Below are positions 1-58,914 of a stretch of DNA of 58,914 nt, piece by piece. The notes under the pieces are model-generated. The model was not told the origin of the DNA, searched no databases, and saw only the letters and a program-made list of their open reading frames with translations. The position numbers were made by a program, and so were the translations under genes. Numbering within the stretch: position 1 is the first letter of the stretch; each line of letters begins with the position of its first letter. This DNA is from a bacterium (GTDB lineage Bacteria > Patescibacteriota > Minisyncoccia > UBA6257 > JAGOQP01), in assembly GCA_021814445.1 (NCBI GenBank), contig JAKAIF010000002.1, forward strand, positions 1-58,914, read 5' to 3'.

Positions 1-1323
1 TTGGAGCGAATTATAGAACAGAAACCATCCAGCTCATTTCATGATTTAGTTGTCCACTTAGAATCTATTGCGGAGCACAAGGTGCCTATACGAACGGGAT
101 CGGCACGTCCTAGTTTGGGTAGAGTGCGACTCATGACAGCTCATAAATCAAAAGGGTTAGAATTTGATTATGTGTATATCATGCAAGCATATGATGGTCA
201 TTGGGGAAACAAGCGAATGCCCAATATTCTCCCCTTATTGCCACAGATTTATACCACAGGACTTATAAAAACCCCAGAGATAATAAAAGAAGATGAAGAC
301 AGGAGATTGTTTTATGTAGCGCTCACACGAGCAAGGAAGGAGGTCTATATCAGTTATGCTCACTATGATGCTCTTGCGCGTCAGCAGGTGCCGTGCGCGT
401 ATATAGAAGACATACGAGAAGATATTTCTGTTCGCGAAGAGATTCCGCATGAAGAACATAAAGAGTTGGAGGTTCCTGTACATACACAACCCACATCGTC
501 AGTGCGAGAACAAATGAAACGTATGGTGGGGGAACTTCTCTCTGAGCGAGGATTGTCGGTCACGGCTATTAATAACTATCTTTCATGTCCATGGAAATAT
601 TTTTATAACAATCTTCTCACTATTCCCCAAACACAAAAGAAGCACCAAATATACGGAACCGCAGTGCATGCGGCGTTGCGTGATGTCGTGGTACGAGTTC
701 AGAAAGAGGGGATTCAAAAAGACGATGCACGGTATGCTGCTACTCAGTTTCAGAAACACATACACGGAAAACCTCTCACACAACAAGAGTGTAAAGATCT
801 CACACAACGAGGAGAAAAAGCGGTATCTGAATATGTAAAAGTAACGGAGGGGCAATGGAAATTTCCTGCATTTACTGAGTTTAAAATTTCTGGTGTTTTT
901 ATTACTCCCGATGTTATGTTGCGAGGAATAATTGATCGCATGGAGTTATTATCTGATGGGGGAGCGGTGCGAGTGATTGATTATAAAACAGGGAAACAGA
1001 AGTCACGTGCAGACATTGAGGGAAAAACAAAATCAAGTGCAGGGGATATTTATCGCCAACTTGTTTTTTATAAATTATTACTTGAGGAACAACAAGATAA
1101 AAAGTACAGGATGGAGTCTGGAGTTATTGATTTTGTGGAACCAAATGAAAAAGGAGATATACGACGAGAAGAGTTTCATATTGAGGAGGCCGATGTCTCC
1201 GCTTTAAAAGAGACTATTCATACTATTCTGGGAGAAATTAGAGAACTGACTTTTTGGGATACGCGATGTGATGATGCGGAATGTGAATTTTGCGCGTTGC
1301 GTAATATGATAACAGAGGTATAA
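1..1323 (+). CDS. UvrD/PcrA-type helicase C-terminal part fused to a RecB/Cas4-like PD-(D/E)XK nuclease domain (5' end cut by window edge)
   Basis: Helicase motifs LMTAHKSKGLEFD and FYVALTRARKEVYISY. Nuclease motifs IDRMEL, VIDYKTGK, QLVFYKLLL. Cys cluster CPW...CDDAECEFC. Reading frame is open to nt 1. Confidence 0.8.
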   Translation: MERIIEQKPSSSFHDLVVHLESIAEHKVPIRTGSARPSLGRVRLMTAHKSKGLEFDYVYIMQAYDGHWGNKRMPNILPLLPQIYTTGLIKTPEIIKEDEDRRLFYVALTRARKEVYISYAHYDALARQQVPCAYIEDIREDISVREEIPHEEHKELEVPVHTQPTSSVREQMKRMVGELLSERGLSVTAINNYLSCPWKYFYNNLLTIPQTQKKHQIYGTAVHAALRDVVVRVQKEGIQKDDARYAATQFQKHIHGKPLTQQECKDLTQRGEKAVSEYVKVTEGQWKFPAFTEFKISGVFITPDVMLRGIIDRMELLSDGGAVRVIDYKTGKQKSRADIEGKTKSSAGDIYRQLVFYKLLLEEQQDKKYRMESGVIDFVEPNEKGDIRREEFHIEEADVSALKETIHTILGEIRELTFWDTRCDDAECEFCALRNMITEV

Positions 1324-1331
1324 TAGAAGCA

Positions 1332-1466
1332 ATGAAAAAAACACTTAAAATTATATTGTTTGTTTTAGTCTTTGTGGTATTGGTATGCACTCTAGTTCTT
1401 ATTATTGATAATAAGAAAGCAATTGCGCCGACTGAACAACCAATACAACAAGAAACAAGTAATTAA
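1332..1466 (+). CDS. 44-aa single-pass membrane peptide (below ORF-track cutoff)
   Basis: ATG 8 nt after the helicase stop. MKKTLKIILFVLVFVVLVCTLVLII hydrophobic helix. Ends 9 nt before the pilin gene. Confidence 0.35.
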   Translation: MKKTLKIILFVLVFVVLVCTLVLIIDNKKAIAPTEQPIQQETSN

Positions 1467-1475
1467 TAATAAGAG

Positions 1476-2735
1476 ATGAAATCTCAACACTCTTTTACTT
1501 TGATTGAGCTACTGGTTGTCATCGGTATTCTCGCTATCCTCACTGCAGCAGTCGTTCTTGTCTTAAACCCCTCAGAACTCTTAAAACAAGGGAGAGACTC
1601 TACCCGTATGACTGATCTGGCAAGTATGAATAAAACAATTCAATTAGCTCTTACGCAAACTCCGTCTCTGTCTCTCGGTACTGCGTCTACCGTCTATGTA
1701 TCTTTGCCCGACAATAGTTCTTCCACCTGTGGCTCTCTTGGCCTTCCGATGCTTCCTACAGGATATACCTATAGTTGTGTCTCTGCTGCCTCTTCAACTC
1801 TGGTGAATGGCACGGGTTGGTTACCTATAGACTTTACTGCCTCAGGAGTACAAAGTCTTTCTAAATTACCTATAGATCCTTCCAATACCTCCTCAACCTC
1901 TCTGTATTATACCTATACCGTAAGTCCAACTACCCAAACCTATGAACTAACGACCATCCTCGAATCTACCAAATATAGACTCGGGGGACCCGCAGATAAA
2001 GTCTCTACGGATGGAGGCACTACCTCCTATACCTATGAGAAAGGCACCAATCTCTCCGTAAGTCCTATAACTGATACCGGTCTTGTCGGCTATTGGAAGT
2101 TTGATGAAGGATCAGGAACTCAAGCCCTTGATGCCAGTGGCAACAACAATACCGGTACCTTAACCAATGGCCCTACTTGGCAACAAGCCTCTACCTGTAA
2201 AGTAGGGGGATGTTTGTTATTTAACTACGGCTCATCTACCAGTATTTCTATCCCAGAGCCGGTTGATAATTCTTTTGATTTTGGATTATCTCAAAGTTTC
2301 TCGGTATCCATTTTTGCAAAGATTCAGAATCCAGCGGCTTATAATTCGTTTTTGGGTAAATGTGGACAAGATAATTCATGTCCTGGTTACGAATTTTTTC
2401 TGAATTCCAATACATTAGACTTTCGTATGACATGGACTGGGGGACCTTTGTATGGTATTGATACAACAGCTTCTTATGATATTAGAGATAATGGATGGCA
2501 TCACGTAGTGGCTGTAGTAGACAGAACAACATTCAAGGTGTTTATCTACGTAGATGGTATTTTACGAAATAATGGGGGAAATATAGCATCAGTTGGTAAT
2601 ATAGATAATTCAACAAATCTACGCATTGGTGTCTCTGGTGCGGGACCGTGGAATGGCCCTCTTGATGATGCTCGGGTCTACAATAGAGCTCTCTCTCCTG
2701 CAGAAGTGTTAGCAATCTATAATTCTACTCGGTAA
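1476..2735 (+). CDS. Type IV pilin-like protein: prepilin N-terminal methylation motif plus C-terminal LamG/concanavalin-A-like domain
   Basis: MKSQHS|FTLIELLVVIGILAIL class III signal. LVGYWKFDEGSGT...WHHVVAVVD...DDARVYNRALSPAEV is a Laminin_G_3-type signature. Confidence 0.85.
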   Translation: MKSQHSFTLIELLVVIGILAILTAAVVLVLNPSELLKQGRDSTRMTDLASMNKTIQLALTQTPSLSLGTASTVYVSLPDNSSSTCGSLGLPMLPTGYTYSCVSAASSTLVNGTGWLPIDFTASGVQSLSKLPIDPSNTSSTSLYYTYTVSPTTQTYELTTILESTKYRLGGPADKVSTDGGTTSYTYEKGTNLSVSPITDTGLVGYWKFDEGSGTQALDASGNNNTGTLTNGPTWQQASTCKVGGCLLFNYGSSTSISIPEPVDNSFDFGLSQSFSVSIFAKIQNPAAYNSFLGKCGQDNSCPGYEFFLNSNTLDFRMTWTGGPLYGIDTTASYDIRDNGWHHVVAVVDRTTFKVFIYVDGILRNNGGNIASVGNIDNSTNLRIGVSGAGPWNGPLDDARVYNRALSPAEVLAIYNSTR

Positions 2736-2753
2736 AATTCTTGAATACAAAAA

Positions 2754-2779
2754 ATCATCCGATTCGGATGATTTTTTTA
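2754..2779. terminator. Bidirectional intrinsic terminator
   Basis: ATCATCCG-att-CGGATGAT stem flanked by an A-run and a T-run, between convergent genes. Confidence 0.6.
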
Positions 2780-2786
2780 ACGCTGC

Positions 2787-3149
2787 TTATTTTTTTGATG
2801 TTTTCTTAGGAGGAGTTGCAACAATATGTTTTTTAATACTCTTCCAATGACTCTTTGCTTCCTTCACTAATTTCTCTACATCTGCTTTATCAACATGAGA
2901 AAGTGTTTGATACTTTTGCATTACTTTTTCTACAATTGCATGATACGTTTTTTCGTCCACGCTGGGGAGTTTTTCCAATTGTTCAAGAACTTCTCCTTTT
3001 GCTTTTAACATCCATCCCTTTACCACTTTTCTATTTTTTTGAGCACCTTTGCTTCCATAGAGAAGATAGGTTCCCGCTGCTGCTGCGAGTATAGCGCCGA
3101 TTCCCGCAATAGTTGCTCCTGTATGAGAGACTTTTTTCTTTGTTGCCAT
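2787..3149 (-). CDS. YtxH-like protein (N-terminal Gly/Ala helix, coiled C-terminus)
   Basis: GATIAGIGAILAAAAGTYLLYGSKGAQKNRK resembles the YtxH N-terminus. Lys-rich tail. Confidence 0.55.
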   Translation of the reverse strand: MATKKKVSHTGATIAGIGAILAAAAGTYLLYGSKGAQKNRKVVKGWMLKAKGEVLEQLEKLPSVDEKTYHAIVEKVMQKYQTLSHVDKADVEKLVKEAKSHWKSIKKHIVATPPKKTSKK

Positions 3150-3175
3150 AGTAATATATTTTTAAAATTATTTTT

Positions 3176-3463
3176 TTATTTTGACTCTTTTCTGGTTGAT
3201 TTCTTTTTTGGAGAGTGAGTTTTGGAAACTTTCTCCATAATCGCATCTTTTAATGAAGAGAGGACCTCTTCAATGTGTTTTCGTGTTCCCGTTACATGAG
3301 AAACAATAGTATTCATTTCATCCCGTACCGTATTTGAGACAAGATGAATATTTTTTGCAACACGACTTATGTGCCACAAAGCGACGCCCGCTAATATAGC
3401 AAGCACAACGGTTGCTACAGAAGCGATAAAAAAGAAAATATTTGCTTGAAGTAAACTGTCCAT
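3176..3463 (-). CDS. DUF948-like small membrane protein
   Basis: Single N-terminal TM (IFFFIASVATVVLAILAGVAL) plus a helical tail. Adjacent to a ytxH-like gene, as in Firmicutes. Confidence 0.5.
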   Translation of the reverse strand: MDSLLQANIFFFIASVATVVLAILAGVALWHISRVAKNIHLVSNTVRDEMNTIVSHVTGTRKHIEEVLSSLKDAIMEKVSKTHSPKKKSTRKESK

Positions 3464-3472
3464 AATACTGAG

Positions 3473-3481
3473 AGTATATCA
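3473..3481 (-). promoter_or_regulatory. TGATATACT extended -10 box, 9 nt upstream of ATG 3463
   Basis: Minus strand reads TATGATATACTCTCAGTATTATG. No SD between the box and the ATG. Confidence 0.45.
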
Positions 3482-3653
3482 TACTTGTAAACAATTCAAA
3501 AGTAAGGCACAAAAAGATACGCGCTCTCTATTGAATTGCTTTATAAGACAATCTGTGATAGCCTCACAGAGTAGGTTCCAACTCAAATAGGTTCGAGTGT
3601 TTCACAAGAAACCGAGTGAGGGTCGTCCTACGGACAACAAAACGTAATCAAAT

Positions 3654-3989
3654 ATGAGCAAAAAGTTATACGTCGGAGGACTCTCATACTCGACAAATGA
3701 TGACGGATTACGCGACAGCTTTTCACAGGCTGGAGAAGTTATCTCAGCAACAGTCATGATGGACAAAATGACTGGTCGCTCTCGCGGATTCGGATTCGTA
3801 GAAATGGCAGACGAGGAAGCAATGAATCGCGCCATTGAAATGTTCGACGGAAAAGAGTTAGATGGTCGCACAGTTCGTGTAAACGAAGCGCGCCCATTGG
3901 AAGATCGTCCAGCCCGTACCTTCAATAAACCCCGCTTCGGTGGAGATAGAGGAGGAAACGGCGGATTTCGTCGATCATATGATAATTAA
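3654..3989 (+). CDS. RRM-type RNA-binding protein with RGG-rich tail
   Basis: RNP2 LYVGGL, RNP1 RGFGFVEM. C-terminal GGDRGGNGGFRR. Confidence 0.9.
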   Translation: MSKKLYVGGLSYSTNDDGLRDSFSQAGEVISATVMMDKMTGRSRGFGFVEMADEEAMNRAIEMFDGKELDGRTVRVNEARPLEDRPARTFNKPRFGGDRGGNGGFRRSYDN

Positions 3990-4011
3990 TAACTAATTAT
4001 TGTAATAGAAG

Positions 4012-4038
4012 CCGGTACTGTAAAAGGTACCGGTTTTT
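4012..4038 (+). terminator. Intrinsic terminator
   Basis: CCGGTAC...GTACCGG stem followed by TTTTT. Confidence 0.6.
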
Positions 4039-4040
4039 GT

Positions 4041-4064
4041 TATATCCCGACGTAAAGTCGAGGT
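4041..4064 (+). repeat. Partial copy (hairpin 1 only) of the double-hairpin cassette
   Basis: TATATCCCGACGTAAAGTCGAGG shares the TTATATCCCGAC head with copies at 13261 and 54824. Confidence 0.45.
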
Positions 4065-4186
4065 GTTATTAAAATAAAAATATCATTCCAATGTATTGGC
4101 ACAGGATTTTTTGATTTCGGAGATGGTATCCAGTAAGATGTGTGTATTCCTTAATACATAATACTAAATACTTAATACTTGTTTTT

Positions 4187-4975
4187 ATGTCTATTTTACA
4201 CACAATCATTTTAGGAATTGTTGAGGGAGTTACTGAGTTTTTACCCATATCTTCAACCGCCCATCTCATTATTGCTTCGCGTGTATTACATATTGCACAA
4301 AGTGATTTCATGAAGACGTTTGAAATTGTGATTCAACTGGGGGCTATTGCTGCGGTCGCGGCATTGTATTTTAAAACACTCATCACAAAACCAAAGCTTA
4401 TTGGAAAAATTTTAGCGGCGTTTATCCCCACGTCTATTATTGGATTGGCGGTATATTCGTTCGCAAAAAAATATCTTCTGGGGAATTTATCTGTCACTGT
4501 GTGGGCCTTGGTATTGGGAGGAATAGGTATTATTCTTTTTGAAATATATTCAGAAAAAAAATTTGGTGCACAGGAGACATCTTCTAAAGAATTAGAGGAA
4601 TCTATTTCATATCCAGCGGCGCTCTGGATGGGAATATGTCAGGCAGTTGCAATTATTCCGGGAGTTTCGCGATCTGCGGCGACTATTTTAGGAGGACGTG
4701 CGCTTGGTATTACTCGCAAAGAAGTGGTTGAATTTTCGTTTTTACTCGCGGCGCCCACCATGTTTGCGGCAGCAGCTCTTGATATATATAAAAATCCTCA
4801 GGCGATCTCGGGGGATAATATAGTACTTATTGGCATTGGTCTTGTGGTTTCATTTGTGGTTGCTTATATGAGCATGAAGTGGTTACTAAAATATATACAG
4901 ACTCATTCATTCAAAGTGTTTGGCGTATATAGAATTATTGTGGGTATTGTGGTCTGGATATTGTTTCTAAGATAG
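4187..4975 (+). CDS. uppP: Undecaprenyl-diphosphatase
   Basis: ILGIVEGVTEFLPISSTAHL and PGVSRSAATI motifs. Start moved to ATG 4187, because the track start is a GTG inside a heptad tract. Confidence 0.9.
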   Translation: MSILHTIILGIVEGVTEFLPISSTAHLIIASRVLHIAQSDFMKTFEIVIQLGAIAAVAALYFKTLITKPKLIGKILAAFIPTSIIGLAVYSFAKKYLLGNLSVTVWALVLGGIGIILFEIYSEKKFGAQETSSKELEESISYPAALWMGICQAVAIIPGVSRSAATILGGRALGITRKEVVEFSFLLAAPTMFAAAALDIYKNPQAISGDNIVLIGIGLVVSFVVAYMSMKWLLKYIQTHSFKVFGVYRIIVGIVVWILFLR

Positions 4976-4976
4976 T

Positions 4977-5930
4977 ATGCATAAAGGATTTTGGGAAAAA
5001 TTAAATAAGCCTATTTTTGCGCTTGCTCCTATGCATGACGTGACCGACGCTGCGTTTCGACATCTCATAGCAGACGTAGCAAAACCAGATGTGTTATTCA
5101 CGGAATTTGTTGCGGTAGATGGGCTGGTGCACCTCGCCTCACAAGAAAAAATGATTCAACATTATTTTCAATATAGTGAAGAGGAGCGCCCCCTCGTTGC
5201 TCAGGTATGGGGAAACAATCCACAACATTTTTTTGAATCAGCTCAGCTTGTAGAAAAATTAAAGTTTGATGGTATTGATATTAACATGGGATGCCCCGAC
5301 AAACAGGTGGTGAAATTAGGAGGAGGTGCGGCGCTTATGCAAAATCCATCACTTGCGTTAGAAATTATCAAAGCAACTCAAGAAGCAACACAACTTCCTG
5401 TTTCTATAAAAACGCGCATAGGATTCGATACTATAGATCTTTCATTTATACAGAAGATATCTGAGGCTCTACCCGTTGCAATTACGATTCACGGACGCAC
5501 GAAAAAAGAAATGTCATCAGTTCCGACTCATTGGGATGTTATTGCCCATATCGCGCCAGAATTACAAGAGAAGGGGATTCTCGTTTTGGGAAATGGGGAT
5601 ATTTCTAGTTATCAAGACGCGCAGGAAAAAATAAAGTTATCAGGGGTGGATGGAGTTATGATTGGACGTGGGGTATTTGGAAATCCATGGATTTTTTCAA
5701 AAGAGGCGCGTGAAGTTTCTCTTCATGATAAACTTATCGTATTACGTCATCACGTAGAATTATTTGAAAAAATATTTGGAAAGACAAAAGATTTTTCAGT
5801 TATAAAAAAACATGTACGAGGATATGTGCATGGTTTTGATGGCGCAAAAGAAATGAGGAGTGAAATTATGGAATCAAAAACTGCATCTCAGATGATGCAA
5901 GTTCTAGAAACTCTCATTCAAAAACAATAG
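4977..5930 (+). CDS. dus: tRNA-dihydrouridine synthase
   Basis: LAPMHDVTD, DINMGCPDKQVVKLGGGAALM, HGRTK motifs. Confidence 0.9.
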   Translation: MHKGFWEKLNKPIFALAPMHDVTDAAFRHLIADVAKPDVLFTEFVAVDGLVHLASQEKMIQHYFQYSEEERPLVAQVWGNNPQHFFESAQLVEKLKFDGIDINMGCPDKQVVKLGGGAALMQNPSLALEIIKATQEATQLPVSIKTRIGFDTIDLSFIQKISEALPVAITIHGRTKKEMSSVPTHWDVIAHIAPELQEKGILVLGNGDISSYQDAQEKIKLSGVDGVMIGRGVFGNPWIFSKEAREVSLHDKLIVLRHHVELFEKIFGKTKDFSVIKKHVRGYVHGFDGAKEMRSEIMESKTASQMMQVLETLIQKQ

Positions 5931-5931
5931 A

Positions 5932-6555
5932 TTATGTTTCTATAAATTGTTTTAAAATCTGAAAGTCTTTAAAGAGTTGTTCTCTGGTGGTAGTGTTATA
6001 AATGGATGCGGCTGGATGATACATGGGAATAATAGTCACAGGAAACGATACCAAAGAACCCGAGGTATGAATGGTTCCATGGAGTACGCTAATGGGTTTT
6101 AGTTCATACTCCAATCCAAATCGTTTCATAATATACGCCATAGAGAATCTTCCGAGAGTAACAATTATTTTGGGCCTAATAATTTCTATTTGTCTATCAA
6201 GAAAGGGGGCATAGAGCTCTATCTCTTCTGGTTCGGGGTCTCTATTATTTTGCGGACGATCTTTTACAATATTGGTGATGTACACATCTTCACGTTTAAT
6301 GTGGACGCTTTCTAGAAGTTTGTCTAGAATCTTTCCTGCCGCACCACAAAACGGGCGACCTGTTTGAGCCTCATTCTTCCCCGGAGCTTCTCCAATAAAC
6401 ATGAACGTCGCATAGTGATTTCCTTGCCCCACTACGGGGAAATAATTATTTTGCGTGCGATATTCATATAAGGGAGATTGGGTAAGCGATAATAATTCAT
6501 CGCGTATCTCACGTAATTTTTCATCTCGTTGGTCTAACGTATGCGCCTCACTCAT
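5932..6555 (-). CDS. Uracil-DNA glycosylase, family 4-like (no Cys cluster)
   Basis: GEAPGKNEAQTGRPFCGAAGKILD motif and C-terminal HPA motif. The N-terminal CxxC of canonical family 4 is absent. Confidence 0.8.
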   Translation of the reverse strand: MSEAHTLDQRDEKLREIRDELLSLTQSPLYEYRTQNNYFPVVGQGNHYATFMFIGEAPGKNEAQTGRPFCGAAGKILDKLLESVHIKREDVYITNIVKDRPQNNRDPEPEEIELYAPFLDRQIEIIRPKIIVTLGRFSMAYIMKRFGLEYELKPISVLHGTIHTSGSLVSFPVTIIPMYHPAASIYNTTTREQLFKDFQILKQFIET

Positions 6556-6564
6556 AATACGATA

Positions 6565-6573
6565 AGTATATCA
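6565..6573 (-). promoter_or_regulatory. TGATATACT extended -10 box, 9 nt upstream of the udg ATG
   Basis: Minus strand reads TTATGATATACTTATCGTATTATG. Confidence 0.45.
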
Positions 6574-6599
6574 TAAAATTTGTTCACAGTAGTGTTTAT

Positions 6600-6608
6600 T
6601 GATATACT
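6600..6608 (+). promoter_or_regulatory. TGATATACT extended -10 box, 6 nt upstream of ATG 6615
   Basis: TTATTGATATACTAACCGCATG. No SD. Confidence 0.45.
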
Positions 6609-6614
6609 AACCGC

Positions 6615-7361
6615 ATGTCATTTTATCAAAAATTTTCTCGCACATTTGAACCAGGAAAACCGTTCAATTTTAGTCGTTCAAAATTAGAATCATTTATTAA
6701 ATGCCCGCGTTGTTTCTATCTAGATAGGCGATTGGGGATTGGTCAACCAGCGGGGTTCCCGTTTACTCTAAATTCCGCAGTGGATGCTCTTTTTAAAACA
6801 GAATTTGATGTTCATCGCGCCCACCAAACTCCTCATCCGCTCATGAAAACGTATCATGTAGACGCAGTACCGTTTCAGCACGAGATGATGGATACCTGGC
6901 GAGAAACGTTCCAGGGAGTGCGGTATTATCACGAACCTACGAAGTTGACTATTTTTGGAGCCGTGGATGATATTTGGGTGAATCCGAAAGGAGAATTGCT
7001 TGTTGTCGATTATAAAGCGACAAGCACGAGTTCTGAGATAACGATGGACGCGGAATATCGTCAGGGATATAAGAGACAGATGGAAATTTACCAATGGTTG
7101 CTCCGCAAGAATGGATTCACTGTTTCTAACGAGGGATACTTTGTGTATGCAAATGGAAGAAAAGACAAAGAAGCATTTGATGGAAAGCTTGAATTTGATG
7201 TGCAGGTTATCCCCTATGTGGGGGATGATTCATGGGTAGAGCAATCAATTATAGATGCACATGCCTGTATGTCGGGAGACGTGATTCCCGATTCCACGGA
7301 CGGATGTGAATATTGTGAATATAGAAAAAAAGCAGCTCAGGTGGAAAAATGGAGTGTATAA
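6615..7361 (+). CDS. RecB/Cas4-like PD-(D/E)XK nuclease with 4-Cys cluster
   Basis: CPRCFY...VVDYKATS...QMEIYQWLL...CEYCEY. Confidence 0.75.
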   Translation: MSFYQKFSRTFEPGKPFNFSRSKLESFIKCPRCFYLDRRLGIGQPAGFPFTLNSAVDALFKTEFDVHRAHQTPHPLMKTYHVDAVPFQHEMMDTWRETFQGVRYYHEPTKLTIFGAVDDIWVNPKGELLVVDYKATSTSSEITMDAEYRQGYKRQMEIYQWLLRKNGFTVSNEGYFVYANGRKDKEAFDGKLEFDVQVIPYVGDDSWVEQSIIDAHACMSGDVIPDSTDGCEYCEYRKKAAQVEKWSV

Positions 7362-7415
7362 TATATATACGTTATACACTAGAAGATAAATATTATATAC
7401 GAATACTATCAATAA

Positions 7416-7447
7416 TCATTCAACGATTGACGCTAATCGTTGAATGA
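7416..7447. repeat. 32-nt palindrome family, copy 1
   Basis: TCATTCAACGATTGACGCTAATCGTTGAATGA. Overlaps the -35 zone of the downstream regulator gene. Confidence 0.85.
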
Positions 7448-7476
7448 AATAAATAATATAATTATATAATAAAAAC

Positions 7477-7743
7477 ATGAAAAGATGGGTTTACATATTT
7501 AAAATATTCTCAAATTTTAATAGAGTAAGCATTGTTAAGTTGCTTATGGGAAAGAAACCTATGACCGTAAGTGATATCTCCGATGAATTGCATATTTCAC
7601 TTGCTTCAACATCAAAACATCTTATTATTCTTGATAGACTAGATGTATTGAATAGTACAGGGAGAGCAGGACATGTTTTTTATGAAATCAATAGAAACAT
7701 GCCGAAGGATATAAAGAAGGTGATAGATATTTTCCTTTCATAA
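7477..7743 (+). CDS. ArsR/SmtB-like winged-helix transcriptional regulator
   Basis: RVSIVKLLMGKKPMTVSDISDELHISLASTSKHLIILDRLDVL matches the ArsR HTH pattern. Confidence 0.6.
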   Translation: MKRWVYIFKIFSNFNRVSIVKLLMGKKPMTVSDISDELHISLASTSKHLIILDRLDVLNSTGRAGHVFYEINRNMPKDIKKVIDIFLS

Positions 7744-7750
7744 AACAAAA

Positions 7751-7790
7751 CTATCCATTCAACGATTGACGCTAATCGTTGAATGGATAG
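7751..7790. repeat. Palindrome family, copy 2 (40-nt extended arms)
   Basis: CTATCCATTCAACGATTGACGCTAATCGTTGAATGGATAG, 8 nt after the regulator stop. Confidence 0.85.
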
Positions 7791-7839
7791 TAGGGGTAAA
7801 AATGTAAAACAAACAAAGAATACTATTTTATATTGATAT

Positions 7840-8565
7840 ATGAAGATTCATCGCTTTTTTCTTAATACGGGGTTTCTAGAGGGAGAGATGTCTATTACTG
7901 ATAATGAACTTATTCATCAAATGAGGGATGTATTAAAACTTCATGATGGGGAAAAATGTGTATTGTTTAACGCTGCCGAGCAAGAGGCTCACGCGCATAT
8001 ACTACAATGTGATATAAACGGAGTCACATTATCTGTAGAAAAAATAATACAGAAAAGCGAGCAAAAAACAAAAATTACACTTTATTGCGCAATCTTAAAG
8101 CGAGAGAATTTTGAATTAGTGGTACAAAAAGCAACAGAGCTAGGAGTACATGAAATTGTTCCCATTATCACACAACGAACCGTAAAAACAGGACTCAAAC
8201 ATGAAAGGCTTGAGAAAATAGCAACTGAAGCAACTGAGCAATCAGGACACACATACATTCCAGTAATACAAAAACCAATTTTGTTTAGTGATGCATTGCA
8301 TAAAGCGCAAGATCATACACGTGTTGTTGTATTGCATACCGAAATATCACAGGGAGATAATTCATTTTCAAACACTGAAAGTATTGCTTCAATAGGAGTA
8401 TTTGTGGGCCCAGAAGGAGGATTCACGCAAGAAGAAATCCAACAAGCAAAAGAATATCGCTATTCTATACACACCTTTCCGCACATGGTTCTCCGTGCGG
8501 AAACCGCAGCTATCATAGGAGTATTTTGGGCACACAATTTGTTTATGACAAATAATATGGACTAG
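7840..8565 (+). CDS. rsmE: 16S rRNA (uracil1498-N3)-methyltransferase
   Basis: MKIHRFF start and VGPEGGFTQEE motif. Confidence 0.85.
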   Translation: MKIHRFFLNTGFLEGEMSITDNELIHQMRDVLKLHDGEKCVLFNAAEQEAHAHILQCDINGVTLSVEKIIQKSEQKTKITLYCAILKRENFELVVQKATELGVHEIVPIITQRTVKTGLKHERLEKIATEATEQSGHTYIPVIQKPILFSDALHKAQDHTRVVVLHTEISQGDNSFSNTESIASIGVFVGPEGGFTQEEIQQAKEYRYSIHTFPHMVLRAETAAIIGVFWAHNLFMTNNMD

Positions 8566-8606
8566 TAAAATCCCTCTTGGGGATTTTTATACTTAATACA
8601 CAATAC

Positions 8607-27974: not shown

Positions 27975-28000
27975 AAAACGCCCTTGCAGGGGCGTTTTAT
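27975..28000 (+). terminator. groEL terminator
   Basis: AAAACGCCC-ttgca-GGGGCGTTTT. Confidence 0.65.
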
Positions 28001-28015
28001 TGTTTCCTAAAAATA

Positions 28016-28024
28016 TGATATACT
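28016..28024 (+). promoter_or_regulatory. TGATATACT extended -10 box
   Basis: 28 nt upstream of the lemA ATG. Confidence 0.4.
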
Positions 28025-28052
28025 CTCAATAATTAATACTATAACTAGTAAT

Positions 28053-28616
28053 ATGGATTATATACAAACAAACATCATCTGGATTCTCCTTGGGCTTATT
28101 GTGGTATGGATTATACTTTCATATAACGCCCTCGTACGAGTACGGAACAGAGCAAAAGAAGCGTGGTCTGATATATCAGTCCAATTAAAACGCCGATATG
28201 ATCTTATTCCCAACCTTGTGGAAACGGTAAAGGGATATGCGACACATGAAAAAACAGTTCTAGAAGAGGTAACAACCGCGCGCACGACCGCCATGGGAGC
28301 AGAAGGTAAGATGGGGCAAGCACAAGCAGAAAATCAACTTTCTCAAACCATAAAGACATTATTTGCTGTTGCTGAAAACTATCCAGATTTAAAAGCAAAC
28401 GCAAACTTCTTAGAATTACAAAGAGAGCTCTCGGATACCGAAGATAAAATCCAAGCCTCTCGCAGATTCTACAATACCATGGTGCTTGAATTAAACACCA
28501 GAATTCAGACATTTCCTACAAACATGCTGGCATCACTTTTTGGCTTCAAACAAGAAGAATTTTTTGCGCTTGAATCTGAAGTCGAGGGAAAACCTGTTAC
28601 CGTTTCATTCAAATAA
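28053..28616 (+). CDS. lemA: LemA family protein
   Basis: N-terminal TM. YNALV...RRYDLIPNLVETVKGYA...AENYPDLKAN. Confidence 0.9.
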   Translation: MDYIQTNIIWILLGLIVVWIILSYNALVRVRNRAKEAWSDISVQLKRRYDLIPNLVETVKGYATHEKTVLEEVTTARTTAMGAEGKMGQAQAENQLSQTIKTLFAVAENYPDLKANANFLELQRELSDTEDKIQASRRFYNTMVLELNTRIQTFPTNMLASLFGFKQEEFFALESEVEGKPVTVSFK

Positions 28617-28630
28617 TTATTATTAAAATT

Positions 28631-28694
28631 TACTAGGATAAGTTTTTAGTAGTTATTAGCTTTATTACTAATTACTCGTTACTAGTTACTATTT
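28631..28694 (+). repeat. Heptad tract, TTACTAG/ATTACTA family
   Basis: ...ATTACTA ATTACTC GTTACTA GTTACTA TTTATT then ATG. Shares the 14-mer TTACTAGTTACTAT with 56436-56449. Confidence 0.65.
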
Positions 28695-28697
28695 ATT

Positions 28698-28937
28698 ATG
28701 ATGGGAGATATTCAACAATTTGTGGCATATTATCAACAGCATGAATTTATTTTTATGCTTATCATACTTTGGTCATTGGTATGGAAGGGGATTGCTCTTT
28801 GGAAGGCGGGAAGAAACAACAATCCAGTTTGGTTTGTAATATTTATGGTAGTTAATCTCCTGGGTGTTTTGGAAATTCTCTATATTTTTATCTTCTCAAA
28901 GAAAAGCACCACAACACATGAAGAAATAGAGAAATAG
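28698..28937 (+). CDS. DUF5652-like small membrane protein
   Basis: WKGIALWKAGRNNNPVWFVIFMVVNLLGVLEILY pattern. Confidence 0.55.
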   Translation: MMGDIQQFVAYYQQHEFIFMLIILWSLVWKGIALWKAGRNNNPVWFVIFMVVNLLGVLEILYIFIFSKKSTTTHEEIEK

Positions 28938-28944
28938 AGAGACC

Positions 28945-29862
28945 ATGAATATATATGATATAAAATCTGCCAATATAAGGAGAACGTGGTTGTTGTTTGC
29001 AATCTGCTGCCTTGTTATTATCGGAATCGGATGGATATTATCATATACCTATCAAGACACAACGATACTATATATAGCGGTCTTCTTGAGCGTGGGGATG
29101 AATGTGGTTGCATATTGGAAGTCAGATGCGATTGCACTTGCTTCATATAGTGCGCAAGAGGCAGATAAAAATACATATAGAGAGATATACCGGATAGTAG
29201 AAAACATAGCTATCACCGCTGGAATTCCTCAGCCACGAGTCTATGTTATAGAAAATGATTCTCCAAATGCATTTGCCACAGGAAGAAATCCTCAGCATGC
29301 GGCAATTGCCCTTACCACAGGTATTATACATCGTTTGGAGAAGAGTGAGCTTGAGGGGGTTATCGCTCATGAACTTTCTCATATACAAAATTATGACACC
29401 CTCATCATGACCGTGGTAGTGGTATTAGTTGGAATACTTTCTATTATTGCGAACATATTTATGCGCGCCTCGTTTTTTAATGGGGGGAGAAGGGACTCAA
29501 GCCAGGAGGGAGGAAATTCTCTCATGATGATATTGGGGCTCGTAGCTATTATTATAGCTCCCATAGTAGGGACATTATTACAATTAGCCATCTCTCGTAA
29601 ACGTGAATTTGTCGCTGACGCAAATGCGGCGCTCTTAACTCGATATCCTGAGGGACTTGCACGCGCATTAAAAAAGATAAGCACCTCACAACCGTTTGAA
29701 AAATCAAAACAGGCAACGGCACACCTCTTTATTACAAATCCTATGCATCTTGACGCAGAAAGTTCTGAAAAGACATCATTCTTTGCGCGATTATTTATGA
29801 CTCATCCTCCTATAGAAGAACGCATTAAAGCGCTCTTGGCTACAGAAAATCAATCAGTGTAA
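28945..29862 (+). CDS. htpX: M48 zinc metalloprotease HtpX
   Basis: HELSH, NAFATG, FMTHPP motifs; 4 TM. Confidence 0.9.
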   Translation: MNIYDIKSANIRRTWLLFAICCLVIIGIGWILSYTYQDTTILYIAVFLSVGMNVVAYWKSDAIALASYSAQEADKNTYREIYRIVENIAITAGIPQPRVYVIENDSPNAFATGRNPQHAAIALTTGIIHRLEKSELEGVIAHELSHIQNYDTLIMTVVVVLVGILSIIANIFMRASFFNGGRRDSSQEGGNSLMMILGLVAIIIAPIVGTLLQLAISRKREFVADANAALLTRYPEGLARALKKISTSQPFEKSKQATAHLFITNPMHLDAESSEKTSFFARLFMTHPPIEERIKALLATENQSV

Positions 29863-29870
29863 ATATATCT

Positions 29871-30596
29871 ATGCCTATTATCATCGCTGTCGCAACATTT
29901 TTTTCAACATTCCTTGGAGGATTATTTGCGCTTAAATTTAAAGATCGACTTCATCTCATTCTCGGGTTCAGCGCAGGAGCGATTATTGGAGTAGCTTTTT
30001 TTGATCTTATTCCTGAAGCGATTGCATTAGGAAGCGCCTCATTAACGGTTTCTCGCATAAGCTCTATTACTGCCGCAGGGTTTGTTTTGTATATGTTGCT
30101 GGACAGATTTTTTGTGTTACACAATCACACAGAAGATGATTCTGACCATGAACACGCCTCTCAAAGAGGAAAGCTGGGCGCGGGAAGTTTAATTGTGCAC
30201 AGTTTCTTTGACGGAGTGGCTATCGGTCTTGCGTTTCAAGTTTCCGCGGCAGTAGGACTTATTATTGCGATAGCGGTGCTTGTGCATGATTTTTCTGATG
30301 GTATTAATACCGTAAACCTCATTTTAAAAAATAATGGACAAAAAAAAGAGGCTCTAAATTGGCTCCTTCTTGGGGCATGCGCTCCTGTTATAGGAGTTGT
30401 TTCTACATTATTTTTTACTCTTTCTCAAACCATATTAGGAATTATTCTTGCGCTATTCGCGGGATTCTTTTTATACATCGGCGCAAGCGACTTACTTCCT
30501 GAGAGTCACCACGCACATCCCACAAAATGGACAACTCTTGCAACTCTTATCGGAGTTATTGTGTTATATATTGCCATACAACTCGCGACCCTTTAA
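29871..30596 (+). CDS. ZIP family metal transporter
   Basis: HSFFDGVAIG and HDFSDG motifs; multi-TM. Confidence 0.85.
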   Translation: MPIIIAVATFFSTFLGGLFALKFKDRLHLILGFSAGAIIGVAFFDLIPEAIALGSASLTVSRISSITAAGFVLYMLLDRFFVLHNHTEDDSDHEHASQRGKLGAGSLIVHSFFDGVAIGLAFQVSAAVGLIIAIAVLVHDFSDGINTVNLILKNNGQKKEALNWLLLGACAPVIGVVSTLFFTLSQTILGIILALFAGFFLYIGASDLLPESHHAHPTKWTTLATLIGVIVLYIAIQLATL

Positions 30597-30607
30597 TAAA
30601 ATAACTT

Positions 30608-31675
30608 TTATGTAAGGAGTGGTTTTTTTATACGCAAAATTATTTTATTTGAAAGTTTTGCAATGCCCATGCTTAAACCAAGGAGTAAAAATATATATGC
30701 ATACGTTGCAAACCACGCAGGAAAAATCCTAAAGAAAATATCATGCCTATAAAGAAGGGGCCAGTGCAAAAGATATAACTCATACGAGTAAACACCTACA
30801 ACATCTATATATTTTGATCGTAGTGGAAAAAGAACAAAACTAAATATGCACAAGAATGTGGCCGCAAGACTCACCACTTGTTCATAGGGAGTATTGATAG
30901 CGGCATGGAATGAGATATATATAAATAGAATAGTTGCACCACCCCATACTATAAAACGCGAGACCGTGGGCAAGGCACTCCATCGGAACTTAGAATATAA
31001 GCGCGGAGATGTAAGCGCAAAAATAACTCCACACGGAAACGCAAGCGCATGAATAGCATATAAATGAATAACCCCATCGCTCAAAGGGAGGAACTGGGTG
31101 AGATATCCAGGAACCACCAATCCAAAAAGCAGTAATAAAGCCCCCGAACGAAGTGGCTTTTCTTTGCGAAAGACAAGAGGGAAAATAATATAAAAAATAA
31201 AAAGAAGAGTAAGAAACCAAAGGGGAGAATTAAAATCAGTATAAATGTTTGCGCTCGGCACAATAGCAGTAATTCCAGGGAGTATGTGTTGCCATGAAAG
31301 GGGAGCACCCGAAATACCATCTAAGATAATAATAAAAAGCGTTGTTATGATAAGAGGAATATAGAGTTTAAAAAATCTGCGTTTATAAAAAACAAGAGGG
31401 TTTGTATCTTTAAAACTCTTTGTCAGTCCATATCCAGAGAGGAATAAAAATAAATTTCCACCTATTCCCGCGAAAATAGAGAGGGGAAATAGAAAATTTG
31501 AATCAGGAAAAAGAAAATAACCTATATGAGAGAAAAACACCATAAAAAACGCAAGACCCTTAAGCGCAGTCGTATCATCACGAGTTATTCCATCTTCTTG
31601 TTTAGGGAGTCGGTTTTTGTATACAAAACTAACAATAGTAACAAAAAAGATGATAAGGAAATAAGTGGTATTCAT
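30608..31675 (-). CDS. Acyltransferase family 3 membrane protein
   Basis: LKGLAFFMVFFSHIG motif; about 10 TM. Confidence 0.8.
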   Translation of the reverse strand: MNTTYFLIIFFVTIVSFVYKNRLPKQEDGITRDDTTALKGLAFFMVFFSHIGYFLFPDSNFLFPLSIFAGIGGNLFLFLSGYGLTKSFKDTNPLVFYKRRFFKLYIPLIITTLFIIILDGISGAPLSWQHILPGITAIVPSANIYTDFNSPLWFLTLLFIFYIIFPLVFRKEKPLRSGALLLLFGLVVPGYLTQFLPLSDGVIHLYAIHALAFPCGVIFALTSPRLYSKFRWSALPTVSRFIVWGGATILFIYISFHAAINTPYEQVVSLAATFLCIFSFVLFPLRSKYIDVVGVYSYELYLLHWPLLYRHDIFFRIFPAWFATYAYIFLLLGLSMGIAKLSNKIILRIKKPLLT

Positions 31676-31725
31676 TAAAAATAGAGGTTATTGCTTCAGA
31701 AAAATACATACGATATACTACAAGC

Positions 31726-32271
31726 ATGTATTCACTGGATATTACTATTTTTCGTTTTTTGAATCAATGTATTCATATTTCTCCTCTGATAGACGGAGTT
31801 ATTTTATTTTTTGCAGAATATTATGTGGTAATTGTGGTATTGGTATTTCTGGGAACATTGTACCGTTTACCAAAGAGCAAAAAAGAAAAAATAAAGATAT
31901 TCTTCTTTGTTGCGGGCATCACAGGCATCTCGCGATTTGGAATTATGCCCCTCATACACCTTTTTGATCAGCGCTTGCGACCATTTCTTGAGCTCGGAGC
32001 TCCTCACTTATTCGTGGTTAATGAATTTTCATTTCCTTCAGGGCATACCACATTCGTATTTGCCTTAGCAACGGTCGCGTGGTATTACCACGAAAAAACG
32101 GCATACTTCATATATCTCTCAGGATTATGCATTGGTATTGCGCGCGTTATGGCTGGGGTGCATTATCCATCAGATATTATTGGAGGAATTGTTGTCGGGA
32201 CACTATCTGCGTACCTATTGGTAGCGCTTGCGCAAAAGGTATTTCATACTCACACACACATCACGAAATGA
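31726..32271 (+). CDS. PAP2 family phosphatase
   Basis: RLRPF, PSGHT, GVHYPSD motifs. Confidence 0.85.
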   Translation: MYSLDITIFRFLNQCIHISPLIDGVILFFAEYYVVIVVLVFLGTLYRLPKSKKEKIKIFFFVAGITGISRFGIMPLIHLFDQRLRPFLELGAPHLFVVNEFSFPSGHTTFVFALATVAWYYHEKTAYFIYLSGLCIGIARVMAGVHYPSDIIGGIVVGTLSAYLLVALAQKVFHTHTHITK

Positions 32272-33365
32272 TATTCTTCTTTGGCATTATTGCGGGGGTT
32301 CTTCTTATTGCACATGTCATTGTATATAAAACATTTGTTTCTATTTTTGTAGTAACAAATAAAAAGAAGAGAGTAATTCTACGAGTCGTATTCAGTGTCC
32401 TTGCATTCAGTTTTATCATTGCATCGTCTATTGAATCAACGTACGACTCTCTTTTCTCAAAGATATTTTATATTGTCTCCGCGATATGGACGGGATTTCT
32501 ATTTTATTTGTTTATTGCGGGATGCACCTATTGGGTTACCAAATGGATACTTTCGCATACACATATACAAACCTCATATATCGCTTTGGGGAAGATTCTC
32601 CTTATGTGCGCATGTGTGGTAACCATATACGGCATGATACATGCACGCGACATCACTATAACTTCAATAGCTGTATCCCTACCACATACACCAACGGAGT
32701 GGGTAGGAAAAAAGGCTGTATGGATAAGTGATACACATTTTGGAAAAATATACACGAGTTTATTAGCTCAGGAATTGGTAAACAAAATTCAAAATATACA
32801 TCCAGAGATCATCTTTGTGGGAGGAGATGTTTTTGACGGAGCCATAAAAAATCCTCAAGAAAAAATACAACCATTTTCACAACTGTACGCTCCCTGGGGC
32901 ACCTATTTTATAACAGGAAACCATGAAGAATTCTCAGACCCATCACCCTATATAGAAGCGGTACAAAAAGTAGGAATGAAACCTCTTATGAACGAGCAGG
33001 TAAAGATGCATGGCATGAATCTTATCGGCGTTGATTATAAAAGTACGACCCAAACAGATCAATTTTTAAAGATACTCACCAACATACACACAAATAAAGA
33101 AGAGCCAAGTATATTATTAAAACACGTCCCTTTTGATTTAGACGTGGCAGCTCAAGAGGGAATATCGTTACAAATATCAGGACACACCCATGTAGGGCAA
33201 ACATTTCCTATTAACCTCATTACAAACCTTGTATATAAAGGGTTTGATTACGGACTGCATATGTTTAAAACTATGGAGGTATACACCTCAAGCGGTGTAG
33301 GAACATGGGGACCCCCGATGCGTGTGGGCACATCAGCAGAGATAGTGGTTATAGAATTTCAATAA
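32268..33365 (+). CDS. Membrane-anchored metallophosphoesterase
   Basis: ISDTHFG, GGDVFDG, GNHE, GHTH motifs. ATGA overlap with the PAP2 stop. Confidence 0.8.
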   Translation: MIFFFGIIAGVLLIAHVIVYKTFVSIFVVTNKKKRVILRVVFSVLAFSFIIASSIESTYDSLFSKIFYIVSAIWTGFLFYLFIAGCTYWVTKWILSHTHIQTSYIALGKILLMCACVVTIYGMIHARDITITSIAVSLPHTPTEWVGKKAVWISDTHFGKIYTSLLAQELVNKIQNIHPEIIFVGGDVFDGAIKNPQEKIQPFSQLYAPWGTYFITGNHEEFSDPSPYIEAVQKVGMKPLMNEQVKMHGMNLIGVDYKSTTQTDQFLKILTNIHTNKEEPSILLKHVPFDLDVAAQEGISLQISGHTHVGQTFPINLITNLVYKGFDYGLHMFKTMEVYTSSGVGTWGPPMRVGTSAEIVVIEFQ

Positions 33366-33420
33366 AAAATTGGAGATCATCTCGTGTATATATTATAACA
33401 ACAAGACAATCTCCAAAATG

Positions 33421-33615
33421 TCACATACGGGGGAGCACCAAAGAAAGAACAAGAACAACTCCAGCAAGACAACTGATCAAGGCTCCTATCCGTATCCGTT
33501 TCTCCCTCCAGGGCCATGAATGATCACCCATAATGCCAATTAAGAAAGTAAGAACTCCCACCGCGAGGAAAACTCCAGAAATTATTACCACAATTTCAAA
33601 TACATTTGTAGGCAT
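33421..33615 (-). CDS. 64-aa 2-TM membrane protein
   Basis: Strong SD GGGGAGG 4 nt upstream of the ATG. Confidence 0.5.
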   Translation of the reverse strand: MPTNVFEIVVIISGVFLAVGVLTFLIGIMGDHSWPWREKRIRIGALISCLAGVVLVLSLVLPRM

Positions 33616-33718
33616 AAAGCCTCCCCATAAATTTAATTTCTATAAAAATAATAGAACGAATAAAGCATTTAGTCAACATTTATGGACTATAGAGATGGGC
33701 GTATACTGTATGCATAAT

Positions 33719-34378
33719 ATGAAAGAACAAGAACGTAAAAAAAGGATGCGCTTATTACTCAAAAAATTGCAGGAACTTTTTCCTCGTGCGCGGGTTATGT
33801 TGCGCCATAAAAATACATGGGAATTACTCGTAGCAGTTATGCTTTCGGCTCAGTGCACTGATAAAAAAGTGAATGAGGTCACGCAGCAACTATTTAAGAA
33901 ATATAAAACGGTACGTGCGTATGCGCAAGCACCCATAAAAGAACTGGAGCGGGACATTTTTCAAACAGGGTTTTATCATACAAAAGCAAAACACATACAA
34001 GAAACGGCACAAATAATTTTGAAGAAATACAAAGGAAAGGTGCCCAGCACCATGGAAGAATTACTTTCTCTACCGGGAGTTGCTCACAAAACAGCAAACA
34101 TTGTATTAGGAAATGCATTTGGGATAGTAGAGGGGATTGCAGTAGATACACACGTGCGACGTTTTGCGCTCAAATTTGGCCTCACACAACACAAGAATAC
34201 AGATAAAATTGAACAAGACCTCATGAAGCTTATCCCTCAAAAAGATTGGCTTAAAGCAAGTTATCAAATTATTGAGTATGGAAGAAACATATGTCCCGCA
34301 AGAAAACACGCATGTGAAAACCACTCCCTTTCTAAAATATATCCTCTGGCAGCTCATACATGGCCCAAAACAGTATAG
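33719..34378 (+). CDS. nth: Endonuclease III-like HhH-GPD glycosylase with an incomplete Fe-S Cys motif
   Basis: LSAQCTDKKVN, LPGVAHKTANIVL, DTHV motifs. C-terminus reads CPARKHACENHSLSKIY, with only 2 of the 4 Cys. Confidence 0.85.
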   Translation: MKEQERKKRMRLLLKKLQELFPRARVMLRHKNTWELLVAVMLSAQCTDKKVNEVTQQLFKKYKTVRAYAQAPIKELERDIFQTGFYHTKAKHIQETAQIILKKYKGKVPSTMEELLSLPGVAHKTANIVLGNAFGIVEGIAVDTHVRRFALKFGLTQHKNTDKIEQDLMKLIPQKDWLKASYQIIEYGRNICPARKHACENHSLSKIYPLAAHTWPKTV

Positions 34379-34379
34379 T

Positions 34380-34408
34380 TTGACAAATATTTATATTAGT
34401 AGTATAGT
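34380..34408 (+). promoter_or_regulatory. Sigma70-type promoter
   Basis: TTGACA-17 nt-TATAGT. Confidence 0.5.
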
Positions 34409-34440
34409 AAAAGCAGTAAATAAAATATGGAGTGCACAAA

Positions 34441-34857
34441 ATGAGTGAAAAAATAACTTCACTAGAGGGGGATCACAAGATCCTTCCTTGGATTGTTGTA
34501 TTACTTCTCTCTACGAGTGGAAAAATAATTCTCATAAAGGATGCTCACGGGAGATATGTACTCCCGAGAAAAGAAGGGGGGTCATTAGCTGAGAATCTTG
34601 AGTTTTCTTATGAAGATACTATAGAAAAGATCTTTCAAGAAAACAAAATAGAATATGAGAACATAAAGAAGATGGAAATTTTAGGAGATAAGAAAATATT
34701 TCATCCTGAAGCGAGAAAAATTTTTGTTCATCTAGAAATAACAAACGCAAAAATATTATCTCCTTATTCAAAAGCAGGATTTTATTTTCCCACAGATATC
34801 TTCAATTTCCCCTCAAAAGAAGAGGATCAAAAACTTATCAGTAAATTCTTTCGGTGA
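34441..34857 (+). CDS. Hypothetical protein (possibly a degenerate Nudix fold)
   Basis: GGAG SD 8 nt upstream. Weak GGSLAEN..E..IFQE resemblance only. Confidence 0.45.
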   Translation: MSEKITSLEGDHKILPWIVVLLLSTSGKIILIKDAHGRYVLPRKEGGSLAENLEFSYEDTIEKIFQENKIEYENIKKMEILGDKKIFHPEARKIFVHLEITNAKILSPYSKAGFYFPTDIFNFPSKEEDQKLISKFFR

Positions 34858-34883
34858 AAATAGAATTACAACAAAATTGTACT

Positions 34884-34912
34884 GGGGGCTCGTTGAGCCC
34901 CTTTATTTTTTT
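34884..34912. terminator. Bidirectional terminator
   Basis: GGGGCTC-gtt-GAGCCCC followed by TTTATTTTTT. Confidence 0.6.
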
Positions 34913-35736
34913 AATATAATATGCGCATCTTGTTCCTTTTTACCTTCAGGAATAATTTTGGTAATCATGTACCCATCAGGAATATCCTTTACCTCTAATA
35001 ATTTCGTCCGTTTTCCATTAATAAAAGTAAACACCCCCGGATCATGAGAAAGTGCCCTAATTTTACGCGCGATTGATTCAGGAATATCATCTTGTAAATC
35101 AACTCGGCCATCTTCGGTAACAAATTTTTGAGTATAGGTTGCAAGTGCATGATCTTGTTCTTTTTCTTCTATCTTTTTTTCAAGCCACAGGGGGATCGTG
35201 TGTACAATAAGTGACGCTCCCACATGAGCAAGATTTTCCTCAAGAGAAGCATAGGTATCCTGTGAATCAATGGATGTTTTTTGTTGCGCGATAAGAGGTC
35301 CATGATCCATTTGGGCATCCATTCTGTACAAAGAAACTCCCGTTATTGATGCGCGGTTTAAAAGAGCTGTTTGAATCGGTGAGGCACCTCTATACACAGG
35401 GAGAAGTGACGGATGCACTCCAATTACACCTAAAGGAAATGCAGAGAGTGTTTCTGCTGGAATTAATTGAGCATACGCGGCAACAATAGCAAAGGAAGCA
35501 TGGATACCAAACTCTTGAATATCAGATACACGTGGTTTTTCTGTGGGCTGTAAAAGAGGAATAGAATGTGCAAGAGCAAGTTCTTTCACAGGAGGAGGGG
35601 TAATAATTTGTTTTCGTCCTACTGGCTTATCGGCGCTACAAATAATTGCAGAAGGAATAAAGTCAGATGCAATAAGATCAGAAAGAACCGTGTGAGCAAA
35701 GCGATAACTTCCAAAGAAAATAAAAGGAGTATTCAT
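34903..35736 (-). CDS. fmt: Methionyl-tRNA formyltransferase
   Basis: HPSLLPVYRGASPIQ motif. Follows def. Confidence 0.9.
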   Translation of the reverse strand: MNTPFIFFGSYRFAHTVLSDLIASDFIPSAIICSADKPVGRKQIITPPPVKELALAHSIPLLQPTEKPRVSDIQEFGIHASFAIVAAYAQLIPAETLSAFPLGVIGVHPSLLPVYRGASPIQTALLNRASITGVSLYRMDAQMDHGPLIAQQKTSIDSQDTYASLEENLAHVGASLIVHTIPLWLEKKIEEKEQDHALATYTQKFVTEDGRVDLQDDIPESIARKIRALSHDPGVFTFINGKRTKLLEVKDIPDGYMITKIIPEGKKEQDAHIILKK

Positions 35737-35738
35737 AC

Positions 35739-36263
35739 TTATAATTCAGTAATGTGTTGCACCTTTTTTGTACGATCAGTAAACAAGACTCCGTTTAAGT
35801 GATCTATCTCATGCTGCATAATGCGAGCGAGAAGTCCACGTACAGAAATTGATATCGGACGATTATTTTTATCTACCCCTTTTACATGAATAGAATAAAA
35901 ACGCTCCACATCACCACACAATCCAGGAATACTTAAACACCCCTCTTGATCAGACCATTTTTTTTCAGATACACGCACAATCTGCGGATTAAAAATTGCA
36001 TAAAATTTTCCTTGATATCCCTGACCCTTAGGAAGGGGAAGTTGACAAACAAATAAACGAATGGGGAGTCCGATCTGATTTGCAGAAAGTCCCACGCCGT
36101 TTTCAAGAACCATCAGGCGTCGCATATGTTTTATTAACTCATCAAGATCTTTACGAGGAGTACTCTTTACATCAAAATCAGAAACGGGAGTACGTAAAAA
36201 TTTCTCATACTGAGCATTGGCGACGGTCCACACAAAAGAATTATCTGTATTAAAAATACTCAT
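35739..36263 (-). CDS. def: Peptide deformylase
   Basis: GLSANQIG, EGCLSIPG, QHEIDHLNG motifs. Confidence 0.95.
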   Translation of the reverse strand: MSIFNTDNSFVWTVANAQYEKFLRTPVSDFDVKSTPRKDLDELIKHMRRLMVLENGVGLSANQIGLPIRLFVCQLPLPKGQGYQGKFYAIFNPQIVRVSEKKWSDQEGCLSIPGLCGDVERFYSIHVKGVDKNNRPISISVRGLLARIMQHEIDHLNGVLFTDRTKKVQHITEL

Positions 36264-36264
36264 G

Positions 36265-36516
36265 TTATTTATTTTCTTTCATCATGCGCATAAAATATGC
36301 TCCCTTGTTTTGTACATTTTCCCGTGTGGCAATATCTTTTGCAATTTGAAGCAATCGGTCTCCGTTCTTTGTTTTTGCTAGTTTCATATACAAAGCAATG
36401 TGCTCCCGGTCATTCAATAATTCAGCCAGTTCAAGCCCCACAGACTGGTGTTTTTGATATATATGACTCTTTGAGGCACGATCTTGAAGAGTTTTAAGAT
36501 ATTCGGGAACGAGCAT
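36265..36516 (-). CDS. Hypothetical 83-aa helical protein, first gene of the def-fmt operon
   Basis: ORF 1 nt upstream of def. No family recognised. Confidence 0.5.
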   Translation of the reverse strand: MLVPEYLKTLQDRASKSHIYQKHQSVGLELAELLNDREHIALYMKLAKTKNGDRLLQIAKDIATRENVQNKGAYFMRMMKENK

Positions 36517-36629
36517 ACATAAATCCTATACCATACCACCTAAAACGGCAATATGAGTTCAAAAAAGACATATTTTGCACATCAAGAAACAGAATGATAC
36601 AATATACACAATTATTTTATATACGAAAT

Positions 36630-37898
36630 ATGCAAATAAAACAAAAACCCATTCACATTAGAAAAATTATTGAAATAGTAGTCGTGGTTCTGCTTATTGT
36701 TGCAGCTCTTACGTTTGGGTATGTTTCTGGTGTTTCTCAAGGAGAAAAAAATACTAAAAATATTATTGTACAAGGGGTCACCAATCCACAGAAAAATGAA
36801 TCACCAATTAGCTTTGATCAATTTTGGGAGGTATGGAATCTTCTGAAAACAAAATATGTTTCTAAAGAAGGAGCGGGGGACAATCAAAAATTATTATTTG
36901 GAGCCATTGATGGATTAGTGGGTTCCCTGAAAGATCCCTACACCACATTCTTTCCCCCACAAGAAGCAAAAAGTTTTTCTGATGAAATATCAGGACAATT
37001 TGGAGGTATTGGCGCTGAAATTGGATTGGATAAACAAGGAAGACTTATTGTGATTGCACCACTAAAAGATACCCCCGCCGAACGCGCAGGTTTAAAAGCA
37101 GGGGACCGTATTGTGCAAATTGATACACTAGATACCACAGGGCTTTCTTCCGAGGAGGCGGTGAAACACATTCGTGGAGAACGGGGGACAAAAGTTACTC
37201 TCATGATTATTCACGATGAAAAAGAGGGAGAGAAAAAAGTTGAAATAACAAGAGATATCATTCAAGTTCCCACATTAGAATTTAAATTAGTAAACAACGA
37301 AGGAAAAGAAGATTCACGAGGATCTATTGCATATATTAAACTTGATAATTTCTATGAAAAAGCACCATCGTTGTTTCAACAAGCAGCGATAAAAACAATA
37401 TTACTGGGAGCAAAAGGAATTGTTCTTGATCTACGAAACAATCCCGGAGGATATTTAGACGGTGCGCAATCAATTGCAGGATGGTTCCTTCCCAAAAATG
37501 ATCTCGTGGTAAGCGAAGCATTTCAAGATCCCGCGCTCACACAAAAATTATTTTCACAAGGACCAAGCTCATTAGACAATAAACCCGTTGTTGTTCTTAT
37601 TAATAAAGGATCAGCATCTGCATCTGAAATTCTTGCGGGAGCTCTCCAGGATCATAAGAAGGCAACATTAGTAGGAGAAAAAAGTTTTGGAAAAGGAACA
37701 GTGCAAGAAGTGATTCCTCTTAAAGAAGGTATGCTGAAAGTGACTATTGCCCATTGGCTTACCCCAAATGGAAATCTCATAGATAAGAATGGTATACAAC
37801 CCGACATTACCTTTACCGAACCCGCCAGCACAACGCCTGTGGGCACTGATCCGTGGATGGAACAAGCAATTACTGTATTAGTAGAAAAAATGAAATAA
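36630..37898 (+). CDS. ctpA: S41 carboxy-terminal processing protease with PDZ domain
   Basis: GGIGAEI, DLRNNPGG, GSASASEI, GKGTVQ motifs. Confidence 0.9.
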   Translation: MQIKQKPIHIRKIIEIVVVVLLIVAALTFGYVSGVSQGEKNTKNIIVQGVTNPQKNESPISFDQFWEVWNLLKTKYVSKEGAGDNQKLLFGAIDGLVGSLKDPYTTFFPPQEAKSFSDEISGQFGGIGAEIGLDKQGRLIVIAPLKDTPAERAGLKAGDRIVQIDTLDTTGLSSEEAVKHIRGERGTKVTLMIIHDEKEGEKKVEITRDIIQVPTLEFKLVNNEGKEDSRGSIAYIKLDNFYEKAPSLFQQAAIKTILLGAKGIVLDLRNNPGGYLDGAQSIAGWFLPKNDLVVSEAFQDPALTQKLFSQGPSSLDNKPVVVLINKGSASASEILAGALQDHKKATLVGEKSFGKGTVQEVIPLKEGMLKVTIAHWLTPNGNLIDKNGIQPDITFTEPASTTPVGTDPWMEQAITVLVEKMK

Positions 37899-37899
37899 C

Positions 37900-38370
37900 A
37901 TGAAAGTATTATTACTCTCATCTATTCCCAAAATAGGTCAGAAGGGAGAACTTATTACCGTCTCCGACGGATACGCAAAAAACGCCCTATTCCCAAAAAA
38001 ATTGGCGGTCGCTGCAACACCAGGTATGATTCATGATTGGGAAGAGAAAAAACAAAAAGAAGCAATTCAAAAAGAAGAACGAAAAGAGATCATTAAGAAA
38101 ATCATTCCAGAAATTCAAAAACATATTTTTGCATTTACAGTGAAGACAGGAAAAACAAGCGAGGTATTCACCTCAATTCATCAAGAAGAAATTCAAAATG
38201 CGCTGGCTCAATTTCTTATGGCACAAAGCAAACTCTTAGGAAATGAAGATATTCATCTTGAATTAAAACCTATAAAAGAGTTGGGAGATCATGAGATTCA
38301 AATCCGTATTGGAAGAGAAGAACATATACAAAAAACGTATACCCACATACAAATCAATGCGGAAAAATAG
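37900..38370 (+). CDS. rplI: 50S ribosomal protein L9
   Basis: MKVLLL...GQKGELITVSDGYAKNALFPKKLA. Confidence 0.9.
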   Translation: MKVLLLSSIPKIGQKGELITVSDGYAKNALFPKKLAVAATPGMIHDWEEKKQKEAIQKEERKEIIKKIIPEIQKHIFAFTVKTGKTSEVFTSIHQEEIQNALAQFLMAQSKLLGNEDIHLELKPIKELGDHEIQIRIGREEHIQKTYTHIQINAEK

Positions 38371-38374
38371 GAAA

Positions 38375-38403
38375 TAAAAAAACGGCCATATGGCCGTTTT
38401 TTG
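38375..38403. terminator. Bidirectional terminator
   Basis: AAAAAACGGCCATATGGCCGTTTTTT. Confidence 0.7.
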
Positions 38404-38421
38404 TTGTATATAATAACCACT

Positions 38422-38709
38422 CTAAGCACTCACCACAGGAACAACTGATATTTTAGTGGCGTAACGAGGTTTACCATTAAATAAGGCCTTCTTAGTTAAT
38501 TTAAAGGCAACACGACCTGATTTTGAGGCATACAGGGTGTCATCTGATCCACGACGAACATTGGTTCCACAGAGATACCGCGCTCCTCGTTGACGAATTA
38601 AAATTTCACCAGTTTTTACAAATTGGTTTTGTTGACGTTTTACTCCTAGATATTTTGGTTGAGAATCGCGTCCATTTCTGGAAGATCCTAGCTGCTTCGT
38701 ATGTGCCAT
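38422..38709 (-). CDS. rpmA: 50S ribosomal protein L27
   Basis: [24 protein letters not shown]...RQRG. Confidence 0.95.
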
Positions 38710-38775
38710 AGTAAGTAATGAAAATCCCAGATTTCAATTGGGAATTAAAGAAAGTATATAGTATAATAGGGGACA

Positions 38776-38946
38776 ATGTCAATATACTTCATACACAATA
38801 CGAAAGCGTGGATAAAAGAAAACAAAACAACCATTATATTGGGTATACTTGCATTTCTAGCGCTCTCTATTGCCTTTGGCGCAGGATATCTCACTGCGCG
38901 AGATTTCACCCAGGTACCCATTATTATCCAACAGAATAAGTCTTAG
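38776..38946 (+). CDS. 56-aa single-TM protein (not in the ORF track; alternative frame to 38718-38939)
   Basis: TATAAT-8 nt-ATG. MSIYFIHNTKAWIKENKTTIILGILAFLALSIAFGAGYL... Confidence 0.35.
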   Translation: MSIYFIHNTKAWIKENKTTIILGILAFLALSIAFGAGYLTARDFTQVPIIIQQNKS

Positions 38947-39015
38947 AAATTACTTGCCTCGCTAAGGCTATACGAAGCAGGAAAATTAGAAATTAGAAAT
39001 TGGATATTAGAAATT
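38946..39015. repeat. AATTACTTG plus GC hairpin, followed by AGAAATT heptads
   Basis: CTTGCCTCG...CGAAGCAGG hairpin (38953-81), then AGAAATT AGAAATT GGATATT AGAAATT. Confidence 0.6.
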
Positions 39016-39789
39016 CTATTTAAGGTATCCTATTTGTTTTAGAATAGGTTCGTTTTCCCATTCCCACAGTTTCTTTGCGCCAAGAAACGCCTCATAGTCA
39101 TGCCGCCAATCAAGACATTCTTTTAATTCAACATCTCCCACCATACCATCCCATTCATGCTGACAGGCAAGCGCGGCCTCTTTTAAACCTCTTTGCCATG
39201 GCACACGCACTTTCTCGCGTCCACCTTTAGAACGTAGCAGGGCGCCACACTTTGCGCATTTTTGATGCTGGTCAATACGAAGAATCCAACGTGTGGTAAG
39301 AATAGGCAATTCTTTTTCAAGCGCTGCCATATAGGCTGCGGTCTGAAGGTTATAATCCCGATAGATAGATTGAGATGTTTTAATATCTAATACCCCCCAC
39401 ACGCCATCAATACACGCGACTGCATCAATCGTTCCCGCATAGCGATCAGTATGATTTGCCAAACGATATTCTACAAACGAAGGATCAATTTGAATATGTT
39501 TTTCTTCAGTAAATTTTGTAAATGCATCCACCGCCCCGCGAATAGAATCGGGTATAACAGGGGATTGTTTCATCATAAGAGCCTCCACTGTTTCATGAAT
39601 AAGAGTTCCCTCAGATGCGGATTGTTGTTTAATACGCTCTCCCTCATCAAAACTTTTCAATTCTCCATAGAATTTATAGAGTGCGGGCTTTGCTTTTATT
39701 TCAACAATTTTGGTGACGCGAGGATACCATACTCCATTGATATCATATCCACCCATTTCACGAAAATCAGATAGTGATTCAAATGCCAT
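39016..39789 (-). CDS. RecB/Cas4-like PD-(D/E)XK nuclease with a C-terminal Cys-rich insert
   Basis: GTLIHETVE, IDAV...VLDIKTS, QTAAYMAAL, CAKCG...CQHEW. TATACT box 6 nt upstream of the ATG. Confidence 0.75.
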   Translation of the reverse strand: MAFESLSDFREMGGYDINGVWYPRVTKIVEIKAKPALYKFYGELKSFDEGERIKQQSASEGTLIHETVEALMMKQSPVIPDSIRGAVDAFTKFTEEKHIQIDPSFVEYRLANHTDRYAGTIDAVACIDGVWGVLDIKTSQSIYRDYNLQTAAYMAALEKELPILTTRWILRIDQHQKCAKCGALLRSKGGREKVRVPWQRGLKEAALACQHEWDGMVGDVELKECLDWRHDYEAFLGAKKLWEWENEPILKQIGYLK

Positions 39790-39829
39790 ATGAGTAGTAT
39801 AGTACTGCAAAGGGGCATAAGAATAAATA

Positions 39830-39858
39830 TTGACATTAGTAATATAATATAGTAATAT
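39830..39858 (+). promoter_or_regulatory. Sigma70-type promoter
   Basis: TTGACA-17 nt-TAATAT. Confidence 0.55.
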
Positions 39859-39913
39859 ATAGATTGAGACATTTAACAACTTAAAAATAATTTTTTATCT
39901 GCTGGAGGATAAA

Positions 39914-40261
39914 ATGAAGCGATTTGTTAATACTTTTAAAATAGCCCTGTGGATGTTTTTTATTATAATAACATTCATGGGACCTGGGTTCATAGGATTG
40001 CTATTTTTCTTCAAAAAACAATTTCTTATATTCTTTATCTTGGTTGTCTTTAATGTCCTATGGGTAGTATATACTCCAAAGGGGATAAGCACATGGGTAA
40101 AGAACATCTCCAAAAAATTAATTCTCAACGGGAGGAAAATTTACCTCGAAGATTCAATAAGAAAAGAAAAAGATTCTAATGAGAGGTTATATCTGCGGTT
40201 AAAACTCCGAAATATTGAAGAAGAACTCGGAGGGGTAGCAAATCCGGAGAATGGGAAGTAA
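39914..40261 (+). CDS. Hypothetical 2-TM membrane protein with a charged tail
   Basis: GGAGGA SD 4 nt upstream of the ATG. Confidence 0.55.
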   Translation: MKRFVNTFKIALWMFFIIITFMGPGFIGLLFFFKKQFLIFFILVVFNVLWVVYTPKGISTWVKNISKKLILNGRKIYLEDSIRKEKDSNERLYLRLKLRNIEEELGGVANPENGK

Positions 40262-40461
40262 AGATTTAATTAGCATAACAAGAGAGAGGATTGAGGTTCT
40301 AAGCCTTAATACCTCTCTTCTTTTTCTATACTATCTGTCGCACAATATACATTTTGCGACATGTATATATATCAAACTAGATACTGAATACCTTTTATAT
40401 CCAAAAGAGCCCCAAGGGGCCCTTTTTTAATCATCTTCCATTAATTAAATAGATATCTTTT

Positions 40462-40731
40462 CTATTTAAATATTCCTAGAGCCCAATTAAGAATATCCAT
40501 AAGGACATTTACTATGGTCACTAAGATTGCTACAACTAATTTTAAAAAGTTAACAAGGAATGAGGTGCTAGATCCATCTCCAGATCCACCAAATAAAGAA
40601 CCCGCTGAGCCAAATAAGGTATCCGCAAGACTTGCGATCCTATTCCATAAACTGAGCACACCATCCCACAACCCTTGTTTTTGAAGAAATGTGATGACTG
40701 GACTTAATGCATCTAAAATGATTTTTTCCAT
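40462..40731 (-). CDS. Hypothetical 89-aa protein (Gly/Ser linker plus C-terminal TM)
   Basis: ORF downstream of the M23 gene. No family recognised. Confidence 0.45.
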   Translation of the reverse strand: MEKIILDALSPVITFLQKQGLWDGVLSLWNRIASLADTLFGSAGSLFGGSGDGSSTSFLVNFLKLVVAILVTIVNVLMDILNWALGIFK

Positions 40732-40803
40732 GGTGATGATTACTATTGAAAATTATAAATTCTTTTACACTATTATTATATCACACAAATAAAAAAGTGA
40801 ACA

Positions 40804-42075
40804 TTATAAAGCTAAATAATTCCTCGGATTTAAATCTCCTCCAAATGGCATTTTGGGACCACAAGAATTACTCTGACCAATACGAAATGTTGAAGAATCA
40901 TACACCCCAAAATGAAGGTGGGGACCTGTAGCATATCCCGTATTACCCGAATACCCAATCAATTGTCCTTTTTTAACACTATCCCCTTCTTTAACCACCT
41001 GAAGTGAAAGATGTGCATACAACGTGGTAAATCCGATAAGATGTTTAATAGCAACATATTTTCCATACGCCCCCTTACGACAATACAAATCTTGATTTGC
41101 AACCGAGATAACCGTTCCATCATATGCCGCAAAAAGAGGTGTTCCGACAGGCGCCCCAAAGTCCATACCATTATGATAGCCACTTTTATACAACTTCTTT
41201 GCTGATTTTGTATATCCTTGTTCTTGTGTAATATGCGGGTCAGAAAGTGGTACTGCTAAAATCCCCGATCCAGATTTTGGAAGATCTTTGTAATCAATCT
41301 TATCACGCAACGGAGCTTCTAATGCATCAATCTCAGCCGCAATTTCCGCCTGACGTTTTTCTAGTTCTTTTAAAGACTCCTGATACGACGCCTCTCTCGT
41401 TTTTGTATCTTTTAATACCTGATTTTTTTCTTGTTTCAACTCAGCTGCAATAAGCCTACGATTTTTTAAATTTTCTTGTTCTAGCTCTTTATCACTTTTC
41501 TTCTTTGCGGTTGAATCCAGGACCACCGTGAGAGTGTCATGGGCATTTTGTAGCTCTTGTATTTTTATAATAAGCGTCTGATTTAAATCGACGAGCCCCT
41601 GCATCGTTTGGATACCATCGGATAAGCTTTTTGCGCGTATAAATGAGACTAATGGGTTATCTTGCTCAGACACCTGCATCTGTTTGAATATTTCAGCCAC
41701 CGCTTCACCTTTCTGGGTTAAATCTTTTTCGGCAGAAATAATATCATCATGTAAAGAATCAATCTCCACATCAAGTTTTTTCACGGTTATTTGACTCGCG
41801 GCTATTCCAAGATCAGCCTGCTTTATAGTAGTGTCTATTTTTTTTAATTCCGAAGAAAGGGTTTGTTTTTGTTGTTGGGTCTCGGTTAATTTCTGTTGAT
41901 TCTCCAAAATCTTTTTTTGTATCTCAGCAAGCTCCTTATTGCGTTGATCAATTTGTGCTTTCGTATCAATAGCCACAGATACCGCAGACGCAAAATAAGG
42001 TATTCCGTAGAAAATACTCATACACACAATAATAATTACACAATAAAAACGTCGCAGTGTATATACAGTAGACAT
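40804..42075 (-). CDS. M23 peptidoglycan metalloendopeptidase with a long coiled coil (EnvC-like architecture)
   Basis: HNGMDFGAPVGTP and GPHLHFGV motifs. N-terminal TM plus about 250 aa of coiled coil. Confidence 0.85.
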   Translation of the reverse strand: MSTVYTLRRFYCVIIIVCMSIFYGIPYFASAVSVAIDTKAQIDQRNKELAEIQKKILENQQKLTETQQQKQTLSSELKKIDTTIKQADLGIAASQITVKKLDVEIDSLHDDIISAEKDLTQKGEAVAEIFKQMQVSEQDNPLVSFIRAKSLSDGIQTMQGLVDLNQTLIIKIQELQNAHDTLTVVLDSTAKKKSDKELEQENLKNRRLIAAELKQEKNQVLKDTKTREASYQESLKELEKRQAEIAAEIDALEAPLRDKIDYKDLPKSGSGILAVPLSDPHITQEQGYTKSAKKLYKSGYHNGMDFGAPVGTPLFAAYDGTVISVANQDLYCRKGAYGKYVAIKHLIGFTTLYAHLSLQVVKEGDSVKKGQLIGYSGNTGYATGPHLHFGVYDSSTFRIGQSNSCGPKMPFGGDLNPRNYLAL

Positions 42076-43562
42076 TATGGTGATACAGGTTCACGTGATA
42101 ATTCGCCAGCTATTTTTGCAATAGCAATGTCAATACGTCGCAATGATTCCTCTTTACCAAGCGCTTCTAAAATATCAAACGGCCCAGGAGAATTACGTTC
42201 TCCACAGAGAGCAACACGCAACGGCCACAACACCTCTCCCCTCCCCAATTTTTCAGCAACGGGCATAAGGACAGCTTCAAGATGAGCTGCGGTAAAGTCA
42301 ACGTCAGATTCATTACTCAATAAATTTCGTATGCCCGATAAATGATCCGCAGAAACCGCAAGAGATACCTTTTGCCATCCCAAGAGAGATACATCATATT
42401 CTCCAAGCACAAAAAAGAATTTTGCAAGATCAACAAAATCAGAAAGTTTTTTCATACGTTCCCGTTCCAATATTGCCGCTCGTTCCATAAGATGTGTTTG
42501 CATAGCCCACTCTTCAGGGACAAAAACTTTTAATTTCTCAATAAGTTCTTTAATAGGAAGTGCCTTGATGTATTGAGCATTGAACCAATCTAATTTTTCC
42601 ATATTAAATATACCTCCTGATTTTTGCACGCGTTTTAATGAAAATCGCTCAATCATTTCTGGGATAGTTAGAAGTTCTTGCTCATCCTGGGAACTCCACC
42701 CAAGCAGTACTAGAAAGTTTAATAATGCCTCCGGTAAATATCCATCTTTTAAATATTCAACGAATGAAGTTTCTAAACTACGTTTTGAAAGTTTTTTTCT
42801 GTCAGGAGTCAGTACGAGTGGCAAATGAGCATAGAGAACTTCATCAAGTCCAAGCATTCGTTGAATTAAAAGTTGTTTTGAGGTATTGGTAATATGATCT
42901 TCTCCGCGAATAATATGTGAAATTTTCATTTCATAATCATCAATAACATTCGCAAGATTAAAGAGGGGCGTAGATATATTACGCGCGATTACCATATCTC
43001 CTATGGTATCGCTCATAACTGATATAGTACCCCTAATAATATCGTGAAATGCCAACTCTATACCGAGAGGCACAACCAACCGTATAACCGAAGATTTGTT
43101 TTGTTTTAAATTATCAGAAATTTCCTCATCGCTTAAGTGACGACAGGTGCCTGTATATCTAGGAGTAAGACCATTTGCCATCATCGCACCACGCTGAGAT
43201 TCAAGTTCCTCTTTCGAACAAAAACAATAATATGCTTTCTTTTCAGTAAGAAGTTTCTCAATATATTTTTTATAGATATCGCCTCGTTCGGTTTGACGAT
43301 ATGGCCCATACGGCCCACCAATATCCGGACCCTCATCCCAATGTAAACCCAACGACTTTAAGCCGTCTAAAATTTCATTCTCATATATGGAAAGGGAACG
43401 CCCTGGATCAGTGTCTTCTATGCGTACCACAAATGAGCCGTGCTCTTTTTTGGCGAATAAATAATTATATAACGCGGCCCGCACCGTGCCTAAATGCAAA
43501 TGCCCCGTGGGAGATGGCGCAATACGTACCCGAATTGGTTGTTTTTCTGTCTTTTCGGTCAT
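42075..43562 (-). CDS. gltX: Glutamate--tRNA ligase
   Basis: PSPTGHLHLGT (HIGH) and KLSKR (KMSKS) motifs. Confidence 0.95.
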   Translation of the reverse strand: MTEKTEKQPIRVRIAPSPTGHLHLGTVRAALYNYLFAKKEHGSFVVRIEDTDPGRSLSIYENEILDGLKSLGLHWDEGPDIGGPYGPYRQTERGDIYKKYIEKLLTEKKAYYCFCSKEELESQRGAMMANGLTPRYTGTCRHLSDEEISDNLKQNKSSVIRLVVPLGIELAFHDIIRGTISVMSDTIGDMVIARNISTPLFNLANVIDDYEMKISHIIRGEDHITNTSKQLLIQRMLGLDEVLYAHLPLVLTPDRKKLSKRSLETSFVEYLKDGYLPEALLNFLVLLGWSSQDEQELLTIPEMIERFSLKRVQKSGGIFNMEKLDWFNAQYIKALPIKELIEKLKVFVPEEWAMQTHLMERAAILERERMKKLSDFVDLAKFFFVLGEYDVSLLGWQKVSLAVSADHLSGIRNLLSNESDVDFTAAHLEAVLMPVAEKLGRGEVLWPLRVALCGERNSPGPFDILEALGKEESLRRIDIAIAKIAGELSREPVSP

Positions 43563-43672
43563 ATGTACAGAGTATCAAAAAAACGAGATAAAATGAAGTG
43601 TTGTAAAGAAAACCATAAAAAAGTCCCGCTATTTCTAGCGAGATCTTTAAAATAAAAATAGGGATACTTTTT

Positions 43673-44047
43673 CTAACTTTGAGAAACTGGAAGAATCAGC
43701 ATCCCTTGATACAAGCTCATGATAGCTGTCGGGGGCACAACATGAGATGACTCTGATTGAAGAATGACAAGTCCTCCGAGATACTCCTTTGCCTTTTTGA
43801 GAATAGTCTTATTGACCTCATAATTGATACTAGAATCATTAATAAGAGGCATGGAAACATCTTCAGAATAAATAAGAGAGCTTACTAAGACGTTATCTTT
43901 ATTATCCTGCAGAAAATCAATTATAAGAAACCTATTTTGTTCATCATAATCATGAACAACGACGGGAATCTTATAGTGGTTTTCTATAAAATTTCGAAAC
44001 GTTTCATCTTTAAAGCTTTTTTGGGGGTGAAAAATATGGACCTCCAT
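43673..44047 (-). CDS. Hypothetical 124-aa protein
   Basis: GGAGA SD 7 nt upstream; own terminator. No family recognised. Confidence 0.5.
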   Translation of the reverse strand: MEVHIFHPQKSFKDETFRNFIENHYKIPVVVHDYDEQNRFLIIDFLQDNKDNVLVSSLIYSEDVSMPLINDSSINYEVNKTILKKAKEYLGGLVILQSESSHVVPPTAIMSLYQGMLILPVSQS

Positions 44048-44173
44048 ATCTTTTTCTCCTTCGTTAGTTTAGAAAAATATATCTAGAAAGAACCAAAAAG
44101 AGAATATACTAAAAATACAATCGTGTCAATACAATATTGAATACTCCCCTCTTTTTTGATACCATTTTTATAT

Positions 44174-44230
44174 TGCGGGATCGCCCGCCTCCTGCATGCG
44201 CAGGCATGGTGCAGGCAGGTCTAATGGTAG
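44174..44230 (+). pseudogene. Displaced 5' fragment of tRNA-Gln (nt 1-21) interrupted by a 35-nt GC-rich hairpin
   Basis: TGCGGGATCG (10/10 match) and GTCTAATGGTAG (12/12 match) to the intact tRNA at 44501-44521, in the same order. Confidence 0.65.
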
Positions 44231-44244
44231 AAGCCCCAACTTCC

Positions 44245-44493
44245 ATGTGGTACGTTTATATGCTAAAAAGTAACACGAGAAATTGGTACTACGTAGGAAG
44301 CACAAATGATGTAGAAAGAAGAGAAAAAGAACATAAACATGGACTAGTAAAATCAACTCGCAATCATCGTCCACTAGTAAAATGTTTTGTAAGAATGTTC
44401 GAGACAGAGAAAGAAGCAAGATTATACGAACAAAAATTAAAAAAATGTAGAAGAGAAAAAGAAGGGATAATAAAAAATATAATTAATTCGTGA
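44245..44493 (+). CDS. GIY-YIG nuclease domain protein (UPF0213/YhbQ-like)
   Basis: MWYVYMLKS...WYYVGSTNDVERREKEH...E...E pattern. The track start at 44137 reads through the tRNA fragment. Confidence 0.8.
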   Translation: MWYVYMLKSNTRNWYYVGSTNDVERREKEHKHGLVKSTRNHRPLVKCFVRMFETEKEARLYEQKLKKCRREKEGIIKNIINS

Positions 44494-44500
44494 ACACTGC

Positions 44501-44571
44501 TGCGGGATCGTCTAATGGTAGGACACATGACTCTGAATCATGTAATCTAGGTTCGAGCCCTGGTCCCGCAG
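44501..44571 (+). tRNA. tRNA-Gln (anticodon CUG)
   Basis: Manual cloverleaf: TGCGGGA/TCCCGCA acceptor, GTCT/GGAC D-stem, CATGA-CTCTGAA-TCATG, CTAGG-TTCGAGC-CCTGG. No encoded CCA. Confidence 0.9.
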
Positions 44572-44593
44572 CAGTGTTCATAAAAATAGTTAA

Positions 44594-44648
44594 TAGGACA
44601 CATGACTCTGAATCATGTAATCTAGGTTCGAGCCCTGGTCCCGCAGCA
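44594..44648 (+). repeat. Perfect 55-nt duplicate of the tRNA-Gln 3' part (nt 19-71 plus CA)
   Basis: Identical to 44519-44573. Ends 1 nt before ATG 44650. Confidence 0.9.
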
Positions 44649-44649
44649 T

Positions 44650-45366
44650 ATGCAAAAAACAATAAAGATAAAAACAAAAGATAACCACTATATCTACGGA
44701 AATCTATACAAGGCCAACAAGAAACCAAAAGGGCTCGTTATTTTTTGTCATGGATTCACTGGGCACAGAAATGAACACATATTTTTCAATGGGGCAATAT
44801 TTTTTTCACAAAAGAATTATGATACGTTCCGCTTTAATTTCTATGGGCCAGAGAAAGGAGCGAGGCATTTTGAAGAAACCACAATAAGCCAACACGGCAA
44901 AGATTTAACAACAGTTATCAATTATTTCAAGAATACCTATCAGAAGATTTATCTAGTGGGACATAGTTACGGAGGAACCTCAATTCTCTTCTCAGATACA
45001 CAACATGTTTCTGCCGTAGTGCTTTGGGATGCGTCCTATGTTGTCGGGGAGAATGAGAAAAAAGATTCTGATTGGAAGATAATGAATGGAGAATATTATA
45101 TTGACTGGGGAATGTCTATAAAAGTGGGCAAAAAATTTACAGATGAATTATTTAATTTCCCAGACTGTGGAGATATGGCCTCAAAAATTAAGAAACCTAT
45201 TCAATATATTGGAGCAGGAAAAGGATTAGACGCAAAAAAATATTACAAAGCAACCAACACAACAAAAGACATTACAATCATCAAAAATGCCAGCCATAAT
45301 TTTAATTCCCCAGAAACTGAAAAAGAGTTATTTACAGAAACATACAACTGGATAAAAAGATTTTAG
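44650..45366 (+). CDS. Alpha/beta hydrolase
   Basis: GHSYGG nucleophile elbow, HGFTGH, C-terminal ASH. Confidence 0.8.
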   Translation: MQKTIKIKTKDNHYIYGNLYKANKKPKGLVIFCHGFTGHRNEHIFFNGAIFFSQKNYDTFRFNFYGPEKGARHFEETTISQHGKDLTTVINYFKNTYQKIYLVGHSYGGTSILFSDTQHVSAVVLWDASYVVGENEKKDSDWKIMNGEYYIDWGMSIKVGKKFTDELFNFPDCGDMASKIKKPIQYIGAGKGLDAKKYYKATNTTKDITIIKNASHNFNSPETEKELFTETYNWIKRF

Positions 45367-45390
45367 TGCTCCATTTAGAAAATATACAAA

Positions 45391-45416
45391 ATAGTACCTC
45401 TGTGGTACTATTTTTA
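45391..45416 (+). terminator. Intrinsic terminator
   Basis: ATAGTACC-tctgt-GGTACTAT followed by TTTT. Confidence 0.6.
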
Positions 45417-45426
45417 TATTAAAAAT

Positions 45427-46206
45427 ATGTCTATAAAACTAACCATATTGGGAACAGGAACGTTTTTTGTAAATAAGAACCGCTCAGCATCTGCTTATCT
45501 CCTAGAAATAAAAGGTAAAAAAATACTCATAGATTGCGGACCAGGAACCCTCATGAGATTGTCACAATTAGGAATAAAACTAGAAGACATTGACTATGTT
45601 TTCATAACTCACTTCCACGCCGATCACACATCTGATTTATTCCCCTTCTTTATGAATTTTCGCCTAAACGATTTTTTTATAAAAAATAAGAATACAAAAT
45701 ACCCAAAAATTATTGGACCGGTTGGAATTAAAAAATTTATAATAAATCTCTCTAAAGATTTCCAACTTCCTGCATTACAGAAATGGAATAAAGTAGAATT
45801 TATAAACATAAAGCCATCCCAAAAAATAGAAAATATAAAAGTAGAAGCCTATAAAGTAAAACATATTGCTTTTGGACTTCGTGCGAATGCGTATGCGTAT
45901 CGTTTTTCTATAGATAATAAGATCATATCTTTTTCGGGAGATTCGGTGAGATGTCCTGGGGTTGAAAGGGCTTGTAGAAATTCAGATGTTTTCGTTTGTG
46001 ACGCATCGTATCCAAAAGGAATGGGAAATCTTGCTCACATGGATACACAGGATATAGCAGAGATTGCATCAAAACAAGATGTGAAAAAAATAATTTTGAG
46101 TCATTTCTATCCTCAATATGATTCGGTCAATCTCATAAAAGAAATAAGGGAAAAATTTTCAGGAGAAATAGTAAAAGGTAAGGATTCAATGATAATTTTA
46201 ATATAA
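45427..46206 (+). CDS. MBL-fold metallo-hydrolase, RNase Z/ElaC-like
   Basis: LTILGTG...LIDCGPGT...ITHFHADH motif order as in RNase Z. Confidence 0.8.
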   Translation: MSIKLTILGTGTFFVNKNRSASAYLLEIKGKKILIDCGPGTLMRLSQLGIKLEDIDYVFITHFHADHTSDLFPFFMNFRLNDFFIKNKNTKYPKIIGPVGIKKFIINLSKDFQLPALQKWNKVEFINIKPSQKIENIKVEAYKVKHIAFGLRANAYAYRFSIDNKIISFSGDSVRCPGVERACRNSDVFVCDASYPKGMGNLAHMDTQDIAEIASKQDVKKIILSHFYPQYDSVNLIKEIREKFSGEIVKGKDSMIILI

Positions 46207-46215
46207 AAGAGATAT

Positions 46216-46692
46216 ATGGACAAAGAAGCTTTTGATAAAATGTTAAAAATATCTGAAGAGTATTTTGGAACAGCAAACGATCCTGATCAAATACCCATTT
46301 CTAAAGAAGCAGGAGACAAGATTCGCTCAATTCATCCTGAAACTATTCTTTATAAATTTAACAAAGGCAATCCTATTGCATGGGAAGTAATTATTCCTAC
46401 TAGTTTATCCGTTATGAATAATTTTCTTCATAAAAAAATTTCGGAAAGAGTTCTTTTTGAAATTGCCGTCAAAGAAAAGAAACATGAGGCGCTGTATCTT
46501 TGTAGTGCTTTTGTTTTACCAGAATATAGAGGACGGGGATACGCAAAAGAATTAATTATGAAAGGGATAGCAACACTATCACAAAATAAAGAATTACCAC
46601 TATATTGTTGGATCTATTCTAATGAAGGAAAGAACTTAGTGGATTCTCTTTCAAAGACTTTAGGGAAAACTATCCAAAATAGAGATGAATAG
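46216..46692 (+). CDS. GNAT family N-acetyltransferase
   Basis: VLPEYRGRGYAKELI (motif A). Confidence 0.7.
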   Translation: MDKEAFDKMLKISEEYFGTANDPDQIPISKEAGDKIRSIHPETILYKFNKGNPIAWEVIIPTSLSVMNNFLHKKISERVLFEIAVKEKKHEALYLCSAFVLPEYRGRGYAKELIMKGIATLSQNKELPLYCWIYSNEGKNLVDSLSKTLGKTIQNRDE

Positions 46693-46709
46693 CAAATTAT
46701 TATAACTCC

Positions 46710-46949
46710 ATGTGGTATATCTATATTCTTAAATGCAAAGATGGGAGTTTATATACTGGTATCACCACAGATGTATCACGGCGTTTTAATGAACACAAAA
46801 ATAAAACTGGCGGACACTACACCCGCTCTCACCCCGTGAAATCTATTGTATATACCGAAAGAGTAAGAACACAATCCAAAGCGCTCAAACGAGAACATCA
46901 GATAAAAAATCTCAAAAGAGAGGGAAAATTAAAACTTATTAAGAATTGA
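46710..46949 (+). CDS. GIY-YIG nuclease domain protein (UPF0213/YhbQ-like), second copy
   Basis: MWYIYILKCKDGSLYTGITTDVSRRFNEH...E...E. Confidence 0.85.
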   Translation: MWYIYILKCKDGSLYTGITTDVSRRFNEHKNKTGGHYTRSHPVKSIVYTERVRTQSKALKREHQIKNLKREGKLKLIKN

Positions 46950-46971
46950 CTACAATATAATAAAATGATTT

Positions 46972-47001
46972 TCGGCTGGGGCGCTCCCCCAGCCGATTTT
47001 T
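46972..47001 (+). terminator. Intrinsic terminator
   Basis: TCGGCTGGGG-cgctc-CCCCAGCCGA followed by TTTTT. Confidence 0.7.
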
Positions 47002-47074
47002 ATAGAATAAATATTCCCCCTGTGGTAATATTTTATAGGGGCAAGTTAAAAGAGAAGTCAATCATAAAATAATT

Positions 47075-48286
47075 ATGAACAAAAGGAATCTTTTTTATTG
47101 GTCATTATATGATTTTGCAAACTCGTTTGTCTTCATTAATTTCTTATTATATTTCTCACAATGGCTTGTGATTGACGGTGGATTATCTGATTTTTGGTAT
47201 AATGCCATTTTTACAATTTCTTCAATAATATTATTACTATCCGCCCCAACACTTGCGTCATTTACTGATAAGCACGGCGGAAGAAAATACTTTCTCGGAT
47301 TTGCAACGTTGGGAACGTTTCTGGGATATGGACTTGCAACACTTTTTGCATACATGGATCAGTCAATATTTCTTATAGCTTTCTGTTTCTTAGTTGGACA
47401 ATATTTCTATCAACTTTCATTTTCATTTTATAATCCACTTATTGAAGACATTGCAGACACATCTCACAGAGCGCGCGCGTCAGGAATTGGTCAATTTGCT
47501 AATAGTTTAGGACAAATAATGGGACTCATTATGGCAATCCCTTTTTCTCAAACGAGATTACAGCCATTATTCCCATCAATAGTAGTATTTCTTGTATTAT
47601 CATTGCCAATGATTCTTTATTTCAAAGAACAGAAAATAAAAGAAACCATCCTAACACTTAAGGAATTCAAAAGTAATACAAAAGAGTTCTTTAGTAAGTT
47701 TATCTTGTTTTTTTCTGTATCAATAGCCACTCCAATGTTAGTAGCATTTTTCTTCTTCAACGACGCTCTTTTGACTCTTTCAAATAATTATTCAATTTAT
47801 CTAGAGAGAGTTTTTGGTACACCAGATACAACGAAAAATATTCTTCTTATGATAGTGCTCCTCATGTCTGCGATAGGAGGACTCGCTTTTGGAAAAATTG
47901 CGGATAGCATAGGAACACTCAAAGCTCTAAAATATATTTTGATTAGTTGGATCATACTTCTTCCTATATTGGGACTTGTAACTTCTTTTGTACCCCTCGT
48001 TGTTTGCTCGGCACTACTTGGGTTTTTTATGGGTGGTATATGGACAACCACCCGCGCATATTTAAGTCAGATATTAAAAAAGGAAGAATTGGGATATGGA
48101 TTTTCTTTCTACTCAATATTTGAACGGTTTGCAACGTTCTTAGGGCCGTTATCTTGGGGTGGAATTATTGCTATATTTGGAATAGGACCGCAGAGTTATC
48201 GTATTGCAATAATAAGTCTGACTATATATATAGTGATCGGACTACTAGTGATTTCTTATTGGAAAAAACTTCCCGAAAAAATATAA
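47075..48286 (+). CDS. MFS transporter (UMF1/Atg22-like)
   Basis: WSLYDFANSF N-terminus; about 12 TM. Confidence 0.85.
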   Translation: MNKRNLFYWSLYDFANSFVFINFLLYFSQWLVIDGGLSDFWYNAIFTISSIILLLSAPTLASFTDKHGGRKYFLGFATLGTFLGYGLATLFAYMDQSIFLIAFCFLVGQYFYQLSFSFYNPLIEDIADTSHRARASGIGQFANSLGQIMGLIMAIPFSQTRLQPLFPSIVVFLVLSLPMILYFKEQKIKETILTLKEFKSNTKEFFSKFILFFSVSIATPMLVAFFFFNDALLTLSNNYSIYLERVFGTPDTTKNILLMIVLLMSAIGGLAFGKIADSIGTLKALKYILISWIILLPILGLVTSFVPLVVCSALLGFFMGGIWTTTRAYLSQILKKEELGYGFSFYSIFERFATFLGPLSWGGIIAIFGIGPQSYRIAIISLTIYIVIGLLVISYWKKLPEKI

Positions 48287-48289
48287 CTT

Positions 48290-48298
48290 TGATATACT
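48290..48298 (+). promoter_or_regulatory. TGATATACT extended -10 box
   Basis: 31 nt upstream of ATG 48330. Confidence 0.4.
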
Positions 48299-48329
48299 CC
48301 CTTATACAAAATTAAAAAAATAACAAAAA

Positions 48330-49001
48330 ATGAATACACCAAAAATAATTATTTTTGTGGTTGTAATTCTCGTGATTCTTGGATTGGGACTATGGTATGC
48401 CAATACAAGTACCCCAAAAATAAGCACGCCACAAACAACACAAAAAGAGGTAGCAACAGATACCCCACTCATAACAAATTCAGCCACAAACACAACAGCA
48501 ACAAATACACCTAACAAAAAAAATATGACCGCAATACTACATACAAATAAAGGAGACATCACCATAACTCTCACCCCAGAAACAACCCCTAAAACAGTTG
48601 CGAATTTTGTAAAACTTGCACAAGAGGGATTTTATAACAACACCAAATTCCATCGCGTCATAAAAGGATTTATGAATCAAGGAGGAGATCCTCTTTCAAA
48701 AGATGATTCACAAATAGCGTTGTGGGGCACGGGTGGACCCGAATATACATTCGCCGACGAAATTGGCCCAAAAAATAAAAACTCAACGGGTACCATTGCT
48801 ATGGCAAATGCCGGGCCAAACACGAATGGAAGCCAATTCTTTATTAACGTAGCAGATAATAACTTTCTTGATACTAAACATACCGTATTTGGATATGTAA
48901 GCGAAGGTATTGATGTGGTGATGGCTATTAATTCAGTCGCAACAAACGCACAAGACCGCCCATTAGAGCCAGTAGTTATCAATAATATCACTATAAAATA
49001 A
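48330..49001 (+). CDS. Membrane-anchored cyclophilin-type peptidyl-prolyl isomerase
   Basis: FHRVIKGFMNQGGDP and MANAGPNTNGSQFFI motifs. N-terminal TM plus a Thr-rich linker. Confidence 0.9.
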   Translation: MNTPKIIIFVVVILVILGLGLWYANTSTPKISTPQTTQKEVATDTPLITNSATNTTATNTPNKKNMTAILHTNKGDITITLTPETTPKTVANFVKLAQEGFYNNTKFHRVIKGFMNQGGDPLSKDDSQIALWGTGGPEYTFADEIGPKNKNSTGTIAMANAGPNTNGSQFFINVADNNFLDTKHTVFGYVSEGIDVVMAINSVATNAQDRPLEPVVINNITIK

Positions 49002-49041
49002 ACGTTACAGAAAAATAACAGTAAAATTCTAAGTTAACCCT

Positions 49042-49084
49042 AGGCCAAAGTTACTGACGATCGTCAAAAACTTTGGCCTTTTAT
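49042..49084. terminator. Bidirectional terminator / cruciform
   Basis: AGGCCAAAG...CTTTGGCCT, with an inner GACGATCGTC palindrome. Confidence 0.6.
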
Positions 49085-49135
49085 AAAGAAGACCAAAAAT
49101 AGTCTACGCATACTCTCAAAACTATTTTAAAAAAA

Positions 49136-50110
49136 TTATTTTATAGAAAAATCTTTGTATTCTTCTGACACGCTCCCAAACCAGTCTTCCTTAAATTCAA
49201 TGTGAGATCCCACAGGTCCAACCGATATTCGCGCGAGAAACTCTTGCAATTGAGGAAGTTTTCCTTGCCCAATAATTTCTACTCTATTTTCATCAGTATT
49301 TCTAGAAAAACCAGTGATATTAAGCGTTTGAGCGCAATCTTGAGCAAAAGCTCTAAAACCGACGTTTTGAACGGCCCCAGACGCCCAAAAGTGTAATTCC
49401 ACGTCTTTATCTAAATCGTCCAAATTAAGGGCATTTTTGAGCGAAAAAAAGCCTATTTTAGCCCGTTCTAGGGCATTTACATATCCCCCGGTTCCCAATA
49501 GCACCCCCAAATCACGGGCAAAACTTCGTATATAAAAACCAGAGGAAACAACAAGTGTCATGGTAATATATATGAGATCATTTTTTTCTTGTATTGATTC
49601 AATCTGATATGCAAGAAGAGAAACCTTTTTAGCAGAAATAGAGAGACTCTCCCCTGCTCTTTTTCGCGTATACGCAGGTTTTCCTTGAATCTTTATTGCC
49701 GAATATTGTGGAGGAGTTTGTGTTTCTTGATTTTTTAATGTTTCTATTGCCGATGCTATTTTTCCCTTCCATTCAACGATTGACGTCAATCGTTGAATGG
49801 TTCCAACGCCGTTATCTTCGTGTGTGTTTGGTATTTTTTGTATAATACCCGTACGATCATCTGTGTCCGATGACGCTCCTAATATAATTTCCACTCTATA
49901 TTCTTTTGTCGTGTGTAATAATTGATGACTTAATAATTTTGTATACGCGCGCGAAACACCTACCACCAAAAGACCTGATGCAAATGGATCAAGAGTTCCT
50001 CCATGTCCCACGCGTATATCGCGAGGTATCAAAAGTGCCCGCTTTACATGATTTAAGAATTGAGCAGAGCTTGGTCCCGAAGGTTTATAAAATAAAAAAA
50101 GTCCCTGCAT
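49136..50110 (-). CDS. truB: tRNA pseudouridine-55 synthase fused to a C-terminal acylphosphatase-like domain
   Basis: KPSGPSS, GHGGTLDP, TPPQYSAIKIQG motifs, then HFWASGAVQNVGFRAFA...VEIIGQG (acylphosphatase signature). Confidence 0.85.
   Translation of the reverse strand: MQGLFLFYKPSGPSSAQFLNHVKRALLIPRDIRVGHGGTLDPFASGLLVVGVSRAYTKLLSHQLLHTTKEYRVEIILGASSDTDDRTGIIQKIPNTHEDNGVGTIQRLTSIVEWKGKIASAIETLKNQETQTPPQYSAIKIQGKPAYTRKRAGESLSISAKKVSLLAYQIESIQEKNDLIYITMTLVVSSGFYIRSFARDLGVLLGTGGYVNALERAKIGFFSLKNALNLDDLDKDVELHFWASGAVQNVGFRAFAQDCAQTLNITGFSRNTDENRVEIIGQGKLPQLQEFLARISVGPVGSHIEFKEDWFGSVSEEYKDFSIK
49769..49800. repeat. Palindrome family, copy 4: perfect 32-mer in frame inside truB
   Basis: CCATTCAACGATTGACGTCAATCGTTGAATGG, translated as TIQRLTSIVEW. 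Confidence 0.9.
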
Positions 50111-50208
50111 AGATATGTATAGTATAGAGGACGTTACATAGTGAATCAACATTTACATACTAAATAAATGAACAGAAATACATTAATTAGACCATAGAGA
50201 AAGCGGAG

Positions 50209-50240
50209 CCCCGTAGTGAAACAAGGTTTCTACTACTGGG
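50209..50240 (+). repeat. Compact hairpin related to the uvrA-leader arms
   Basis: CCCCGTAGTGAAAC-aagg-(G)TTTCTACTACTGGG, compared with CCAGGTAGTGAAAG...CTTCTACTACCTGG. Confidence 0.55.
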
Positions 50241-50339
50241 AATAAAAGAAAAATAAAAAGTTTGACAGCAAAGCATTTTTATTTTATTATTAAAATAAAG
50301 CTATTTAACAATTTTTTTCTAAAACTCAAGGGAGAGCAT

Positions 50340-50690
50340 ATGAATGTCTATGCAACAAAAGATTCTCTTTCAAAGAGAATTGTTACTATCATGGGGGTGG
50401 TTTTTGGACTCATGATTCTTGCGGCAATGGTGAACGTATCAATGTTAGTGTCAATTACATATGGGCCATTGGTGATCGCCACCGCGTTCATATTCATAAC
50501 ATATGAACTGTTTTCAAAAGAGAGATATCAACTCGTTCTAAAACAAATCCTCATATACGCCGCATGTCTCTGGGGATTCACTGGCAATAGAGATTTCTCA
50601 TTGCATAATGATATGTATCTCATTGTTCTTGTACCACTAAGTGTGTTGTATCTCATATACTCAATTTACACGTATAAGAAGAAGTTTTAG
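50340..50690 (+). CDS. Hypothetical 4-TM membrane protein
   Basis: GGAGA SD 5 nt upstream of the ATG. Confidence 0.55.
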   Translation: MNVYATKDSLSKRIVTIMGVVFGLMILAAMVNVSMLVSITYGPLVIATAFIFITYELFSKERYQLVLKQILIYAACLWGFTGNRDFSLHNDMYLIVLVPLSVLYLIYSIYTYKKKF

Positions 50691-50705
50691 TTTTGTGGAT
50701 ACGCC

Positions 50706-50733
50706 AAAAAGTCCCGCTCAGCGGGACTTTTGT
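50706..50733. terminator. Bidirectional terminator
   Basis: AAAAAGTCCCGC-tca-GCGGGACTTTT. Confidence 0.7.
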
Positions 50734-50759
50734 TATATAGAGAAAAATCAAATACCCCT

Positions 50760-51668
50760 CTATTCCCTCAAATATTTTTGTATAGCGAAGAAGCTTGAGA
50801 CAAGACCAAGTAATATTCCAAATACTAATTGATAGAAAAATATTCCAAAAATATGCGAGGTGAAATACCCCCAGATGTTTAATTCAGGGACCAACACAGA
50901 GCCATAGGGAGAGAGAAAATAAACCACCGGCATAACGAGAAATACACTGATAACCGCTGAGAGGACACCATACAATACTCCTTCTACCAAAAACGGTCCA
51001 CGGGTAAAGAAATTAGAACCCCCCACCAATCTCATAATAGTAATGCTTTCTCTATTTGAATAAATAGCAAGACGAATAGTGTTAAAGGTAATAAGAATTG
51101 ACACCAATGACATAAAAATAGTAAGCGCCAAACCACCCGTCTCCGCAGTATTTAAAATTTTGTTCAAACGTTCAATAACCGTTTGATTTTGACTATAGGT
51201 AACTCGTTCAACAAAAGGACTAATAGAATCATTTTTAAGGTATTGATCAATAATGCCATACTCGCTCGTATCGCGCGCTTTAATATTGAGTGAGGCAAGT
51301 AATGGATTCTGGTTTAATTGCTCAATCGCCTGTGAAATAGTGCTATCGCCTTGATGTTTTGTTTTAAAAACTTCTAAGGCCTTATCTTTTGAAATATATT
51401 CCACCGCCTTTACTTCGGGTAGGGATTCCAGTGTTGATTTAATGCGCAATACATCATCTTCAGCAGTGCTCCCTTTGAAAAAGACACTGATATCAATCTT
51501 ATCTTGCACGCTCATAATAACCGTCTTTGTGGTGACATTAAACAAATTCAATCCCGCAAAGGCGACAAGACTCAACACCATAACCAACACCGTTGCTGTG
51601 GAAAGCCATGCATTACGGGTAAAATTTTGAACACCGTATTTTAATATTCTTGAAAGTGTAGTAAACAT
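50760..51668 (-). CDS. ftsX: Cell division permease FtsX
   Basis: 4-TM FtsX topology with a large periplasmic-type loop. Follows ftsE. Confidence 0.85.
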   Translation of the reverse strand: MFTTLSRILKYGVQNFTRNAWLSTATVLVMVLSLVAFAGLNLFNVTTKTVIMSVQDKIDISVFFKGSTAEDDVLRIKSTLESLPEVKAVEYISKDKALEVFKTKHQGDSTISQAIEQLNQNPLLASLNIKARDTSEYGIIDQYLKNDSISPFVERVTYSQNQTVIERLNKILNTAETGGLALTIFMSLVSILITFNTIRLAIYSNRESITIMRLVGGSNFFTRGPFLVEGVLYGVLSAVISVFLVMPVVYFLSPYGSVLVPELNIWGYFTSHIFGIFFYQLVFGILLGLVSSFFAIQKYLRE

Positions 51669-51766
51669 ATATGAATAAATTTCTAATTTCTAATTTCCAA
51701 TTCCTAATGAGAATTTACTATTTAGATATTGGTAATTGGATATTTGATATTATATTTTGTTTTACC
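51669..51766. repeat. Heptad tract, AATTTCT family, splitting ftsE from ftsX
   Basis: AATTTCT AATTTCT AATTTCC AATTCCT ... GGTAATTGGATATTTGATATT. Confidence 0.7.
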
Positions 51767-52474
51767 CTAGAACAAAATATACTTCCCCTCTTCTTCGTCT
51801 CTAATAATTTGACCGCTATCTAAACTGATCACACGACGACTAATAAGATTGATGACTTCCTTGTTGTGTGTGGCAAGAATGATGGTTGTTCCCAATTCAT
51901 TAATTTTTAATAACAAATTAATAATTTCAGAGGAGTTGATAGGATCAAGATTTCCCGTTGGCTCATCGGCAATAATCACATCAGGGTTATTAATCATCGC
52001 ACGCGCAATAGCAACTCGCTGTTTTTCTCCACCCGACATCTCGCGTGGAAAATTATTTGTTTTCTGTGAGAGCCCCACAATATCCAGCGCTCGTGGAACT
52101 AATTCATCAATCTCACTTTGTGGTCGTTCTGCTATTTCTAACGCAAAAGCAACGTTCTCATATGCAGTCTTTTCGGGTAATAATTTGAAATCTTGAAAAA
52201 TAGTACCAATATGACGACGCATTTTAGGCAATTCATTTGATTTCAACTTTGTCACATCAAACGAACCAAAAACAATCCGTCCTTTTGTTGGCCGTTCTTC
52301 TCCCGTAAGAAGTTTAATAATAGTTGACTTTCCTGCCCCTGATTTTCCCACGAGTGACACGAATTCTTTTGGATTTATTTTAAAACTCACGTCATTGAGA
52401 GCAGTCTGAGCATGATGGTTTGTCTTATACTCCTTTGAGACACCTTGAAATATGATCATGGGTCCATTATACAC
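51767..52474 (-). CDS. ftsE: Cell division ATP-binding protein FtsE
   Basis: GKSGAGKST, MSGGEKQRVAIARA, IIADEPTGNLD motifs. The start may be the ATG at 52459. Confidence 0.9.
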   Translation of the reverse strand: MYNGPMIIFQGVSKEYKTNHHAQTALNDVSFKINPKEFVSLVGKSGAGKSTIIKLLTGEERPTKGRIVFGSFDVTKLKSNELPKMRRHIGTIFQDFKLLPEKTAYENVAFALEIAERPQSEIDELVPRALDIVGLSQKTNNFPREMSGGEKQRVAIARAMINNPDVIIADEPTGNLDPINSSEIINLLLKINELGTTIILATHNKEVINLISRRVISLDSGQIIRDEEEGKYILF

Positions 52475-52515
52475 TACTTTAAATGGAATCTAAAGTGGTA
52501 TTCAATTATTAATGT

Positions 52516-52919
52516 CTATAAAATTTCTAATAGTCCAATTTTTAATAACCATGGATAAACGAGGTATAAAAACATGAGAGAAATACAAAGCCATAGGAAC
52601 GAGAATTTCAAGCAAATAATTCCATCATAGTTTAACCACTCGTCCTTGTAGCTCCACAATTCTCTCCCTTGCATCAGGCCATCCTCCCAATTAAAAACTC
52701 AACTCCAGTTGTAAATAGTAGAATTATTAATACGTTTATTAAAAAATGAAATTTTAGAATAAGAAGTATATACAACAAAATTGCTGTATATAAGTACATT
52801 TGTACATTAATTAATTTTGGAATTAATATTTTATGATGTGTAATTGATTTATACACAAATTCTAATACAAACCCAGAAAATGTCCCCACACAAACAATAA
52901 TAAAAATATTCATCAACAT
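52516..52919 (-). pseudogene. Frameshifted DUF1113/PF06541-like membrane protein gene
   Basis: Frame A ends ...TGVEFLIGRMA*. The -1 frame continues LMQGRELWSYKDEWLNYDGIICLKFSFLW. The shift lies next to a T5 run. Confidence 0.45.
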
Positions 52920-52976
52920 AATTACTATCTCATAACTTCAAAAAATAATATTTTCCTAGCACCTCATCACTATTCA

Positions 52977-54053
52977 CTAAATACTTGTGGTCAGCTCTGC
53001 TTCTATAAATCCACCCAATTCTCCCTGTTCCAGCACCGCCATCACATTTCCTGTTTCATATTCAGTCCGATGATCTTTAATAAGCTGATAGGGATTTAAT
53101 ACATAGGAACGAATCTGACTCCCCCATTCTGGTTTCACTTTCGTGCGTAATTGATCTATTTGATCCACACGCTCCTGTTCCATGAGTTGAATTAATTTTG
53201 CTTCAATAATATGAAGTGCCTTCTCTCTATTTTGAGATTGTGATCGCTCACTTTGTGACGAAGCAACGATACCTGTTGGGGTGTGAACAATACGCACCGC
53301 GGTTTCCACCTTATTCACATTTTGCCCTCCCGGCCCAGAAGAACGGAAAAATTCTACTTTTAAATCACTTTCTTTAATGTGAAGTTCGGTTTCTTGTATC
53401 TCGGGCAGTACATCCACCAGCGCAAATGAAGTATGTCGAAGTCCTTGTCCAGAAAATGGAGATATGCGCACCAATCTATGTACTCCACTTTCTTTTTTAA
53501 GATGACCAAATGCATAGGAACCCTTTATTTCAAAAGTTATATTTTTTAATGGATGCCTCCCTGTTTTTGATTGGAACGTTTCTTCAGTTGAATCAACAAC
53601 ATGGGTTTCCCATTTCTGACTTTGAGCATAGGCAGTATACATGTCATACAACATATGCACCCAGTCGGCCGCATCTTGTCCTCCCGCGCCTGCTTGTATG
53701 GTAATAACGGCATTATGTTTATCACGCTGACCAATAAATAATCTTTTTATCTCAATAGCGCGAATAGATCGTTCTACGTCAAATAAATCATTTTCAGTTT
53801 GTGTCGTATGCTCAGCTAACGCATGTAATCGTTCTTCTATAAGACCAAGTTGTTTTATTATGTTTTGTGTATCCCCCATCTCTCGAACCAAACTTTCTGA
53901 TTTTTCACGATCCTTCCAAAAATCTGGGTCTTGCATGAATAATTCAATTTCTTTGATACGAAGTTCTTTCGTAGGTATATCAAACCACGTCTTGAGTTGT
54001 ACAAGACGTTCAGATAAATCACTTCTTTTTTCTAAGAATTCTTTTTCAATCAT
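52977..54053 (-). CDS. prfB: Peptide chain release factor 2 (single frame, no programmed frameshift)
   Basis: SPF tripeptide and GGQ (SSGPGGQNVNKVETAV). 358 aa, uninterrupted. Confidence 0.95.
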   Translation of the reverse strand: MIEKEFLEKRSDLSERLVQLKTWFDIPTKELRIKEIELFMQDPDFWKDREKSESLVREMGDTQNIIKQLGLIEERLHALAEHTTQTENDLFDVERSIRAIEIKRLFIGQRDKHNAVITIQAGAGGQDAADWVHMLYDMYTAYAQSQKWETHVVDSTEETFQSKTGRHPLKNITFEIKGSYAFGHLKKESGVHRLVRISPFSGQGLRHTSFALVDVLPEIQETELHIKESDLKVEFFRSSGPGGQNVNKVETAVRIVHTPTGIVASSQSERSQSQNREKALHIIEAKLIQLMEQERVDQIDQLRTKVKPEWGSQIRSYVLNPYQLIKDHRTEYETGNVMAVLEQGELGGFIEAELTTSI

Positions 54054-54056
54054 GTG

Positions 54057-54129
54057 AGCCAGAGGCGGGAATTGGACCCGCGACCTACGCTTTACGAAAG
54101 CGTCGCTCTACCAACTGAGCTACTCTGGC
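54057..54129 (-). tRNA. tRNA-Thr (anticodon CGU)
   Basis: Manual cloverleaf: GCCAGAG/CTCTGGC, GCTC-AGTTGGTA-GAGC, ACGCT-TTCGTAA-AGCGT, GCGGG-TCCAATT-CCCGC. Confidence 0.9.
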
Positions 54130-54142
54130 TTTTTTACGCCGT

Positions 54143-54269
54143 GCCGATGATCCTGACGTTCATCGGGACAACCCATCTCTTACGAAGGGATTACTCCCTG
54201 CCTACGCAGGCAGGGAGTAATTGCCTGTCCCATTACATACGAAGTATGTTTCGGGAAAGCTACATCGGC
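54143..54269 (-). ncRNA. Structured GC-enriched element upstream of tRNA-Thr (unclassified)
   Basis: Nested helices: GCCGATG/CATCGGC, GGGACA/TGTCCC, perfect 13-bp ATTACTCCCTGCC/GGCAGGGAGTAAT, ACATAC/GTATGT. Confidence 0.3.
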
Positions 54270-54329
54270 AACACAAAACCTAGTAAAACAATACCAAAAA
54301 TGGACCCTGGGGTCAAAATTTATTTTGAA

Positions 54330-54752
54330 TTATTTGAGAGAAATAAGTATTGCTCCTCCCACCATAAGTACTGCGCCAAGTGCTGTTTTCCAACCAAATG
54401 TTTCTCCTAAAAATAACGCAGAGAGAAGAACTACTAAAATAATACTCAATCTATCTATCGCGACTACTTTTGTGGCAAGACCAATTTTAAGCGCAAAGAA
54501 ATAAAATAACCACGAAAGAGCTCCAACGATTCCCGCAAGAACAATAAGAATCCAGTCTTTTGATTTAATGGAGGTAAATGTAAATCCTTCAAATTTATTA
54601 AGAAAGAAACTAGTTACCACAAGAAATCCCGCCATAACAAGCGAGCGAATCGTTGTTGCTAATGTTGAATCAACGCCCTTGAGTCCAAGTTTTCCCAAAA
54701 TAGCAACGAGTGCCGCACATATTGCTGATAAAAATGCATAGAGAAACCACAT
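54330..54752 (-). CDS. Single-EamA-domain (DMT superfamily) membrane protein
   Basis: 5 TM. LGKLGLKGVDS...AIDRLSIILVVLLSALFLGE. Confidence 0.7.
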   Translation of the reverse strand: MWFLYAFLSAICAALVAILGKLGLKGVDSTLATTIRSLVMAGFLVVTSFFLNKFEGFTFTSIKSKDWILIVLAGIVGALSWLFYFFALKIGLATKVVAIDRLSIILVVLLSALFLGETFGWKTALGAVLMVGGAILISLK

Positions 54753-54759
54753 GAAGGTA

Positions 54760-54824
54760 AGTATATAGCCCCGACGCTCTTTTGGAAAGAGGTCGGGGTC
54801 CCGACCGAAGCGTCGGGATATTAA
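54760..54824 (-). repeat. Double-hairpin plus -10 cassette, copy B
   Basis: Minus strand: TTAATATCCCGACGCTTCGGTCGGGACCCCGACCTCTTTCCAAAAGAGCGTCGGGGCTATATACT, 7 nt before ATG 54752. Confidence 0.8.
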
Positions 54825-54944
54825 GAAGTAAGTAATATTAAAATAATAATCAGAGAATTTATTAGTTTTTTGTTTTCGTTTTATTTCGCGAATCCCGGTT
54901 GTGAGAAAGCGATGCATTATGATTCTTTAGGAAAGCTTTCTCTA

Positions 54945-56279
54945 CTACCGGGTTGCATTATAGATAGACAAGATTTCTGCTGCGGAGAGTGTACGGTTGT
55001 AAAAACGCACATCATCAATTCTTCCATTGAAGTAACCTGGGGCTCCTTGTCCACAATTAAAAGAAGATGCATTGTCAGCAGATTGTCCACTTGCAGAAGC
55101 AAGTGAAGCGCTGTTTGACTGGATTCCATTTGTATAAGATATTAGATTCCCTCCTCTATCAACAGTGACCGCAATATGATTCCACGATCCAATAGTAATA
55201 GAAATAGAATCAACAGAGATAACACCACTCGTTGGTTTAAATTCAAAACGATATTTATTCCCCAACCCAGGATTAAATAAAAAACCATATGAAGGAATCC
55301 CCCACACCCCTTTATTACACGATGCTCCTATAGTTGCGGCATCAACTCGAGACCACAACATAAGACTAAAGTTTTGAGATGACCCTGTGTTAAATACACT
55401 TGAGTTACTTGAAACAGAATTGTTTATCCCATTAAATTGTCCCGCTCTTCCTACCTTCCCTGTAGTCCATTGAGATCCTAAGGTTCCTTGCCAAGTTCCT
55501 GTATTGTTATTCCCACTGGAGTCTAGAGCCGTGGTCCCTGTTCCTTCATCAAACTTCCAGTAACCAACTAAGCCTGTATCAGTGATAGGGTTGAGGGAGA
55601 GATTGGTTCCTTTCTCATAGGTATAAGAGGTATCTCCCCCATCCGTAGAGACTTTATCTGAGGATCCTCCTAGTCTATATTTGGTAGATTCTAAGAGAGC
55701 GGTGAGTTCATAGGTTTGGGTCGTAGGATTGGGGGTATAGGTATAATAGAGATTGGTAGAAGAAGTATTTGCAGGATCTATAGGAAGTTTAGCCATAGAT
55801 TGGATAGCTGAGGTAAAGTCTATAGGAAGCCAACCTGCACCTGTAAGGAGGGTAGAAGAGGCTTGAGATACACAACTATAGGTATAGCCTGCAGGTAAGG
55901 TCGGTAACCCTACGTTCGCACAGGTAGAGGAGGTATCGGGGAGAGAGACGTATACGGTAGACGCGGTGCCTAAGGAGAGAGAAGGATTCTGAGTCAATAA
56001 AAGCTGTATGGTTTTATGGAGAGAAGCCAGATCAGTCATACGCGTACTATCTCTGCCTTGTTTAAGCAGTTCTGAGGGGTTTAACACGAGAACGACCGCA
56101 GCGGTCAATATGGCTAAGATACCTATCACTATTAATAATTCTATAAGAGTAAATGATGCAGAGAATACCGACTTGCCTCGCCATAGTGAACGGAGTGAAC
56201 GAAGGCGGGTGAGAGTAAAACTAGCCCTCCGTAGCTTGAGTGAAGGAGGAGAGGCACGATGTTTGAGAGACTGATGCAT
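54945..56279 (-). CDS. Type IV pilin-like protein with C-terminal LamG domain (paralogue of 1476-2735) and an atypical 43-aa leader
   Basis: ...SAS|FTLIELLIVIGILAIL. LVGYWKFDEGTGT...WNHIAVTVD...IDDVRFYNRTLSAAEI. Confidence 0.8.
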   Translation of the reverse strand: MHQSLKHRASPPSLKLRRASFTLTRLRSLRSLWRGKSVFSASFTLIELLIVIGILAILTAAVVLVLNPSELLKQGRDSTRMTDLASLHKTIQLLLTQNPSLSLGTASTVYVSLPDTSSTCANVGLPTLPAGYTYSCVSQASSTLLTGAGWLPIDFTSAIQSMAKLPIDPANTSSTNLYYTYTPNPTTQTYELTALLESTKYRLGGSSDKVSTDGGDTSYTYEKGTNLSLNPITDTGLVGYWKFDEGTGTTALDSSGNNNTGTWQGTLGSQWTTGKVGRAGQFNGINNSVSSNSSVFNTGSSQNFSLMLWSRVDAATIGASCNKGVWGIPSYGFLFNPGLGNKYRFEFKPTSGVISVDSISITIGSWNHIAVTVDRGGNLISYTNGIQSNSASLASASGQSADNASSFNCGQGAPGYFNGRIDDVRFYNRTLSAAEILSIYNATR

Positions 56280-56289
56280 ATAAATGCTT

Positions 56290-56327
56290 TATCCATTCGC
56301 CAATTCGCGCGAATTGGCGAATGGATA
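56290..56327. repeat. Palindrome family, variant copy 5
   Basis: TATCCATTCGCCAATTCGCGCGAATTGGCGAATGGATA. Shares its outer ATCCATTC/GAATGGAT arms with copy 2. Confidence 0.7.
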
Positions 56328-56449
56328 GTTTAGGAATTGGAAATTGAAAACTTAATAAAAATTACTTGTCCATCGAAGCTTTAGCGCGGACGGAGAAATT
56401 ATAAATTGAAAATTATACTAGTTATTAGTTATTCATTACTAGTTACTAT
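56328..56449. repeat. Composite spacer: GGAAATT heptads, AATTACTTG plus GC hairpin, TTACTAG heptads
   Basis: GGAATTGGAAATTG..; CTTGTCC...GGACGGAG (56365-95); ATACTAG TTATTAG TTATTCA TTACTAG TTACTAT. Confidence 0.6.
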
Positions 56450-56463
56450 CCCCTCAACTAATT

Positions 56464-58824
56464 TTAGGATCGTAATCTATTCAAAATTTCCATTTCTACC
56501 GCTTGTCTATTCATACCATATTTTGAAGAAGATAAATCTTTTAACTGTTGCACTAATGTATGATCTTGTTTTGGATATAGAGGGGTCTTCATATTAAATG
56601 GTCGAGAGGTTTGTCCTTTTATCAATAAACGAACATATGCATTCAAATTATCAATATTCATTAAATCATTCTGTGAAAATACAGGTTCAAATTGCTTTAC
56701 AAGAAAATCGGTATCTTGCGCACCCACACGAAACACCACCATAGATCCCACGTTTCCAAAAACCGCATTACGAATTTTTTCTTCAAGTTGCGCAACGAAT
56801 TGATGCGCAATAGTAAGATTGAGTTTATACTTGCGCGCTTCAGAGAGAATGGTTGCGATAGAGTCAGTGGTAAAGTTTTGAAACTCATCAATATATAAAT
56901 TAAAATCAGTGCGCTGTTCTTGTGAAATATCAATACGTGAAAAAGCGGCAAGAAGCAACTTTCCTACTATTAACATACCTAACAACCCCGAATTAATATC
57001 GCCTATCTTCCCTTTTGAGAGACTCACTAATAAGATTTTTCTCTCATCCATGATCTGTCTAAATTTAAAAGAAGATTTTACTTGACCAATAATAGGGCGC
57101 ACATAATCATTTGCAATAAAACTATTAAACTTTGAAGTGATATACGGGGCCATACTATTCAAAGAAGCTTCCCCCGTTACTTTCGCCGCCTCCTTTTGCC
57201 AAAAATCTAACACCACAGGACTGGTGATGCGCGCCAACTTTCGTTTGCGGAATTCATCATCGGTAAAAATACGAGGCACCTCAACAAGCGTCGCTGGTTC
57301 ATTCACAGAATCCTCCATAAGCAACAACAATGCATTGCGCATATATTGTTCAAACATAGGACCCATGGTCTCTGCGGTAAACAATCTATTAAAAATACTT
57401 TGTATTTCATTTACAATAAATGTTTTTTCTTCAGGTCGTGAAGGATCAAATTCAAGCATGTTCAATCCAATCGGAGTATTAATATTCCCTGGGTCAAACA
57501 CAATAACATCTTGCGCGCGCTCAGGAGGAATACACCCAAGAATAGAATCAATAAGATCTCCATGAGGATCAATGACACACACCCCCTTACCCTGACGAAT
57601 ATCATCCACAGCCATATTAGTCATGAAGGCAGATTTTCCTGTTCCCGTTTGTCCAACGATGTATATATGACGGCGCCTATCTTCATCGGTTATATAAATA
57701 GGTTTTACTGAGCCACGAAAAACACTCTCTCCCAATTTCGTTCCACTCGTAGGAGCATCTGCGGGAGCCGGCGCATCTTTTGACCTCAACCATTTAATTT
57801 TAGGAGAAAGCATGGTGCTAGTGGGAAGATGGAACAAACTTGCTAATTCTTCTGAGTTTAAAATCATCTTCTGGCTTTCATCAAATTCACGAAATATAAA
57901 CTGATATGCAAACTTTTTAATGTTTCTCGTTACCACTACTTTAAATTTATTCCGCAAGGGGGTTTCAAATTGTGAAAAAGACCCCGTGATGCCAGAAAAA
58001 ATAGCGTCGGTATTTACTTGATTATTTGTTGAGACAATATAACGAAGATTGACCTCTACCAGAGGTTTTGAAATTTTCTTTTCTAAAGCCTGCACCATAG
58101 CTTCATCTACAGGCTTCTTTTCTTCTGGTTTATCCCCCTCCCCCGCAGAAGAAAAGACACCCTTGAAATCTTTTAACTCTAAAACTTTTTGTGAAGAAAG
58201 TTCTTTAAACGGAATCCCTTTTTTCAAATTCTCTATAATAACTCGTATATTTTTCTTATAAGAATCTTGCGCGGGACGAACACAAATTTGAATTGCCGCT
58301 CCTTCTCCTAATTCATTAATTTTTGAAAATGCGCCAATAATAGGAGAAAAGGTATCCCCTTCTGCCTCAATGTAGGTTCGAATAGGAAGCGCATAATGAT
58401 CAGACTGAGTAAGATAGGCGCCAGAGGTACATCCGTCTGGCTGAAATACATTATATTCCACAACCTCTTCAATCTGCGCATCTTTAAAAACTCCTTCAAT
58501 TTGACGGCTTAGAAAGGGTATGAGTTTTTCGTTTGTAGAAATATAAAAATAGATTTCTTCTCCCACATGATGCACTGCCGCCTCAAGCGTTGTCCCCTCT
58601 GCATTACCCGCCAAGATACTAAATAACCGTTCAGTAAAATTAATTTCTTCTTTATAGGATGTCTGTTTATCAGCGGAAATTTGAGGAATGCGAATGAGAA
58701 GTAGTTTTGTTGCAAGCGATTTTCTCAGCGCCTCATTGTGATTTTTTTTAATAACAAGAATCGTCGCGGTAATAATAATTCCTCCTAAAACCACGAGCCC
58801 ACTAATAAGTAATAAAGAAGACAT
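56464..58824 (-). CDS. VirD4/TraD/TraG-like (FtsK-HerA superfamily) membrane ATPase
   Basis: N-terminal TM. Walker A GQTGTGKS, Walker B NLYIDEFQNF. About 787 aa. Confidence 0.75.
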   Translation of the reverse strand: MSSLLLISGLVVLGGIIITATILVIKKNHNEALRKSLATKLLLIRIPQISADKQTSYKEEINFTERLFSILAGNAEGTTLEAAVHHVGEEIYFYISTNEKLIPFLSRQIEGVFKDAQIEEVVEYNVFQPDGCTSGAYLTQSDHYALPIRTYIEAEGDTFSPIIGAFSKINELGEGAAIQICVRPAQDSYKKNIRVIIENLKKGIPFKELSSQKVLELKDFKGVFSSAGEGDKPEEKKPVDEAMVQALEKKISKPLVEVNLRYIVSTNNQVNTDAIFSGITGSFSQFETPLRNKFKVVVTRNIKKFAYQFIFREFDESQKMILNSEELASLFHLPTSTMLSPKIKWLRSKDAPAPADAPTSGTKLGESVFRGSVKPIYITDEDRRRHIYIVGQTGTGKSAFMTNMAVDDIRQGKGVCVIDPHGDLIDSILGCIPPERAQDVIVFDPGNINTPIGLNMLEFDPSRPEEKTFIVNEIQSIFNRLFTAETMGPMFEQYMRNALLLLMEDSVNEPATLVEVPRIFTDDEFRKRKLARITSPVVLDFWQKEAAKVTGEASLNSMAPYITSKFNSFIANDYVRPIIGQVKSSFKFRQIMDERKILLVSLSKGKIGDINSGLLGMLIVGKLLLAAFSRIDISQEQRTDFNLYIDEFQNFTTDSIATILSEARKYKLNLTIAHQFVAQLEEKIRNAVFGNVGSMVVFRVGAQDTDFLVKQFEPVFSQNDLMNIDNLNAYVRLLIKGQTSRPFNMKTPLYPKQDHTLVQQLKDLSSSKYGMNRQAVEMEILNRLRS

Positions 58825-58842
58825 AATAGTACAAATTTCCAA

Positions 58843-58880
58843 TATCCAATAACTAATTTCTAATTAAAGAGGATGTCTTT
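58843..58880. repeat. AATTTCC/AATTTCT-family AT-rich tract
   Basis: AATTTCCAATATCCAATAACTAATTTCTAATT. Confidence 0.5.
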
Positions 58881-58914
58881 ATAATATAAATTTTATAGCA
58901 TCCCTTTCAAGATC

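What the first reader, a model, noticed from the sequence alone, without database searches (positions are those of the whole stretch)
44174..44648. tRNA-Gln gene split around a 363-bp insert carrying a GIY-YIG gene and its own intact tRNA-Gln
Seen in sequence:
- The intact tRNA-Gln(CUG) lies at 44501-44571.
- Its nt 1-10 (TGCGGGATCG) recur at 44174-83 and its nt 10-21 (GTCTAATGGTAG) at 44219-30, in the same order.
- Its nt 19-71 plus CA recur as a perfect 55-nt copy at 44594-44648.
- The 5' fragment ends ...GGTAG and the 3' fragment begins TAGGAC...
- Together the two fragments therefore rebuild exactly one tRNA-Gln with a 3-nt TAG overlap. This could be a target-site duplication or microhomology.
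- Between them sit 363 bp containing only an 82-aa GIY-YIG ORF and the intact tRNA.

Inference: a small selfish cassette inserted into the D-arm of a tRNA-Gln gene and brought a replacement copy, compensating for its own damage. This differs from integrase-mediated islands. There is no integrase, the breakpoint is in the D-arm rather than the 3' half, and the cargo is tiny. I know of no described GIY-YIG element with this layout.
Basis: partly seen in the sequence, partly recalled or inferred. Interest (0 to 1): 0.8.

Follow-up and report, generated by a model that had tools for sequence, protein, structure and literature searches.

The report
Nuclease gene cassette splitting a tRNA gene
A tiny mobile cassette, made of an 82-residue GIY-YIG nuclease gene and its own complete tRNA-Gln, sits inside the genome's resident tRNA-Gln gene, and the same previously undescribed kind of element occupies tRNA genes in hundreds of uncultured bacteria.

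Summary
An intact tRNA-Gln(CUG) lies at 44501-44571. Pieces of a second copy flank a 363-bp insert that holds one GIY-YIG ORF and the intact tRNA.

The outer pieces keep the native promoter and terminator flanks. A related contig (L088) has an uninterrupted, identical tRNA-Gln at the same flank. This supports insertion into a resident gene.

- A 36-nt GC-rich insert lies after nt 10 of the 5' piece. It is a diverged copy of an 18-nt perfect palindrome, CCTGCCTGCGCAGGCAGG, with a second 18-mer nested inside.
- An 11-bp inverted repeat extends the acceptor stem of the intact tRNA.

The layout recurs widely. It appears in 24 species-level Patescibacteria genomes and in at least 120 metagenome contigs. 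Every displaced copy has the palindrome at nt 10/11, and no intact tRNA has it. ORF-less remnants also exist. Related small GIY-YIG genes sit beside tRNA-Ser, Tyr and Glu in other phyla, flanked by tRNA-end repeats.

The ORF is under purifying selection and is less diverged than the host genes around it.

My best reading is a homing-type selfish cassette. The closest known relative is phage SegB. The cleavage step and the role of the palindrome are inferred. I found no published description.

The parts
44137..44165 (+). Native promoter-like flank of the resident tRNA-Gln gene: TTGAAT, 17-nt spacer, TACCAT, ending 8 nt before tRNA nt 1
   Evidence: Conserved in the window, in L004 and in the empty-site contig L088 (alignment). 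It matches 8 of 12 consensus positions, which is below the scan threshold used. Promoter function is inferred.
44174..44183 (+). Displaced 5' fragment, part 1: tRNA-Gln nt 1-10 (TGCGGGATCG)
   Evidence: Exact match to 44501-44510, and the only other copy in the window. Relatives have the same arrangement.
44184..44219 (+). 36-nt GC-rich insert at tRNA position 10/11. It is a diverged copy of the family palindrome PAL1 (CCCGCCT...GTGCAGGCAGG, against CCTGCCTGC|GCAGGCAGG). The 18-mer PAL2 (CCTGCATGCGCAGGCATG, 44191-44208) is nested inside it.
   Evidence: Intact PAL1 sits at the same position in 22 genome loci and in at least 120 metagenome contigs. PAL2 recurs in the T-loop of displaced copies in L004, L024 and L135. 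It is nested in reverse orientation in L019 and L035.
44220..44230 (+). Displaced 5' fragment, part 2: tRNA-Gln nt 11-21 (TCTAATGGTAG)
   Evidence: Exact match to 44511-44521.
44231..44244 (+). 14-nt spacer at the left edge of the inserted cassette
   Evidence: No similarity to the tRNA. The relative L004 has a diverged 14-nt spacer at the same place.
44245..44493 (+). GIY-YIG nuclease gene, 82 aa, catalytic domain only (UPF0213/Slx1-like minimal type)
   Evidence: Pfam PF01541, E = 8e-15. PDB sequence matches: UPF0213 proteins 1zg2 (E = 1e-10) and 1ywl, with weaker matches to SLX1 and I-TevI. Invariant Tyr, Tyr, Arg, His and Glu in the alignment. dN/dS = 0.13 against the 81%-identical relative.
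44490..44500 (+). Left arm of the inverted repeat (GTGAACACTGC). It overlaps the ORF stop codon.
   Evidence: Pairs with 44571-44581, extending the acceptor stem by 11 pairs. Equivalent repeats with different sequences occur in L004, L022, L024, L026, L135 and L166.
44501..44571 (+). Intact tRNA-Gln(CUG) carried inside the insert. CCA is not encoded.
   Evidence: ARAGORN. Rfam tRNA, 60.9 bits.
44571..44581 (+). Right arm of the inverted repeat (GCAGTGTTCAT). It starts at the discriminator base.
44582..44593 (+). 12-nt spacer at the right edge of the inserted cassette
   Evidence: Read from the sequence. It differs in L004.
44594..44648 (+). Displaced 3' fragment of the resident gene: tRNA-Gln nt 19-71 plus CA, followed by the native trailer
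   Evidence: Perfect 55-nt copy of 44519-44573. The trailer (T/C)ATGCAAAAA is shared with L004.
45388..45414 (.). Hairpin terminator that follows the tRNA trailer directly in the relative L004. In the window, the hydrolase gene 44650-45366 lies between the trailer and this hairpin.
   Evidence: Terminator-like hairpin. The homologous hairpin lies directly after the 3' fragment in L004.

Best explanation
The locus is a resident tRNA-Gln(CUG) gene invaded by a roughly 360-bp selfish cassette. The cassette carries a minimal, 82-residue GIY-YIG nuclease gene and a complete replacement tRNA-Gln. The resident gene is left as two dead pieces at its own promoter and terminator.

**Shown**
- The anatomy of the locus.
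- A cassette-free, uninterrupted tRNA at the same flank in a relative.
- Purifying selection on the ORF.
- Lower divergence of the cassette than of the host genes around it.
- Recurrence of the architecture across many genomes, together with ORF-less remnants.

**Inferred**
1. The nuclease cuts tRNA-gene DNA at conserved tRNA features. The main site is near nt 10/11 of the D-arm, and a secondary site lies in the T-loop. This is how phage SegB behaves.
2. Recombinational repair from a cassette-bearing copy then copies the cassette into the broken gene. This is homing.
3. The 18-nt GC-rich palindrome that always occupies nt 10/11 of displaced copies acts as a plug. It destroys the cut site in non-essential copies. 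It spreads by the same repair, carrying the adjacent nt 1-10 with it.
4. The nuclease gene is transcribed from the captured tRNA promoter.
5. The inverted repeat around the inner tRNA may be a processing stem. Alternatively, it may be a by-product of fold-back synthesis during the insertion.
For: **Insertion into a resident gene**
- Contig L088 joins the conserved upstream flank directly to an uninterrupted tRNA-Gln identical to the window's.
- Its GluRS is 98.4% identical to that of the cassette-bearing relative L003/L004.

**Active gene**
- Pfam match and conserved catalytic residues.
- dN/dS = 0.13.

**Mobility**
- Cassette dS is 0.67 and nucleotide identity 85%. The flanking GluRS has dS 1.73 and 71% identity. 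orf124 has saturated dS and 67% identity.
- The two lineages co-occur in the same samples.
- Presence is patchy among relatives.
- About 15 remnant loci keep the 5' fragment, the palindrome and an intact tRNA but have lost the ORF.

**Generality**
- 72 of 80 genome loci that encode related small GIY-YIG proteins have a same-strand tRNA within 250 nt.
- 24 genome loci carry the palindrome, 22 of them upstream of the ORF.
- At least 120 metagenome contigs carry the palindrome in a tRNA-Gln D-arm. Of the 80 fetched, 49 have the canonical order of 5' fragment, palindrome, GIY ORF and intact tRNA.

**Cut-site plug**
- All 87 uninterrupted D-arm cores lie in intact tRNAs, apart from 2 more cut by contig ends. 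Every displaced copy that includes nt 10/11 has the insert.

**Repair-mediated spread of the plug**
- Displaced copies in L024, L166 and L153 are chimeras. Their nt 1-10 do not pair with their own 3' acceptor strand but match a neighbouring copy.

**A foreign tRNA is brought in**
- In L026 and L153 the displaced copy differs from the intact one through compensated stem changes.

**Precedent**
- SegB is a GIY-YIG endonuclease. It cuts inside tRNA genes at a T-loop motif, is significantly co-located with tRNA genes, and drives recombination-dependent duplication of tRNA and segB together (PMC2330249; PMC13096335).
Against: - No cleavage activity or target has been shown for this protein.
- At 82 residues it lacks the DNA-binding domain that gives known homing endonucleases their specificity. 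TIGR01453 scores 20.5 bits against a cut-off of 56.
- The cassette regenerates an intact tRNA-Gln identical to the uninvaded allele. A nuclease that targets tRNA-Gln DNA should therefore cut its own genome. Classical homing avoids this by destroying the site. Nothing here explains immunity.
- L088 ends exactly at the tRNA 3' end. It could be a deletion derivative rather than a never-invaded allele.
- Breakpoints next to the ORF vary from nt 14 to nt 27. The junction overlaps vary too (3 nt in the window, 5 nt in L004). The junctions are therefore not those of a precise site-specific reaction.
- The low dS rests on only 82 codons of an AT-rich gene.
- No close relative was found in viral contigs.
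Confidence: 0.6

Rival explanations
1. Hairpin-end transposon. The GC-rich palindromes (PAL1 in the Gln type; motif A and its inverted copy A' in the Ser type) are the element's ends. A structure-specific Slx1-like nuclease recognises them as hairpins or cruciforms. The element inserts into the loops of tRNA genes when these fold as single-stranded or extruded DNA. This resembles IS200/IS605 or REP/RAYT systems rather than homing by double-strand-break repair.
For: - The protein belongs to the Slx1/UPF0213 branch. Eukaryotic Slx1 is structure-specific (established knowledge).
- PAL1 is a perfect palindrome including its centre, which points to recognition at the DNA level.
- Inserts lie at or near loop positions: the D-arm, the anticodon loop, the T-loop, and the apex of another palindrome.
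- PAL2 inserts in both orientations.
- Ser-type elements have the order tRNA 3' end, motif A, ORF, inverted motif A', then a repeat of the tRNA 3' end. This looks like a target duplication outside terminal inverted repeats.
- A PAL1 copy and a one-mismatch PAL1-like hairpin also occur away from GIY genes (L027:3967; window 54196).
Against: - No GIY-YIG transposase is known.
- In the Gln type the ORF is not flanked by two half-palindromes.
- Chimeric displaced copies with co-converted nt 1-10 point to homologous repair.
- The length of duplicated tRNA sequence varies from 3 nt to a whole gene. A fixed staggered cut would not give this.
Confidence: 0.15
2. Host-beneficial or domesticated module. 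The small nuclease is kept because it promotes local duplication, repair or turnover of an essential single-copy tRNA gene, as SegB amplifies tRNA-Tyr. Alternatively, it acts on tRNA or pre-tRNA itself. On this view the fragments and palindromes are by-products or regulatory elements, for example an operator or an mRNA 5' hairpin.
For: - Strong purifying selection on the ORF (dN/dS = 0.13).
- Intact ORFs in most loci across deep lineages.
- Constant co-orientation and tight spacing with the tRNA, which implies co-transcription.
- SegB-driven tRNA amplification benefits the phage that carries it (PMC13096335).
- A fusion of a Slx1-like domain with a TrmH-like tRNA methyltransferase has been noted (PMC1564403).
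Against: - The cassette is absent from a close relative.
- ORF-less remnants are common.
- It disrupts a functional gene rather than adding to it.
- It is less diverged than its host context.
- No GIY-YIG protein is known to act on RNA.
Confidence: 0.15
3. Two tandem tRNA-Gln genes decaying in place, with an unrelated small gene that happens to lie between the pieces.
For: - Tandem tRNA copies are common in bacteria.
- Some relatives (L022, L026, L166) do have full-length second copies in tandem.
Against: - The same order of parts, the same 18-mer at the same nucleotide, and the same gene family recur in more than 70 independent loci.
- The 10-mer and 12-mer matches are unique in the window.
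- The outer pieces keep the native flanks, and a relative has a single uninterrupted gene.
- Decay in place would not leave a 55-nt perfect copy next to diverged spacers.
Confidence: 0.03
4. The outer pieces are a working split or intron-containing tRNA gene. The palindrome and the 363-nt insert would be removed from the transcript.
For: - Inserts lie at positions that also carry introns in archaeal tRNAs.
- The 3' fragment is far better conserved between the window and L004 than the spacers beside it: 1 change in 55 nt against a cassette dS of 0.67.
Against: - Rfam finds no ribozyme or intron family here.
- The palindrome has no bulge-helix-bulge geometry.
- An intact copy always lies beside the interrupted one.
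- Most relatives lack the 3' piece.
- Many displaced copies have a 5' acceptor strand that cannot pair with their 3' strand.
Confidence: 0.02

Closest known systems
Phage T4/T6 SegB, a free-standing GIY-YIG homing endonuclease in the tRNA gene cluster (PMC2330249; PMC13096335)
   Same: - GIY-YIG catalytic domain.
- The gene sits among tRNA genes and is statistically co-located with them.
- The enzyme cuts inside tRNA genes at a conserved T-loop motif.
- It promotes recombination-dependent inheritance and tandem duplication of a segment that holds both the endonuclease gene and a full tRNA.
- No integrase is involved.
   Different: - SegB is a phage protein of about 220 residues with a DNA-binding region. 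This protein has 82 residues, consists of the catalytic domain only, and is chromosomal in cellular genomes.
- SegB lies between tRNA genes, not inside one.
- No palindromic plug, displaced 5' fragment or inverted-repeat-flanked tRNA has been described for SegB.
- Sequence similarity is limited to the shared domain.
UPF0213 / YhbQ / prokaryotic Slx1-like stand-alone GIY-YIG proteins (PDB 1zg2, 1ywl; PMC1564403)
   Same: - Best sequence match (E = 1e-10).
- Same size and same single-domain build.
- Function unknown in the literature.
   Different: No association of that family with tRNA genes, or any mobile behaviour, turned up in my searches. Whether the housekeeping members, such as E. coli YhbQ, behave like this clade was not tested.
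Integrase-mediated genomic islands and prophages that integrate into tRNA genes
   Same: - The target is a tRNA gene.
- The element carries a replacement for the part it displaces, so a working tRNA is restored.
- A displaced partial copy remains as a repeat.
   Different: - No recombinase is present.
- The cargo is about 0.36 kb instead of 5-100 kb.
- The 5' part, or the whole gene, is duplicated rather than the 3' end in the Gln type.
- Junctions are imprecise.
Mobile endonuclease ORFs in fungal mitochondria that carry a replacement gene segment (for example the Allomyces atp6 GIY-YIG ORF), and mitochondrial GC clusters or double-hairpin elements. Cited from my own knowledge, not checked here.
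   Same: - An endonuclease ORF is inserted into an essential gene together with a foreign copy of the displaced part, leaving a pseudogene fragment.
- Short GC-rich palindromes occur in AT-rich genomes, can nest, and are found beside such ORFs.
   Different: - Those cases are organellar and involve protein-coding targets.
- Their endonucleases are larger.
- No fixed palindrome at a fixed nucleotide of the displaced copy has been described.

Membership tests
GIY-YIG nuclease superfamily, minimal UPF0213/Slx1-like branch | GIY-YIG domain with conserved Tyr...Tyr-x-Gly, Arg, His/Tyr and Glu | tested here: met
   Pfam PF01541, E = 8e-15, covering residues 1-70. Y5, Y16, G18, R26, H30 and E62 are invariant among the four clade members. 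PDB sequence matches to 1zg2, 1ywl, SLX1 and I-TevI.
GIY-YIG nuclease superfamily, minimal UPF0213/Slx1-like branch | Single domain of about 80-110 residues with no accessory domain | tested here: met
   The protein has 82 residues. No family other than a weak T5orf172 overlap matched. Homologues are 79-95 residues long.
GIY-YIG nuclease superfamily, minimal UPF0213/Slx1-like branch | Metal-dependent endonuclease activity | not testable with these tools
   Needs purified protein.
Free-standing GIY-YIG homing endonuclease (Seg-like) | Catalytic domain joined to a sequence-reading DNA-binding domain | tested here: not met
   The protein ends after the catalytic domain. The NCBIfam group I intron endonuclease model scores 20.5 bits against a cut-off of 56 and matches residues 4-40 only.
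Free-standing GIY-YIG homing endonuclease (Seg-like) | Presence/absence polymorphism at one locus among related genomes | tested here: met
   L088 has the same flank and an uninterrupted tRNA-Gln. Its GluRS is 98.4% identical to that of the cassette-bearing L003. Caveat: the contig ends at the tRNA 3' end.
Free-standing GIY-YIG homing endonuclease (Seg-like) | Element less diverged than its genomic context, or a gene tree discordant with the host | tested here: met
   dS is 0.67 for the ORF, 1.73 for the flanking GluRS, and saturated for orf124. This rests on one pair of genomes and 82 codons.
Free-standing GIY-YIG homing endonuclease (Seg-like) | Cleaves the allele that lacks it, while its own allele is immune | tested here: inconclusive
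   Cleavage cannot be tested here. Displaced copies are always interrupted at nt 10/11, which fits immunity. The regenerated intact tRNA, however, is identical to the empty allele, which does not fit.
Free-standing GIY-YIG homing endonuclease (Seg-like) | Degeneration and loss cycle, leaving remnants without the ORF | tested here: met
   About 15 metagenome loci keep the 5' fragment, the palindrome and an intact tRNA with the ORF deleted. L024, L067 and L085 have truncated ORFs.
tRNA-targeting integrative element | Encodes a tyrosine or serine recombinase | tested here: not met
   The insert holds one 82-codon ORF. Genes within 3 kb are an M23 peptidase, GluRS, an unknown ORF, a hydrolase, an MBL-fold protein, an unknown ORF, a second GIY-YIG and an MFS transporter.
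tRNA-targeting integrative element | Restores a functional tRNA and leaves a partial copy as a direct repeat | tested here: met
   Intact tRNA at 44501-44571 and partial copies on both sides. Ser-type relatives carry a 10-17-nt repeat of the tRNA 3' end in 29 of 42 loci.
tRNA intron (group I, or archaeal bulge-helix-bulge) | Ribozyme core or splicing motif, with the interrupted gene serving as the functional copy | tested here: not met
   No Rfam intron family matched at E <= 10 in 43600-45000. An intact copy is always adjacent. Many interrupted copies have acceptor strands that cannot pair.

The most novel reading that the evidence does not exclude
A minimal GIY-YIG nuclease of about 80 residues and an 18-nt palindromic DNA plug together form a self-propagating gene-replacement system for tRNA genes.

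- The nuclease breaks the host's own tRNA gene at a conserved D-arm position.
- Repair installs the plug, killing the resident copy.
- The cassette's own tRNA becomes the only working copy, so the host cannot lose the element. This is addiction by replacement of an essential gene.

Related elements would do the same to tRNA-Ser, Tyr and Glu across several bacterial phyla. They would form one of the smallest autonomous mobile elements known.
Probability: 0.3. Interest if true: 0.9.

Novelty: new variant of a known kind. Interest (0 to 1): 0.8.

Why it matters
- **A function for an unassigned family.** It would assign a biological role to the tRNA-gene-associated clade within the large, unassigned family of stand-alone UPF0213/Slx1-like GIY-YIG proteins.
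- **A very small mobile element.** It would define one of the smallest autonomous mobile elements: about 0.3 kb, one catalytic domain and no DNA-binding domain.
- **tRNA genes as targets.** It would show that tRNA genes in cellular genomes, especially the reduced genomes of Patescibacteria, are targets of nuclease-driven invasion as well as of integrases.
- **An open puzzle.** How does an element that regenerates its own target avoid cutting itself? The invariant palindrome at one nucleotide of every dead copy, and never of a live one, is a direct experimental handle on that question.
- **Annotation.** The displaced fragments and plugged copies will confuse tRNA annotation and break metagenome assemblies. 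Several contigs here end inside this locus.
- **Enzymology.** A compact nuclease that reads a tRNA-gene feature or an 18-bp palindrome could be of interest in its own right.

Tried and rejected
- **Known RNA families.** Rfam at permissive threshold on 43600-45000, and at gathering threshold on the whole window and on 20 related loci, found only tRNAs and one SRP RNA. No family covers the palindrome, motif A or any intron.
- **A second plugged copy next to tRNA-Thr.** I tested whether the strongly folding region upstream of tRNA-Thr (54130-54290), which has a palindrome-like hairpin, is another insert-riddled tRNA copy. A gap-tolerant alignment scores no better than shuffles (51.6 against a mean of 50.7). 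Rejected.
- **Phage carriage.** Viral contigs gave only four distant hits (30-35% identity), none next to a tRNA.
- **D-stem remnant AGGA as a ribosome-binding site.** Only about a third of loci have it, and my automated start calls were unreliable. Not used as evidence.
- **A distinct lineage with inverted-repeat-flanked tRNAs.** These loci are scattered on a neighbour-joining tree of the proteins. The tree rests on about 80 residues and is weak.
- **Relation between PAL1 and Ser-type motif A.** They share CCTGCGC and GGCAGG. I regard this as a lead only.
- **Literature.** Nine full-text searches, including one for the palindrome sequence itself, found no description.
- **Not attempted.** I did not run structure prediction or the large protein-representative search, because Pfam and PDB sequence matches already place the protein.
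Full report
**1. Observation**

The region was read directly and checked by script.

- ARAGORN finds two tRNAs in the window. One is tRNA-Gln(ctg) at 44501-44572. Rfam scores 44501-44571 at 60.9 bits.
- Its first 10 nt recur at 44174-44183, and its nt 10-21 recur at 44219-44230. Each is the only other copy in 58.9 kb.
- 44594-44648 is a perfect 55-nt copy of tRNA nt 19-71 plus CA. The 363 nt between the outer pieces hold one ORF and the intact tRNA.
- The ORF (44245-44493, 82 codons) is a GIY-YIG domain (PF01541, E = 8e-15).

- The parts are separated by a 36-nt insert of about 75% G+C, in a window of 38% G+C.
- The intact tRNA is bracketed by GTGAACACTGC and GCAGTGTTCAT. These lengthen its acceptor stem by 11 pairs (z = -5.45).

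**2. The outer pieces are a resident gene, and a related contig has it uninterrupted**

A protein search with the ORF returned four clusters, and I fetched their contigs.

- L001 and L002 are the window's own lineage (W).
- L003 and L004 are a relative (R) whose nuclease is 81% identical. R has the same gene order upstream (M23 peptidase, GluRS, a 123-aa ORF) and the same layout:
  - tRNA nt 1-10;
  - an 18-nt insert, CCTGCCTGCGCAGGCAGG;
  - nt 11-20;
  - a 14-nt spacer and the ORF;
  - an intact, identical tRNA-Gln with a leader/trailer repeat;
  - a 3' fragment (nt 16-71) with one substitution and an 18-nt insert, CCTGCATGCGCAGGCATG, in the T-loop.
- In both lineages the 5' piece abuts a conserved flank (TTGAA(T/A), 17 nt, TACCAT). 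The 3' piece is followed by (T/C)ATGCAAAAA.

A search with the neighbouring 124-aa ORF led to contig L088 (lineage E).

- There the same flank runs straight into an uninterrupted tRNA-Gln identical to the window's. It has no palindrome and no ORF.
- E's GluRS is 98.4% identical to R's and 74.8% identical to W's. Its 124-aa ORF is closer to W's (84%) than to R's (63%), so the region is mosaic.
- Caveat: L088 ends exactly at the tRNA 3' end. I cannot tell a never-invaded allele from one that lost the ORF and palindrome by recombination between the two copies of nt 1-10.

**3. The cassette is maintained and looks younger than its surroundings**

| Comparison, W against R | dS | dN/dS | Nucleotide identity |
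|---|---|---|---|
| Nuclease ORF | 0.67 | 0.13 | 85% |
| GluRS | 1.73 | 0.12 | 71% |
| 124-aa ORF | saturated | not computable | 67% |

- The ORF is under purifying selection. Y5, Y16, G18, R26, H30 and E62 are invariant.
- The cassette is markedly less diverged than the host genes beside it.
- W and R co-occur in the same two samples.
- This fits transfer between lineages after they split. It rests on 82 AT-rich codons.

**4. The architecture is widespread**

Genome survey. An alignment of the four proteins, scanned against one genome per GTDB species, gave 141 confirmed relatives, of which 80 were fetched.

- 72 of the 80 have a same-strand tRNA within 250 nt of the ORF.
- In 22 loci, the perfect palindrome CCTGCCTGC|GCAGGCAGG (PAL1, up to 3 mismatches allowed) lies 35-40 nt upstream of the start codon. 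These loci include Saccharibacteria, Nomurabacteria, Parcubacteria, Levyibacteriota and Paceibacterota.
- PAL1 is inserted between nt 10 and 11 of a tRNA-Gln 5' fragment. The fragment runs on to nt 14-27, and an intact tRNA-Gln (CUG or UUG) follows the ORF within 1-80 nt.
- Two more loci (L022, L026) carry PAL1 in a full-length second copy downstream.
- L027 has PAL1 in a tRNA-Glu fragment.

Metagenome survey. Of the 80 fetched:

- 49 have the canonical order;
- about 15 keep the 5' fragment, PAL1 and an intact tRNA but have lost the ORF (for example L120, where only 6 nt separate the two);
- about 10 have the ORF upstream of a PAL1-bearing full-length copy.

Across all Gln-type loci, 87 uninterrupted D-arm cores lie inside intact tRNAs, and 2 more are intact tRNAs cut by contig ends. 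No displaced copy has an uninterrupted nt 10/11.

**5. The palindromes**

- PAL1 is symmetric through its centre. That argues for a DNA-level role, either a dimer binding site or fold-back synthesis, rather than a mere RNA hairpin.
- The window's 36-nt insert is PAL1 with two substitutions, split by a second 18-mer, PAL2 (CCTGCATGCGCAGGCATG, 44191-44208).
- PAL2 is not palindromic. It recurs in the T-loop (54/55) of displaced copies in L004, L024 and L135. It is nested in PAL1 in reverse orientation in L019 and L035.
- L022 has a third variant in the anticodon loop.
- Displaced copies in L024, L166 and L153 are chimeras. Their nt 1-10, next to PAL1, match a neighbouring copy and cannot pair with their own 3' acceptor strand. 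This is what co-conversion during homologous repair of a break near nt 10/11 would give.
- In L026 and L153 the displaced copy is a different tRNA-Gln, with compensated stem changes, from the intact one. The intact copy there is evidently imported.

**6. The inverted repeat**

- Leader/trailer pairing of 7-17 bp contiguous with the acceptor stem occurs only where a displaced copy lies downstream: window 11, L004 8, L022 10, L024/L115 9, L026 15, L135 13, L166 7.
- Elsewhere it is 0-1 bp, and 0-2 bp in 76 control tRNAs.
- The sequences differ between loci but keep pairing, with some G-T pairs. The right arm can be an inverted copy of the ORF's last codons.
- It may be a selected processing stem that protects folding of the inner tRNA from competing fragments. 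It may instead be a footprint of fold-back synthesis when the cassette was captured. I cannot decide between these.

**7. Other tRNAs and other phyla**

- Tyr-type (L047, L055, L060, L074), Glu-type (L039, L077, L092, L149), a Ser-type in Omnitrophota (L070), and Gln-types in Elusimicrobia (L028) and in L057 show the same logic with other GC-rich hairpins. The hairpins lie in the D-loop or anticodon loop of the displaced 5' fragment.
- In Chloroflexota, Bacteroidota, Acidobacteriota and Ignavibacteria (42 loci) the ORF lies downstream of an intact tRNA-Ser. The order is tRNA 3' end, motif A, ORF, inverted motif A', then a 10-17-nt repeat of the tRNA 3' end (29 of 42 loci). Motif A often appears again after that.
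- Motif A pairs the tRNA's CCA plus 3 nt with a downstream NNN'TGG, and the pairing covaries.
- These elements were not studied further.

**8. What is known**

- The protein's best structural relatives by sequence are UPF0213 proteins of unknown function (1zg2, 1ywl). SLX1 and I-TevI are weaker matches.
- Dunin-Horkawicz et al. describe the prokaryotic Slx1-like proteins as the minimal stand-alone form of the domain (PMC1564403).
- The closest functional precedent is phage SegB (PMC2330249; PMC13096335):
  - it is a GIY-YIG homing endonuclease in the T4/T6 tRNA cluster;
  - it cuts inside tRNA genes with a preference for RAWTSGAAC, the T-loop;
  - it is enriched near tRNA genes in 296 phage genomes;
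  - it drives recombination-dependent tandem duplication of tRNA-Tyr together with segB.
- I found no paper describing small cellular GIY-YIG genes inside tRNA genes, the palindrome, or UPF0213 with tRNA genes. The held library lacks many subscription papers.

**9. Mechanism and open problems**

The best-supported reading (confidence 0.6) is a homing-type selfish cassette.

1. The nuclease breaks tRNA-gene DNA near nt 10/11, and less often in the T-loop.
2. Repair from a cassette-bearing template copies in the ORF and a tRNA.
3. Non-essential copies of the site end up plugged by PAL1 or PAL2.
4. The ORF is expressed from the captured tRNA promoter.

The anatomy, the cassette-free site in a relative, the selection on the ORF, the relative youth of the cassette, the recurrence, the remnants and the chimeras are shown. 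Every enzymatic step is inferred.

The main objections are these.

- The protein has no DNA-binding domain.
- The element regenerates a target identical to the empty allele.
- The junctions are imprecise.

Rival readings are a hairpin-end transposon using a structure-specific nuclease (0.15), a domesticated or beneficial module (0.15), in-place decay (0.03) and a spliced split tRNA (0.02).

One observation is not fully explained. The 55-nt 3' fragment differs by one base between W and R, although the cassette's synonymous divergence is 0.67 and the adjacent spacers differ. This points to recent independent insertions, gene conversion from the adjacent intact copy, or selection.

**10. Verdict**

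- It is one instance of a large, apparently undescribed family of miniature nuclease cassettes that live in tRNA genes.
- I rate it a new variant of a known kind, namely endonuclease-driven mobile elements and tRNA-targeting elements.
- Interest: 0.8.

Noticed in passing
window 54130-54290 (minus strand), hairpin at 54196-54215: A strongly folding region of about 165 nt (z = -6.2) lies just upstream of tRNA-Thr(CGU). At its centre is the hairpin CCCTGCCTACGCAGGCAGGG, one mismatch from the family palindrome. Rfam has no match. It is not significantly similar to tRNA-Thr. It could be an unknown small RNA that has taken up the same palindrome.
   Followed up: partly
window 13262-13330 (+) and 54760-54825 (-): A GC-rich element of about 65 nt with two hairpins (ATATCCCGACGCTTCGGTCGGGACCCCGACCTCTTT.AAAAAGAGCGTCGGGGCTATATAC) occurs twice, 41 kb apart and in opposite orientation. 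Each copy lies just upstream of an ATG. Rfam has no family for it at gathering threshold. It is a candidate 5' leader element or miniature repeat.
   Followed up: partly
window 46710-46949 (+): A second small GIY-YIG gene (79 aa, 36% identical to the first) lies 2.2 kb downstream. A terminator hairpin follows it. It has no tRNA or tRNA fragment beside it, so not every UPF0213-type gene in this genome is tRNA-linked.
   Followed up: partly
window 44650-45366 and 45388-45414: The alpha/beta-hydrolase gene starts inside the native tRNA trailer (ATGCAAAAA). It separates the trailer from the terminator hairpin. In relative L004, trailer and hairpin are contiguous. The hydrolase gene therefore looks like a separate gain or loss at the same hotspot.
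   Followed up: no
L003, L088 and window 42075-44173: The segment between GluRS and the tRNA is mosaic among three related lineages. GluRS is 98% identical between E and R but 75% between E and W. The 124-aa ORF is 84% identical between E and W but 63% between E and R. ORFs of 141 and 164 aa are present in E and/or R but absent from the window.
   Followed up: partly
L030-L086 (for example L083:54-520, L042, L038): In Chloroflexota, Bacteroidota, Acidobacteriota and Ignavibacteria, the related ORF follows tRNA-Ser. It is bracketed by a conserved motif (CTRCGC...GCTWCG...TGGCARGCC) and its inverted copy. A 10-17-nt repeat of the tRNA 3' end follows. The motif forms a covarying stem with the tRNA's CCA end and occurs in tandem arrays in L038 and L042.
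   Followed up: partly
L039:2350-2560, L045:1680-1840, L063:1060-1850, L078:1379-1571: Arrays of partial tRNA copies (Glu, Ser), each interrupted by GC-rich hairpins at loop positions, lie beside the nuclease gene. This suggests repeated invasions or nuclease-driven local duplication.
   Followed up: no
L003 end, L087 end, L088 end: Three independent assemblies break inside or exactly at the end of this tRNA-Gln. The identical tRNA occurs in several sequence contexts in the same communities, so this kind of locus fragments metagenome assemblies.
   Followed up: no

What the first reader, a model, noticed from the sequence alone, without database searches (positions are those of the whole stretch)
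49769..49800. Perfect 32-nt palindromic repeat inserted in frame inside truB
CCATTCAACGATTGACGTCAATCGTTGAATGG is a perfect palindrome and belongs to a family otherwise found in intergenic spacers (7416, 7751, 14034, and a variant at 56290). Here it lies inside the TruB catalytic domain and is read through as G-TIQRLTSIVEW-KG without a stop. It sits just upstream of the conserved ...TPPQYSAIKIQG segment. In-frame invasion of coding sequence by palindromic repeats is known for Rickettsia palindromic elements. I am not aware of it being described for CPR-like genomes or for such a short element.
Basis: partly seen in the sequence, partly recalled or inferred. Interest (0 to 1): 0.7.

Follow-up and report, generated by a model that had tools for sequence, protein, structure and literature searches.

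The report
Regulator-linked palindrome translated inside truB
A perfect 32-base palindrome really is read through in frame inside the tRNA-modifying enzyme TruB of a Paceibacteria (CPR) genome, but it belongs to a tiny family of sites that always bracket a small ArsR-type regulator gene, so it looks like a regulator binding site caught in a protein loop rather than a Rickettsia-style invasive repeat.

Summary
CCATTCAACGATTGACGTCAATCGTTGAATGG (49769-49800) is a perfect palindrome inside an intact truB gene. It encodes T104-W114, at a disordered surface loop and the first turn of a helix. Most TruB proteins lack these roughly 12-14 residues.

The RPE-like reading is only partly supported.
- The family is very small: five copies in the window and four in a related genome.
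- Copies sit at orthologous places in that relative, which is about 77% identical in DNA.
- In all six lineages examined, copies flank an 88-aa ArsR/SmtB-type winged-helix gene on both sides.
- All copies share an invariant core, C-N-ATT-NN-CG-NN-AAT-N-G. In three lineages the core overlaps a likely -35 box.

The truB copy is old and shared by a subclade. Between the window and its relative it is 32/32 identical, while the codons just upstream have diverged. One orthologue carries the family's second sequence type at the same site. Others carry decayed or partly deleted copies.

Best reading (about 0.45): it is an operator-type site of that regulator, embedded in coding sequence. Rivals are a REP-like selfish palindrome and an RNA hairpin. 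Protein binding is untested.

The parts
49769..49800 (.). Perfect 32-bp palindrome (type 1) inside truB. With the preceding base it forms codons T104-W114, read on the minus strand.
   Evidence: As RNA the hairpin folds at -20.9 kcal/mol; the 91-nt context has z = -5.1.
49136..50110 (-). truB gene for tRNA pseudouridine-55 synthase, with a C-terminal acylphosphatase domain. It is intact on both sides of the palindrome.
   Evidence: Pfam and NCBIfam. AF2 model with mean pLDDT 92.6. Foldseek matches TruB structures 1k8w, 1r3e and 2ab4.
49769..49831 (-). Variable loop region of TruB (about residues 94-114). Residues 96-104 have pLDDT below 50, and the helix starts at residue 111.
7416..7447 (.). 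Family copy 30 nt upstream of the ArsR-type gene, next to an AT-rich TATAAT region. Putative autoregulatory operator.
7477..7743 (+). 88-aa ArsR/SmtB/SdpR-like winged-helix regulator, bracketed by two family copies.
   Evidence: Pfam HTH_5 at 2.9e-8. NCBIfam ArsR/SmtB and SdpR, below cut-off. Homologues and their flanks.
7747..7790 (.). Family copy (core 7755-7786, with palindromy extended to 40+ nt) between the regulator gene and rsmE.
14029..14072 (.). Family copy (core 14035-14066) flanked by A6/T6, between the convergent 3' ends of rsmI-like and tgt genes.
   Evidence: The orthologous copy in the relative is shown.
56290..56327 (.). Type-2 family member (CCATTCGCCAATTCGC|GCGAATTGGCGAATGG, core 56293-56324), 11 nt upstream of the start codon of a Laminin_G_3 gene.

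Best explanation
The palindrome is one member of a small family of dyad-symmetric sites. These are most likely the DNA operators of the 88-aa ArsR/SmtB-type winged-helix regulator encoded at 7477-7743.

A dimer of that protein would read the invariant core C-N-ATT-NN-CG-NN-AAT-N-G. At its own gene the site overlaps the promoter, which gives autorepression. Other copies lie beside or inside RNA-modification genes.

One copy became part of the truB coding sequence in an ancestor of this Paceibacteria subclade. It is in the only open frame and in a disordered surface loop, where the extra residues are tolerated. Since then it has been held at the DNA level, or re-copied from other family members, in some lineages. 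In others it has been left to decay.

Inside truB a bound regulator would act as an intragenic roadblock or auxiliary operator.

Shown here: the anatomy, the link to the regulator gene, the conserved core, the symmetry-preserving changes, the DNA-level conservation and the loop position. Inferred: that the protein binds the site, and that binding affects truB.
For: 1. Link to the regulator gene. The regulator has only 11 homologues with E <= 0.001 in 5.8 billion clusters. In all six lineages whose DNA was read, the gene has a family palindrome upstream and another downstream, in three unrelated gene neighbourhoods. The lineages are the window, L109, L105/L106, L107, L108 and L110-113.
2. Conserved core. 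Nine columns are invariant across 23 sites (C13, A15, T16, T17, C20, G21, A24, A25, T26; a tenth, G28, is kept in at least 90%). The motif with at most 1 mismatch found all family members and only 2 other places in the 15 stretches scanned, about 165 kb.
3. Promoter overlap. In L107, L108 and L110 the TTG of the core is followed after 17-19 nt by TATAAT or TATATT, just before the regulator's start codon. This comes from reading the sequences.
4. Kept symmetry. 14 of 18 pairs change on both sides and 82% of cells are paired, against 23-47% when the partner column is slid.
5. Conservation inside truB. The window and the relative JBAYWE01 are 72.7% identical in TruB protein and 77% in DNA. The palindrome is 32/32 identical, whereas no other ungapped 32-mer window of the gene exceeds 31/32. 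The codons just upstream have diverged and carry indels.
6. Type switch. In L022 (P0005) the same codon position carries the second family type. By my hand count of the sequences printed, 8 of 10 diagnostic positions are type 2 (not a tool tally). Type 2 matches the window's 56290 copy.
7. Neighbouring genes. The window has 5 RNA-modification genes among about 60. Type-1 copies touch rsmE, rsmI/tgt and truB here, and dus in JBAYWE01. A rough post-hoc P is 0.001-0.002.
Against: - No binding data exist.
- The 14035 copy lies between convergent 3' ends and looks like a bidirectional terminator, not an operator.
- No promoter-like context exists around the truB copy.
- Palindromy extends beyond the core with a different sequence in each copy: CCCT/AGGG, A6/T6, GGTGTA/TACACC. 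A dimer binding only the core would not need this.
- JBAYWE01 has lost the regulator gene at the syntenic site by a clean deletion. No close homologue from that MAG appeared. Yet its palindromes are intact, and it has one extra copy.
- The association with RNA-modification genes was noticed after the fact.
- The regulator scores below the curated NCBIfam cut-offs.
Confidence: 0.45

Rival explanations
1. It is a selfish or passively copied REP-like palindromic element. A 32-40 bp hairpin unit is occasionally duplicated to new places, for example by template switching or an unknown enzyme. One copy landed in frame in a tolerant TruB loop. The winged-helix gene flanked by two copies would then be a REPtron-like cassette or a preferred neighbour, not a regulator of truB.
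For: - Presence/absence differences. JBAYWE01 has a copy in a 118-nt spacer between uppP and dus, where the window has a 1-nt spacer.
- The regulator gene plus one palindrome is cleanly missing in JBAYWE01 relative to L109, as expected from recombination between the flanking copies.
- The insert-bearing TruBs were never monophyletic in 100 NJ bootstraps. The 12-sequence clade had 100% support, so at least 2 gain or loss events are needed.
- All 32 nt, not only the core, are shared among copies in the window lineage.
- Type replacement at the truB site.
- Intragenic short REPs are a known phenomenon (PMC3733652).
Against: - Only 4-5 copies per genome.
- Copies sit at orthologous sites in genomes about 77% identical in DNA.
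- No GTAG or CGTC end tag, no target-site duplication, and no RAYT or other transposase in the 59-kb window.
- The invariant core co-occurs with one particular regulator gene across distant lineages in which the outer arms differ.
Confidence: 0.27
2. It acts as an RNA hairpin. A perfect palindrome gives the same stem-loop whichever strand is transcribed. It could serve as a terminator or stabiliser in UTRs, or as a processing or pausing signal inside the truB mRNA. It might co-regulate RNA-modification enzymes after transcription.
For: - A strong hairpin: -20.9 kcal/mol in the window and -33.6 kcal/mol (20 bp) in JBAYWE01 truB, with z = -5.1.
- Stems are extended with copy-specific sequence.
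- The A6/T6 flanks at 14035 and the terminator-like calls at 7416 and 7750.
- The central 4-6 nt are the most variable part, as in a loop.
- The same element lies next to or inside rsmE, rsmI, tgt, truB and dus.
Against: - The most conserved positions are sequence-specific and sit next to the loop, which points to a protein-read core.
- In type-2 lineages the upstream copies lie before the -10 box and would not be transcribed.
- No U-tract follows the truB copy on either strand.
- No Rfam family matches.
Confidence: 0.18
3. It is a chance palindrome or a misassembly.
For: None found.
Against: Zero matches in 100 shuffles. The same sequence sits at the same codon position in three independent assemblies.
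Confidence: 0.01

Closest known systems
Repetitive extragenic palindromes (REPs, GTAG- or CGTC-tagged), including intragenic REPs (Di Nocera et al. 2013, PMC3733652)
   Same: A short (20-40 bp) palindrome, mostly between genes and often at the 3' ends of convergent genes. It is occasionally read through in frame inside a known protein. One gene is flanked by copies, which is formally like a REPtron.
   Different: It has no GTAG or CGTC tag at an end. The stem is 14-20 bp, against 5-13 bp. There are only 4-5 copies. The flanked gene is a winged-helix regulator, not a RAYT tyrosine transposase. Copies are positionally conserved between species.
Rickettsia palindromic elements (RPE; summarised in PMC10969869, and from my own knowledge of Ogata et al. 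2000)
   Same: Palindromic DNA inserted in frame in a housekeeping enzyme. It is tolerated because it encodes a surface segment.
   Different: RPEs are about 100-150 bp, come in many families with dozens of copies, and have invaded many unrelated genes. Here the element is 32 bp, only one gene is invaded, and the family is tied to a regulator gene.
Operators of ArsR/SmtB/SdpR-type autorepressors (own knowledge: imperfect 12-2-12 inverted repeats overlapping the promoter of the regulator's own operon)
   Same: A small winged-helix repressor-like protein. A dyad-symmetric site of about 26-32 bp lies just upstream of its own gene and overlaps the -35. A second site lies before the next gene.
   Different: No metal-binding or sensing residues were identified. 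The sites are perfect and longer palindromes. Additional copies lie at 3' ends and inside a coding sequence. Binding has not been shown.
Intragenic operators and roadblocks (own knowledge: lac O2 inside lacZ; CcpA or PurR roadblock sites inside ORFs)
   Same: A repressor site inside a coding sequence that must satisfy both protein coding and protein binding.
   Different: Those sites use pre-existing codons. Here the site is an added, translated segment. No promoter-proximal partner operator was found upstream of truB.

Membership tests
TruB (tRNA pseudouridine-55 synthase) | Passes the curated equivalog model; has the catalytic Asp in the GTLDP motif; has the TruB fold | tested here: met
   TIGR00431 at 157.4 bits against a 151.45 cut-off. 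D41 is invariant in the 32-sequence alignment. Foldseek matches 1k8w, 1r3e and 2ab4 with probability 1.00.
Rickettsia palindromic elements (RPE) | Element length of about 100-150 bp | tested here: not met
   The core is 32 bp, or at most 40-44 bp with copy-specific extensions.
Rickettsia palindromic elements (RPE) | Many copies, inserted in frame in many unrelated genes | tested here: not met
   There are 5 copies in the window, with 1 in a CDS. There are 4 pattern matches in the JBAYWE01 genome, with 1 in a CDS.
REP (GTAG/CGTC super-families) | A GTAG or CGTC tetranucleotide tagging one end of the stem | tested here: not met
   The ends are CCATTC and GAATGG. CGTC occurs only at the centre, and the one nearby GTAG (after the 7755 copy) is not shared by other copies.
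REP (GTAG/CGTC super-families) | Short 20-40 bp palindrome, mostly extragenic, often between convergent or tandem genes | tested here: met
REP / REPtron | Association with a RAYT (Y1 HUH) transposase flanked by the repeats | tested here: not met
   The flanked gene is an HTH_5 winged-helix protein. No transposase domain was found among the window's genes.
MITE | Terminal inverted repeats around an internal segment, plus target-site duplications; length 70-300 bp | tested here: not met
   The whole unit is a single palindrome, and no direct repeats flank any copy.
ArsR/SmtB-type repressor with its operators | The regulator is a member of the ArsR/SmtB winged-helix family | tested here: inconclusive
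   Pfam HTH_5 at 33.9 bits, above the 22-bit cut-off. NCBIfam NF033788 at 49 bits against 55, and SdpR at 41.8 against 100, both below cut-off.
ArsR/SmtB-type repressor with its operators | A dyad-symmetric site at or overlapping the promoter of the regulator's own gene | tested here: met
   An upstream copy exists in all six lineages. In L107, L108 and L110 the TTG of the core is followed after 17-19 nt by TATAAT or TATATT. In the window the consensus scan was ambiguous.
ArsR/SmtB-type repressor with its operators | The protein binds the site and represses transcription | not testable with these tools
   This needs EMSA, footprinting or a reporter assay.

The most novel reading that the evidence does not exclude
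A small ArsR-type regulator of Paceibacteria controls a set of RNA-modification genes (rsmE, rsmI, tgt, truB, dus) through 32-bp dyads. One of these is a true dual-coding element: an operator that is also translated as a loop of TruB. Selection or directed copying keeps it in step with the regulator's site type across lineages. A variant reading is that the unit [palindrome - winged-helix gene - palindrome] is a new REPtron-like module in which a DNA-binding protein, not a transposase, maintains a palindrome family.
Probability: 0.2. Interest if true: 0.8.

Novelty: new variant of a known kind. Interest (0 to 1): 0.55.

Why it matters
Gene regulation in CPR/Patescibacteria is almost unexplored. 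If this reading holds, the locus offers a concrete regulator-and-site pair that can be tested in vitro, a candidate regulon of RNA-modification enzymes, and a rare case where a DNA-level signal and a protein loop share the same 32 bases. The site is visibly constrained at the DNA level. If instead it is a REP-like element, it extends in-frame palindrome insertion to CPR genomes, and to a family linked to a winged-helix gene rather than a transposase.

Tried and rejected
- Metagenome scan for TruB relatives.
- Viral-contig scans with both palindrome types. There were 3 non-palindromic chance matches and 0 matches. No phage link.
- Plasmid and phage tblastn with the regulator. Only distant ArsR/SdpR proteins at 35% identity or less.
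- Consensus promoter and terminator scans around the window copies. Ambiguous in this AT-rich DNA. There is no promoter context at the truB copy.
- Rfam and tRNA scans. Nothing at any palindrome.
- A search of the protein database with the 14-aa palindrome peptide, to find other invaded genes.
- Second regulator gene. tblastn with all 11 homologues found only the one gene in the window and none in the held JBAYWE01 loci.
- REP tags, MITE anatomy, intron or bypass removal. All rejected: there are no end tags and no target-site duplication, and 32 nt is not a multiple of 3 while the frame is continuous.
- An argument that the three changes in the P0013 truB copy move towards the type-1b state. 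I dropped it, because positions 14-15 next to the centre vary freely in all copies.
- Classing P0004 as type 2. This is weak: my hand count on the sequence gives 18 against 16 of 32 matches. P0012 rests on its peptide only. Only L022 (P0005) is a firm type-2 case.

Full report
**1. Observation**

The 32-mer at 49769-49800 is its own reverse complement. Allowing 3 mismatches it has three copies in the window, where 100 dinucleotide-preserving shuffles gave none. A fourth copy lies at 7416-7447. A variant with the same outer arms (CCATTC...GAATGG) but a different interior lies at 56290-56327.

The palindrome lies in the minus-strand ORF 49136-50110. This ORF is TruB_N + TruB_C_2 + a C-terminal acylphosphatase domain. 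It passes the curated TruB equivalog cut-off. The palindrome is translated as TIQRLTSIVEW, residues 104-114. Only one of the three frames through the palindrome is open, and that frame is the one used.

Misassembly is excluded. The identical protein is on four contigs. The same palindrome lies at the same codon position in NCBI MAG JBAYWE01, labelled Candidatus Paceibacterota (32/32), and in a Logan contig (31/32).

**2. Is it an insertion, and where in the protein?**

In an alignment of 32 TruBs, the loop between the strand after the SSDTDD motif and the helix K-I-x-x-A-I-E has 14 residues in 20 sequences and 13 in one. It has 28 residues in the window and 18-28 in P0002-5 and P0012-14. M. 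tuberculosis TruB (1sgv) shows gaps of 5 and 10 residues at this place.

The AlphaFold2 model has mean pLDDT 92.6. Residues 96-104 fall below 50 and the block 101-110 averages 50. A helix begins at residue 111. The model matches solved TruB structures. The palindrome therefore encodes the end of a disordered surface loop and the first turn of a helix. I could not measure its distance from the RNA-binding cleft.

**3. History of the truB copy**

The 12 closest TruBs form a clade with 100% NJ bootstrap support. The eight insert-bearing members were never monophyletic in 100 replicates. At least two gain or loss events are therefore needed, although NJ on 203 columns is crude.

At the DNA level:
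- The window, JBAYWE01 and L002 have perfect or 31/32 type-1 palindromes. In JBAYWE01 the palindromy extends to 40 nt and the hairpin folds at -33.6 kcal/mol.
- L003 (P0013) has three changes in one arm.
- L021 (P0004) and L024 (P0014) are decayed.
- L023 (P0003) has lost four codons.
- L022 (P0005) has TTGTTCGCCAATTTAC|GCGAATTAGCGAACAA.

I compared the L022 copy by hand with the sequences printed, over the ten positions that distinguish the window's type 1 from its 56290 type 2. Eight positions are in the type-2 state. The same codon position thus carries two different family types in different lineages.

Between the window and JBAYWE01, TruB is 72.7% identical in protein and 77% in DNA. The palindrome is 32/32 identical, while no other ungapped 32-mer window of the gene exceeds 31/32. 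The codons just upstream have diverged and carry indels. Synonymous identity alone is weaker evidence: 9 of 9 codons against a background of 0.65, P about 0.02.

**4. The family and its neighbours**

A scan of GTDB species representatives with a 19-base pattern found several copies in only one genome, JBAYWE01. Its four copies all lie in regions syntenic with this window.
- Two are orthologous to window copies, in truB and between rsmI and tgt.
- One lies in a 118-nt spacer between uppP and dus, where the window has a 1-nt spacer.
- One is a single copy at the place where the window has an 88-aa gene bracketed by two copies.

That gene (7477-7743) is an ArsR/SmtB/SdpR-like winged-helix protein. 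It has only 11 homologues with E <= 0.001 in 5.8 billion clusters.

I read the DNA around homologues from five further lineages. In every case a palindrome lies upstream and another downstream of the gene:
- L109: type 1.
- L105/L106: CCATTCTACGATTAGC|GCTAATCGTAGAATGG.
- L107: GACCAATTCGC|GCGAATTGGAG, in both copies.
- L108: GGACCAATTCGC|GCGAATTGGTC, in three copies, in an RhuM/NYN/DNA-methyltransferase/ResIII neighbourhood.
- L110-113: CCCGGTGTACAATTCGC|GCGAATTGTACACCGGG, plus a second copy.

Across 23 sites, nine columns are invariant and a tenth (G28) is kept in at least 90% of sites. Together these give C-N-ATT-NN-CG-NN-AAT-N-G. This motif, with at most 1 mismatch, recovered the family and only two other places in the 15 stretches scanned, about 165 kb.

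Symmetry is kept through change. 14 of 18 pairs change on both sides and 82% of cells pair, against 23-47% with slid partners.

In L107, L108 and L110 the TTG of the core is followed after 17-19 nt by TATAAT or TATATT, just before the start codon (read). This is the arrangement of an autorepressor operator over a -35 box.

JBAYWE01 differs from its close relative L109 by a clean deletion of exactly one palindrome plus the regulator gene.

**5. Mechanism**

The best-supported reading is that the family are the operators of this winged-helix regulator, and that the truB copy is such a site embedded in coding sequence. The position in a tolerant loop and the single open frame explain why it can be translated. 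The DNA-level conservation and the type switch show that something acts on the DNA or RNA sequence, not only on the peptide. That something could be selection for binding, or copying from other family members.

In the window only five of about 60 genes are RNA-modification genes. Type-1 copies touch rsmE, rsmI/tgt and truB here, and dus in JBAYWE01. A rough post-hoc P is 0.001-0.002. This hints at a regulon.

What a bound regulator would do inside truB (roadblock or auxiliary operator) is inference.

**6. What does not fit**

- The 14035 copy sits between convergent 3' ends with A6/T6 flanks, like a bidirectional terminator.
- Copy-specific extensions of the stem are not needed by a core-binding dimer. 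They suggest hairpin selection or palindrome growth by template switching.
- JBAYWE01 keeps perfect palindromes although the regulator gene is deleted at the syntenic site.
- No close homologue from that MAG appeared. The MAG may be incomplete.

Two rivals therefore stay open: a low-copy REP-like element with a REPtron-like cassette, and an RNA hairpin function.

**7. Comparison with known systems**

- Short REPs inside ORFs are already described, and RPE-4 and RPE-6 are CGTC REPs (PMC3733652).
- RPEs proper are about 150 bp and have invaded many genes (PMC10969869).
- This family fails the defining REP features (end tag, RAYT, high copy number) and the RPE features (length, many host genes).
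- It matches the anatomy of ArsR-type operator sets, but binding is untested.
- I found no paper describing such elements in Patescibacteria. The library is limited, so this is not proof of absence.

**8. Verdict**

The feature is a new variant of known kinds: an intragenic palindromic repeat, or an intragenic operator. Interest is moderate to fairly high, because it gives a testable regulator-and-site pair in a CPR genome and an unusual dual-use sequence.

Noticed in passing
window 49136-49420 (C-terminal about 85 residues of TruB): TruB is fused to a complete acylphosphatase domain (Pfam 6e-17; Foldseek TM about 0.9 to solved acylphosphatases). Only a partial TruB_C_2 match (positions 1-42 of 66) precedes it. 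The fusion is shared by dozens of Paceibacteria TruBs. In P0009 and P0012-14 the precomputed Pfam list shows no acylphosphatase hit.
   Followed up: partly
window 5932-7447, compared with L009 4017-5517 and L106: The UDG-PDDEXK gene pair is inverted in the window relative to JBAYWE01 and L106. One breakpoint abuts the 7416 palindrome. No palindrome was seen at the other breakpoint.
   Followed up: partly
L009 5486-5517, compared with L109 250-640: JBAYWE01 lacks the ArsR-type gene. It has one 'solo' palindrome whose left flank matches L109's upstream copy and whose right flank matches L109's downstream copy. This is a clean deletion (or insertion) of the unit [palindrome + gene].
   Followed up: yes
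L009 2936-3053, compared with window 4975-4977: JBAYWE01 has a 118-nt spacer with a family palindrome between uppP and dus. In the window the two genes are 1 nt apart. The flanks of that copy are themselves partly inverted repeats.
   Followed up: partly
window 4977-5930, 7840-8565, 13215-14009, 14109-15272, 49136-50110: All five RNA-modification genes of the window (dus, rsmE, rsmI-like, tgt, truB) are next to or contain a type-1 palindrome in this genome or in JBAYWE01. Post-hoc P is about 0.001-0.002.
   Followed up: partly
window 23560-23601 and 54190-54221: Two further long perfect palindromes, unrelated in sequence and without A/T tracts: CTACAACATTCTCACATTCTT|AAGAATGTGAGAATGTTGTGG, and ATTACTCCCTGCCTAC|GCAGGCAGGGAGTAAT next to tRNA-Thr. 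Most other palindromes in the window look like ordinary bidirectional terminators.
   Followed up: no
window about 36000-38000: GC skew changes from positive to negative and cumulative skew peaks here. Gene orientation shifts as well. This may be a replication terminus, or simply a strand-bias effect of gene orientation.
   Followed up: no
window 44206-44493 and 46710-46949: Two small stand-alone GIY-YIG domain ORFs (95 and 79 aa) lie within 2.5 kb of each other, near tRNA-Gln.
   Followed up: no
L108 5337-12282: In a distant lineage the homologous winged-helix gene and three copies of its palindrome sit among RhuM, an NYN-domain gene, a 731-aa N6/N4 DNA methyltransferase and a ResIII helicase. 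This suggests that the regulator family can also control restriction-modification or defence genes.
   Followed up: no
alignment A1, columns about 134-150 (P0018, P0022, P0010): Other Paceibacteria TruBs have unrelated extra residues in the same loop (for example NIECKDKKNGVRRV). The loop therefore accepts insertions in general.
   Followed up: no
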